This document shows positions 1 to 64,000 of a DNA stretch of 64,000 nt, in pieces. The DNA is taken from assembly GCA_963575745.1 (NCBI GenBank), contig CAUYUJ010000002.1, positions 1,612,001 through 1,676,000 of the forward strand, written 5' to 3'. The number at the start of each line of letters is the position of its first letter. The stretch's first letter is position 1. This DNA comes from Prorocentrum cordatum (lineage: Eukaryota). Made by a program: the position numbers and the translations under genes. The notes under the pieces are model-generated. The model had not been told where the DNA came from and did not search any database. It saw nothing but the letters and a program-made list of their open reading frames with translations.

Positions 1-28
1 CGCTGGGGGCGGGGGCCCTCGCTGTAGG

Positions 29-210
29 CTCCCAGGGCGTGGCAGGCGTGGCGTCTTCTTGACGCCATAGGGGGTGCGCACGGGGTGGTCCCTGAGCGCG
101 GCCGCTATCCGTGACGGTCGCCCAGGGCGCAGCAGGCGCGGCGTCTTCTCGACACCGCAGGGGGTGCGCACGGGGTGGTCCTTGAGCGCGGCCGCTATCC
201 GCGACGGTCG
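29..210. repeat. Two-copy tandem repeat, about 90-bp period
   Basis: 29-118 and about 120-210 are near-identical (...ggggtgcgcacggggtggtcc...gagcgcggccgctatccg); the ORF track shows a 30-aa repeat. Confidence 0.8.
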
Positions 211-589
211 TCCTTGCGGTATCGGCGGGGCAACGGCCACCAACATCTTTCTCCCATGCTTCACTTCAGCTATCTTTACCCCAGCCATGCTATAAGTATG
301 TGGGGCTCCTCGGTAGCGTAATTCGATGCCGACCGTGTTGCCGCCACGCGAGTATATATTGCCGTTGCTGTAAAGCGAGCTGCGGTCGTCAAGGAAGACG
401 ACCTCTTCGCCGAGGCTGGGATCCAAGCGAGCCCCGAAAGGGCATCGAACACCCCATACACTGAAATGCTTTACGCTTCGCGTATCCCCGCCAGCCCATC
501 TTAAAAAGAGCAACTCTTGCGAAGCATGCCGACAGTCGTGTTTTTCAGGCGTGTTTCCGCCTGCCCCCGCATATCTCCCCTGTTCCTCC

Positions 590-3500
590 TTCCTCCCGCC
601 TCCTTGTACATCCTCTTTGTGGTGGGAGCTTCCCGCGAGCACAGCGTGGGCGAGCACCTCGCGTCCACCTGCGACAGTCCTGGCTAGACCTCCGCGCTGC
701 CTGAGGCGGCGGAGGAAAACTGGGCCTCGACGCCGCTTCCAGCGGCGGAGGAAGAAGCTCTGGCAGCAATCCCCATCGACTCAAGGAACTCCAATTCCTC
801 GGTCCTCGACAGCGCGACCACCTCTCCAGGCAGTCTTTCATTCTTATAAGGATGCTTACCTGCCAGCAATCGATTTCGCCGAGTTTTGGCGTTGTGATCC
901 CTCGGGTCCTTCGGACATCCTGTGAGCAGGCCACGAGCCCTGGCGCTCAAAAAGGCGCCGCACTCACGACAGAAAGTGTAGTGGCCTATTCGAGACAGCT
1001 TATGTCGCCTTGGCCCCTGCAAAGGAGCCCCGTCGACACGAGCTTTTTCCTTCCGCTTTCCGTGGGAGGAGAAACCCTTCCTACAGAACTTACGAGACAA
1101 CACCAGCTTGGCCTTATCGCTGTGGGCCCGTCTGGCGCAATTCACACACCTCCAAGACCCTCGATCCCACTCCAGGACGTGACGAGACTCCGGAGGAGGC
1201 AGCACCGCACGGCACGGCCGAGGGCCAGGGGCCTGGGAGGCATTCTGCAGACGGCCAGTGGTGTCATCAAACGTGCCTATCTTACAAGTCATGTCTCCGA
1301 CAAGCCCGAGAACAGCACTTACTTCTTTAGACCTAGACACCCACGTGTCACGGACATGTGGCGGGATGGCGTCTAGCTTGGCGCCCTCCTTCGCCTGAAG
1401 GTCGGCGCATTGATAACCGAGGTAGTGACAGAGCTCGAGTCCCTCGAGCTGCTGGGCGTGAGCCCTTTTGGAATGCGCTTTGACCTTGACGACGACGAGG
1501 TCCCCCTCCCCCGAGTACGAGTCTTCAATCGCATTCCAAATCATGTGCCATAAATCGGCATGCGGTCGCCTGGCTTGGCGGCACCAGACTGGGCCTCGCC
1601 TGAAGCCCCGAACGACGGTAGAATTATCGATCCTTACCTGAAGAGGGGCCGTGCCGTGCCGAAGAACATTCAGGAAGCCATACAATTTTGCCCTAAGCAC
1701 ACTCTGTGCCTGCCTAACACCTGGAACCGTGCCGTGCATTGCTTTGCGTACGTTACCATGCTGATCTACAAAGCAGAAGCCCCAACCGAACGCTTTCAGC
1801 CCAGGGACCCCGACCCCCGACCCATCCGAGTAGGCCAGGCCCGAGAGAAGGGGATCGTCCCCGTACTCGGGGTCCAGCGTCTCAATGCTGGGCGTGACGT
1901 CCTGGAAGGGGTCCCCCAGTGGGTGAGGCGTGAGAGCCCTGGAGAAGAGGTGCGAGGAGGAGCTCGAGGAGGAGGCACGGTGGATTATATCTGGATAAGA
2001 TTCACCTGCAGCCTGGCGCTGCTCCTGAAATGCTGGACATTTACAGAATCTATGGTGCTGGTTACCGATGGCGTGTCCGCATTTTTGGCAACTTCGATCT
2101 TCCGAGTGGCCGGCTCTCCACACCTTAGCTTGCGTCCAAAAATCGCCACCCAGGAAAGCTAGCATTGCCGACTGCTTCTGGCCCTTCTTCTTTTTTGACC
2201 TGACGGCCACACGACAAGGCTCAAGGAAGGGCTTTCGAAACGGCATGCCTCGCTGCGTGGCCCAGTCGGTGAGCTCTTGATCCTCCAAACGAAGATAGAT
2301 ATACTTGCGCAACGTGCTGGGCGCCGATCGGCGCATATCAAAAAAGTTCACCAGTGTGAAGGCGAATGGTGTGCCAGCTAGGCCAGGACCAGCCCAGCCG
2401 CTGCAGCGTACGATTACAGGCAGACGCAGGCCCACGAACTTGGCTCCAGGGGCGATCTAGCGGCTGACTCCGTCTAGTCGCTTCACGAGACATTTCCCTG
2501 CGCTAGGCCCTGGCCATATCTACCTCATGCACACCTTTCCAGGCCTGCGAGGCCCACATGCAAAGCGGCTTCTGCGAGCCCTCGACCACAGGATCAACTT
2601 GATGCGTCCAGAGTCGGAGGACTCTGTCTCGACCAACCGCACTACCGCCGAGGCTGCCCGAGACCATGACCCGCATTCTGTTCAGGGAGACAGGCGAGAC
2701 GCCTAAACAGCTGGACCCGCAGGTCACGGACGGGATCACACCTTGGCGGACAACCCTGGCGAGGCGGGCCCCTTGCTTCGAGAGGGCTTTTAATTTAGAC
2801 TTGCGCTGGCATGCATATTTAAATCGCTTCTGCATTTTCTTTCTTTTGCGAACCACGGCGCCTCCAGCGCTATCCACTCCCAGCTGGGAGCTGGCATTGG
2901 TGATGGCAAGACCCAAGTCCTTGGCCCAGGCAGCGCAGCGTTTTCGAGCCGAGGCCGCGGCGACGAGGATGTACCCTTTGCCGCGGGCACCACGGGAGAC
3001 AGGGATGCGCCAGGTGCCTTCAATCTCACGAATATAGAAGGTGACAGCAGCCTGCAGAACAGTGAGACATTGCAAGGCTCCTCGGACCTGGATACTAAGA
3101 TCATCGACAAACAGTTTCATCTGGAGGCGAGCCCCCCAGGCTTGATGTATAGCATCGGTGACCTGCAGCACAGCCATCTTGAGCGCCCTGGTGCCACCGA
3201 TCGACCCAGCCACGACGGCCGAGAAAGTTTGAAGCGACTTCTTAGCTAGGACCCCTCGAAAGGCAACCAGCCTAGTGGATGTGTAGATACTGATGAGAAG
3301 CTTGGCTAGCTGCTGAGGGAAACCGCAAAGAGGGGCAACCACCCAGAGAACATTCATGGTTACATGCTCAAACGCACGTGACAGATCAAGCACTCCCGTC
3401 GCCGACACCTCCCCCTCACGCGTCCCCTCGTCGTGCACCATCTGGTGCCACGCGGCCTCTTCGGAGCCCCCTCCAGGGCCCCCGAAGTCATAGTCGCGCT

Positions 3501-4870
3501 TGGCAGAGCGCTCCCAGTCGTGAAAGAGGCCAGAGTGCGCTCGTTCTACTACACGCATGAGAGAGGGGAGGAGCCCAATCGGCCGAGTGCCTCCCGACTC
3601 CTTGGAAAGTAGGAAGTATATAATGTACCTTACCTGCGATGGGAACTGTGCCGTGCGAGAGATAAACATCACGAGCTGAATGAGGCAATCTTTGCCTTCG
3701 TCCGAGAGCCAGGCCCACCAGCGTGGGTGCCAGTGGTCGGAACCTATTCCCGTCCTGGCAGGAAAACTCAAACAGATTTTGGTGAACAGCTGGCGGTCCA
3801 GGTGGACCAACGGATGGGCGAAAAAGGCGGCCTCCCAGGGTCGGTCCGAGGGACCCGTGCTTTCCTGTCCATGGGAGCCCCAAACATCGAACCATTCTTG
3901 CGCAGCCCTGTCGGCCGCTTCCTGAGGATCAGCAAGCTCGAGGTTGGAGACGGAGTAACCCGCGACAGGAGGAGGAGGGGCACGCCACTTGCTGATCCTG
4001 TGGATGAAAGAAGAGCCTGCTACCGACTCTTTCTTCAAACGTTCACGCCATTCTTTCGATCGTGCGGCTGCCTGCTGCCGTTCGATGGTCTGAGCATTGC
4101 CAACTGCACGACGCTGGAGGCCCATGATCTCAGGGGCCTGCTCCATGAGCGCTGGGCCCTCGAGACAAAAGGCGCGATATCGTTCAAACTGGACGATTAC
4201 GTGCTCAGCCTCCTCCCCCAAGCCGTGAGCCAGCCGAACCTTTCCCCCTTCGATGCGACGCTCGAGCTTCGCGCGTCGCGCGCGAGCATGCAGCCAGGTG
4301 CCCTACTGCTGGGCAGCCTGTGCGAGAAAAATAGAATCACTGGCGCGAGCGGCGACCCGCCGCCAAGCTCGGGAGCTAGGTGTTCCCCTGGGGCGTGCGT
4401 GCGATTGAGGACCAGCGAGGGGGGCCCAAGTCCGCCGAGGAGGATCCCCCCGACCGAGGTAGGATTGAGGTTCTTCCACGCCCGGGAGATTCACCAGCTC
4501 TGTTTCAGCACTGTGTGAAATCTGCTTCCAAAGCTGATCGAGTTGGGTGCAATTTAAATCGCCCTGATGATCGAAAGCTGGCCACTGTGCCGGTTGCGGA
4601 ACTGGTCCGAACGGCCTCTCCATTGGGAAAGGTCTGGGCTTGGCAAGCCTCCAGCCGCCTTTTGCTCGCATCCTGGACTGCATGACTAGGCGAACAGGCG
4701 AGTGCGGTGAAGCGGCGGTATCTAGCACTTCTACCGCGTCTCCGAAGGCATGCTGGATGCGGGCGTCGACCACAAAGAAATCGATGATGCTGCCACCGCC
4801 GACTCCTGAGCATGTGGTAGTAGAAGGGAGACGTACAACTCCACCCACTTGTGGTGGGAGCGGGAGAAGG
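590..4870 (-). mobile_element. 5'-truncated, degenerate non-LTR retrotransposon (LINE): APE C-terminus, RT, RNase H-like domain, Cys-rich C-terminus
   Basis: APE tail (TCSGVGGGSIIDFFVV...SPHSPVRL) in the 4303-5940 frame. RT in 2503-4221 (GGTRPIGLLP, LDLSRAFE, FVDD). RNase H-like and zinc motifs in 684-2435 (YSDGS, DNSTVV, KVKAH, CVNC, CRECG). Premature stops at 4303 and 2503 and a frameshift near 2340. End coordinates are approximate. Confidence 0.9.
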
Positions 4871-4904
4871 ACGCGGCGGAGGAGGAGGGAGAGAAATCGG
4901 TCCT

Positions 4905-5330
4905 CGTGGTTTGAGTCGTTTGGGGTTTGTCGTCCTGGTGTGAGTCGTTCGGGCCCTTCTTCCTGGTGTGAGTCGTTCGGGCTCTTCGTGGTGTGAGTCG
5001 TTGGGGCTCTTCGTCCTGGTGTGAGTCGTTCGGGCTTTTCGTGGTGTGAGTTGTTCGGGCCCCTCGTCCTGGTGTGAGTCGTTCGGGCCCCTCCTCCTGG
5101 TGTGACTCGTTCGGGCTCCTCGTGGTGTGAGTCGTTCGGGGCCCTCGTCGTGGTGTGAGTCGTTCGGGCTCCTCGTGGTGTGAGTCGTTCGGGCGCCTCG
5201 TCCTGGTGTGAGTCGTTCGGGCCCCTCCTTCTGGTGTGAGTCGTTCGGGCTCTTCGTGGTGTGAGTCGTTCGGGCCCCTCGTCCTGGTGTGATTCGTTCG
5301 GGCTCCTCGTGGCGTGAGGCGTTCGGGCAC
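4905..5330. repeat. Minisatellite, about 24-28-bp unit (GTGGTGTGAGTCGTTCGGGCYCYTC)
   Basis: About 16 tandem copies of gtgtgagtcgttcggg are directly visible. Confidence 0.9.
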
Positions 5331-5339
5331 CTCGTCCCC

Positions 5340-5640
5340 TTTTGGGGCGTCTTGGGGGCTTCTTGGCGGCCCCAGGGGCTTCTAGGAGCGTTTTGGGTGC
5401 CTTGGGGGGGCCTCTTCGGGCCTCTCGGGAGCCTCTTGGAGGCCGTTTGGAGCGTCTTGGGGGCCTCTTGGCGGCCCCAGGGGTTTCCAGGGGCGTCTTG
5501 GGTGCCTCGGGGGAGCCTCTTCCTCTTGGGGGCCTCTTGGGGGCATCTTGGGGGCTCTTGGAGGCTTCTTGGGGGCCTCCCGGGGGCCTCTTGGGGCCAT
5601 TTTGGGGCCTCTTGGTGCCTCCTGGGCGCTTCCTAGGGCC
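5340..5640. repeat. Low-complexity GGGGCCTCTT(GG) repeat
   Basis: Recurring ggggcctcttgg units. Similar degenerate tracts lie near 8900-9210, 53150-53400 and 62960-63030. Confidence 0.7.
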
Positions 5641-6062
5641 ATCGTGGAGGGGATGGATCAAAGAAGAGGGGAGCTTCAATGGGCGCTGCCCCCTCAGAAG
5701 GGCAAAATGAGCCCAAACCCTTCGTAAAATCAATGATTTTGCCTTGAAGGACGAGGGGGGCTGTAATGAGCGCTGCCCCCTCAGAAGGCCAAAATGGGGC
5801 CAAAACCGTAGTAAAATCAATGATTTTGGGTTCAAAGAAGAGAGCATGTTTTCTGGCCCCCCCCGTCGGGGCCAGAATCCGTGTGAGGGGTGTCGTTTTT
5901 TTAGCCCTCCCAGGAGTCGAAAAGGACCCCCTCTGACCACCCGCGAAAGGACCTCTCCAGGCCCAGGGGGAGGGGGTAGGGGGAGGGGTAAACCCCTCCC
6001 CGAAGGGGAAGGAGGGTTGAGAACAGAGCGGGCTCTCTAAACCACTCACGCTCAAAGGGCTG

Positions 6063-7659
6063 GTGGGACTCAAGACACGGTGTGACAACAAGTGCTTCAA
6101 CCTGCAAGAAATTCCTAAAGCGTCAAACATCACGACTTCGAGGTACGCGCACACATTGAAGTTCGTGAATACAGGGAAGGGCGAAATGGAACGCGCCATC
6201 AGGTTAAGCCTAGCGCCCCGAGGCTTCATGGACCTTGAAGCCTTCGGCGTGGGAACCTTCTCAGGAACAGCACGGGGGTCAAGCCAGAGACTATTCGCGA
6301 GCGCGGCAGCGTGCAAGAAGCAATGGGTCATTGTTTCCCTCGACATCAGCATGGCCTTCCTGAAAGGGTTGACCCGCCAGGAACTTGCTGAGGCAACTGG
6401 TGAGAAAGAACGTGTGGCGCGCTTTACTCTGCCGCCTGGATCGGCTACGGTGCTTCGAACTCCCCCAGATTTCGAGCACTACGACGAGTCGAAGCACTGC
6501 ATGCAGTTCCTCATGCCAGGTACTGGCACCAAGGATGCACCTCAAGCTTTCTCAACAAAGCTCAGAAGGACCACATGAGGCTTCGGTCTCATACCCACGT
6601 CCCACGACGAGGCGTTCGAGACAAGCAGCAACCTGCCCACGGCCACACATGCCGATGGCAGCAACATGGCCGGCACAGAGGACACCATTGACAAGTGCGT
6701 CAAGTGTGCGTGGATGGCACCTTTTGGCAAGTGTAAACTCAACAAACACATGCGCCAACTGTGCTGTGAGATATGGGAAGGATGAGGACGGCAGCGTTAC
6801 GCTGGGCCAAGACGAATACATCAAACAGCTCCGTCTCTTTCAGCGTCTGGAACTTACAGGCGCCGACGCTGACGCCCAAGCACCCAAGATGGTTGCAGAC
6901 ATGTTCGTCAGCCCCAAAGGTGCATTGGCGTATTTATTAATCACCCAGGTGATGTTGATGGTATATGTTGCCTCTCTACAGCGTGTCCAAATACCGACCA
7001 ACATACAAGTGCGACGGCTGACCGCGATTGCCAGGCAACTGCAGGCCTGCCCCAAGAAGATCGCCTACCAAGCGACGACTCCCACGGGCGAAGTTGCTCT
7101 GCACAACGACTCAGGCTATCGACGCCTGAGTGGAGATGCCGATGGCGAAGTCGAAGGCTATGGCACTCGCGGGGCACACCTGCTACGGCGTGGAAGCACG
7201 CCATCTGGCAAGCTTGCCGTTCACTTGATCGACGCGTACTGCAAGTCTCACCGCGCGCAGGTCCGCTCGAGCTATTCAGCAGAGACACTTGCAGCAGCCC
7301 AAAACTTGGAGGACTGCTATCCCACGATCGTGATTCTGCACGAGCTCCACGCAGGGCCGGTAATTCCCATTCAGTTGAAATGCGTATTTGAGTTGGGTGG
7401 CCTGAGCATCAAGGTCACTTTGACCATCGATGCTGAGTCTGTCGTTAAGTCCGTGTCAAGCAAAGACTTGAAGAAGCCGGTTGGATGCACCGTTTTAGGA
7501 CACATCAGCTGGATACGACAGATGATGGAGCGAGGAATCGCGCACAGTAGTCAATGGTGTGACACCCGCGATATGACCGCGGGCGGTCGCACCAAAGGGA
7601 GCATCGACAGAGAAATGCTCCTCCTGGTCATGGGAGGTACGCAATCCTTTAAAATCTGA
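6063..7659 (+). pseudogene. Ty1/copia LTR-retrotransposon pol relic (RT plus RNase H)
   Basis: RLSLAPRGF.D, SLDISMAFLKG, GTKDAP.AF, QDEYIKQL, SSYSAETLA, TIDAESV, WCDTRDMTAGGRTKG are copia RT/RNase H motifs. In-frame stop at 6576 and a later frameshift. Confidence 0.85.
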
Positions 7660-7922
7660 CTTAAAGCGTCATGCTCCTTATCGGGCTGGCCAGACATCTC
7701 GGTCCGCAGCCGCCTGAGGAGCACTCGTATGCACAGTGAGGCAGGCAAGGCAACTTGCGCGCGGGTCCACCTTCCTTATGGCCCCGCCCTTTTGCTGCCC
7801 TCATGTACATAGTAGCTGCTGTACCTGCTGTATAGAAGCGGCGGGGTCACGCTTCGTCTCCCTCCCCCCCGAGTGTAAAGTGAGCTGGGGTACAGGCGAG
7901 ATGCAACGAACGTGTGTCCGCG

Positions 7923-7938
7923 GCCGTTTGGGCTCAAG
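7923..7938 (+). other. Relict dinoflagellate spliced-leader-like sequence
   Basis: gccgtttgggctcaag matches the DinoSL 3' part GCCATTTTGGCTCAAG at 14 of 16 positions. An ATG follows about 80 bp downstream. Confidence 0.55.
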
Positions 7939-9430
7939 CGGCCGGCCGCGCAATTGTCACTACATTTCAGTGCGAGGTGTACCATTCGCCATCGGGACCG
8001 AACACATCCGTCGCTTGAGATGGCCCGTCGCTCCCGCGACGACCTCCTACTACTGGGACTATCGTTACTACGGTACGACGGTACAACAGAGCTGGAGCTG
8101 GGCTTTGCCTGGGGCGAAGCTGCTGGTTGGGCCTCCCAATCCTTTTCAAACTCTTTGGCCGCTCGGAGGCCACACTGGGCAGCGTTGGGTCATCTTTGGC
8201 CGTCATGGTGTCCATAGGGCGTCCTTGAAGTTCGGGACTCGGATCCATCGTTTTAGACCAGGGATCTTGTCCTCGGGAGCGCGGACCCATTGTTTTGCGC
8301 GAGGGATCGTGGCCTCCGAAGGGGGGGCGGCGCTTCCAGATAACGTTGGTCTGGGTGGAGCTTCGTCGTTAGAAACCGAGACCCTACCAGGCCATCCTTG
8401 GCATTATTCCACGCCTCAACGTGCGCAAGGCACGGTGGCAAATTAACAATTCCTCCTCACGCCGCTCCGTTCGAATGCCACCAGGGATGGAGGGCGGATG
8501 AATTTCAAGATGTGGCTCTCGCCTTACCAGCATGTTCATTCGTCGTATAAGTTCTCAAACTGCCACAAAAGCACATCGAGAAACAATGGACCGACTTCAA
8601 TGTGTAGTTTTCGTTCCAGCGCCGCGCGCATTCGTCGTTCAAAAAATCACAGCCGTCACAAGGATGGAGGGCGGCGCCTTTTCTAATTGGAGTTCTCGCT
8701 TGAGACAGATGGAAATGGTTGACCCGAAGTTCAAGAACGCAGAGCTACACGGATGGAGGGCGGCTCCTCTTCTCGACGATTCGCGTATCCCACTGGCCCA
8801 TCCAGAAACGATGCGCTAGCGACCTGTAAGGAGAAGGGAAGAGAATTAGCACATGGTGAAATAATGATGCCGACAGTAGTACCATTAGACCATTCGGAAC
8901 CTCTTGGAGGGATTTTGGAACCATCCCATGGCTCTCTTGAGGTTCTCTTGGGTGCCGTCTAAGACCACCCTGGCGGCCGTCGACCTTAATTAGGACTGCT
9001 GCTCTTGAGCCCGAAAAAGCTGCTCTTGGGGCCGACTCGGAGCCATTACGGGCCCCACTCGAGGCTCTCTTGGGCGACTTTGGGGCCATTTTGAGGGCAC
9101 GATGGCGGATTTGGCGAACATGTGTCTGAATGGTTTGGGCGTCGGAAGGGCTTCTTGGAGGCCTTCTGGAAGCTGCACGGGAGCAGTCTTGAGCAGTCCT
9201 GGGGCCGTTTTGGAGGATGTGTTTTTGGTGCCAGCGTCGGATGGTTTGGGCGGGTCCTGCCTTCCCCTGTTGTGTTGCATCTTTGGGGGACCTCGTCAAT
9301 CCCATCGCGCCAGTCATCCGTGTCGCATCCGTGTCGGATCGATGCCGAAAGCGTTGAATCCGTGCTGAGTCGACGTCGAGTCCGCGTCGAACCCACGTCG
9401 GAATACCAGAAAAGATTGTCATGTACAGGA

Positions 9431-9633
9431 CTCGATGGAGAAACATCGCCATAAACATAAACTTTAGGCGCTTCGCGCGGATTTCTTGGATCCGCGCTGG
9501 GCCCCCTCGGCGGCGCCTCCGGCGCCGCCCCTGACGCGCTCCGCGCGCCAGGGAGGGGGGTCCAGGCCAGATCCAAGAAATCCGCCCGGAGCGCCAAAAG
9601 TTTATGTTTATTGCGTTTTTTCTTCTTGAAAAG
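9431..9633. mobile_element. MITE family M (long TIR AAACATAAACTTGTGGCGCTCCGCGCGGATTTCTTGGATC)
   Basis: About 45-bp imperfect inverted repeats around a GC-rich core. Homologous copies at 11.6, 18.05, 39.0, 41.6 and 54.0 kb. Confidence 0.8.
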
Positions 9634-9660
9634 ACAGGGGACGTCCCGGGAAGATGCCAG

Positions 9661-9792
9661 GGAAGCCTCGCGGTCTTCCATCGTGCGCTCTGGGCGTTGC
9701 CTGTGCCACGACTGCTGAGGACTGGCCGCCGGCCTCGCTGCACTCCTCCTGCCAGTGCGGCTTGCGGCCCGTGCCAGCGCTGTGCCGCAGGG
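9661..9792 (+). CDS. Possible exon of host gene (start and frame uncertain)
   Basis: AG at 9659-60 (or 9718-19) and GT at 9793. Open frames continue into the 11542 segment across the MITE. Confidence 0.3.
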
Positions 9793-9811
9793 GTGCTTTC
9801 CGAGAGCTGTT

Positions 9812-11540
9812 TGAAGTCGGGCATGTCATTCGACAGCAGAAATACTCGAGAAAAGTCAGAAAAATCGTATGGGGACGATTGTTCGATTATGTCTCACTGT
9901 TGTTGAGCACTTTTTGATTATTTGCTATTTTCCCGGAAAGGGCATGAGCCCAGGGTTCTCTTTTAGTTGGTAAACCTAATCCCCCGGTGCCAACTTGAGG
10001 GAGGCCGGCGAATTTTTTCCCTGATAAATAACGAGGTCGAAGGAGGCCGGCGAATTAAAATTTGAGGATGTCTCGAGCGAAACGCTTGTTTTTGAAATCC
10101 CGATCGATAAATCACAGGGTGCGGGCCACTTTTTCGTGTGTTGAGGATGTCTCGAGCGAAACGCTTGCTCCGCAGAGTTTGCCGAGGATGTCTCGAGCGA
10201 AACGCTTGTTTTGCAGAGCCGACCGCGACGCGGAAAAGCGCCCCGCGCGAAGGAATTTCGATGATGTCTCGACTAATTCGTTTGTTTTTGTACGATTTCC
10301 TGGAATTTTGGCAGGATGTCTCGAGCGAAATGCACGACCCCACCCTAGCACGACCATACCCCAGCACGACCACACCCCAGCACGACCAGACCCCAGCACG
10401 ACCCCACCCCAGCACGACCCCACCCCAGCACGACCATACCCAGCACGACCACACCCCAGCACGACCCGACCCCAGCACGACCCTACCCCAGCAAGACCAC
10501 ACCCCAGCACGACCACACCCCAGCACGACCTCACCACAGCACGACCACACCCCAGCACGACCACGCCCCAGCACGACCACGCCCCAGCACGACCACGCCC
10601 CAGCACGACCACCCCCCAGCACGACCACCCCCCCAGCACGACCACCCCCGAGCACGACCACCCCCCAGCACGACCACACCCCAGCACGACCACTCCCCAG
10701 CACGACCACACCCCAGCACGACCACACCCCAGCACGACCACACCCCAGCACGACCACACCCCAGCACGACCACACCCCAGCACGACCCGATCGAAATCAC
10801 AGGGTGCGGACACCCCAGCACGACCCCACCCCAGCACGACCCCACCCCAGCACGACCACGCCCCAGCACCACACCCCAGCACGACCACACCCCAGCACGA
10901 CCACACCCCAGCACGACCCCACCCCAGCACGACCCCACCCTAGCACGACCACACCCCAGCACGACCACACCCCAGCACGACACCCCAGCACGACACCCCA
11001 GCACGACCGCACCACACCCCAGCACGACCACACCCCAGCACGACCTTACCACAGCACGACCACACCCCAGCACGACCACGCCCCAGCACGACCACGCCCC
11101 AGCACGACCACGCCCCAGCACGACACGACCACGCCCCAGCACGACCACGCCCCAGCACGACCACCCCCCAGCACGACCACCCCCCCAGCACGACCACCCC
11201 CCAGCACGACCACCCCCCAGCACGACCACACCCCAGCACGACCACTCCCCAGCACGACCACACCGCCTTGGTTGAGTGGTTGCCTGTCGTCGTGGAATGT
11301 TTCGTGGGGTGTCTCGTGGAATGTTTCGCGGGGTGTCTCGTGAAATGTTTCGTGAGGTGTCTCGTGGAATGTTTCGTGAGGTGTCTCGTGGGCTGTTTCG
11401 TGAGGTGTCTCGTGGGATGTTTCGTGAGGTGTTGCCCAGTTGGGTATCATGAAAACGTGTCCATGCTCCACATGTCTATATCCCTTTCCGGGTTCGTGGG
11501 TCCATCATGTTTCTTCTGTGGGAGGACATGCCCGACCTAA
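9812..11540. mobile_element. hAT-like MITE family H (TIR TTAGGTCGGGCATGTCC..., 8-bp TSD), interrupted by Helentron-like copy E1
   Basis: tgaagtcgggcatgtc ... gacatgcccgacctaa, flanked by gagctgtt and gagctgtc. Confidence 0.8.
9932..11509 (+). mobile_element. Non-autonomous Helitron2/Helentron-like element E1 (16-bp minisatellite type)
   Basis: Starts CCCGGAAAGGG, ends CCCTTTCCGGG-TTCGTGGGTCCATCATG, and sits in a T-run. Internal CCCCAGCACGACCACA array and 12/24-bp CTCGTGGAATGTTTCGTG repeats. Confidence 0.8.
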
Positions 11541-11541
11541 G

Positions 11542-11623
11542 AGCTGTCTGGCGGGCCGCCTCGCGGGCGGGTTGGCGCTGGGCGCCTGGCCCGGCGCACC
11601 CCTTGAGGCTGCAGTGGCAGAAG
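11542..11623 (+). CDS. Possible exon of host gene
   Basis: Acceptor formed by MITE end plus TSD (cctaA-G), GC donor at 11624. Unique GC-rich island between two MITEs. Confidence 0.35.
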
Positions 11624-11628
11624 GCTTT

Positions 11629-11852
11629 GTTTCGAAGGAGAAGACACGCCGCAGACCGAAACTCGTGGCGCTCCGCGCGGATTTCTTGGATCCGCGCTGG
11701 GGCCCCCTCGGCAGCGCCTCGCCTCCGCCGCCGCTCCTGTGGCGCTCCGCGCGCCAGCAAGGGGGGCCCAGTCCAGACCCAAGAAATCCGCACGGAGCGC
11801 CACAAGTTTATGTTTATAGCCTTGTTTCTTGTATTGTTGCGAGTTTGAACAG
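11629..11852. mobile_element. MITE family M copy occupying a putative intron
   Basis: Same TIRs as 9431 and 54031. Ends in AG (ttgaacag) immediately before a 63-nt putative exon. Confidence 0.75.
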
Positions 11853-11915
11853 GTTTGGCCTCCGGGAGGCTCTCGCAGCACCCCCCGAGCGCACGGAAAC
11901 TCCAGCAAAGCGAAG
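11853..11915 (+). CDS. Possible 63-nt exon of host gene
   Basis: cag|...aag|gt boundaries, length divisible by 3, no stops. Confidence 0.3.
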
Positions 11916-12509
11916 GTCCAGGCCTTTCAAGACCCTGCGGTCCTTGCCCAACCCACGACTGTATGAGCCTCGGAGCACTCTCTTACACGCTCAAGGCACC
12001 GTGGAGATCCCCATAGAGAATATTTGAAGTATCGAGATGGGGGTGAAACGCGCAATTAGCTTGTTGAACTGGCACACTTGGAGAATGGGATGTTCTTGAA
12101 AGGTTCTCTTCTGCTCTGTGAACGGATCACGCCTCACCACCAACCGATTGCGTCATTCATGTGTGGTTTGTTGGAAGACCGGAATGGAGAGGAGAAGCGA
12201 GGGACAGCGGATTATCAAGGGTGGACAAGCAGCGTTGGACGGCGTTTTTAGAATGAGCGGCGTTTGAGAAGGGCGTTAGATAGTAGGCGCGAACTTCCGT
12301 TTTTGTTGTCGCCCTCTCTTTAGGTTGCCCACGTTCGTTTGGGGCCATCGGAAAAACGGCTATTGTAAGTTTACCTATGACTGCGTAGAACATGCGGACT
12401 CGTCCGAAGCAATCCTCGGACTTCGTTCTGAACCCATCGACAAGAATGCTTTAACTAATTCCGCCTTGGGGTCACGGAAGACGGCTTGATCGGTTTGGTT
12501 GGCGTTTTT

Positions 12510-14114
12510 CCCGGAAAGGGCTCCGGCCCAGGGTTCTCTTTTAGTTTGTAAACTTAATCCCCCGGTGCCTGCTTGAAGGAGGCCGGCGAATTGCCGGCGA
12601 ATTTTTTCCCTGATAAATAACGAGGTCGAAGGAGGCCGGCGAATTGCCGGCGAATTAAAATTTGAGGATGTCTCGAGCGAAACGCTTGTTTTTCAGAAAA
12701 TGGTGAGGATGTCTCGAGCGAAACGCTTGTTTTGTGTTATAGATTGTCCTCTCCTGGGGACCTGAATTCTGAGGACCACCTCCCAGCACGACCACCCCCC
12801 CAGCACGACCAGCACGACCACCCCCCAGCACGACCACACCCCAGCACGACCACTCCCCAGCACGACCACACCCCAGCACGACCCCACCCCAGCACGACCC
12901 CACCCTAGCACGACCACACCCCAGCACGATCACACCCCAGAACGACCACACCCCAGCACGACCCCACCCCAGCACGACCCCACCCCAGCACGACCACACC
13001 CCAGCACGACCACACCCCAGCAGGACCCCACCCCAGCACGACCCCACCCCAGCACGGCCCCACTCCAGCAAGACCACACCCCAGCACGACCACACCCCAG
13101 CACGACCTCACCACAGCACGACCACACCCCAGCACGATCACGCCCCAGCACGACCACGCCCCAGCACGACCACTCCCCAGCACGACCACCTCCCAGCACG
13201 ACCACCCCCCCAGCACGACCACCCCCCAGCACGACCACCCCCCAGCACGACCACACCCCAGCACGACCACTCCCCAGCACGACCACACCCCAGCACGACC
13301 CCACCCCAGCACGACCCCACCCTAGCACGACCACACCCCAGCACGATCACACCCCAGAACGACCACACCCCAGCACGACCCCACCCAAGCACGACCCCAC
13401 CCCAGCACGACCACACCCCAGCACGACCACACCCCAGCAGGACCCCACCCCAGCACGACCCCACCCCAGCACGGCCCCACCCCAGCAAGACCACACCCCA
13501 GCACGACCACACTCCAGCACGACCTCACCACAGCACGACCACTCCCCAGCACGATCACGCCCCAGCACGACCACGCCCCAGCACGACCACTCCCCAGCAC
13601 GACCACCTCCCAGCACGACCACCCCCCCAGCACGACCACCCCCCAGCACGACCACCCCCCAGCACGACCACACCCCAGCACGACCTCACCACAGCACGAC
13701 CACACCCCAGCACGACCACGCCCCAGCACGACCATGCCCCAGCACGATCACGCCCCAGCACGACCACCCCCCAGCACGACCACCCCCCCAGCACGACCAC
13801 ACCCCAGCACGACCACACCCCAGCACGACCACACCCAGTCGCACCCCCGTGGAATGTTTCGTGGGGTGTCTCGTGGAATGTTTCGTGGGGTGTCTCGTGG
13901 AATGTTTCGTGGGGTGTCTCGTGGAATGTTTCGCGGGGTGTCTCGTGGAACGTTTCGCGAGGTGTCTCGTGGAATGTTTCGCGAGGTGTCTCGTGGGATG
14001 TTTCGCGGGGTGTCTCGTGGGATGTTTTGTGAGATGTCGCCCAGTTGGGTATCGTGAAAACGTGACCATGCTGCGCATGTCTATATCCCTTTCCGGGTTC
14101 GTGGGTCCATCATG
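12510..14114 (+). mobile_element. Helitron2/Helentron-like element E2
   Basis: Same termini as E1, about 1.05-kb 16-bp minisatellite, flanked by T-runs. Confidence 0.8.
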
Positions 14115-17100
14115 TTTGCCTCATGCGTTTGCGACGCTTGCATTGCTCTTTTACTTGCGAGGATCTTCCGCCGAGGAGACAACCAGGCAGACCGAAGGCG
14201 CTCCCACCTCTCGTTTCTTCGACCCTTAATATTCTCAAGTACTCACAGGGGGGCGAGAGGGATGAAAACAGAGAGCGGCCATGAGGAGTCCGTTCTCGTG
14301 GTAGATGTTGCTTATGTCAATGGTGCGGCGTGTCTTCGGCACCGGTGACATAGTATCATGTGCAGTCTCGTGAAAGCCCCCTTGGGGCGTGACACACGTC
14401 CACAAAAACAAAAACCATGTTGAGAGGCAACATTTTGCATGTACGCCTCAATTCGCACCAGCGCAGTGGCCAGCCGGCCCGAGTCAGGGGAAGCAGACTC
14501 AAGGGCCCTTCGCACTTTTGCCCCTCCGAGGAGGCTCCTGCCAGACCAACATGGCCCGGCTGCTCAGCAGCCAGCCCAGGATCCGATCCAGAACAAAAGA
14601 GGAAGTGCAAAAGAACAAATAAAGAGTGACTAGAGTAGTGAGCTCAAGGCGAAGTGGCTATGGTACAGAACGTATCTACCTACCTACCGCCACGTTGAGA
14701 CGGCCTCTCAAAGCACAGACAGGGAGCCAAAGGTAGAGCTGCGTAGCGCGTGTGTAGCCACAATTGCCCTTGCTTCCAGGAGCTGACGGAAAGTCTGCCC
14801 GTGCAATCGGATCCTAACGCGGCCACCGACTTATTGATACCAAAGAAGCAGCGCCGGATCGCCTTGAGCAGGTGCGCCGCTGGAGCGATAGATGTTGAAT
14901 GTCCTGACTTAAGCTACCATATATGACGTGCTGGAATCTGAACTGGATTTCCTGTTTACGATCTCGATATGTGAGTGGCGAAGTATTCGTGTAAGCGTGT
15001 AAGGGGGTGGAGACAAGCGGACTCGCTCTTGCCATCGGCCCATCCTTAGAATCTCGTGTTTGTGATTACAATGTATTGTCCGGATCGGTTTATGGAATCA
15101 TTGGTGTACAACCTCGACGAGCCGTTCCCTTGACCAGTATTGAGGTATCACTTGCTTGACCAGGACAGAGTAGTAGATAAATTCGTGAGTGGCATGCAGG
15201 GTTGATGGTTTGGGAGCATAGTTGGTGGACGAATCCGAGATTGGTTGGCACGACGGTCGATGACATTCATTCATATGTCGTCCTCTTAGGTTGAACATTG
15301 CGCAAGCTATACATTCACAGCGTAAAACTATCTACATCCGACCGTCCACAGCACGCATACAGTAGCGAACGAGCCTAGCTGAGCAGGCAGACCAGCGTTG
15401 CTCACCATACCCCGTCGGCATAAGTTGCATGTCCAGCGTTTTAATGTCACGCCGTTGCCTCGCAGCTCTTACAGTCTCAGGGGGCATGGCCACAGGTCAC
15501 ACCTCGAGTCACATACAATTGTCAGCCATGTCCTATCACAGTCTACGCCGAGACATGTTTGACCATGGTTGTATGTATTGGTCCCCTTCGCTAGTCGAGC
15601 TGGAGGGCAATCTGCATGACCGCAATTAGAGAGATCAGAGGAGGGAGTGAGAGAGAGAAGGGGTGAGTTGCATGAAAAGGAAGATGGGGGCAGGCACAAG
15701 CATAGATATAGTGGTAAGCAGAGACAGAGCCAGTACGTGGATAGGCAGGCACAGGTATCCTCCTCCAGGGAGCGGCGATGGATCCTGTCTTCGACTGAAG
15801 CAAACAGAAGTAAGGCATTGGCGAACTTGCCAACGAATGTTCGACGGAAGTTTGCTGAAATAGGAACGGACATCCAGAGGCCAACGCCAGCATGATGAGC
15901 GCTTCTGGAGTATGGACTTCCAGAAGGGGGAGTGGGACAAAGAGAGAGAGAGAGAGAGAGAGAACGAGAGGGAGCGAATTTGAATCATGAAGGGCTTGGA
16001 CAGAAGGCTGGGCTCTAGATCCCCCAGGTAAAGGGCAAGGCCAAGGGTAAGGCGAAAGGCAAGGCCAAGCCCAAGGCCAAGTTGAAGGCCAAGGTGGACC
16101 CGGAGGGCGTGGCAAAGGCCACGGCGCTGAATCTCTCGTGCAGCCCCGAATCCCATGGTATGATTTGCGATGAGATCGAGGTCTGGCATGGCCACCGCGA
16201 CATTGATATTGAGACCGCGCACCCCTTCGGAAATTTGGCCCCGCTCTGTTGTCCGCTTGGGGTCTCCTGGGAGACCCCACCGTGAGCGCTTTCGAACACG
16301 CAAGGGGAGTAAAGGCATGAATAATTCGTTTCGAATACCCCGTGCCACCGAGCTTCAATATTCAAGTACATTGTGCCTCGGCGGTGGGTTTGTTGGGCGC
16401 CTTCACTGCCTATACTTGCACGGGCCGCGGGGGGCCTCAACAGTCGGAGATGGGCGCGTTTTTCACGCCAACAGCGGTATCTTGGTGCTTATGGACTCCC
16501 AGCCTAGCTGGGATATGTTCTCGGCCCAGAATGGGTGTAGATTTATAGTGTTCGTGCATGTTCTCCCTCTCCCGACGTATATCGGCGTCCTTTGATTCGG
16601 GATAATCGGCATCGCCCCCAGGAGGATCTAGCAGCAGGAGGAGCACAAGAGCCGGCACAATCACAAAACGGTGAAAGGTCTGTTTGCGCATGACCCCTTT
16701 TCGCCATCCGCCCCTGGTCCTCCATTCGCGCTGCCGCGTAAATTCAACTCGCTCGAAGAAGGACCACTTTTCAGGAGAGGCTCTGGTTTTTGGGCCGTAG
16801 GCGGGGCGGGCCGCCGCTAGGGGGCTCGCATCGTCTCACGAGTTTCATTTGAGGGCAACGTATGGCAGGCACCAGAGCCCGGGACAGTCGGAGACAGGGC
16901 CACACGAAAGAGGTTGGCGGCAACGCGGGGCAAACGCAGCGTGGGACAAACGCCAGGGCTGGTGGCAGTCGGGGACGGGGCCAGACGAGGGAAGCCGGCG
17001 GCACCGCAGGGCAAGCACCCGAGCCGGGGACAGTCGGGGACAGCCAGAGACGGGGCCGAACGGACGAGGTCGGCAGGAACCACCAGAGTTAGTGGCAGCC

Positions 17101-17439
17101 AGGGACCAGAGACAACGATAGGAGGGTATAAGCTCAGGGGGGAATGCATCGACCCCGAGACGCCAACTGATCGCCGAAAGGTGTTTGATAGCCTCACCCC
17201 GCCCAGGAACGTGCAGATTCGCTATCGGAGGTTTATCGTTGATTTACCGGGGATGTAATTATCGCCGATTTTAGGTCGATGCTTCTCCCCCCGAGTCAGT
17301 TCCCCTTATCGTTACCCCTCGACGAACCAAGAACACTAGCAGGAACGGAGGTCACTTCTTCCCAAGGGCCTTTTCAGTGCAAGCCAGCACGGCGCGGCGG
17401 CAGATCCCCATCCGCCCCCTTTCCTTCCTCCTTCGTCCT

Positions 17440-17560
17440 TCTCCTCCTCATCCTCATCATCATCACAATCACAATCATCATCATCAGCATCATCATCATC
17501 CTCATCAACACAATCATCATCCTGGGGGAGTGCAAAATCGAGGGGGAGGCGCAATAGGTA

Positions 17561-17597
<37 letters not shown>

Positions 17598-17600
17598 CCA
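17440..17600. repeat. (CAT)n and (CAG)n microsatellites
   Basis: Directly visible. Confidence 0.9.
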
Positions 17601-18249
17601 TCAGAGAGTGACATCAGTTGTAAAACCCCCGAGAGTTCTGAGGGGGCTCTGGCAAGCATCGGTGTTGAGGGCAGCTCGGGGATCAGCCTTGAGTGCCCTG
17701 GATGTGTACCACTCCTAGGGCCCCATCGGTCTAGTAGGAGTGCAGCATCTATGGGGTCGGTGCCAGAGCGATTTCTTCTACCTAAGTTTTATGATGTTTT
17801 TGAATCGCTCCGATGGTGTGCCGTGGCTCTCAGGAGGAAGCTCTTTCTGGTGAGACGCGCGCAGTTTTCGCCACCCACTGCCCGAAGCCCAGGTGTGCAC
17901 GATTCACACATGCGAAGCAAGCACATGCCAGGGACATCCAATGGGGTAGAAAGAGAGAGAGAGAGATATCATCATCATCATGATCATCACCCGAATCCCC
18001 AGTGGGCGCTGGCCGCTGGGGGTGTTGGCACAGCCCAGGTGTAACCAAACAACTGCATAATCATAAACTGTTGAAGCTCCACGCGGATTTCTTGGATCCG
18101 CGCTTGGGCCCCCCATGGCGGCGCTTCCGGCGCCGCCCAGGGCACGCTCCGCGCGCCAGGGAGGGGGGTCCAGCTCAGATCGCCATTGTTTGTTCCTCTA
18201 GTTTCGCCTCGCCACCTCGCCAAACCAAGAAACCTCGTTGCTGGAGTTT

Positions 18250-18470
18250 TTGTATTCATTGTTTTGCCGATAGGGGCGGGCCCTCGCGCCCCCTCTCCCC
18301 CCATCCCCTGGAGTGGATCTTGGCTGTTTTTGGCGCCTGATTCGAGCAGGTGGCGTCCCTCCCCCTATAGGACGCATTGTCGCAAACAGTCACACTAAGC
18401 AGAGGTCCAGAACCAGACCCCCCCCCCCTTCCCGCCCAATGTCGAAACACCGAATCAAAAAGCGCTCACG
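18250..18470. repeat. Dispersed repeat; empty-site paralogue of 53960-54400
   Basis: gttttgccgat...ggagtggatcttggctgttt...aaaaagcgctcacg is collinear with the 54-kb copy that carries a family M insertion. Confidence 0.75.
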
Positions 18471-18479
18471 AGCCCGCAG

Positions 18480-18671
18480 GGTTGGGCCCAGGAGACAGCG
18501 CGCGGCCGGAGGCCGGAGCCTGGGATGCGGCTGGCGCAGGTGTTCGCGCTCGCGGGGGCGCTGCACCTCGACGGCACCTTCGAGGCCGCGGCGCCGCGGC
18601 CCGCCGCGGAGGACCTGCGCGAGGCGGCGGAGGTGCTGGACGGTGCGACGTGCCACGAGCAGGAGGATCGG
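18480..18671 (+). CDS. Probable exon of host gene (GWAQETARG...MRLAQVFALAGALHLDGTFEAAAPRPAAEDLREAAEVLD...)
   Basis: cgcag| acceptor and strong GC3 codon bias. Donor either GT at 18643 or GC at 18672. Confidence 0.55.
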
Positions 18672-18680
18672 GCACTAACA

Positions 18681-18845
18681 TTAAGGCGGGCCTTTCTTTC
18701 TACAGCGGGAGTAGTCTAAGATAGTTGAATAAATAGTCTGGGGACGGTTTTTCTAATATTTGTGTGTGTCTATGTTTGGGATACTTTTAGAGTAGTTTCA
18801 ATTATTCGCCCAAAATCCGCCTGTAGGGGGACATGCCCGACCTAA
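18681..18845. mobile_element. hAT-like MITE family H
   Basis: ttaaggcggg ... cccgacctaa, flanked by cactaaca and cattgaca. Confidence 0.75.
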
Positions 18846-19100
18846 CATTGACACTGTGTGGTCCTGCATAGGAGCCACAGAGTGCCCCGCAATTCCTTCC
18901 AGTCTGCGGGATTTCGTCTCTGGATGTCGGCGACAGTGGTGGACAGTTTTGGACGCAGGCTTGACGACACCTCGACGAAATCTGGACGAAATCTGGACGA
19001 ACGGGTAAAGAGGGGTGGGTGGTCGAAATCTAGGCGAAATCTGGTCGAGATCACGTGTACGATTTGGGCCCGGGAGGCCCACAGAGGCTCCCATGGAGGC

Positions 19101-19364
19101 TCACCTAGTTGACAGAACGCCCCCCTGGACAAGTCGAGTGAGGAATCTGCACCAGTGCACTCCACATTGGAGTTCCAGTGTGCTGGTGCAGTCACCTGTC
19201 GGTTTCGCTAATCGACGTGAGTCTCGCCAGATACATTCGCTTGTTGTTGGACGTCGATTTGCTATTCCGCTGGGGTGCACTCGGAATGCGGCGCCGTGCG
19301 CAGAGTGCCCCTGGCAGTTTTCACTAAACGGCGTTTTGCTAAAGGGGCTTCTGTCCACCCCTGA
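19101..19364. mobile_element. MITE family F (TIR ...GGACAGAACCCC, apparent 5-bp TSD)
   Basis: gacagaacgcccc ... ggggcttctgtccacccctga. Homologous to 39103-39276. Confidence 0.6.
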
Positions 19365-19479
19365 GAGGGCGGCCAGCACAGCAACGCCACTGCGTGCCCC
19401 GCCTGGAGGAGCTCGGCATGAAGAAGGGAGGTTCCAGAGCAACGGGGGGCTCACCCTAAGACCCGGGCGCTGCCTTTTT

Positions 19480-20650
19480 CCCGGAAAGGGCTCCGGCCCA
19501 GGGTTCTCTTTTAGTTTGTAAACTTAATCCCCCGGTGCCTGCTTGAAGGAGGCCGGCGAATTGCCGGCGAATTTTTTCCCTGATAAATAACGAGGTCGAA
19601 GGAGGCCGGCGAATTAAAATTTGAGGATGTCTCGAGCGAAACGCTTGTTTTTGAAATCCCGATCGATAAATCACAGGGTGCGGGCCACCTCAGCACGACC
19701 ACATCCCCCAGCACGACCACGCCCCAGCACGACCACGCCCCAGCACGACCACACCCCAGCACGACCACACCCCAGCACGACCACACCCCAGCACGACCAC
19801 ACCCCAGCACGACCACACCCCAGCACGACCCGATCGATAAATCACAGGGTGCGGACCACCCCAGCACGACCACACCCCAGCACGACCCCACCCAGCACGA
19901 CCACGCACGACCCCACCCCAGCACGACCACGCCCCAGCACGACCACACCCCAGCACGACCACCCCAGCACGACCCACCCCAGCAAGACCACACCCCAGCA
20001 CGACCACACCCCAGCACGACCACACCCAGCACGACCACACCCCAGCACGACCCCACCCCAGCACGACCACACCCCCAGCACCACCCCCCAGACCACACCC
20101 CAGCACGACCACACCCCAGCACGACCCCACCCCAGCAAGACCACACCCCAGCACGACCACACCCCAGCACGACCTCACCACAGCACGACCACACCCCAGC
20201 ACGACCACGCCCCAGCACGACCACGCCCCAGCACGACCACGCCCCAGCACGACCACCCCCCAGCACGACCACCCCCCTAGCACGACCACCCCCCAGCACG
20301 ACCACCCCCCAGCACGACCACACCCCAGCACGACCACACCCCAACACGACCATACTCCAGCACGACCACACCCCAGCACGACCACACCCAGTCGCACCCC
20401 CGTGGAATGTTTCGTGGGGTGTCTGGTTGAGTGGTTGCCTGTTCGTGGGGTGTCTCGTGGAATGTTTCACGGGGTGTCTCGTGGAATGTTTCGTGAGGTG
20501 TCTCGTGGGTTGTTTCGTGAGGTGTCTCCTGGAATGTTTCGCGGGGTGTCTCGTGGGATGTTTCGTGAGGTGTCGCCCAGTTGGATATCGTGAAAACGTG
20601 ACCATGCTGCACATGTCTATATCCCTTTCCGGGTTCGTGGGTCCATCATG
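19480..20650 (+). mobile_element. Helitron2/Helentron-like element E3
   Basis: Same termini. Non-repeat parts nearly identical to E4. Confidence 0.8.
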
Positions 20651-20949
20651 TTTTCGCACCGGGCCTTTGCGCCCAGTTTCGAGCCCCAGGACCATCACAG
20701 ATCGATCCGGCTCGGAGATTGCCACAGCAAGAGGGGGTCTGGGGTTTCGGTCGTGACTTCTCCCGATCTTGCATTTGTTTTTCGCGACGACGGACAGCAG
20801 GGCAAAGGTTTCCTCGTTCTCGGGATCCAGCGGCCCTCCCAGGGCGCCGGGGCCGTCGGACAATTGCTAAGGATGAAGGAAGGACTGGTCCCCGGAGGCA
20901 GGCAGGACTGAAGGCCGAAACCCGCCTCCATTGGGACCCCTCCTCGGGT

Positions 20950-23365
20950 GCTCCTCCTCCTCCTGCTCCTCCTCCTCCTCCTCACCCTCCTCCTCCTCCT
21001 CCTCCTCCTCCTCCTCCTCCTCCTCCTCCTCCTCCTCCTCCTCCTCCTCCTCCCCCTCCTCCTCCTCCCCTCGTCCTCCTCCTCCTCCTCTTCCTCCTCC
21101 TCCTCCCTCCTTCCTCCTTCCCAGAGCTTCCCGTCCTGCGGCCCAGAGGGCCCCAGCGCGAAAAGCCGGGGACCCGGGGCCCGACAACGGGCCCCAGACC
21201 TTGAGAGATCCGACGGCTCGAAAAGATGGAAGCGTCGCAAAAGGTCCCGACTGGAGCCCTAGGCCCCATCGTTCTACGACGTTTGTCGAGCCAGATCGAT
21301 CTGTGAGGGCCCTCCTCCTCCTCCTCCTCCTCCTCCTCCTCCTCCTCCTCCTCCTCCTCCTCCCTGAGAGCCGACGCCTCGAAAAATTTGAAACGTCGTG
21401 AAAGATCACGACCGAAGCCCGAGGCCCCATCGTTCTGCGACGTTTGTCGAGCCGGATCGGTATGTGAGGGTCCCGGGGCCCAGAACCTGGCGAGAACGCC
21501 CGTTGTGAAGGAAGTGCAGCGCCAGGATCTCAGGGTTGTGCTTTCTTCGCCGTTTTCAGCCCCCCCCCCCCGCGGCCCTCCACGTGCTTCGCGCGGTCGG
21601 CAAGAGAGAGGGCTCGGGATGAAAATGGCACGTCCAATAGGAGGGGGTGCCTTGGGAGATCAAGGACCCGTTTCCCTCGGGACCCGCCTCAGGATCTCGG
21701 GGGGGGGGGGCGAAGTCACATCGTCGGAGATTTGGGCACGCGGCCCAGAGGGCCCCAGCGCGCAGAGCCGGGGATGCCTCTGCACCACCCCCGACCGATC
21801 CCCGCTTCGCCGCCTTCTCGTCGTCGGCCCGCGTCGCCCTCGTCCTCGGCATTCTTCTCGCCCTCGTCCTCGTAGTCTTGGGCCCGCGTCGTCGTCGCCA
21901 TCCTCCTTATCCTCCTCCTCCTCGTCGTCGTCGTCGGCCCGCCTGGTCGTCATCATCGTCGCTGGCCATTCGTCGTCGTCGTCCTCGTCCTCGTCCTCGT
22001 CCTTGTGGTCCTCATCGTCGTAGTCCTCGTCGTCCTCGGCCTGCGTCGTCGTCACCATCCTCCTCGTCCTCCTCCTCGTCGGCGTCGGCCCGCCTGGTCG
22101 TCATCATCGTCGCTGACCACGTCGTCGTCGTCGTTGTCGTTGTCGTCGTTCCCTCGTGCCCGAGGCAGCTCCGCGAGCGCGGCCAGCCGTGCGCCCGGAC
22201 GGGCTCGGCGGGCGCCGCCAGGGCCCCCCCAGAGGAGCGCGCGCTTTGCAGGGCGGCGCGGCGGCGCGCGGCAGCCCGAGGTCCTCCTCCTCTTCCTCCT
22301 CCTCCTCCGGCAGGGGGGGGAGGGGGGGGGGAAGGGACAGTCCAGGCAGCACTCGAGGTCAACGGGGCCTGGGAAGGGACAGCCCGCGGCGGGCCAAGGT
22401 GCTCAACCGGGGTGGAGACCACTGCGGAAAAACCCCACCCAAACGAATGCAATGGAAAAATAGCGAACGCCCCGAACAAATGCCTTTGGCGTCCGCCCGG
22501 GGTCCCACGTCTCGCGGAAAAGAAGGCGAACCTGTGGAGATCGCCTCTTGGAGACGCAATTGCTGGCCGAGGGCGGCCGGCACAAGGGAAAAGGGGAGGG
22601 GGCAAGGGAGGAGAGGGAGACGGGGGTCGGTCCTCTTCCTCCTCCTCCTCCTCCTCCTCCTCCTCCTCCTCCTCCTCCTCCCCGTCCTCGTCCTCGTTCT
22701 TCTCCTCCTTCTCCTCCTCATCCTCTTCCTCCTCCTCCTCCTGCTCCTCCTCCTCCTCCTCCTCCTCCCCCTCCTCCTCCCTCCCCCTCATCCCCTCCTC
22801 CTCCTCCTCCTCCTCCTCCTCCTCCTCCTCCTCCTCCTCCTCCTCCTCCTCCTCCTCCTCCTCCTCCTCCTCCTCCTCCGCGGCGGGGCACCGGGGGTCC
22901 CCGAGTCCGATGGGACCCCCGGGGCACTCGGCGAGCGCGCCCTGCGGACCGGCGCCCGCGCCGGCCGCGGGGGGCCCTGGGAGGGCCCCCCGTCCACGGG
23001 CCCCCTCAGCCGGTCGGTGGCGGGGGCGGCGGCGAGGCAGCGGCGGGGGCGGCGCGGGGGCGGCGGCCCGGGCTGTCTCCTCTTCCTCCTCCTCGGCGCT
23101 CCCGGGGCTCCGCGGCCGCAGCCTGCGTCTCCTCGCCCTCTGTTTCCTCCTCCTCTTCCTTCTCCGCGTGCTCCTCCTCCTCCACCTCCTCCTCAGCGCT
23201 CCCTCGCCGCCAGCCTCGGCCTTCTGCTCCTGCGCCCCGTCGGTGCTCTCACCCCGGGGGTGCCTCGGTCTCCTCTCCGTCCGGCCTCTCCTGGCCCCTC
23301 GCCGCCCTCAGCCTCCTCCTCCTCCTCCTCCTCCTCCTCCTCCTCCTCCTCCTCCTCCTCCTCCT
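20950..23365. repeat. (CCT)n/(CGT)n microsatellite-rich region with a dispersed repeat at about 21365-21990
   Basis: Long CCT runs at 20950-21120, 21310-21365, 22630-22880 and 23310-23365. 21365-21990 is homologous to 36836-37440 and, inverted, to about 61200-61380. Confidence 0.85.
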
Positions 23366-25073
23366 CGGCGCCCCCCGCCCTGGGGCCGGCTTCCTCCTGT
23401 CTGCTCCCAGCCTCAGCCTTGGGCCTGGGCCGCGCCCGGGCGTGCCCCGGCTCCTCGCCAGGTCTGCGCCTGCGTTGCTGCCAGCACCGCGTCGGCAGCG
23501 TGGCGCTGCAGCACGCACCCGAGCGCCTGATGCAGGCGCCGGATGGCGGGCGAGCGCTCCGCGGCGTCCGCCGGCGCCAGGAGCCGCGCCAAGGCCAGCG
23601 CCTCCTCGCCCAGGCGCCCGTGGTCCTCAACCGCGAATGGGATGACCGCCGCCCCCGGGTAGCGCGCCCGCTTGCGCCGCGCCGCGGCCGCGGCGGCGGC
23701 GCCGTCTCGCCGCGCCGCCCCCAGCGCCAGGGCGTCTTGCGTGAGCGCGCCCACCACGGTGAAGTCCACCATGAGCGGCTCGGCGAGGCGCGGCGCGTGG
23801 ATCACGAGGTCCATCCGCGCCTCGGGGCTGGCCGGCGCGGCGTGGGGGAGCAGGACCTCCCGGTGCACGGTGCACCCTTGCTGCTCGCACCACTCCGCGA
23901 GCGCCGCGCAGCCCGCGTCGTGTCGGCGGACGAGCCACCCGCCCACTTTGCAACCGCGCGCGTGCCGCCCATTGGGGTCCAGCGGCTCGCCGCAGATCTG
24001 GCCGTTGGGGTGTCGGTGTTGGCAGAGTCGGCCCGGGCCCGCGCAGCCAGGTAGGTCGAGGTTGAGCCGGCACCGCAGCGCAATGCCGAGCTGCGCGTTG
24101 GTGAGCCGGTGGCAGGGCAGCGTCGGCACCTGCAGGAGGGCGCTCGCTCCAGGCCCTCCCGCGGAGCGCAGGGAGGCCGCCTCCAGAGGGTCCGCGGCCG
24201 CTTCGTCGGCAGCGAGGCGTGCAGCCGCAGCGAGGGAGGCCGTAGCCAGAGCGTGCTGCGTCGCTTTCAGCGCCTCGTCGCCCACTTGGGCCATGTCGTC
24301 TCCTAGCGCAGCCCGGAGCGTCGCCGTGGCCGCCGGCAGGCTGCGGCGCGCCCAGGGGCTCACCGCGGCCAGGGCGCTCGCGCTCTCCAGGCCGAGCCGC
24401 TGCAGGCAGTGCGGCAGGCAGAGGTGCCAGGAGGCGGCGTGCGCCGCGGGGGCCGTGAGCTCCACGCTCTGCAGTCCGTGCCCTCCGGCGGCGCCGGCAA
24501 GGAAGAGCTTCCTGCGCGCGGCGTCGTTCAGCGGGGCGCCCACGGCGTGCTCCTCGTACTCCGCGGCCAGCGCCCTGTCTAAGGCCTGCGCTTCCCCGCT
24601 CGGGATGCCGCAGGTTCGCGCCAGGAAAGTGTAGTCAGACCCCGCCCTCGTGCGCAGCAGGGTCAGCGCCACGTGTTTGTCCAGGCCTGCTGCGCAGAGA
24701 CTGCGCAGTCTCTGGTAGAGCCTCCCGCGGGCCGCTTGCAGGGCTGCCACCTCGGGGCTGCCCGCGGCGAGGAGGCTTCCGTCTGCTGGCGCGGCCGCGG
24801 GGGCGGCTGGGACCGCCGGCAGCGCGCCGTGGCGGAGCACCAGGGCCCGGGGCTCCAGCTCGCGCTGCCCAGGGAGCCTCGCCACGTCGACACTCCTGCC
24901 TGGGCTCAGCTTCGTCTTGGCGGGGTTGGCGCGGAGGCCGGCGGCGGCGCAGGCGCGCGCAAAAGCGTCCTCGGCGGCGGGGGTCGTGGCGGGGTCGCAG
25001 ATGACGTCCAGGTCATCCTGGTAGCAGTAACCCCTGGCCGGTTCTGCTGCCGCGCCCGCGGCTTGCTCTACGG
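23366..25073 (-). mobile_element. 5'-truncated CRE-like non-LTR retrotransposon (RT C-terminal half, CCHC, restriction-like endonuclease)
   Basis: Stop-free frame 23413-25073: YQDD, NPAKT, GGHGL, RCRLNL, C..C...HARGC, RRHD, RMDLVI, VDFTVV, RKRARY, PFAVEDHGRLG. Confidence 0.85.
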
Positions 25074-25116
25074 CCTCCTCCTCCTCCTCCTCTTCCTCCT
25101 CCTCCTCCTCCTCCCC

Positions 25117-26970
25117 CTGGAGCCCTGCCGGCTGGAGATCCGCCACTGGCTCTACGTCGACGACTGGCTGATGCAGGCGCCGCTGGCGATCGCAGTGCAG
25201 CTTCTCGCCGCTGTGGAGGCGGCTGTGGCGACCCGCAACCTCCCGCTACAGCTCGCGAAGTGCGCCTTCCACGTGCCCGCGCTGGCCGGCGCCCCGGTGG
25301 AGGCGCTCCCCGGCGACGCGCGGGCCCTCGCGGCGCGCGTCCCGTACCGCCCTCACGGGTTGAGTCTCCTCGGCACGGAGGCGCGCGGAGACCTGGCCAT
25401 GCCGTTGTACGCCGCCGGCGTTCCGGAGCAGACTCAGCAGCGCCTGGATCGGGCCATCCGCCTCGCCGACGCCGCTCTCGAGATGATGCGGCTAGCACCT
25501 CCGGCAGGGGCCAAGCAGGCCGCCTTCGCCCTATGCCGTGGCATCGTTGCCCACGCGCTCGACTACGATGCGGGAGTCCTACCGTGCAGCGCCTCGCTGC
25601 CCCACGCCCGTATCCTGGACCAGAGCGTCGTGTGCGTCGTCGCGGCATCGATCGACCTGCGCCCAGACCAGCTCACCGAGGCGGAGCTCCAGCAGATCAG
25701 CCTGCCAGTCCGGTATGCCGGCCTGCAGGTGGACGTGCCCTCGCGCATTGTCCCTCTGGCGCGGGCGGCGCGGCTCGTTGAGCACGGCCCTGCCCTACGC
25801 GCAGAGATCACGTCCTGGGCCGCCGGCGGCGGCGCGGAGGCCGCTATCGCCCGCGACGCCAAGCAGTACAACGTCGTCGACGATGCTGTTGCGGACGGCA
25901 TTCTGGACATGCTGCGCGACTGCGGCATCGCAGCCCTCGCCGGGCGCGGCCGCCCTGCTTCGGACCTGGCACAGAGCGCGGGCGACCCGCTCCGCCCAGA
26001 GGGCCCGGAGCAGCACCTGCTCAGCAAGTACTTACAGCACTCGGCCGCGGCGCGCTACGCGGACCTGCTCGCGGGGGCTGCGGCGCGGGACAGGACTCGC
26101 CTCCTCAGCGCGGCGGGGCCGACCGCGGGATCGACGCTTACCGCCGAGCTCTTTCTCTCCGGCGTCGCTCTTGCGGACAGGGAGTGGGTCGAGGCCGTGC
26201 GCTTCCGCCTGGGCATTCCCACGCCGTGCCCGCCCGGCGCGCAGTGCCTCATCGAGAAGATGAGAAGACGTCCACGCACGAGCTGTGCCTCGAGCAGCTT
26301 GACGCGCACGGCGACCACGCGGCCATGTGTGAGTGCGGGCCATTCCAGACCCGCCGACACGACGACTTGGCCGACGTCTACGCGGACATCCTCGCGGAGG
26401 CGGGCGGGTTCGTCCGCCGCGAGCTCTTTGTCCCCGAGCTCACCACCAGCCGCGCGGAGGCATGGCTCGACGTCTGGGCCTATGGCGTCGCAGAGCTGCC
26501 GGACTGCCTGGTCGACGTCACGGTCCGGCATCCCATGTCGGTCGCCTACCAGCCCGGGGCCCGGGGCTGCGCGGGAGCCGGGAAGCGCGGCGCGCGAGGC
26601 CGAGAGCGAGAAGGACGACCGCTACCCACCTGCTGGCGGCCGGGCGGTCTGGCCTGCCGCGCACGGGACGTTCGGCCGCCTCGGGGCGCGCGCGGAGGCC
26701 TCCTGGAGCACTGCGCAGCGGCGCACGCGAGACGCGCCCACCGGAGGGGCCGCCTGCCGGGGAACGCCCTGCGCCGATGGCGGGCGCAGTTGGATGCTGC
26801 GCTCATGCGGGGCGTCGCGGCGCAGCTGCTTGGGGCCCGTTGCGGGGTGCCTGGGCGCCCTCGCAGGCGCGCGGCCCCGCTGAGCGCGCGGCAGCTCGAG
26901 GCGCGGAGCCCGTGATGGAGATACGAGCGTCATAATATGTATTACATCGCCTTGACCTGTAGCTGGCGTC
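25117..26970 (+). mobile_element. Second 5'-truncated CRE-like retrotransposon, frameshifted
   Basis: YVDD at about 25153, LAKC, LLGT, AGLQ, RFRLGIP, HAAMC...RRHD, WLDV, VDVTVRHP, EKDDRY, TFGRLG. Frameshifts near 26255, 26570 and 26700. Confidence 0.85.
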
Positions 26971-27016
26971 GCTCCTCCTCCCCCCCCTCCTCCTCCTGAG
27001 ACAAGCTGTGCTGTGC

Positions 27017-28174
27017 ATGGCTCGACGTGATGAGGCGGATGTACTCCCAGGGCCCCGATCGCCCTTCTGGGGGTGTCCAAGTTGTGGCAGGAACCAGAAT
27101 TTCGCTTGTCGGATACGGTGTCTCTGCGGGCAGTCAGCCCCGAGGGCAAGTGTGGAGCGCGCGCGCACCGCAGCTGCCTCCCTGGGCTCATCGGCTCGTG
27201 CTCCTCCTGGCGTTCCTCCTGGGCAGCCTCGCGGCCCTCGCGGTGCGTGGGCCAAGGGCCCCCCGGCCGATCTGTCTGGCCAGCTGGCAGCAATGGAGAA
27301 GCGCATCATGGAGAAGGTCGCAGCCAAGTCTTCCCCTCCCGCGGGTGCCGCGGCCAACGGAGGCGGAGGCGGCGGCTCGGCCCAGGCTGGAGGTGGTGGC
27401 GCCGAAGCTCAAGACGCACCGCCTTCGGACGACGACAAGCTACGTGTTAGAGTGCAGCACCTGGAGGAGTCATTGCAAGCTCTTCGCAAGTGCGATGGAG
27501 TACCAGCGTCTGCCATTGAGATCGTGGAGAGCGAACTCAAGGTGGCGCGTGCGGAGGTGCAGTCCAAGAAGCCAGTGTTGTCCCGTGCCACCACGTTGGG
27601 CCACAAGCTGGCGGATAAGCAGAAGAAGTTCGAGGCTCTCGACAAGTCAATTGCGGAGCAGAATAAGGTTGTGGAGCAGGCTCAGCGGACGTTGGCGGAG
27701 CTCAATGACCGACAACGCAGCCTGCGCGTGGACATCGACGCACTCAAGATTGAGCTGCAGGCGGCGATGCAGCAGGTGGCGCCCTCAGCCCCCGAGCAGC
27801 AGGTGGAGGTCGACCTGGAGCTGGACCCGACCGTGCTTGAGGGCCCTGAGGCGGAGGGGGTCAAGACGATGCTGGCCTCGCCCGAGTTCGCCAAGTTCAA
27901 GGAGCTCTTTGCGGCCAAGGCGGCAGCGGCGCGGGACCAGCAGCAGGCTGCGCCTCGGGCCCCTGATGGTGTACATGGTGCGGCACCAGGAGCTGCTCCC
28001 GAAGCGGCTGAGGTCAGTGCTGGCGATGACGACGTTGACATGGAGGAGCTCTCCGAGGAGAAGGTGCAGCAGGTCATCGCCGCGGCGCGGAAGGAGGGCC
28101 CCGACCACGAGAAGGAGGTCGCGGACCTGCTCAAGCAGTTCGGTATCAGGGCGAAGAAGCAGCGGTGCGGGTGA
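27017..28174 (+). CDS. LINE ORF1: N-terminal Cys finger plus coiled coil
   Basis: WGCPSCGRNQNFACRIRCLCG (RanBP2-like pattern), long E/K/Q/L heptad region, basic C-terminus RAKKQR, strong coding codon bias. Confidence 0.85.
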   Translation: MARRDEADVLPGPRSPFWGCPSCGRNQNFACRIRCLCGQSAPRASVERARTAAASLGSSARAPPGVPPGQPRGPRGAWAKGPPADLSGQLAAMEKRIMEKVAAKSSPPAGAAANGGGGGGSAQAGGGGAEAQDAPPSDDDKLRVRVQHLEESLQALRKCDGVPASAIEIVESELKVARAEVQSKKPVLSRATTLGHKLADKQKKFEALDKSIAEQNKVVEQAQRTLAELNDRQRSLRVDIDALKIELQAAMQQVAPSAPEQQVEVDLELDPTVLEGPEAEGVKTMLASPEFAKFKELFAAKAAAARDQQQAAPRAPDGVHGAAPGAAPEAAEVSAGDDDVDMEELSEEKVQQVIAAARKEGPDHEKEVADLLKQFGIRAKKQRCG

Positions 28175-31100
28175 CGCACTCCACCGCTGCCGTGCGCCCC
28201 TCTTGTCAGGCATTCCGTTGTCCTCTGCTGGAGTACCAGTGCCACCTCTGCGCGGAGGTCCCAAGGTAGCCAGAGGGGACCCGTTTTTTATTGAGACTTT
28301 CAACGGTTCTTGTTGGAAGACGCTTCGGCGAAGGTTACGTGAGACTTCGGCGGTGATTGTGTGTGCCCAGGAGATAGGCATCAGTGTTTCCTTTTTGGGA
28401 CAAGCTACGGCCTCGGCACGCTCGCTCGGCTTCCACGCCCTGTTCGGCCCCTCGTTCTTGAACCCAGAGACAGGCAAGGTCTCGTGCGGTGTCGCCGTCT
28501 TCGCTCGGCTCAGCATTGGTTTACGATGGCCTCCAGAAGGTCCTGGCCCAGTGGTTCCTGGACGAGCTATCAAGGTCCTGGTGGATTTCCCTGGGTGGCC
28601 CACGGTGACGGTTTTCTCGGTCTATCTGAAGACTTCGGAGGGCCTCAGCGAGGCCAACGTACAGATGATCGCTAAGATAGGTAAGCAGGTGAATGACCCA
28701 ACTCATACGATCCTGGCGGGCGACTGGAACCTCACCCCACAGGTTCTGGAGGCCTCTGGAGTTCCACGCAAGTTGGGGATGTTGGTTTTGGCGCCGATTG
28801 AGCACACGTGTCGTACTCCGTCTACGAACACAATTATAGATTTCTTCGTCATGGGTCCTGGTTTGTCTAGATTGATTTCTGGAGTTGCAGCTGTCATGTC
28901 TTGGGACGTCAAGCCCCACAGACCTGTCCAACTCAAGGTTCGTGCAGATGCTCTTTCCCTCAGGCAGCTAGTGTACCGTAGCTATCAGCGCCTACCTGTC
29001 GATGTGCCTTTTGGTCCGCGGCCTCAACCACCAGCGTGGCAAGGCGCTCTTGCTCATGCTGCACAGGCAGCGGCTTGGGCCATGCACGAGAAGGCCACGG
29101 CGGCCTGGAGGGTTTTGAATAATGCATGGGCGCAGTTTGTGGACGTCGCTGAGCTGGAGCTTACCCGAACGTTAGGTTTCGAGCCGAAGGAGTTGGGCGA
29201 GCGTTCGCGAACGATCAAATCATCTTGGGTTTCGGTTTTCTATCGCCCGAAGGATCCTGAGGATAAGCTCCAGATCGCTGCTGGCTGGAGGTGGCTGTAC
29301 CAGTCTTTTCAAGAATTTACCCTGACGGTGCAAGATGCGACTGAGGACGCCGTCCAGTGTTGCATCCAGCTTCAGGTATCGCTCCAGGACTCCTGCCCTG
29401 GCGAAGGCCTGTCTGTGCGCCTGGACGCCTCCCTCCGTGCCATGCGCACTCTGGCGAGGAGCTGGCAACACCACAGCAGCTTCCATAGGCAGGAGTGGCT
29501 TGAGCTAGCTCAGCAGTTGTTAGAGGATGTTCGTGAGGATTATGAGCAAGCTGGGTTGGATGGGGATCGTATACAGCGGGAGTCGTGGGATCTCTGGCAG
29601 GAACGGGCCCTTGCTGGCTCAGCTCGGATAATGCATCGTTTTACGAAGCTGAAAAAGGTTTGGCAGCCGACAGTTATCCAGAGTGCGCCTGGAGTGTTTA
29701 CTGCAGATCCACATGCCCTTCTGGAGGATGAAGCTCAGACTTTGGGAAGATTTTGGGGAGCGGACTTGAAGCCACCCGAAGCCTGGATTCCTGATCGTCA
29801 ATGTTTCCCTCGGGCCAGCGTTGATGAACTTCGGAAAGCGTCTCTGAGCTTCAGCCGCCACACTGCCCAGAGCTTAGATGGATTTCACCCTCGGCATGTT
29901 GGTGCCCTCTCCGACGAGGGCCTCACGTGCCTGGCCGTGCTCTACGAGGCCGTGGAGCGGCTGGGCCTTTTCCCCGCGCAGCTACTGTGGATGCTGCTGC
30001 CTTTACTGGAGAAGCCCAAAGGAGGTCTCAGGCCGATTCTACTTCTGGGATCTTTTGTTCGAGTTTGGGAGCGACTTCGGAGACCTCAGGCTGATTCTTT
30101 CCTGGATCGGGCCCAACGGTCTTACTGGTCTTTTGGTGCGGGGCAGTCTGCTGAGGTATCGATATGGCAACAAAGTGTGAGAGCCGAGGAGACCTCCGAA
30201 AAGGGCGATTACACGGCAGGTTTCATTTGGGACGGTCTGAAGTACTACGAGTCCTTTCGGCTCCTGTGGCTGAGGGATCGGGCCATGTACTGGCGTATAC
30301 CAACGGTTCTCATAAAAGTCCTGTACAACCTCTGGAGGTCCCCGAGAGTACTCCGTCTGGGAGCTCATCACTGCCCGCTTATTCAGTTTGCGCAAAACGG
30401 TTTACCAGCAGGGGGCATTTTCAATGATGTTTTCGTGAAGGTTTACGCGATGTTCGAGTTTGATCTCTGGTCTAGCCGAAATCCTGGGGTTAGTCTGGGA
30501 TCGTACGTCGACGATGACACGGTTTCGGCCCATGGTCCTGAAAGTGTTATTATGCATGATTTGGTCAAGGCTGCGAAAGATTTGAAGTGGGTTTTTCAGA
30601 CGCGTTTAGGTGTGCGGCTAGCTGAAGACAAAGCGGTATCTTTTTCGTCGTCCAGCAGGATAGCTTCCAAGCTCCGCAGGCGACTTCAGCCAATATGCCC
30701 TTCTTCGGCCACGAACTCCACGGTGTCGCTGGGCGTGGACCTAGCACCTGGGCAGGGGTTATCGGCCAAGAAGGCTAGAGCTCGGCGGCGGCAACGGTTT
30801 CACGATATGCGAATTCGTAGCCGACTACTCCAGCACTATAAGAAGAAGCTTCCCAGGGACCGTACGCGGATTAACAAGATATATGTTGCAGGAGTACGGC
30901 CAGCAGCAGGTTTCGGCAGCATGGTCCTAGGAGTTTCTGATCATGAATTGGCCTCTTTACGTTCAGTGCTGATGTCAGGCAAGTCTCCTGCCCATCGGGG
31001 AGCAAGCTTGACAGCGAAGTGTGTGCTTCATGGAGACCCTGCGTGGCGTCAGGCGGTGGCCCCAGCACTTCAGTGGTCGAACAGCCTCTGGCAGAGCCTC

Positions 31101-31493
31101 ACGGAGCCCACGGTTTCCCACTTCTCGTTTCGGGATCACATTCGGATATGGCGTACAATATCGAGTTCCTCTCCTGAGTTAGGCCCCACTGTCTGGCGTA
31201 AGTCTAAAGGCCCAGTGCACAGAATGCTCCTCTCCCTCCATCGTATCGGGTGGCGTGCAGATAATTTTGCGCTGTGGAGAGATGACCGCGATCGCGTCGT
31301 TGATTTAATGTACACCTCCCCAGCTTTAGTGGCCAAGCAGCTTGAGGCTGGCGTGCAGAGAGCCCTTGAGCGCAAGATGGCCGCCGATTTAGATGATTTC
31401 AACGAGGTCAGAGTCTGCCCAGACCCTGTCGCCAAGTTGTTTCGCTCACGTAAGACCACGGCCAGACAAAAATATTGGCTTTCGGCTGTTTTT
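27030..31493 (+). CDS. LINE ORF2, 5' part: APE endonuclease and reverse transcriptase (true start uncertain; APE begins about 28283)
   Basis: ETFNGSCW, CAQE, SVYL, AGDWN, IIDFFV, PHRPV (APE); KPKGGLRPI, WDGLKYYE, YVDD at 30504-30515 (RT). No stop from 27027 to the E4 insertion. Confidence 0.9.
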
Positions 31494-32683
31494 CCCGGAA
31501 AGGGCTCCGGCCCAGGGTTCTCTTTTAGTTTGTAAACTTAATCCCCCGGTGCCTGCTTGAAGGAGGCCGGCGAATTGCCGGCGAATTTTTTCCCTGATAA
31601 ATAACGAGGTCGAAGGAGGCCGGCGAATTAAAATTTGAGGATGTCTCGAGCGAAACGCTTGTTTTTGAAATCCCGATCGATAAATCACAGGGTGCGGGCC
31701 ACCTCAGCACGACCACATCCCAGCACGACCACATTCCAGCACGACCACGCCCCAGCACGACCACGCCCCAGCACGACCACACCCCAGCACGACCACACCC
31801 CAGCACGACCACACCCCAGCACGACCACACCCCAGCACGACCACACCCCAGCACGACCCGATCGATAAATCACAGGGTGCGGACCACCCCAGCACGACCA
31901 CACCCCAGCACGACCCCACCCCAGCACGACCCCACCCCAGCACGACCACGCCCCAGCACGACCACACCCCAGCACGACCACACCCCAGCACGACCACACC
32001 CCAGCACGACCCCACCCCAGCACGCACGACCACACCCCAGCACGACCACACCCCAGCACGACCACACCCCAGCACGACCCCACCCCAGCACGACCCCACC
32101 ACAGCACGACCACACCCCAGCACGACCACACCCCAGCACGACCACACCCCAGCACGACCCCACCCCAGCAAGACCACACCCCAGCACGACCACACCCCAG
32201 CACGACCTCACCACAGCACGACCACACCCCAGCACGACCACGCCCCAGCACGACCACGCCCCAGCACGACCACGCCCCAGCACGACCACCCCCCAGCACG
32301 ACCACCCCCCTAGCACGACCACCCCCCAGCACGACCACCCCCCAGCACGACCACACCCCAGCACGACCACACCCCAGCACGACCACACCCCAGCACGACC
32401 ACACCCCAGCACGACCACACCCAGTCGCACCCCCGTGGAATGTTTCGTGGGGTGTCTGGTTGAGTGGTTGCCTGTTCGTGGGGTGTCTCGTGGAATGTTT
32501 CACGGGGTGTCTCGTGGAATGTTTCGTGAGGTGTCTCGTGGGTTGTTTCGTGAGGTGTCTCCTGGAATGTTTCGCGGGGTGTCTCGTGGGATGTTTCGTG
32601 AGGTGTCGCCCAGTTGGATATCGTGAAAACGTGACCATGCTGCACATGTCTATATCCCTTTCCGGGTTCGTGGGTCCATCATG
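31494..32683 (+). mobile_element. Helitron2/Helentron-like element E4, inserted in LINE ORF2
   Basis: ORF2 reads KYWLSAVF before and SGACWTGDRM after the element. Insertion is in a T-run with no other TSD. Confidence 0.88.
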
Positions 32684-34150
32684 TTTCAGGTGCCTGTTGG
32701 ACGGGAGATCGGATGAGAGCGTGCGGGTATGACCACGGGGGGGGGCTGTCCTTTGTGTAGGGAACCCGACTCCCTGTTCCATCGGCAATGGCTCTGTCCG
32801 AGTGTGGCTGAACAGAGGCTCGAGTATGTTAGTCAGGAGCTGATTGATCAGGTGAAAGCTGCCGACCCCCAGGAGCTTTTGTTCTGGACGAGGCTCATTT
32901 TGCCTCAGCCTGTGGTCCCTGGTCCGTCCTGGAACCTCGACCCGACCTTTCAGGATTCCGAGGGCCAGGAAATCAGTTTTGAAGATTTTCTTGAGCTGAC
33001 CCGTGGGTGTGAGCCCGTGGTTGACGGCTCAGCAACTCAGCAGGTGTTTAAGGAGCTCCAACGTGCTGCGTTCGGGGCTGTGTTCCTAGCACCTGGCCCC
33101 GAATACAAGATTCAGGCAAGGATGATGGGCACAGTATGGCCCACCCTTTTCCAGACCCCGCAGTCGGCGGAGCATCTTGGCATAGCCACGCTCAGCTGTG
33201 TCATAGATCACCCTGCCACACCTCACAGTGACTGCTCTGGTGCCGTTAAGTTGCACAATGCGAGTCGTCGGGAACAGCTGTGCCCAAAGCAGATGTTTGC
33301 TGGCCTTAGGAGGCTTGCTATAGAACACGACCCTCAGGGCTGTCTGGGACCTGCTTCCTACACCCCCGCCCACAGGTCTGAGGAGGTCATTTTGGCTTTA
33401 CCGATTTTGGAGCGTCGCATTGCACTGGGAAATGCTGATGCTGATAGGCTAGCCAAGCACGCACTGACACTTCACCCAGGGGCCCCGACTGAAGACCTCG
33501 AGGCTCTGGATGTGTGCGTGAAGCGTGTGAAAGTTTTAGTTCGAATGTTTGATGCGGTGCTCTCCTGCTACCCCAAGATGGAGTTCCGTCGCTCTGCCAG
33601 AGGCCCTCGGGCGACGGCGGCTGTCAGAGATCCGAGTTGGCACGACTGGTGCGAGATCGACTCGGGAGTAGCATGGAGGTGCACCAAGTGTTTCTCGATC
33701 ACCTGGGATCAGGACAGATCGATGGTAGGGTGCAAAGGGGTCCCCACTGCTTTTCGGAATCTGAAGGATGCCGAAGGACGGGGGCACCTCCTAGCTTGCT
33801 CGATGATTGACAACGAAGCCCAGGAACCTTTAGTGTTTTGCTATAGGTGTGGGGCCTACTCTTCGAAGAGGTGTGTTTTGCTGGCGACGCGGTGCTGTGG
33901 AAAGCTGGGCACGAGATCCCAGACCTTATCCCGTATCAAGCAGGGGCTCCACCCGCACTTTTACAATGATAATCGTGTCACGGACCCTTGCCGTCGCTCT
34001 GCTGATTTTGTCATGGAGGTTGCGGCCACACAAGGTGGTAGACAGACGGCCTCCCGACTGCGCCTCGTGTCAACTCCTGGCATGGAGGCTTTGGCGGCCC
34101 GCATTCGTGCGCGGGAAGAAGCCGCAGCTGCCTCCCGTCGATCGGGGTAG
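32684..34150 (+). CDS. LINE ORF2, 3' part: CCHC, RNase H-like domain, Cys-rich tail
   Basis: CPLC...HRQWLC, VDGS, QSAE, HSDC, PAH, GNADAD, CTKC, CYRCG. A G9 run at about 32737-32745 puts it one base out of frame with the upstream SGACW segment. Confidence 0.85.
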
Positions 34151-34730
34151 GCAGGGTTTTTGTTTCAGTTCTGCCTCGAGGGCCTCCGAGGAAAAATCCT
34201 CCTCCTCCTCCTCCTCCTCCTCCTCCTCCGCCTCCCTCTCCTCCCTCTTCTCCTCCGCCTCCGCCTCATCCTCCTCCTACGGCTAGCGGTTATGCACGCG
34301 CAAGGAGCGGTCGGGGCGCACGCAGCGGGGCTCAGCGCAAACGGGGTTCAGCCAGAACGCCACATCCTGCAGGATCCTCCAACACATTCTAGAACCTATG
34401 CACACCGCCCCGCGGCCATCACAGCGCGATCTGGCTCGGAGAATGTTGCGGAAACATGGGGTCCATGGGTCCGTTGGTAATGTTTGTGATGTTTCGTGGT
34501 TTTTGAAAGTCAGATTTGAGGGATGCCGTGTTTGGAAGCCGCTCGCATTGGCCGGCCCGGCCTTGGGAAGCCCCTCAACAAAAACGCAGCGTTTTATTTC
34601 TGGATTGGCGGAGGTGGGTTCGCGCCGCGCCTGGTCCATCCACGCCCGATGTGGGCCGAGGATGGGCGTCGTCGTGTGCCCTCCTCCTCCTCCTCCTTCT
34701 CCTTCTCTTCGTCCTCCTCCCCCTCCTCTC

Positions 34731-34939
34731 TGGGCGCCCGAAATGGGTGCCGAAGGAATGGATGCAATGCCCAATAGCAGTTCCTGTTCATTTTGAACAG
34801 GATTCGCTGTCCACGCCGCCGCGGCCTGTGCCCATTTGAGACAGAAGGCCGCCTGCCCAACAGCGGCCGCTGTTGGTTCGGGACAACACTTGCTGTTGGG
34901 CATTGTGCCCATTGTTTCCGTGCCCATTTCGGGCGTCCA
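34731..34939. mobile_element. MITE family G (TIR TGGGCGCCCGAAATGGG); empty-site paralogue of the E7 target
   Basis: tgggcgcccgaaatggg ... cccatttcgggcgtcca. Internal ttcattttgaacaggattcgctgtcc matches both flanks of E7. Confidence 0.75.
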
Positions 34940-35064
34940 AATCCTCCTCCACCGCGCGGCCGGGCCCGCGATCACGGGGCGCCCCCAGCGCCGAGGGAAG
35001 GCGCGAAGGCAGGCACCGCCGATGGCCGAAGGCGAGAGCTCGCGTGGCGGCGCCTGAGATGGCA

Positions 35065-36300
35065 ATGTGCAGGTCGACGGAGCTGAACTTCAGCTGGCTC
35101 CTCAGCGCGGAGTGGCAGTCTTGGGGGGCCAAGGTAGAGCCCGACGCCATCCGCTGCAGCGCAGGGACCGGCGCGGGCGAGGCAGCGACGACTGCCGAGG
35201 AACCGCGGTGGGGCCTGCAGTGGATGCAGGACTACGCGGACGAGGCAGAGGAGGCCAGGAAGGCCGCGTAGGCTAAGAAGGCTGAGGGGGCCAGGAAGGC
35301 CGAGGAGACAGGGCAGTGGCAGCGTCGCGCGGGGAGCTCGTGTGAGAAGAACGGACAAGAGGCAAAGCTGGAGCCCAACTACTCCAGCCACATTACTGAG
35401 AACTGCGAGTGCGAGAAGTGGGAGGCTGCGATAGAGCCAAACACCATCAGCTACAGCGCGGGAATCAGGGTGCGCGAGAAGGACGGGCAGTGGCAGCGCC
35501 GAGAGAGCGACGACTGCACGTGCGACATGGACGGGCAGTGGCAGCCTCAGGCGGACAGACCACGGCCGCTTCAAGCAGACGGGCAGTGGCAGCCGAAAGG
35601 GGTCGGGCCTTGCGCGCGCGCGCTCCGTGAGGGCCAGGACCGACCTTGCGAGATACGCGGGCAGTGGCAGCCTCAAGAAGTCGGATCCCGCGCGTGCGAG
35701 AAGGACGGGCAGCGGCAGCCTCAAGCGTGGAGGAGGCCAGGGCGGCCGACAGAGGAGGGTGCTTGTTTATTTCTGGCAGGGGCCAGGGCTTGTGAGAAAG
35801 ACGGGCGGTGGCAACCTCAAGCGTGCGAGAAGGAATGGCAGCGGCAGCCTCAAGTGGACGGGCGGGCAGTGGACGTTTGACGAAGACGGACAATGTGCGT
35901 GCGAGAAGAGCGAGCAGCGCGAGAAGGACAGGCCGTGGCAGCAGAAGGCGAAAAACGAGCCTGGGACCAGCGCGTACAGGAATTGGGAGGCGAAGGTAGA
36001 GGCCGACACCATCAGCTACAGCGTTGGGGCCAGGAGGTGCGAGAAGGAGCAGGCGAAGCTAGAGCCCAACCAAGATCGTCGTCTGCAGCGCTGAGAGCAG
36101 CGCGCGCGAGAAGTGGGAGGCGAAGGTAGAAACCGACGCCATCAGCTACAGCGCTGGGGCCAGGACCTGCGAGAAGGAACGGGCGAAGCTAGCGCCCAAG
36201 ATCGTCAGCTACAGCGCTGGGAGCAGCGCGCGCGAGAAGGTGTGCGGGAGATGGATCAGCCAGGCGATGTGGGCAGCGCGGCGGGCCATCGCCAGCAAGT
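35065..36300 (+). pseudogene. Degenerate pentatricopeptide-repeat (PPR) coding fragments
   Basis: Repeated gcgtgcgagaaggacgggcagtggcag (ACEKDGQWQ) and tgggaggcgaaggtagagccgacaccatcagctacagcg (WEAKVE.DTISYS) units resemble dinoflagellate ISYSAGISACEKGGQWQ PPRs. Many stops and frameshifts. Confidence 0.75.
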
Positions 36301-37464
36301 GGCTGCTGTGCCAGTCGAGGCCCGCGCGCGCGGCTGAGGCAGAGCAGCAGCAGAGGGTGCTGCACAGGCCGCACATCACGGCCTGCGCAAAACGCAGGGC
36401 TCGCGAGGGCAGGGAGCGACGCCCAGCCAAGCGCGGAGACGCGGAGCGCCGGGGCGCGGGCGCGGCAAGCGGCGGGGTTCTCTGCTACTGACCCTACACA
36501 CCTCGCCGCTGCCGTGGACCCCGCCCTCGGCGAAGGCAGCGGCAGCCGTCTGCGGACGCTGCCAGCTCGCGCGACAACGGCGCCGCGAGGGCAGCGGCGG
36601 CCTCCGTGCGAGAAGGGGCGCCCGAGAGGGCGCGGACGGGCAGCGGCCGCCCTGCGAGGGCAAGGTGGCTGCCTGTGCGAGAAGGGCCGTCGCCTGTGGA
36701 ACGGGCCCGCGCGAGTCGCGGCGCCCGCAGGCGAGGGCGCGGCCTCGGGGCCGCGGCGCGTTCCCCCCCCCCCCCTCCTCCTCCGCGCGACCCAGGTCGC
36801 CTCGGGAAGCGTCTTCGAGGTGTTTCCTCCCCCCCTGAGAGCCGACGTCTCGAAGAAATTGGAACGTCGCGAAAGATCGCGGCCGGAGCCCATCCTTCTG
36901 CGACGTTTGTCGAGCCGGATCGATAGGGCCCCCGGGGCCGAAACCTGGCGAAAACGCCCCTTCGGAAGGAAGTGTAGCGCCAGGATCTCAATGTTGTGTT
37001 TCCTCGCCGTTTCTAGCACCCCCCCCCCCGCGGCCCTCCACGTGCTTCGCGCGGGCGGCAAGGGAGAGGGTTCGGGATGAAAAGTGCACGTCCAATGGGA
37101 GCCTCTGGAGATCAATGGCCCGCTTCCCTCGGGACCCGCCTCGGGATCTCGGGGGGGAAGGGGGGGGCGAAGTCACATCGTCGGAGGTCTGGGCGCGCGG
37201 CCCAGAGGGCCCCAGCGCGCAGAGCCGGGGATGCTTCTGCACCGCCCCCGACCGTTCCCCGCCTCGCCGCCTCCTCGTCGTCGGCCCGCGTCGCCCTCGT
37301 CCTCGGCATCCTTCCCGCCCCCGTCCTCGTAGCCGTGGGCCCGCGTCGTCGTCGCCATCCTCCTCGTCCTCCTTCTCCTCGTCGTCGTCGGCCCGCCTGG
37401 TCATTATCGTCGCTGGCCGCCGTTCGTCGTCCTCGTGCAATCGTGTGCTTTCGTCGTTCGCCAG

Positions 37465-37625
37465 GGAAAGAGGGCCCGGGGTCGGCTCGGCCGGGGTTGG
37501 CGGTGCAGGCAGGCACGGTGGCCCGGGCGCCCTCCCAGAAGGCGCGGCAGGCACGGGCCCGTGGCGCTGGAGGCGGAGGGCGTGCGCCCCCGCCGCCCTG
37601 CGCGACCTGGCCGACGGCGCCCAGG
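37465..37625 (+). CDS. Probable exon of host gene (5' boundary uncertain)
   Basis: Ends ...LRDLADGAQ g|GT at 37626, phase 1, which matches the 38871 exon. Confidence 0.5.
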
Positions 37626-38870
37626 GTTCTTCCTCTTCCCCCTCCTCCCCTTTTTTCTCCTCCTCCTCCTCCTCCTTTTTCCTCCTTTTCTTCCTCCTCG
37701 TCTTCCTCTTCGTACCTCCTCCTCGGGTGCAGCTCGCGCATCCGAGGTTTTAGACTATCAAGCCTGTTCCTGGAGCAGCAACGCGAAACCAAGTGGACGC
37801 CAATGGAAACAGGGCAATCCGACCGACACGGCTGGGCGTGTACAGTGGATACCCATGCCAAGAAACGCCTTGTTTGCCTCCAGGGTGCCCTGGGATTCTT
37901 GGTCTTCGATGGCTTAGCCATGGGGAACGTAGGTGGATTGTCGGGGATCGATTCAGTTCGTCGAACGAACGAATCTTCAATTGGCGTACCCCAGAAGTGA
38001 TGTTCCCAACGATCGGATCGAGTCGAATCGTCGAACTCATGTACCCCAAAATTCGTACGCTCGTCGAATCGACGAAACGTACGTAGAATGCTCCGCAGGT
38101 TTACGAACATTCTGCGCACATCCCTTCGTACATGCAATGAAGAAATCAGTTCTGGGGTACATAAATTCGGTAGTCGATCCCCCACTCAAAGGGTCGAGCT
38201 GTGGCGAAGCGTCCTGGCTTGCCGACAGCCCCACCAAAGAATGTTCGAATGACCTTTTGTGGCTTGCACGAAATGTTCTTATAGCATTTATGGTTGAGAC
38301 CGTCTTTTGTTAGCATGTCTGCTCGATGGTCTAATCGTTGTTCTGTTATGAGAACAGTCTTTTGTTCCAAGAGCATTCTCCTGGTAGGCCTATAGGAATA
38401 CCAGGACGGTCGGTCCCAGCTCAAAAGGAGGGGGAAGAGGTGCCGATACCGCTGCTCGTCCTCAGGCGGCGAGCCCGGGGGGAAGTGAGAAGGAGGAGGC
38501 CTTCTCAGAAGGCTCGGAAGGCCCCCGGCGAAGGCCCGCCGCCTTCTGAGAAGGCCTTCTCCTTCTCACTTCCCTCGCTCGTCGCCGAGCCACGGTTGGA
38601 TGCTTCCCGAGATTCTGGTCAGAACGCGCACAGGGAGAGGTCCAGGGAGTACGGCACGTTCGCGTCGTGTCGTTTGGCGGCGACCCCGCCGCCGGCAGTT
38701 GACGTTGAACGCCGCCGGAGACCCAGAATCGGTCGATGTTGAAGGATCGGACGTTTCGGAATCGGCCGATCGCTCAAAGTTGAACGATCCCCGCTGTGCC
38801 AGAAACCAACACCGAAGTCGGCACGACACGAACCTGCCGTGGCGGCATCGGAACTTTGCTGTCCCCCCAG

Positions 38871-38974
38871 GCGCAATGCAGCGCGCCGAGCTCGGGGGCC
38901 AGCTGAGTGCGCTGCAGCAGAGGCTCGGCCACGAGGTGAGGCCCCTGCAGGAGGTGCTGTTTATGTACGACGAG
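38871..38974 (+). CDS. Exon of host gene (GAMQRAELGGQLSALQQRLGHEVRPLQEVLFMYDE)
   Basis: ccccag| acceptor and gag|GC donor. Phase consistent with both neighbours. Confidence 0.75.
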
Positions 38975-38982
38975 GCTCGACA

Positions 38983-39359
38983 AAGAAGCAGCGGCATGAA
39001 CAGAAACTGTCGACGGTCCGCGCGGAGTTCTTGGATCTGACCTGGACACCCCTGGCGGCGCCTCCAGCGCCGCCCCGCGGCGAGCTCCGCGCGCCAGGGA
39101 GGTCGGGGGTGGACAGAACCCCCACCCTAACACGTCGAGTAGTGAATTGTCCGTTGTTCTCGGTGCTCGAGAGGGCGCCGCGGCCGTCACTTTCCAGGCT
39201 TGCGCCCGCCAGGTTTGGGCCCGAGGCCGTTTTCACTAAGCCACGTTTTGCTAAAGGGGGTTCTGTCCATCCCCGAGGAGGGCTGCCCAGCGCCGATCCA
39301 AGAAATCCGCGCAGACCGTCGAAAGTTGATGTTTATTGTTTGTTGCTCTTCCTCTGGAG
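38983..39359. mobile_element. MITE family M filling a GC-AG intron, with nested family F MITE (39103-39276, TSD GGAGG)
   Basis: Family M TIRs at about 38995-39040 and 39295-39350. The nested element tcgggggtggacagaacccc...ggggttctgtccatccccga is flanked by ggagg on both sides. Confidence 0.75.
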
Positions 39360-39502
39360 GCCCGGGACGCCGCGCTGCAGGCTTCCTGCATGAAGGCGCA
39401 CGGGTTCGTGCTGCTGACGGCCTTCCTGCGCATGCAGGCGCTATTGATGGTGGTGGGTCTCGTGCGCGACCTGGTGGACTGCGTCGCCCTCGCCGCCCGC
39501 AG
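39360..39502 (+). CDS. Exon of host gene (ARDAALQASCMKAHGFVLLTAFLRMQALLMVVGLVRDLVDCVALAAR)
   Basis: gag| acceptor and cag|GT donor, phase 0 to 2, hydrophobic segment. Confidence 0.75.
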
Positions 39503-39540
39503 GTGCTCCCAGGAGGAAAAGGTACCGACTACCGGCGCAG

Positions 39541-39689
39541 TTCAGTCGGGCATGTCCCTCTACCGGAGGAATATTCAAAATATAATTTGATGACGATGTT
39601 TCGACTATGTGTGACTATTTTGGAGTATTTGTTAGGTATGTTTTATTTGTCACCCAAAATCCGCCTGTAGGAGAACATTCCCGACCAAA
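39541..39689. mobile_element. hAT-like MITE family H
   Basis: ttcagtcgggcatgtcc ... cattcccgaccaaa, with degenerate TSD cggcgcag/gggtacag. Confidence 0.75.
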
Positions 39690-39987
39690 GGGTACAGTGG
39701 AGGCCCATGCCAAGAGTCACCCTGCTTGCCTCCAGGGTGCCCTGGGTTTCTTGGGCTTCGATGGTTCTGCTGTGGAAGGCGTGTGACGTTCCCGCACCAG
39801 AAATCAAGGGGCGTTCAGGGGTCTCAGGGTCGGGTTTCTTGTGGAAGGTTTCTTGTGGACTGGCCTCCAGTGTACCGATTACCGGTACCCTTGCCTCGTT
39901 TTTCCCTTTGGGGTCCCCGTTGCCACCGCTGGATTCGCCTCGAAATCTTGGTCAGAGCGCACCCCGGGAAAGGTCTGGGGAGTAGCG

Positions 39988-40486
39988 TAAATTGGGCATT
40001 ACCTCTACAGAAGGAATTTTCAAAAATTGTCCAAACATAGTCTGGGGACGATTTTTCTACTATTTCTAACTATTTCTGAATATGTTATCCAAATATGCTT
40101 GACCTATAGGAGTCCTCTCAAACCCTACCATTGGGTCCTATGCCCCCCCTAAGTCCTATGCCCCCCCTAATTCCTATGGCTATGCCTATGCCTATGCCTA
40201 CGCCTCCCTCTTACTCCTATGCCTACGCCTATGGCTATGCCTATGCCTATGCCTGCTTGCTTGCTTGCTTGCTTGCGCGCATGCGCGCTTGCACGCTTGC
40301 TTACTTGCGCGCTTGCGCGCTTGCTTGCACGCTTGCTTGCTTGCTGAGGTCGGATTCCAAGCATGCTTGATTCCTCTCATTCCTTGATTTGAGTCATCTC
40401 ATCTATTTGGAGTCAACGCTGGCTGATATTTGGCTATGTTTGATTTTCATACAATATCTGCCTGTAGGGGGACATGCCCGACCTAA
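39988..40486. mobile_element. hAT-like MITE family H expanded by (TATGCC)n and (GCTT)n microsatellites
   Basis: taaattgggcatt ... gacatgcccgacctaa, flanked by gagtagcg and gagtggca. Confidence 0.65.
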
Positions 40487-40520
40487 GAGTGGCAGTATCG
40501 GTGCCTTCTGGTTTCCCCAG

Positions 40521-41107
40521 GTGCTCGGCGAGGCTCATGAGGCCGGTGCTCGAGCTGCTCGGGTGCATGGCCGCCGCGTTGTTCGGCCTTTGCCGCGTGT
40601 GCCGCGGCGTGCTCTCCAGCACCGGGGGGCCAGCCACTGGTCAGCAGTGCCTGGTCAGCTCCAGGGAGCAGGACGCGTGGCAGGGCTCGACGGTTTGGGG
40701 GCCGTCCACGGCTGCCGTGAGGCGGCGCACGCGAGCGCATCTGGAGGCGCTGGCCGATGCGGCAGAGAGCTCCCCGGCGGCGCTCGCAGCCATTGGACTG
40801 AGCTCCGAGGACGTCCGCAGGCACGCAGCAGAGCTCCAGCACATCCAGGAGAACTGCACGCCCATGCGGACTCCTGGCTCGAGGCCATCGTGGTGGCTGG
40901 CGGGTGAGGGCAACGTGGGCGGTGCTGCCGAGGCGGAGGAGGAGGTGCTCGCCGCTGCGCGTCGGGCTGGGCCAGCCGAGATGTTGATGGCTTGTGCCAT
41001 CGTGCTCTCGCTGCCCAGCACCGTGCTCATCGTCGAGGTCGCGACGGGCTCCTTCGACGTGGCCTGTGCTTGCGGTGTCGTTGGAGTCAGTTGCGCCGCG
41101 TGGGCAG
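40521..41107 (+). CDS. Large exon of host gene (CSARLMRPVLELLGCMAAALFG...MLMACAIVLSLPSTVLIVEVATG...CAAWA)
   Basis: ccccag| acceptor and cag|GC donor, phase 2 to 1, 587 nt without a stop, hydrophobic stretches. Confidence 0.75.
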
Positions 41108-41330
41108 GCATGGCCTCCTACGATCCGATTCGATGCGATTCGATTCGCCGGCTGGGGCCGCGATTCCAATTCGATGCGATCCCGCTCTATCCACCGGCAT
41201 CGGCCAGGGCCAGCCGGAAGCGGGGCGCGGCGATCCGATTTCGATCCGATTCGGGACACGATTCGCTGGCGATTCGATCCGCTCTCGATCCGAGCCGACG
41301 TCGCGATCCGATCCAGCGCAGACCTGGCAG

Positions 41331-41552
41331 GGCTGTTCGACGAGGGGGAGCACATGTGCAATGCGTCCGTCCTCGCAGTGCTGTCCTGGGCGTGCACGGT
41401 GCTCGGCGCGGCGGCTTGCCTCATGGACGCTGGCTCCGTCGTGGCCTCCGCCGCCCTCCTCGCCACGCTGCGGCTCCGGGCGGTCGGCGCTCGCGGCACG
41501 CGCTGCCCCCTGGCGATGGAGCTCGTCGTCCTCGTCCTCGTCCTCGTCCTCG
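41331..41552 (+). CDS. Exon of host gene (GLFDEGEHMCNASVLAVLSWACTVLGAAACLMDAG...LVVLVLVLVL)
   Basis: ggcag| acceptor and g|GT donor, phase 1 to 1, TM-like. Confidence 0.72.
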
Positions 41553-41574
41553 GTCGGAACACAGACTGACCTAA

Positions 41575-41759
41575 ACACAAACATTCAGAGGTCCGCCCAG
41601 ATTTCTCGGATCCTTGCTGGAGCCCCCTGGTGGCGCCTCCGGCGCTGCCCCTTTCGCGCGCTCCGCGCGCCAGGGAGGGTGGTCCAGCGCCGATCCGAGA
41701 AATCAGCGAAAGCCTCCGAAGGTTTCGCTCTATGTCGCTCGCTGCTCCCCTATATCTAG
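41575..41759. mobile_element. Degenerate MITE family M copy inside an intron, ending in AG
   Basis: gatttctcggatcc...gcgcgctccgcgcgccagggagg...gatccgagaaatc core. Confidence 0.6.
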
Positions 41760-41901
41760 GCCTCCTAGATGGGGTCAGGGTAGATGGGGTCGGAAGATCG
41801 CGCCGCATCGCCGATGCATCGGCGATGCGGCTCGATGTGGAGCCCGATTTCCTCCACAACGACGTTGCCGACCCCATCTACTCCGACCCTATCTTGGAGG
41901 C
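41760..41901. mobile_element. 142-bp palindromic insertion (about 34-bp TIR) at an exon start
   Basis: gcctcctagatggggtcagggtagatggggtcgg pairs with ccgaccccatctactccgaccctatcttggaggc. Confidence 0.7.
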
Positions 41902-42060
41902 GCCTACTACAGGAGTACGTGCTCGGCCACATGGTCGGGGGGGTCATCCAGGCCTTCCAGCGCAGCCCGGCCGAGTTCCCCGACGAGCGGGGCCGGGCTC
42001 TGGCGGTGGCGGGCTGCGCCCTCGGCGCCTGCGCCGCGCATGCCCTGCGCCCCGCCGGCG
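41902..42060 (+). CDS. Exon of host gene (LLQEYVLGHMVGGVIQAFQRSPAEFPDERGRALAVAGCALGACAAHALRPAG); acceptor uncertain
   Basis: Coding-like codon use. Phase-1 donor at 42061 (GC) or 42067 (GT) joins the 44961 exon in frame. Confidence 0.65.
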
Positions 42061-42159
42061 GCCAGGGTTAAATCGGGCGTGTTCCTCTACAGGAGGAGTA
42101 TTCAAAATCGTCAAACAAATAGTCAGGGGGCGATTTTCCGACTATGTTTGACCGTTTTT

Positions 42160-43744
42160 CCCGGAAAGGGCTCGGGCCCAGGGTTCTCTTTTAGTGGGTA
42201 AACCTGTCCCCCGGTGCCAACTTGAAGGAGGCCGGCGAATTTTTTCCCTGATAAATATCGAGGTCGAAGGAGGCCGGCGAATTAAAATTTGAGGATGTCT
42301 CGAGCGAAACGCTTGTTTTTGAAATCCCGATCGATAAATCACAGGGTGCGGGCCACTTTTTCGTGTGTTGAGGATGTCTCGAGCGAAACGCTTGCTCCGC
42401 AGAGTTTGCCGAGGATGTCTCGAGCGAAACGCTTGTTTTGCAGAGCCGACCGCGACGCGGAAAAGCGCCCCGCGCGAAGGAATTTCGATGATGTTTCGAC
42501 TAATTTGTTTGTTTTTGTACGATTTCCTGGAATTTTGGCAGGATGTCTCGAGCGAAATGCACGACCCCACCCTAGCACGACCATACCCCAGCACGACCAC
42601 ACCCCAGCACGACCAGACCCCAGCACGACCCCACCCCAGCACGACCCCACCCCAGCACGACCATACCCCAGCACGACCACACCCCAGCACGACCCGACCC
42701 CAGCACGACCCTACCCCAGCAAGACCACACCCCAGCACGACCACACCCCAGCACGACCTCACCACAGCACGACCACACCCCAGCACGACCACGCCCCAGC
42801 ACGACCACGCCCCAGCACGACCACGACCACCCCCCAGCACGACCACCCCCCCAGCACGACCACCCCCAGCACGACCACCCCCCAGCACGACCACACCCCA
42901 GCACGACCACTCCCCAGCACGACCACACCCCAGCACGACCACACCCCAGCACGACCACACCCCAGCACGACCACACCCCAGCACGACCCGATCGATAAAT
43001 CACAGGGTGCGGAGCACCCCAGCACGAACCCACCCCAGCACGACCCCACCCCAGCACGACCCCACCCCAGCACGACCACGCCCCAGCATGACCACACCCC
43101 AGCACGACCACACCCCAGCACGACCACTCCCCAGCACGACCCCACCCCAGCACGACCCCACCCTAGCACGACCACACCCCAGCACGACCACACCCCAGCA
43201 CGACCCCACCCCAGCACGATCACACCCCAGCACGACCCCACCCCAGCAAGACCACACCCCAGCACGACCGCACCCCAGCACGACCTTACCACAGCACGAC
43301 CACACCCCAGCACGACCACGCCCCAGCACGACCACGCCCCAGCACGACCACGCCCCAGCACGACCACGCCCCAGCACGACCACGCCCCAGCACGACCACC
43401 CCCCAGCACGACCACCCCCCCAGCACGACCACCCCCCAGCACGACCACCCCCCAGCACGACCACACCCCAGCACGACCACTCCCCAGCACGACCACACCG
43501 CCTTGGTTGAGTGGTTGCCTGTCGTCGTGGAATGTTTCGTGGGGTGTCTCGTGGAATGTTTCGCGGGGTGTCTCGTGAAATGTTTCGTGAGGTGTCTCGT
43601 GGAATGTTTCGTGAGGTGTCTCGTGGGCTGTTTCGTGAGGTGTCTCGTGGGATGTTTCGTGAGGTGTTGCCCAGTTGGGTATCATGAAAACGTGTCCATG
43701 CTCCACATGTCTATATCCCTTTCCGGGTTCGTGGGTCCATCATG
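42160..43744 (+). mobile_element. Helitron2/Helentron-like element E5
   Basis: Same termini. First about 400 bp nearly identical to E1, E6 and E8. Confidence 0.8.
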
Positions 43745-43749
43745 TTTTT

Positions 43750-44888
43750 CCCGGAAAGGGCTGGCCCAGGGTTCTCTTTTAGTGGTAAACCTGTCCCCCG
43801 GTGCCAACTTGAAGGAGGCCGGCGAATTTTTTCCCTGATAAATATCGAGGTCGAAGGAGGCCGGCGAATTAAAATTTGAGGATGTCTCGAGCGAAACGCT
43901 TGTTTTTGAAATCCCGATCGATAAATCACAGGGTGCGGGCCACTTTTTCGTGTGTTGAGGATGTCTCGAGCGAAACGCTTGCTCCGCAGAGTTTGCCGAG
44001 GATGTCTCGAGCGAAACGCTTGTTTTGCAGAGCCGACCGCGACGCGGAAAAGCGCCCCGCGCGAAGGAATTTCGATGATGTCTCGACTAATTCGTTTGTT
44101 TTTGTACGATTTCCTGGAATTTTGGCAGGATGTCTCGAGCGAAATGCACGACCCCACCCTAGCACGACCATACCCCAGCACGACCACACCCCAGCACGAC
44201 CATACCCCAGCACGACCACACCCCAGCACGACCACCCCAGCACGACCCTACCCCAGCAAGACCACACCCCAGCACGACCACACCCCAGCACGACCACCCC
44301 AGCACGACCACGCCCCAGCACGACCACGACACCCAGCACGACCACAGCACGACCCCACCCCAGCACGACCACTGCACGCACCCAGCACGCACGCACCCAC
44401 ACCCCAGCACGACCCACCCCAGCACGACCACACCCCAGCACGACCACACCCCAGCACGACCTTACCACAGCACGACCACACCCCAGCACGACCACGCCCC
44501 AGCACGACCACGCCCCAGCACGACCACGCCCCAGCACGACCACGCCCCAGCACGACCACGACAGCACACGACCACCCCCAGCACGACCACACCCCCAGCA
44601 CGACCACAGCCCCAGCACGACCACTCCCCAGCACGACCACACCGCCTTGGTTGAGTGGTTGCCTGTCGTCGTGGAATGTTTCGTGGGGTGTCTCGTGGAA
44701 TGTTTCGCGGGGTGTCTCGTGAAATGTTTCGTGAGGTGTCTCGTGGAATGTTTCGTGAGGTGTCTCGTGGGCTGTTTCGTGAGGTGTCTCGTGGGATGTT
44801 TCGTGAGGTGTTGCCCAGTTGGGTATCATGAAAACGTGTCCATGCTCCACATGTCTATATCCCTTTCCGGGTTCGTGGGTCCATCATG
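43750..44888 (+). mobile_element. Helitron2/Helentron-like element E6, head-to-tail with E5
   Basis: Junction CATG-TTTTT-CCCGG. Confidence 0.8.
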
Positions 44889-44960
44889 TTGGGGGTATGC
44901 GATGACTACTAATAATTTTTCGTCCAACATTTGCATGTAGGAGGACATGCCCGACCTAAG

Positions 44961-45088
44961 GCCAGGGCTCGCCGGGCGCCGCGGCGTGGTGCGCCTCTGG
45001 GGCGGCGCTGGTGGTGAGCGTGTGGGCGCTCGCGGAGGAGGGCTCCCACGGCCTGCTGCTCGGGCTCTGGTGGCTTGCCGCCTGGGAG
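44961..45088 (+). CDS. Exon of host gene (GQGSPGAAAWCASGAALVVSVWALAEEGSHGLLLGLWWLAAWE)
   Basis: cctaAG| acceptor and gag|GC donor, phase 1 to 0, TM-like. Confidence 0.72.
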
Positions 45089-45094
45089 GCTCAG

Positions 45095-45995
<901 letters not shown>

Positions 45996-46007
45996 CCATT
46001 TTGGCTC
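45996..46007 (+). other. Relict spliced-leader core at LINE 5' end
   Basis: CCATTTTGGCTC is an exact 12-nt match to DinoSL (DCCGTAGCCATTTTGGCTCAAG), at the microsatellite/LINE boundary. Confidence 0.65.
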
Positions 46008-49000
46008 TCGCGGCGGCATGGGCTGGGGCTCGCAGCTGCCATCTGTTTTACGATTCTGCCTCCAAGTGCTAAATGTCGATGGGCTCGCGCCGCCGCTCGT
46101 GCGAGCCAGTACCAGTGCCAGCAGCAAAGGACGGACCCACGATGATGATGCACGTTAGGGAAATGCTGCGCTCCGAGATCAAGGAGCCGATGGCGAAAGA
46201 TTTCGCGGACGTGAATACGTCCATCGACAATGTACGCAGGGACGTCGAGAGACACGAAGGGCGCCTCAACAACATGGAGCAGGATATCAAGGACTTATGT
46301 CAGGGACGTTCGGCGGTTCCCTCATCCACGGCGGCATCCTCGGTCGGGCATCCGCTGCGCTTCTCGGGGGTGGGGGGCGCGCCGGCACAGCGGGTCGCGT
46401 CGGGGCCGAACAGGGCTTGCGACAAGATATGTGTGACTATCGGCGGCTGGGATCGGGACACACCCCGCGACGCCATCCTGAACGAAGCTTGCGCTCACCG
46501 ACGCCATTCCCGACAAAGTAGAGGATGGGGCGTTCGTCCCGCTCAAGCGTGCCAATTTCCTGAAGGTCAGTTTCACGAGTTCGGGGCGCACGTGGGCGTG
46601 TGTACGTTCGATGAAAGGGAAGCAGATCACAACGCCGCAGCTACATCACCTGGGTCGTCGCTTGTGGAGAAGCCCTCGGGGGAAATCCGGCTGTCAATGA
46701 TGATCTCGCGTGCGAAGAAGGAGATGACCGACAACCTAGGCGTGCTGGCGGCGGACCTCGAGCTGGACTACATTCGGGGCATCATCTGGTGAAAGCAGCA
46801 CAGGTTCGGCGAGATGGTGCGGACCACGGGCCTCATGAGCTTCAAGGAGCACGTCGCGGCCGACATCAGCGCCCATGCGGGCGCGCACCTCAGCCTGGTC
46901 GAGTTCCAGGCCAAGGTCAACCAGCCAATGACTGGACAAGGAGAGGACTCTGGAGGAGTCCGAGGAGCAGATGTGCTTCAAGCTCATCAGCTGGGACGCT
47001 CAGGGCATTGCGAAGCACAGCGCCGAGTACTTTGCAGCGACGCTGCGCGAACAGCACGACCACGACGCGGCCATCTTCCAGGAGGCCGGCTACTGGGGCA
47101 AGACCACGAGGTTGGAGGTCGGCGAGGGCGACTTCTACCTGGTCACACCGCGGGTCGAGTGGCAAAAGCAGATGGGGCTGCCGGTGCGCTCACGGGCTTG
47201 ACTTTTTCTACGAGGAGTTTTGCTACCATGGGGGCGCTCGGCGGCGCGCCTATTTCGCATCCGCAAGACGGACTATTGGATAGCGTGCTGTCACATTTTC
47301 CAGGGCGCCCCCTATGATAACTCCACGGAGGAGCTATCCGACCTGATCACGATGGCACCGCTTGGGGCGTGCCCGATCGTGGGCGCGGACGCGCGGGCGA
47401 CCTTGCCCCCCCCCCCGCAGGCGGACGAGGAGCGCTGGATCGGGGACTTCCCAGTCGGTCAGCGCACGCGTCGCGCCGAGATGTTGACGAGATTTCTCAT
47501 GCAGCGCGACCTGGCGGCGGCGAACACGTTCACTGCGGCGGCGAGCGGGCCCGCCTGCCACTGCGATTTCAAGCGTCCGCCAGCCCAGATCGACTCTGTC
47601 CTGATTCCCGATCGCGACATCTGGAAGGCCGCACCACGCTAGAGGAGGTCCGACAGCGCGCAATCCGACCACGCGGCCATCAAGCTGGAGTCCACCCTTG
47701 GCACCAGGAGGCGCTGTATCTGGAACGGAGGTCGTGCGCCTATGAAGGGCTGGACCTGTCTCGACAACCGCTTCCAGCGCTGGAGCCACGGCGCCTGCTA
47801 CGCCGAGCACAACCCAGCGCCGATTACTTCCATGGCGGACGCAGTGCACCTGGCTGCCGCTGCCTGTGGCAGGGGCCTACCTGCGAGGAGGGTTCCCAGG
47901 CTCCCCGAGGGCCGCGAGCTCATGCAGACGCTGCGGATGTTGGAAGCGCGTCGGCGGGTCACACGCGACCGCGTTCAGCGCGCGATCTACAGCGAGGATG
48001 CCATCCGGATCCGCGGGAAGGTCTGGGCCGCGAACAGGGCCCTGCAGCACTGCCTCCACGAGGCTGGCAATCCCCGAGCACGAGCGCCTGAGGGCCTCGC
48101 CGAGCTCAGCCTGGCGCGATCCACGACCAGCCGATGAACGCGGAGGGGGGCATCGATGACGACCCGCTGCGGATCAAGGAGCTCCTGGAGCGCGATTACG
48201 GCAGCGCCTGCAGGGCCAGCGACAGGGAGGAGCTCGTCGGGGCCACTGCCTGCCTCGCCCACTTCACGACGGAGGATGCATTCGATATCCCGCCCTTCTC
48301 GCCCGAGATGCTCCGCGAGGCTCTGTGCGACATGAAGGCCATGCGGGCGCCTGGCGTGGGCGGGGTGGTCGCCGAGGTTTTGCAGGCCCTCGACTCGGGC
48401 TCCCTCGCCTCGCTCGCGGCCGTCTTCGAGAGCCACTTCCGCGGGGTATCCGAGCATGCCAGTGGCCAGGCCTGGTCGAAGCACATCATCCAGCTCATGA
48501 TGAAGAAGGGAGGCAAGCACGCGCTCAAGGGGTACAGGCCGATCATGCTCCTCACTACCTTCGAGAAGCTCTACTCGGTTGGCCTAGTCAAGAAGTGTGC
48601 CAGTTGACCCTGCGGAACCCACAGTGCGCCTTTCGGGAGCTCCACCAAGCGATGGGCGTGACCTTCAGCATGCGCATGATGGCGGAGAAGGCCCGCAAGT
48701 GGAACATACCCATCTCTATCATGGATGGCGATATCGAGGCGGCATTCGACCGCGTCTCGCACCGCTCGGTCGAGGAGACACTGAGAAGAAGGGCTGTGCC
48801 AGGGCCCGTGATCCTTGCCATCACGAGGGAATTGAAGGCGACGGCCGTGATCACCATGTGCTCGATCCAGACGCAACCAGTACCTCGGACACGCGGCATT
48901 CGACAAGGAGATCTAGCCAGCGCGATCCCCTTCAATCTCGTGCTGGAGGATGCCTGGGAGGAGTTCCTGGGCGAATGCCGGACGCGCGGCCGGGGCTGCG

Positions 49001-49980
49001 AGTTCCCGGGCGAGGCGACATTGTACGAGGCGGGGCTTCTCTACGCCGACATTCTGGCTGTTTGCGGGCACGGCCGGGTCGCTGCGCCAGATGGCGATGG
49101 CCTGGCGGCGTTTCCTGCGAGCTCGCGGCCGGCGCGTACCTCCCTCGGGTTTGACCTGGGGTACGACGGCGCTGGACCACGAGTTCAGCGACTACCAGAT
49201 GAGGGTCGAGGATGGCGTCCTGGCGCGCACGCCTCGTGCCGAGGGTTTTCCTTGCCTCGGCTTTATTTTCACTTTCGATGGATGGTATTGGAAGGGCGCG
49301 CGGCACAGGGTAGCTCGCGCCAGGAGAGCCTTTTACGCTCTCAAGATGTCTCTACCTGGACGCGCCTGCCGCTGGCAGCATACCGCGAAGCTGCTCGAGT
49401 CAGCAATCAAACCTGTCTTGCTCCACGGGTCAGCATCGCGGTGCCCCGCGGCCAGGGATCTCAATCTAATTCGAGTCACGCACCGCGCATGTTCTCTCAG
49501 CTGACTTCTGTCGCCGCCGCTGGCGCCGCGTCTCTGCCGCTCTCCAGTCCCGCGCGACATGGGACTTAGACGTGAATCTTTGCAGGCTGACCTGGGCTGG
49601 GCACCTGGCCCGCCAGCCCGCCCTGCCAGACGCCACACCCGCCCAGCTTGTGCCTTTCCATTTGCTACAGTGGCGCAGATTGGGCTTGCTCCAGAGAGTG
49701 AAACGCGAGCGCGGATTCCAGACGCATGGCCGCATGTTGAAGGCCCGGCGATGGGAAGGGGGACCTTGCCCGACTGCTCGGTTCCGATTTGGCTCGCGGA
49801 TGCAGGCCAGCGCAGCAAGGTATAATGGCTCGCTCGCGGTCGCCCGCTCGCACGCCAGCTGCGCTGACCTCAATCTTCTCGTGCCTCACGCGAGGCGCTT
49901 TTGCATGACGTTCCTTTCAGCAGCTTGACGTGCCGTCTCAGGCGCAGGGGAGACCTGGAGGGCACGGTGCGAAGAACAAA
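45996..49980 (+). mobile_element. Full-length but degenerate LINE (ORF1 relic, APE, RT) inserted in (CAT)n
   Basis: ORF1 from 46073 with a coiled segment. APE motifs LISWDAQG, FQEAG, VGADA, LAAANTF, QIDSVL, SDHAAI. RT motifs RAPG, YRPIMLL, DIEAAFDRVSH, GIRQGD.AS, LYAD. Many stops and frameshifts. Confidence 0.85.
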
Positions 49981-50587
49981 GTGCATCATCAGCAGCATCG
50001 TCATCATCGTCATCACAAAGCAGTCTTCACTACCATCATCAGCATCATCACTACCATCATCAGCATCGTCATCAGCATCGTCATCGTCATCGCCATCTTC
50101 AGCAACTTCATCATCACCACCATCATTGGAAGCACAATCGTCGCCAGCAGCATCATACTCGTCTTCGTCATCATCGTAACCTCCATCGTCATCACCAGCA
50201 TCATAAGCATCATCATCAGCAGCGTCATCATCATTATTATGCTCATCAGCAACACCATCATTGTCATCAATTCCCCATCATCATTATCGTCATCATCGTG
50301 ATTATCGTCACCACCAGTATCAACACCATCCGTTTCAGAAATATCATCATCGCCACCACCATCATCATCATCACCATCATCAGCATTTCCATCGTTATCA
50401 TTTTGAACGTGCTCCCTTTCCACTGGGCCACGGCGTCTCAGCCCCACCGGCCCGCCGTCCCATAGGTGGGGATAGGCCACGCGACACTCGAAGGAACAGG
50501 CGCATATCCACACCTGGGTGGGCAAGGCGGCCAGTGGGACCGAGGCCACGCCAGTGGGCACCGGTATCGGTCACACGATGCTCAGAG

Positions 50588-50679
50588 GCTGCTTCGGTCG
50601 CCGAGGCGGAGGTCTGCCAGGGAACGGGCCGGGGGCGCCTGCCGTCGTGCCAGCTGGCGCAGTGCGCTGCGTCGACCAG
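50588..50679 (+). CDS. Possible downstream exon of host gene (AASVAEAEVCQGTGRGRLPSCQLAQCAASTR)
   Basis: cagag| acceptor in phase 0 with the same GAGGCT junction as the 45088 donor. GT at 50680. Confidence 0.4.
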
Positions 50680-50874
50680 GTGCGACTCGCCTCGCCCGCG
50701 GAAGCGGTCGCAGTTGCTGGGCGGCGGCTAGAAAGGCCGGCCGCCTGGCTCGCAGGGCGAGGAGGCGAGCGAGTCGGAGCTCACGCAATGGGGTCAGCGC
50801 TAACGACTCGGGACGATCGGAGTGGGTACGGAGAGGATGGGTACGATGCCCAACAGCTGTTCCTGATCATTTTT

Positions 50875-52388
50875 CTCGGAAAGGGCCTAGGCCCAGGGTT
50901 CTCTTTTAGCTGTTTGCCCCCGGGTCTGGCAGGAAGAGGGCCGGCGGATTTCTTTTGCAATAAATAACGAGTGGGAAGAGGGTCGGCGAATTAAAATTTG
51001 AGGATGTCCCCAGCGAAACGCTTGTTTTCAGAATTTGTTGAGGATGTCTCGAGCGAAACGCTTGTTTTGTGTTAAAGATTGTCCTCTCCTGGGGACCTGA
51101 ATTCAGAGGATCTCTCAAGTGAAATGCTTGTTTTCACGTGCCCAGGTCTTGAGGATGTCTCGAACGAGACGCTTGGTTTCACGCCTCCAGGTTGCCCAGA
51201 CAGATGTCCAGTATGAGGATTTGTTGAGGATTTCTCGAACCAGAGGCTTGTTTTCACGTGTCCAGGTCGCCCAGGCGGATGTCTAGCATGAGGATGTGTC
51301 GAGGAAATCTCGACCGAGACGCTTGTTTGCACGTGTCCAGGTTGCCCAGGCGGATGTCTAGCGTGAGGATGTGCTGAGAACGTCTTGAGCGAAACGCGTG
51401 TTTTCACGTGTCCAGGTCGCCCAGGCACAGCACAGCCCTCGGCACGGTACATCAATATCGATACCTTGAGCATTGCAGCTTGGCATGTTGCCTGGCACGT
51501 TCCGCGGAGCGTCCCGTGGCGAGTCCCCCTGGCACGTCGCGCGGTGCACGTCCATTGGCACGTTCCGTAGCGCGTCCCCTTGGCACGTCCCGCGGTGCGT
51601 GCCCATGGCACGTCTCCTGGCACGTCGCCTGGCGCGTCCCTTGGGACGTTCCGCGGCGCGTCCTCCTGGCATGTCCCCCTGTCGATTAGTTCTGGGGCAG
51701 CTACCATCTGCTCAGGCAGCTCGAGCTTAAGATCCAGATCAGTTCGGTCAGGACTCGGATGCAAAGAGGACTCGATCCACAACGCTATATAGAGCACAAT
51801 CGCGGCATGTCACATCGCACTTCAGCACGGCCAGCACAGCGCAGCCGTCGGCACGGTACATCAAGATCGATACATTCAACATAGCATCTTGGCACGTTCC
51901 TTGGCGCGTTCCTTGGCGAGTCCACCTGGCACGTCGCGCGGAGCGTCCCCTGGAACGTCCCGCGGCACGTCCATTGGCACGTTCCGTAGCGCGTCCCCTT
52001 GGCACGTCCCGCGGTGCGTGCACATGGCACGTCCCCTGGCACGCCGCCTGGCGCGTCCCTTGGGACGTTCCGCGGCGCGGCCTCCTGGCATGTCCCCTCT
52101 GTCGATTAGTTCTGGGACAGCTACCATCTGCTCAGGCAGCTCGAGCTTAAGATCCAGATCTGTTCGGTCAGGACTCGGATGCCAGGGAGGACTCGATCCA
52201 CAACGCCATATAGAGCACAATCGCGGCATGGAACATCGCAGTTCAGCACGGCCAGCACAGCACAGCCCTCGGCACAGTACAATTTGTACATTCAGCACTG
52301 CAGTTGCCCGTCGCCCAATCAAGTGTCTCTGAAACGTTGCCATGCCTTACATTTCTATATTCCTTTCCGGGTTCGTGGGTCGATCATG
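50875..52388 (+). mobile_element. Helitron2/Helentron-like element E7 (second internal type), inserted in a family G MITE
   Basis: CTCGGAAAGGG start, CCTTTCCGGGTTCGTGGGTCGATCATG end, internal about 420-bp duplication with GGCACGTCCC repeats. Confidence 0.8.
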
Positions 52389-52962
52389 TTTGAACAGGAT
52401 TCGCTGTCCGCGCCGCCGCGGGCGTTGTTCTTTGAGGACAAAAAGCCGCCCGCCCAACAGCGGCCACTGTCGGTTTTGGCCAACATTTGTTGTTGGGCCA
52501 TTGGGCATTGTACCCGTGTTGTCCGTACCCATTTCGGGTCTCCAAAACGGAGGTCAGCCAATCCTTTGCGAGATCTTCTGGCTGACCGGGGTTCGGGAGC
52601 CACCTGGAGCCGACCCGCTCCCCCGCCCCTCGCTGATGCGGGTTCGGGAGCTGCTTCGTGGTCGGCCTGGGCTCGCGACGTGGCCTTGGTCGACCTGGGT
52701 TTTTGCGCTGACCCAGGTCGGTACGTCCTCGAGCAAGATCGCCTCGCTGCAGGATCTCCCGAGATGCACCAGCAGACGCTGCCAGTGCACTGTGCAGTGC
52801 AGGCTGGAGCTGGGGGTGACTGTCCAGCTGCCTGCGGCAAGCCCCGCCACCGCACCAGCGCAACATCGAATTGCACCATGACAGTCCTACCGAGCCCTCA
52901 CGAAGAGGATCGGTTGGATCATCTTGGGGCCATTGGGAAAGCAGCGGGACGATGCTGTAGCG

Positions 52963-53103
52963 TTAAGTCGGGCACGTCCTTCTACAGGGGGAATATTGCA
53001 AAACTGTAAAAAGTAGTCTGGGGACGATGTTTCGATTCTTTCTCAACTCTTATGTTTAAGTTTCCGCCCCAAATCCGCCTGTAGGGGGACACGCCCGACC
53101 TAA
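52963..53103. mobile_element. hAT-like MITE family H, compact 141-bp copy
   Basis: ttaagtcgggcacgtccttctacagg ... cctgtagggggacacgcccgacctaa, with TSD ctgtagcg/ctgtcgcg. Confidence 0.85.
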
Positions 53104-54030
53104 CTGTCGCGTGACTTTGTCGTAACTTTGCGCGCTGTTGCGCCGCACCCCAGGAGCTTCTGGGAGACTTCTTGGGCGATTCGTTGGGGCACTTGGGGGC
53201 CCTCTTGGGGATGGAGTGTGGGTTTCAGGAAGGCTTCTTCGGGGCCCGTTGTGGGTCCTGGAGCCCTCTTGGTGCGTGATGATATCGAGCACTCCCGTCT
53301 GGTCGGCTCTTCCGGCCGTCTTGGGGCAGTCTTGGCGAGATTATTCGGGCCGTCTTGAAGTGGGACCCGTTCGGGTCGTCGTGGGTTGCTTGCAGTATTG
53401 ATGAAGCAAGCTTAGGCTGGAGACGGCTTGTTGTTCAGTGTATGTGGTATCCCAGGGCATGCTGGAGGGCGCCATTGGCGCCACTTGAGGGCTCACTGGT
53501 GGCTGGGGCCTTTGGGGAGTAAGTTGTCCAGCTATCCTTGGGGAGTAAGTAGTTCAGCTATCCTAGAGGCGTGCATGCGATGGGGGGTCCTGGAGAAGTA
53601 CGTAAGCCTTTTATGACAGCGAGCAGCTACTATATCACGCCAAGGCGTGCTGTCGTCACAGCGGCGGACCTGCACTCGAGGTGAAGGATAACTTGTGTTT
53701 CTCAGTATGCCCCCCTCCTTTCTTTCTACCTTAGCACCCTCCCCCCCAGCACCCCTCACCACCACAGCTTCCAGAATTGCTGCACGCGAATTGCAAGACT
53801 GCATGTGCGGATGACTCCGGGAGCATCGCATGGAGCATCCCCAACAAAAAATATCCCCTCCCTGCGCTCGTATCTACACCCGCGAATCTCGTGTGCGCGC
53901 GCCGCTCTCGAGACAGCACCCGCCCGGCGGAGTGCCGCGACGGGTTGTGAGATCGTGTTCGTATTTGTTGTTTTGCCGATCGGCGTGGGCCCTCGCCCCC
54001 CCCCCTCCCCCCCCCCGCCGTGGAGTAGAT

Positions 54031-54229
54031 CTTTCGAAGAAGAGAAAACGCCAAAAGCATAAACTTGTGGCGCTCCGCGCGGATTTCTTGGATCCGCGCT
54101 GGGCCCCCCCTGGCGGCGCCTCCGGCGCCGCCCCTGGCGCGCTCTGCGCGCCAGGGAGGGGGATTCAGCGCGGATCCAGGAAATCCGCGCGGAGCGTCAA
54201 AAGTTTATGTGAAATTTTCTTTTTTCCAG
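54031..54229. mobile_element. MITE family M, best-preserved copy
   Basis: Long TIRs. GGAGTAGATCTT occurs on both sides (54022-33, 54229-40) but once in the empty paralogue near 18310. Confidence 0.85.
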
Positions 54230-56174
54230 GAGTAGATCTTGGCTGTTTGGGGCGCCTGTTTCAGGCAGGTGGAGCCTCTCCCCCACAGGACGCACTGCTG
54301 CAACCAGTCGCATTCAGCAGAGGTCTGGAAACAGACCTCCTCCCCCCCCTCCCTCTTACCGCCCAGTGTCGCAACGCCGAGCAAAAAAAAGCTCACGTTC
54401 CAGATCGCGCGACGGGAGGGTCGGCAGCCACGGCCCCGGAAGGGGCCCCTGGCGGGCCTCCGGGCGCCGCCCCTAACCCACCAGAGGCGGCGGCCCAGGA
54501 GGTCTCCAGAAGCCTCGGGGGGGGGGGCCTCGGGCCCCCGAGCGGAGCAGGCACCACGTCCTGCAGGAGGGAAATATAAGAAAATATTGGAAATGGGCGG
54601 AAAGACGAAACCCAGAAAATGTTGGAAAATACGGGTGAATCCTGGGATTTGTGTCTATGTGTTAGTGTGTCCCTGGGCCCGTTAAATCCTGTGGTGAGAC
54701 CGGGGGGACTGCGGGTGCGCACGCTTTTGGGACTCGGGCCGTTCTCCGAGGATGTCTCGGGCGACCGGGGCCTGCGAGGTCCCAGAGCGGTGCGGTGACG
54801 GACCCGTGCAGTGAGGTCGCTTGGGGTTTCGGGGTCACCGCACGGTCTGTCACCGCACCGCGTCTGGACTCCCGCGCCTGTACGTAGATCGAAGGCATTT
54901 TCCCCGATCCATGAATATGGCGCCCACGCGCCAGATCCACGCAGATCCGTAATGATGGGCTTATTCTCCACCACCAATACCAAAGGTAGGAGGCGGAGGG
55001 AAGAGGAGGAGGAGGAGGAGGAGGACCAGTGTAAACCCAAGACTCATCCATGATGTTGGAATAGATCCTCCCTCCGAGCTCCCTCTTCATAGACACTGAG
55101 AGAACTGCCTCGTTTGGAGACAACCGTATGAAGACCCTGAAGCATGCCACAACATCATTCTCGGGACTCCAACGCCACGGATCAACTTGATTGTTGCGTC
55201 TTGATCGTGCCAGAACATCATTCTTGGGATTTCAACACCGCGAATCAACGTTAATTATGCATCCCCGCAATCCTGAGGCCTTCCAAAACATCACTTCTGG
55301 TACGTTGGCCATGGGAACCCGCGAAACTCGTGCAACATTTGAAAACGAATGTGCGTGGCGCGAAGGCGCAAGACACATTTCGAAAACGAACCGCACTCAA
55401 TCCGTGAAACTATTGCAGATGTTTACGTAAGACGAGCGCGCGCGGCGCTCAAGCGAGAGGCACATGTTGAAAATTGCCCCCCCTCAATCCGTGAAAAGTT
55501 GCCAAGGTGAGTTTCAGGGTCGTAGATGCTAGGCGAAACGCCCGGCCCGCCCTTTCGACCGGCCTCTGGGCGCGACAGGGAGGAGTTATTGATAAGAAAA
55601 TGAATGGAGGAGGAGGAGGAGAAGAAGAAGAAGAAGAGGACGAAGAGGAGGATGAGGAGGAGGAGGAGAATTATGAGGAGGGGGAGGAGAAGGAGGAGAG
55701 GAGGACCTCCACATCCTCCCCTCTCCCCCGTCCTACATCGGTAGTGGCGGTGGTGGAAGATTGGCCCATCACGTGATCCGTGTGAGCGGCTGGCCCGGGC
55801 CAAAGGGGGTTGCTACCCCAAGGAGGAGCTTAGACAACGAACCTAGCTGGAGCCCGCCTCCTTCAGCCAGGGGCCGCTACTTCTCAGGAGGAGGAAGACA
55901 CACAGAGACAAAGAGTCGTCGGCTCCTGGGAAGCGATGGGAAGAGATGGGCAGTGGGGTGGCGGACGAAAGTCCAGAAGATATGGAAAACATATATGGGG
56001 GATCCTGGGATCTGTGTCTCTTCATCTGTGTGTCCTGGGGCCCCCTCAGCTTTCCTCGACCCCAACCCCTGCCCCCCCCCCACACATCCGGCGCCTCGAC
56101 TTTTGTTTCAGGCACGGGCGCCCGATTTCTCGACCACTTCCCGAGGACCGGTTGTTCCTCCCGTGTCATTTTTT

Positions 56175-57754
56175 CCCGGAAAGGGCTGGGGCCCAGGGTT
56201 CTCTTTTAGTTGGTAAACCTGTCCCCCGGTGCCAACTTGAAGGAGGCCGGCGGATTTTTTCCCTGATAAATATCGAGGTCGAAGGAGGCCGGCGGATTAA
56301 AATTTGAGGATGTCTCGAGCGAAACGCTTGTTTTTGAAATCCCGATCGATAAATCACAGGGTGCGGGCCACTTTTTCGTGTGTTGAGGATGTCTCGAGCG
56401 AAACGCTTGCTCCGCAGAGTTTGCCGAGGATGTCTCGAGCGAAACGCTTGTTTTGCAGAGCCGACCGCGACGCGGAAAAGCGCCCCGCGCGAAGGAATTT
56501 CGATGATGTCTCGACTAATTCGTTTGTTTTTGTACGATTTCCTGGAATTTTGGCAGGATGTCTCGAGCGAAATGCACGACCCCACCCTAGCACGACCATA
56601 CCCCAGCACGACCACACCCCAGCACGACCAGACCCCAGCACGACCCCACCCCAGCACGACCCCACCCCAGCACGACCATACCCCAGCACGACCACACCCC
56701 AGCACGACCCGACCCCAGCACGACCCTACCCCAGCAAGACCACACCCCAGCACGACCACACCCCAGCACGACCTCACCACAGCACGACCACACCCCAGCA
56801 CGACCACGCCCCAGCACGACCACGCCCCAGCACGACCACGCACGACCTACCCCCCCAGCACGACCACCCCCAGCACGACCACACCCCAGCACGCACGACC
56901 ACACCCCAGCACGACCACTCCCCAGCACGACCACACCCCAGCACGACCACACCCCAGCACGACACACCCCAGCACGACCACACCCCAGCACGACCACACC
57001 CCAGCACGACCCGATCGATAAATCACAGGGTGCGGAGCACCCCAGCACGAACCCACCCCAGCACGACCCCACCCCAGCACGACCCCACCCCAGCACGACC
57101 ACGCCCCAGCACGACCACACCCCAGCACGACCACCCCCCAGCACGACCACTCCCCAGCACGACCCCACCCCAGCACGACCCCACCCTAGCACGACCACAC
57201 CCCAGCACGACCACACCCCAGCACGACCCCACCCCAGCACGAGCACACCCCAGCACGACCCCACCCCAGCAAGACCACACCCCAGCACGACCGCACCCCA
57301 GCACGACCTTACCACAGCACGACCACACCCCAGCACGACCACGCCCCAGCACGACCACGCCCCAGCACGACCACGCCCCAGCACGACCACGCCCCAGCAC
57401 GACCACGCCCCAGCACGACCACCCCCCAGCACGACACGACCACCCCCAGCACGACCACCCCCCAGCACGACCACACCCCAGCACGACCACTCCCCAGCAC
57501 GACCACACCGCCTTGGTTGAGTGGTTGCCTGTCGTCGTGGAATGTTTCGTGGGGTGTCTCGTGGAATGTTTCGCGGGGTGTCTCGTGAAATGTTTCGTGA
57601 GGTGTCTCGTGGAATGTTTCGTGAGGTGTCTCGTGGGCTGTTTCGTGAGGTGTCTCGTGGGATGTTTCGTGAGGTGTTGCCCAGTTGGGTATCATGAAAA
57701 CGTGTCCATGCTCCACATGTCTATATCCCTTTCCGGGTTCGTGGGTCCATCATG
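56175..57754 (+). mobile_element. Helitron2/Helentron-like element E8
   Basis: Same termini, very similar to E5. Confidence 0.8.
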
Positions 57755-57755
57755 T

Positions 57756-60725
57756 CCCGGAAAGGGCGTAGGCCCAGGGTTCTCTTTTAGCTGTTTACCC
57801 CCGGGTCTGACTTGAGGTGGTCCCTAGCGAAACGCTTGTTTTTCAGAATTTGTTGAGGATGTCTCGACCGAAACGGTAGTTTTGCAGAGGTGGGGATGTC
57901 TCGAGAGAAACGCTTGTTTTCAGAATTTGTTGAGGATGTCTCGAGCGAAACGCTGGTTTTGCAGAGCCGACCGCGACGCGGAAAAGCGCCCCGCGCGCAG
58001 GAATTCCGAGGATGTCTCGCGCGTGCTGCGTCCCGCGCGCAGGAATCTAGAGGATGTCTCGACTAATTCGTTTGTTTTCCTATGATTCCCTTGAATTCTG
58101 GCAGGATGTCTCGAACGAGATGTTTGTTCCCGGAAAGGGCTCGAGCCCAGGGTTTTCTTTTAGTGGGTTTACCCCCCGGTTTCGACGGCTGGAGGGCCGG
58201 CGAAATTATTCTGCGATAAATTACGTGCGGGAGTAGGGCCGGCGGAATTATTTTTGAGGATGTCTCGAGCGAAACGCTTGTTTTTCAGCATTTGTTGAGG
58301 ATGTCTCGAGCGAAACGCTGGTTTTGCAGAGTTGGGGATGTCTCGAGCGAAACGCTTGGTTTCAGAATTTGTTGAGGATGTCTCGAGCGAAACGCTGGTT
58401 TTGCAGAGCCGACCGCGACACGGAAAAGCGCTCCTCGCGCAGGAATTCCGAGGATGTCTCGCGCGTGCCGCGTCCCGCGCGCAGGAATTTTGATTTCTTC
58501 GGGTTTTGACAGGATTTCTCGAGCGAAACGCTTGTTTTTCATAATTTGTTGAGGATGTCTCGAGCGAAACGCTGGTTTTGCAAAATTGGGGGATGTCTCG
58601 AGCGGGGGCCTCGTGGGGGGCCAGAATTCAGAGGATGTCTCAGGCGAAATGCTTGTTTTCGTGTCCCGCTCGCAGGAATTCCGAGGATGTCTCGCGCGTG
58701 CCGCGTCCCGCGCGTAGGAAGTCGGATGATTTTGAGAGGATGTCTCGAGCGAAACGCTTGTCCCCAGCACGTTCAGTAGCGCGTCCCCTTGGCACGCCCC
58801 GCGGTGCGACCCCATGGCACGTCCCCTGGCACGTCGCCTGGCGCATCCCTTGGGACGTTTCGCGGCGCGTCCTCCTGGCATGTTCCCCTGTCCATTAGCT
58901 CTGGGGCAGCTACTATGTGTTCAGGCAGCTCGAGCTTAAGATCCAGATCAGTTCGGTCAGGACTCGGATGCAAAGGAGGACTCGATCCACGATGCTATAG
59001 AGCACAACCGCGGCATGGCACATCGCAATTCAGCACGGTGCAGCACAGCACAGCCCTCGGCAGGGTACATCAAGATCGGTACACTCAGCATTGCAACTTG
59101 GCACGTTCCTTGGCACGTTCCGTGGGGCGTCCCTTGGCGAGTCCCCCTGGCACGTCGCGTGGCGCGTCCCCTGGCACATTCCGTGGCACATCCATTGGCA
59201 CGTTCCGTAGCGCGTCCCTTTGGCACGTCCTACGGTGCGACCCCATGGCGCGTCCCCTGGCACGTCGCCTGGCGCATCCCTTGGGACGTTTCGCGGCGCG
59301 TCCTCCTGGCATGTTCCCCTGTCCATAAGCTCTGGGGCAGCTACTATGTGTTCAGGCAGCTCGAGCTTAAGATCCAGAACAGTTCGGTCAGGACTCGGAT
59401 GCAAAGGAAGACTCGATCCACGACGCTATAGAGCACAGTCGCGCCATGGCACATCGCAATTCATCACGGCGCAGCACAGCACAGCCCTCGGCAGGGTACA
59501 TCAAGATCGATACACTCAGCATTGCATTTGCCCGTCACCCAATCAGGTGTCTTTGAAAACGCTGCCATGTGTTACAGTTCTATATTCCTTTCCGGGTTCG
59601 TGGGTCGATCATGTTTTTTTCATAATTGGTTGAGGATGGTTCGAGCGAAACACTGGTTTTGCAAAATTGAGGATGTCTCGAGCGGGGGCCTCGTGGGGGC
59701 CAGAATTCAGAGGATGTCTCAAGCAAAATGCTTGTTTTCACGTCCCGCTCGCAGGAATTCCGAGGATGTCTCGCGCGTGCCGCGTCCCGCGCGCAGGAAT
59801 TTCGAGGATGTCTTGACTAATTCGTTTGTTTTGCCAGGATTTTCTTAGATTTTGACTCGAGCGAAACGCTTGTCCCCAGCACGTTCCGTAGCGCGTCCCC
59901 TTGGCACGTCCCGCGGTGCGTCCCCATGGCACGTCCCTTGGCACGTCGCTTGGCGCGTCCCTTGAGACGTTCCGCGTCGCGTCCTCCTGGCATGTCCCCC
60001 TGTCCATTAGCTCTGGGGCAGCTACTATGTGTTCAGGCAGCTCGAGCTTAAGATCGAGATCAGTTCGGTCAGGACTCGGATGCAAAGGAGGACTCGATCC
60101 ACGAGGCTATAGAGCACAATCGCGGCATGGCGCATCGCAATTCAGCACGGCGCAGCACAGCACATATTTCGGCACGGTACATCAAGATCGATACACTCAG
60201 CATTGCAACTTGGCACGTTCCTTGGCACGTTCCGTGGCGCGTCCCTTGGCGAGTCTCCCTGGCACGTCGCGTGGCGCGTCCCCTGGCACATCCCGTGGCA
60301 CATCCATTGGCACGTTCCGTAGCGCGTCCCCTTGGCACGTCCCGCGGTGCGACCCCATGGCATGTCCCCTGGCACGTCGCCTGGCGCATCCCTTGGGACG
60401 TTTCGCGGCGCGTCCTCCTGACATGCTCCCCTGTCCATCAGCTCTGGGGCAGCTACTATGTGTTCAGGCAGCTCGAGCTTAAGATCCAGATCAGTTCGGT
60501 CAGGACTCGGATGCAAAGGAAGACTCGATCCACGACGCTATAGAGCACATTCGCGGCATGGCACATCGCAGTTCAGCACGGTGCAGCACAGCACAGCCCT
60601 CGGCAGGGTATATGAAGATCGATACACTTAGCATTGCATTTGCCCGTCACCCAATCAGGTGTCTTTGAAAACGCCGCCACGTGTTACAGTTCTATATTCC
60701 TTTCCGGGTTCGTGGGTCGATCATG
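57756..60725 (+). mobile_element. Helitron2/Helentron-like element E9 (second type) with nested E10
   Basis: Begins one T after the E8 end. Its internal repeat unit is split at 58128/59614 by E10. Confidence 0.75.
58129..59613 (+). mobile_element. Helitron2/Helentron-like element E10 nested in E9
   Basis: CCCGGAAAGGG start and ...GTCGATCATG end inside a T-run of E9. Confidence 0.75.
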
Positions 60726-61824
60726 TTTGTGGTGGCCCCGAGGCCCGGTGAGGGCCCCCCGAGTGGCCGAAGGCCATGAGAAATTTACGTCCCGACTTGT
60801 TCGAGGCGCAGGATCCCTGCCCCTGCCGCACCTCTGCGCCACCCCGGCCCGAAGGCCCTGTGGAGGCCCCCTGAGGGCCCTTCGAATCAGGAAGACAGTT
60901 CTCGGTTTGTGAGGCTGGGGCTGGGAGGGGTGAGGATATCATTACCCGCAGGCCGTCGAAGGTATCGTGCATCGCATCTGAAAGCTACTGCTCATACCCT
61001 TCATCCTCCCAACCCCTTCCTCCCAACACGATAATGTTGTTCTCCTCACCGAAGGACCTTCGAAGGGGCCGATCGGCGGCCCGCGGGCGCGCGCGTGGGC
61101 CCGCGGGCGCGCGGCGGCGTGCCGCACCAGCCTCGTCGTCCTCGTCCTCGGCGTGGCGTGCTCGCCGCCGTCCTCGTCGTACGGTGGGGGCGTTTCGGAC
61201 GGGGAGACCCTGAGATCCTGGCGACTCCCTTTTTTTTCACCACGGGCGTGTTGGCCTGGTTTCGGGCCCCAGGATCCTCACAGACCGATCTGGCTCGAGA
61301 AATGGCGCAGAAAGATGGGGTCCGGGGCTCTGGTCGTGATTTCTCACGATGTTCCGATTTTTTCGAGACTTCGGATCTCAGGGCAGGACGAGGGTCAATC
61401 CGCTCCAGAGCATTCCAGAACGCTCTCAGAGCGTTCTGGAACGCCCTGAGAGAAGGCCGCGACGCCCGATACATCCTCCAGAGCTGCCGGATCTAGGAGA
61501 TTCTCGATTCATTGTCACCTGCGTTTGTCCTCGTCATGGCTTCGTCTTAGCGTTGGTTTCAGGAGTGTGCCCAGGAGGCAGGAGGGTTTCTTCTCTGACG
61601 AGGCGGCGGGGACATTCATGGCCACTCCGCGGTTGGAGTTCCACGGGCGGCCAGACCCTGGAGGCCGGTGCCGTCGACCCTGCAGGACGACGGCGACGAC
61701 AACGACAAATTGAGGGCCTTGCCACCGGCTCGGGTTGGAGTTCTACCGGTGTCCAGATCCTGGACTTTGTATCCAATGGTTCCTTATCCGACGCCCTCAC
61801 CCAAGCCGCCCCCTACTCCTGTCG

Positions 61825-62029
61825 TCCCTCATCCTCGTCGTCCTCGTCCTCGACGTGCTCGTCGTTCTCGTCGTCTTCGTCTTCCTCGTCGTCCTCGTAG
61901 TCCTCGCCGTCTTCTTCGTCCTCGTAGTCCTCGTCCTCGCCCTCCCCGGCATCCTCACCGTCGTCGTCCTCGTCGTCCTCGCCCTTGTCGTCCTCGCCAT
62001 CCTCGTCGTAGCCGTTCGCCGCCACGACG

Positions 62030-62064
<35 letters not shown>

Positions 62065-62201
62065 AGCCCTCCGCCCGCACCGCAGGCGCGCGCGCGCGGC
62101 AGACAACCCGCCGCACCGGGCGGCGAGCAGGCGGCCACGGCCAGGGCGGCCGCGAGGCGCGCGGGCCGCGCGGGCCGCGGGGGCCGCGGGGGACACGGGG
62201 C

Positions 62202-62238
<37 letters not shown>

Positions 62239-62264
62239 TGTCGACGTTCGGCAAACGACGACGA

Positions 62265-62322
<58 letters not shown>

Positions 62323-62345
62323 GACGACGACTACGAGACGACCAC
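61825..62345. repeat. (CGT/CCT)n, (GACCAC)n and (GAC)n low-complexity region
   Basis: Directly visible. Confidence 0.85.
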
Positions 62346-63055
62346 GGCCCTGAGATCAAGGCGTCGGGGAGAGGTCACGGCGGGCGATTCTGCGCCGTGC
62401 AGGGCCCCCCTGGGGGGACGCTCAGGGATCGGAGAGGGCCGCACGGAGACGGGGGCAAGAGCTTCAGCTGCGTTTCTGCACGACGCTGTGGTTTTTCCCC
62501 TGCGTCGGGCACTCGCTTTGAGTACAGCACTGCTCATTCATTCTCTGTCCGCCCCTCCTCATTCCTCATCCTCCTCTTACTCCTCGTTGCCTACTCGTTT
62601 CCTCTCTAGTTCCTCATCGCTTATCCGTAAGAGCTTCGCCCCTGCCGACGGCCCCCTCTCTATCATAATGGGATCTATCAGAGTCGCGGCGGTGCGTCTC
62701 GGCGCTGCCTTTGCGCATCTGGGAACATCGTGCGGGGGCGGATAGGAATCATCAGCGCATGCTGAGACGTTGGCGTTATCGAAGTCGCCTACGGCGAATC
62801 ACCGCCGCCCCTTGCCCTTTTGGAAGCGCCTGCGTTGCCGAAAGGTGCGTTTGAGCTTGGCCAAGCTATCGGGCCACGTGTTCTCCGAGTGGGTTTCGAA
62901 AGCATTCGGGGAACACGGAGTCGGGCGGGCTATCGGACAAGGTGGTTTCCGAGCTTTCGGGCCTCCTGGAGGACGTCTTGGAGGGGTCTTGGGCCGTCTT
63001 GGAGGCCTCTGGCGGGCTTTTTGGGTAGTCTACGGCCATCTTCACGCCATTTTTT

Positions 63056-64000
63056 CTCGGAGAGGGCTTAGGCCCAGGGTTCTCTTTTAGAAGTTTACCC
63101 CCGGACCTGACTTGAGGTGGGCCGGCGGAATTATTCCCCGATAAATATCGATGTCGAGGTGGGGCGGCGGAATTATTTTTGAGGATGCCCCTAATTAGCG
63201 AAACGCTTGTTTTTCAGAATGTGTTGAGGATGTCTCGAGCGAAACGCTTGTTTTGTATTATAGCTTGTCCTCTCCTGGGGACCTGAGTTCAGAGGATCTC
63301 TCAAGTGAAATGCTTGTTTTCACGTGCCCAGGTCTTGAGGATGTCTCGAGCGAGACGCTTGGTTTCACGCCTCCAGGTTGCCCAGACAGATGTCTAGCAT
63401 GAGGATTTGTTGAGGATGTCTCGAACCAGAGGCTTGTTTTCACGTGTCCAGGTCGCCCAGGCGGATGTCTAGCATGAGGATGTGTCGAGAAAGTCTCGAT
63501 CGAGACGCTCGTTTGCACGTGTCCAGGTCGCCCAGGCGGACGTCTAGCATGAGGATGTGCTGAGAACCGCTTGAGCGAAACGCGTGTTTTCACGTGTCCA
63601 GGTCGCCCAGGCACAGCACAGCCCTCGGCACGGTACATCAATATCGATACTTCTAGCACTGCAGCCTGGCATGTTGCCTGGCACGTTCCGCGGAGCGTCC
63701 CGTGGCGAGTCCCCCTGGCACGTCGCGCGGTGCACGTCCATTGGCACGTTCCGTAGCGCGTCCCCTCGGCACGTCCCGCGGTGCGTCCTCGTGGCACGTC
63801 CCCTAGCACGTCGCCTGGCGCGTCCCTTGGGACGTTCCGCGGCGCGTCCTCCTGGCATGTCCCCCTGTCCATTGGACCTGGGCCAGCTACTATGTGCTGA
63901 GGCAGCTCGAGCTGAAGATCCAGATCAGTTCGGTCAGGACTCGGATGCAAAGGAGGACTCGATCCACAACGCTATAGAGCACAATCGCGGCATGGCACAT
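63056..64000 (+). mobile_element. Helitron2/Helentron-like element E11 (second type; runs off the window)
   Basis: CTCGGAGAGGGC-TTAG-GCCC start, interior collinear with E7. Confidence 0.78.

Follow-up and report, generated by a model that had tools for sequence, protein, structure and literature searches.

How can a gene stay usable when a transposon lands in the middle of its coding sequence? The question arises at a locus of Prorocentrum cordatum, a bloom-forming dinoflagellate with unusually long introns, where a MITE of a family that we call family H lies between two coding segments. We analysed the locus within a stretch of 64,000 nucleotides (the window), and all positions are counted from its first letter (Table 1). 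We consider it likely that the insertion of this element created an intron, which is spliced at sites built from the element's TIR ends and the target duplication (TSD) and was later enlarged by Helentron-like copies. If so, the locus is a well-bounded case of a DNA transposon that makes an intron out of coding sequence and leaves the gene functional.

Table 1. Positions of the host-gene exons, the family H MITE, its nested inserts and the candidate splice sites in the window
Feature	Position	Strand	Evidence or remarks
Exon 1, coding	40521..41107	+	RNA contigs of runs X15, X16 and X17 cover 40518-41102 with 0-2 mismatches, joined to 41326
Intron 2 (GC..AG), GGCAGG at both borders	41108..41330	+	RNA joint and sequence
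Exon 2, coding	41331..41518	+	RNA contigs over 41326-41517; frame of exon 1 continues; aligns with homologues
Intron 3 (GA..AG, 394 nt)	41519..41912	+	RNA joint 41517->41912 in 3 runs
Exon 3, coding (EYVLGHMVGG...HALRPAG)	41913..42060	+	3' end at 42057, 42060 or 42066, depending on the donor
Three in-frame candidate 5' splice sites	42058..42068	+	GC 42058-59, GC 42061-62, GT 42067-68
Left TSD copy, 8-bp GGCCAGGG	42060..42067		Sequence
Left MITE arm, imperfect TIR TTAAATCGGGCGTGTTCC, then T-run 42155-42159	42068..42154		Matches the left arms of other copies
Helentron-like non-autonomous copy A	42160..43744	+	5' CCCGGAAAGGG, 3' subterminal CCCTTTCCGGG, end ...CATCATG; T-run 43745-43749 follows
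Helentron-like copy B, head to tail with A	43750..44888	+	Shorter 16-nt array; TT 44889-90 follows
Right MITE arm, ending in a perfect TIR (44943-44959)	44891..44959		Matches the right arms of other copies
Candidate 3' splice site AG, then G (AGG acceptor)	44959..44960	+	Sequence; also in the public gene model
Right TSD copy, 8-bp GGCCAGGG	44960..44967		Sequence
Exon 4, coding (..QGSPGAAAWCASGAALVVSVWALAEEGSHGLLLGLWWLAAWE)	44961..45088	+	X15 RNA contig and homologue profile

The element interrupts an expressed and conserved gene

The host gene encodes a dinoflagellate-specific membrane protein that is both conserved and expressed. Translated exon 1 matches residues 228-422 of P0004, the public P. 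cordatum gene model, at 100% identity and has 12 relatives at E<=1e-3; no Pfam family was found for P0004 or for three homologues (P0005-P0007). PolyA-RNA contigs of 1046-1195 nt, obtained in three runs from two studies, join 40518-41102, 41326-41517 and 41912-42025 with 0-2 mismatches. The first joint (41102->41326) skips 223 nt, with six letters that fit either side, and the borders of intron 2 read GC..AG only when it is shifted by 5; the second (41517->41912) skips 394 nt, and both occur in three RNA runs. As these joints imply a GC..AG and a GA..AG intron, non-GT donors are used in this gene. The frame of exon 3 is fixed by its RNA joint with exon 2, and three contigs cover the exon without mismatch (41912-42025, 41912-42010 and 41912-41982). 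The reading frame of exons 1-3 defined by RNA is the one proposed in the preliminary description of the locus.

Downstream of the element, a 295-nt contig from RNA run X15 matches 44996-45091, in and just beyond exon 4, without a mismatch before it diverges from the genomic sequence; the exon probably ends at a GC donor at 45089. The depth of this contig (50.2) is close to that of the upstream exons in the same run (47.2). The only candidate for the last exon, a "GGA-stop" further downstream at 55822-33, was rejected: it is without an acceptor in front, and chance alone should, roughly estimated, produce about one match of this kind.

The coding segments on both sides of the element belong together. 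We compared the locus with protein or mRNA-derived sequences by means of a seven-homologue profile; contig size or source marks six or more of the seven as mRNA-derived (four come from Logan or JGI contigs of 1.7-2.2 kb, and two from Trinity ORFs). A multiple alignment scattered the short exon 3 fragment and was replaced by profile alignment of the joined exons. Exons 1-4 align as one colinear domain over profile positions 223-575, and the score rises from 208 to 222 bits once exon 4 is added. By itself, exon 4 scores 18.3 bits at profile positions 541-575, a value reached by none of 500 shuffles, while its other frames score -4.6 or not at all. Exons 3 and 4 are colinear in the profile with a gap of two residues. 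The element sits in coding sequence, and its flanks are contiguous in relatives. Protein word searches with exon 3 and with exon 4 each gave no match at E<=0.01, and the search with exon 1 returned P0004 only, with no close orthologue or transcript-derived protein spanning the junction. In an exact search, no metagenome contig matched the 26-nt stretches taken from the end of exon 3 and from exon 4.

A family H MITE with a perfect target duplication separates exons 3 and 4

The preliminary description had placed a family H MITE with a perfect 8-bp TSD between two coding-like segments, and this is borne out: GGCCAGGG stands at both edges of the element, and the flanks are coding exons. Apart from the MITE with its inserts and a single TSD copy, nothing separates exons 3 and 4. 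Without the inserts, the element is about 160 bp long with termini TTA...TAA. Reverse-complemented, its right end, ...GGACATGCCCGACCTAA (44943-44959), reads exactly TTAGGTCGGGCATGTCC, and the left TIR, TTAAATCGGGCGTGTTCC (from 42068), is identical in 20 of 25 aligned columns, the remainder being three transition mismatches and two gaps. Allowing up to three mismatches, the TIR 17-mer has nine matches in the window against 0.20 expected, a count that none of 100 shuffles reached. The TSD 8-mer by itself is not rare in the window (11 matches against 6.7 expected); a match of 8/8 letters at the positions fixed by the TIRs, however, has a chance of about 2.3e-5 at the local base composition.

The window contains six family H copies with colinear arms, and their 8-bp duplications match at 8/8, 7/8, 7/8, 6/8 and 6/8 positions. 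The arms of the element studied here match other copies at 71-96%, the left arm at 39988-40063 (79%) and 39546-39621 (71%), and the right arm at 18800-18845 (85%), 40444-40486 (86%), 53057-53103 (79%) and 11517-11540 (96%). The sequence of the intron is thus that of a mobile family which is present in several copies and has termini and a TSD of its own. One of the six copies forms a putative intron border, two lie inside 39503-40520, a further intron of the host gene upstream of exon 1, and the other three lie elsewhere in the window. Intron-border geometry with a TSD beginning G-G[T/C/A], to which the preliminary description had tied intron creation by the whole family, is seen in one of the six copies in the window.

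The link to hAT elements suggested earlier, drawn from the TSD length, is unsupported. An 8-bp TSD is common to other superfamilies too, such as P and some Mutator-like elements, and the ends of family H, which read TTAGG..., do not fit the YARNG type of hAT terminal motif either as TTAGG or, shifted by one, as TAGGT.

Candidate splice sites lie at the borders of the element and its duplication

The splice-site letters named in the preliminary description (the acceptor AG, GC 42061-62 and GT 42067-68) are present in the sequence, and both of the products it derived from them are in frame. In the acceptor AG, the A is the terminal letter of the element and the G opens the right TSD copy; the GT combines the last G of the left copy with the element's first T. 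Use of GC 42061 would remove 42061-44960 (2900 nt) and join ...HALRPAG to GQGSPG... exactly and in frame; the product would read ...CCGGCG followed at the junction by GCCAGGGCTCG, with a single copy of the 8-mer. Use of GT 42067 would remove 42067-44960 and add two codons (GQ), and GC 42058 would cost one codon.

By position count, no AG from 44939 to 44964 other than AG 44959-60 would leave exon 4 in its homologous frame. The public model P0004 has the same acceptor, placing the intron at 42058-44960. Its tail can be reproduced only with an intron of 2903 nt, and the single version of this intron with standard ends is GC 42058..AG 44960. P0004 may be ab initio at this locus, adding little support, because its neighbouring intron 3 is 392 nt long against 394 nt by RNA. 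The locus brings to light an error in the public model, in which a donor displaced by 2 nt produces a frameshift and a false early stop. Of the exact excision of 42061-44960 proposed earlier, the acceptor is supported, and GC 42061 becomes one of three donor options.

Should the element be spliced, we see an even chance that it is removed inexactly, through GT 42067, which would add Gly-Gln, or GC 42058, which would drop one Gly, with several donors possibly used side by side. Consistent with inexact removal, GT 42067 has the more favourable exon context, as CAG/GT at 42064-68 fits that of two of the three other introns (CAG/GT at 39503 and CAG/GC at 41108), and GC 42058 is the donor implied by the public model. 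Moreover, the three in-frame products score alike (222.3, 222.3 and 222.6 bits) and differ in a poorly conserved loop, and introners that add or delete codons are described in the available text of a published survey (PMC9860276). In favour of GC 42061, on the other hand, this donor restores the ancestral sequence exactly, and GC is the commonest donor in P. cordatum: the available part of the genome report gives 51.4% GC, 24.7% GT and 23.8% GA donors, together with 79.7% AGG acceptors (PMC10666404). The RNA data do not discriminate between the three donors.

At the 42060/44961 junction, for which an RNA check was suggested earlier, both flanks lie in polyA-RNA contigs, but no contig spanning the junction was among the joints listed. 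The RNA contigs stop 35 nt short of the junction on each side, where the sequence is 88.6% GC; upstream, coverage runs to 42025, 42010 and 41982 in the three contigs, the contig on the other side begins at 44996, and the junction falls in the gap. No joint from 42057-42066 to 44961 was among the 15 of 106 RNA joints listed, and no loose end at either splice site among the 24 of 859 loose ends listed; both lists are dominated by noise from a DNA-like run (X1), and neither result is evidence of absence. Likewise, the bins 42296-42611 and 43876-44191, which are without RNA cover in all three RNA runs, and the region 44982-45110, which is without cover in X16 and X17, have no bearing on splicing either way. 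The depth values suggest that, beyond the contigs listed, further ones lie in 41980-42137 in all three RNA runs.

Helentron-like copies are nested in the MITE

The MITE arms are split by two inserts of 1.1-1.6 kb, A and B, which are bounded by T-runs. As described in the available text of Thomas et al. 2014 (PMC4067079), HINEs (DINE-1-like elements) carry subterminal inverted repeats of ~11-13 nt and central tandem repeats, and insert at T-runs with variable numbers of Ts and no target duplication. The inserts share these features. Their 5' (T)CCCGGAAAGGG pairs with the 3' subterminal CCCTTTCCGGG, located 19 nt before the end, to give subterminal inverted repeats of ~13 bp. Central tandem repeats are present as a 16-nt array (57.8 units) and a 24-nt array (6.1 units) in copy A, and as a 16-nt array of 31.8 units in copy B. 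Insertion at T-runs with variable terminal Ts and no duplication is also seen: four to six Ts precede each of the three 5' ends read, and TT to TTTTT follow six of the seven 3' ends read, the seventh (57755) abutting the next copy with a single T. In contrast to HINEs, the inserts lack a significant 3' stem-loop (the last 69 nt fold at -5.3 kcal/mol, z = -0.53, and 54 of 200 shuffles fold as well), and their host is a dinoflagellate. Three of the four structural features checked support a Helentron-like identity.

Copy A is 97-100% identical to copies at 56174-57755 and 9931-11511, a likeness that marks the inserts as young. Copies A and B agree at 98.7% and 100%, and agree with the copies at 56174 and 9931 at 97.4-100%; the two are no closer to each other than to these. 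The earlier proposal of two Helentron-like insertions is upheld as to the type of element, while, judged by their sequences, two insertions and one dimer would look the same.

Proposed origin of the intron

We propose that a family H MITE of ~160 bp would have inserted between the codons for ...ALRPAG and GQGSPG..., duplicating GGCCAGGG. The spliceosome would remove the insertion as an intron, and the gene would stay usable. The 3' site would take its A from the end of the element and its G from the start of the right duplication, and the 5' site would be GC 42058, GC 42061 or GT 42067, in or beside the left duplication. Later, two head-to-tail, satellite-carrying Helentron-like copies would have landed in the T-run of the MITE and stretched the intron from ~160 nt to 2.9 kb.

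It is quite unlikely that the element is instead a recent gene-breaking insertion that escapes splicing. The transcript would then meet TAA at 42069-71, the conserved C-terminal segment would be lost or the allele would be dying, and the exon 4 RNA would stem from an insertion-free allele or strain. Such an insertion, with a perfect duplication and young inserts, would leave the same intact downstream frame. The perfection of the duplication and the youth of the nested inserts do agree with a recent event, as does the frame-0 stop directly inside the TIR; read-through past 42067 enters TTAAATCGGG. No RNA joint across the element was found among those listed, and, as the RNA was sampled from environmental or other sources, an insertion-free allele could have yielded the exon 4 contig. 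However, this contig, from X15, matches the depth of the upstream exons and is itself spliced at its 3' end, and no paralogue of exons 1-4 occurs within the 64-kb window. The left TIR has decayed (three mismatches and two gaps in 25 columns), yet the 8-mer and both frames are intact, and a standard AGG acceptor is present along with three in-frame donors.

It is highly improbable that the MITE landed in an older intron at this codon. Two of the six copies in the window did land in this way, 34 nt and 38 nt from the borders of the intron at 39503-40520. At the present locus, however, no intronic sequence flanks the element, each TSD copy directly adjoins a TIR, and the duplication is itself coding sequence that continues the homologous frame; an older intron would have retained ends of its own.

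The creation of the intron by the family H insertion would also allow a broader reading, which we regard as possible but doubtful. Because the ends of family H are T...A and 8 bp are duplicated, its splicing would be "frame-safe": a G-N6-G target would give a GT..AG intron that adds exactly two codons, a GGH target would give a scarless GC/GT/GA..AG intron, and the T-run would act as a landing pad for Helentron-like elements. If the frame-safe part is true, one insertion offers several in-frame donors and small protein variants; if the landing-pad part is true, 160-nt introners would become the multi-kilobase introns typical of the P. cordatum genome.

Relation to known introners

The mechanism is already known in dinoflagellates, and the locus is a good example of it rather than a new mechanism. 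Introners with 8-nt duplications and the same geometry classes have been published for Polarella and Symbiodinium (bioRxiv 10.1101/2020.10.14.339549, available text). Among the introner-like elements of Polarella glacialis, the accessible part of the same preprint lists classes 6, 8 and 10 as having an 8-nt TSD (form GHN6), and class 3 (8-nt TSD) and class 1 (ends TAAG/TAGG) as making introns in several frames (Roy et al., bioRxiv 10.1101/2020.10.14.339549). As far as those elements are described there, the one studied here resembles them in being a non-autonomous TIR element with an 8-nt duplication in a dinoflagellate host, in drawing its candidate splice sites from element ends and duplicated exon letters with GC, GT and GA donors usable, in the G after the acceptor, and in the possibility of more than one splicing register per family. 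The class 1 end TAAG resembles the end of family H, ...CCTAA, plus the G of the TSD. The differences, in a comparison by description only, are the host, Prorocentrum cordatum, an AG split across the boundary of element and TSD, and three donors in frame within 10 nt; moreover, one intron-forming family H copy is seen here.

An 8-bp duplication is likewise shared with the DNA-transposon introners of Aureococcus and other algae, which, according to the available descriptions, act in either orientation and draw on the duplicated letters for one or both of their splice sites (Huff et al. 2016, as cited; Gozashti et al. 2022, PMC9860276). Some of these add codons, with +12 bp in Aureococcus (PMC9860276, available text). 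In contrast, the present locus belongs to another lineage and element family, and the possible change is +6 nt or -3 nt rather than +12 nt.

For P. cordatum itself, introner elements and introner-rich introns have been reported from the same genome, and the survey pattern, as given in the available part of the report, calls for inverted repeats (8-20 nt) and direct repeats (3-5 nt) no more than 30 nt away from intron ends (Dougan et al. 2023, PMC10666404). The survey defined no families, 8-bp duplications or splice registers, and by our own reading of its rules the 8-bp repeat of this intron falls outside the 3-5 nt rule. The mean intron length reported for this genome is 4.7 kb. The second step proposed here, in which other mobile elements nest in the new intron and enlarge it almost twenty-fold, may help to explain this value.

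Within the same gene, intron 3 holds another MITE, an inverted repeat with 34-nt arms at 41760-41901.

The family H element lies within the coding sequence of a host gene

The 8-mer GGCCAGGG occurs at both 42060-42067 and 44960-44967. Adjoining the inner side of the right copy is a MITE end, ...GGACATGCCCGACCTAA, that is the exact reverse complement of TTAGGTCGGGCATGTCC; the sequence just inside the left copy, TTAAATCGGGCGTGTTCC, is a worn version of the same terminus (20 of 25 aligned columns identical to the intact end, with three transitions and two gaps). The 17-mer of the terminal inverted repeat (TIR) was found nine times in the window at up to three mismatches against 0.20 expected, a count reached by none of 100 shuffles. 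GGCCAGGG alone is common (11 window matches, 6.7 expected); agreement in 8 of 8 letters at two positions fixed by the TIRs has a chance probability of about 2e-5. The left (42068-42154) and right (44891-44959) MITE arms match their counterparts in other family H copies at 71-96%, and where both ends of those copies are clear their flanking 8-mers agree in 7/8, 7/8, 6/8 and 6/8 letters. Together with the five further copies in the window, this confirms the MITE family, the 8-bp target-site duplication and the coordinates put forward in the preliminary description. The hAT label is putative and derives from the length of the duplication.

Positions of host gene exons, transposable elements and candidate donors in the window
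Feature	Position	Remarks
Exon 1	40521-41107
Exon 2	41331-41518
Exon 3	41913 to ~42060
Exon 4	44961-45088
Family H copy	39541-39689
Family H copy	39988-40486	itself interrupted
Family H copy	18681-18845
Family H copy	52963-53103
Family H copy	9812-11540	interrupted
Nested copy A, core	42160-43744
Nested copy B, core	43750-44888
Candidate donor GC	42058	product one codon shorter; implied by public model
Candidate donor GC	42061	restores exactly; choice of preliminary description
Candidate donor GT	42067	+2 codons; duplication's last G plus element's first T; CAG precedes, as at two other introns of the host gene

Splicing is seen in three polyA-RNA contigs of 1195, 1046 and 1183 nt (three runs, two studies; 0-2 mismatches to the window), which run from 40518-41102 to 41326-41517 and then to 41912 onward. 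After allowing for letters that fit either side, the joints define a GC..AG intron at 41108-41330 and a GA..AG intron at 41519-41912, so the host gene already uses non-GT donors. A single open frame spans exons 1-3 and enters the proposed left coding flank in the proposed frame. Exon 4 is represented by a separate 295-nt contig from polyA-RNA run X15, which matches 44996-45091 with 0 mismatches at a depth of 50.2, versus 47.2 for the upstream exons, and departs from the genomic sequence after 45091, at AG/GC.

Exon 1, used as the query of a full phmmer scan, matched 12 proteins at E<=1e-3, including P0004, the public gene model of the locus ("unnamed protein product, partial [Prorocentrum cordatum]"). 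The remaining matches are 31-49% identical and 63-672 residues long, with nine in the range 392-672. The sources of eight homologues are four Logan/JGI contigs of 1.7-2.2 kb, two Trinity ORFs, a Logan contig of 1847 nt and a genome model from Cladocopium; apart from the Cladocopium model, these are probably mRNA-derived. When a profile was built from seven homologues, script-joined exons 1-4 aligned to it as one colinear domain (profile positions 223-575), with the exon 3/exon 4 junction in a variable loop and with a 2-residue gap. The score was 208 bits without exon 4 and 222 bits with it. Alone, in the proposed frame, exon 4 matched the conserved ...LWWLAA.E segment with a score of 18.3 bits, while 500 shuffles all gave 6.1 bits or less and the other two frames -4.6 bits or no score. 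These scores place the MITE inside coding sequence and, with the RNA exons and the open frame, show that its flanks are exons of one expressed, conserved gene.

The host gene is part of a membrane-protein family whose members include P0005-P0010 and P0012, from dinoflagellates where the source is named; Pfam gave no family for the three homologues tried or for P0004. Each of the seven aligned members has Gly-Gly-Ala at its C-terminus, and the motifs RRRTR.ALEALA, HAAEL.HIQE.C.PM and LWWLAA.E are common to them.

Candidate splice sites border the element

We consider it probable that the MITE became an intron: it would have inserted into an exon of the host gene, been removed at candidate sites formed by the duplication and the element's end, and later been enlarged by nested Helentron-like elements. 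The candidate acceptor, AG 44959-60, consists of the last A of the element and the first G of the duplication and is followed by G; by count of positions, no other AG within 44939-44964 leaves exon 4 in the frame of the homologues. This acceptor, named in the preliminary description, is also used by the public model. According to the available text of PMC10666404, 79.7% of the acceptors of this species are AGG, and donors are GC (51.4%, the commonest), GT (24.7%) and GA (23.8%). Exact excision from GC 42061, as originally proposed, holds as an in-frame solution, but the other two donors are equally in frame and the three products score alike (222.3-222.6 bits); any of the three may be the donor used.

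The C-terminal sequence of P0004 is reproducible only with a 2903-nt intron, whose sole standard-ended version is GC 42058..AG 44960. Its neighbouring intron, however, is 392 nt (GC 41521..AG 41912) rather than the 394 nt seen in RNA of three runs (GA 41519..AG 41912). This 2-nt difference frameshifts exon 3 of P0004 and creates a false stop in exon 4 (45015-45017), and the conserved C-terminal part is therefore missing. Since the model disagrees with RNA at the neighbouring intron and is probably not transcript-based in this region, it counts for little as indirect support for the junction.

The 15 listed joints (of 106) and 24 listed loose ends (of 859), most of them from the DNA-like run X1, include no exon 3-exon 4 joint and no loose end at these two sites, and none of the transcript-derived proteins and metagenome records searched crossed the junction. 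Upstream of the junction the three RNA contigs end at 42025, 42010 and 41982; coverage resumes beyond it with the exon 4 contig at 44996. For X15 this leaves 35 nt bare on either side of the junction, with a GC content of 88.6%, making assembly breaks from high GC a plausible technical cause. An unspliced, gene-breaking insertion would accord with the unlisted junction and with the youth of the nested inserts, but the exon 4 contig is itself spliced and as deeply covered as the upstream exons, the adjacent duplication and the frames are intact although the left TIR is worn, and standard splice sites are readily to hand; we regard it as unlikely. Insertion into an older intron is more improbable still, because the MITE, its inserts and one duplication copy fill the whole interval between the two coding parts, with no other intronic sequence at the locus.

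The mechanism of transposon-made introns is already published, and this locus is a further example. The available text of Roy et al. (bioRxiv 10.1101/2020.10.14.339549) describes introner-like elements with inverted repeats in Symbiodinium and Polarella, including classes with 8-nt GHN6 duplications active in either orientation, classes splicing in several registers at sites that span the element/duplication border, and one class ending TAAG/TAGG. In the portions available, Gozashti et al. generalise the mechanism and introners adding codons are reported (PMC9860276, PMC12130899), and introner elements of the P. cordatum genome were found via a 3-5 nt direct repeat pattern (PMC10666404). The local interest lies in the three in-frame donors and in intron growth through nested Helentron-like elements.

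Nested Helentron-like elements enlarge the probable intron

Without nested inserts, the MITE arms give about 160 bp, the size originally estimated. The space between them is taken by one element in two copies, arranged head to tail and bordered by T-runs (TTTTT, TTTTT and TT). Each copy starts with CCCGGAAAGGG, contains a 16-nt satellite, of 57.8 units in copy A and 31.8 in copy B, and a 24-nt array of 6.1 units, has the complement CCCTTTCCGGG 19 nt ahead of its end and terminates ...CATCATG. Full copies, 97-100% identical, are present at 56174-57755 and 9931-11511, with older partial ones elsewhere. Subterminal inverted repeats, central repeats, insertion into T-runs whose number of Ts varies, and the lack of a target duplication are common to these copies and to Helentrons and their non-autonomous derivatives as described in the available text of PMC4067079; folding gave no support for a 3' stem-loop. 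Copies A and B are as close to two other young copies as to each other, or less close to each other, so two insertions are indistinguishable from one dimer or local duplication. The Helentron-like character in the preliminary description thus fits, apart from the stem-loop, whereas its count of two insertions is one of these options.

Two of three independent sites of the young subfamily (9812-11540, 42155-44890, 56174-57770) lie in a family H interior T-run, at differing MITE positions, and copies are joined head to tail at two loci (43745-49 and 57755-56). In a genome of 60% GC, the AT-rich interior of the MITE may attract such insertions preferentially.

Other repeats and introns of the host gene

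Upstream of exon 1, intron 39503-40520 has CAGGTGCTC at both borders (the 5' border from the public model only) and contains two family H copies, 39541-39689 and 39988-40486. An imperfect inverted repeat of ~45 nt, AAGGTACCGACTACCGGCGCAG versus AAGGCACCGATACTGCCACTC, extends 22 nt past their outer ends and may represent an older relative with longer TIRs that likewise gave rise to an intron. A transposon origin is also possible for the RNA-supported GC..AG intron 41108-41330 (223 nt), where GGCAGG stands at each border and inverted repeats of the CGATTCGAT type lie inside. Within intron 3 are a MITE at 41760-41901 with 34-nt arms, 88% complementary, and a segment, 41656-41708, matched by many RNA and DNA contigs with unlike sequence on either side, which indicates an abundant, transcribed repeat. 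Exon 4 is followed by an (ATC)n-type microsatellite of ~830 nt (45116-45942), a sequence agreeing with part of the dinoflagellate spliced leader at 13/15 positions (CCATTTTGGCTCTCG, 45996-46010) and an open frame (46073-46792); 45996-46792 resembles a mobile or retroposed gene within the next intron.
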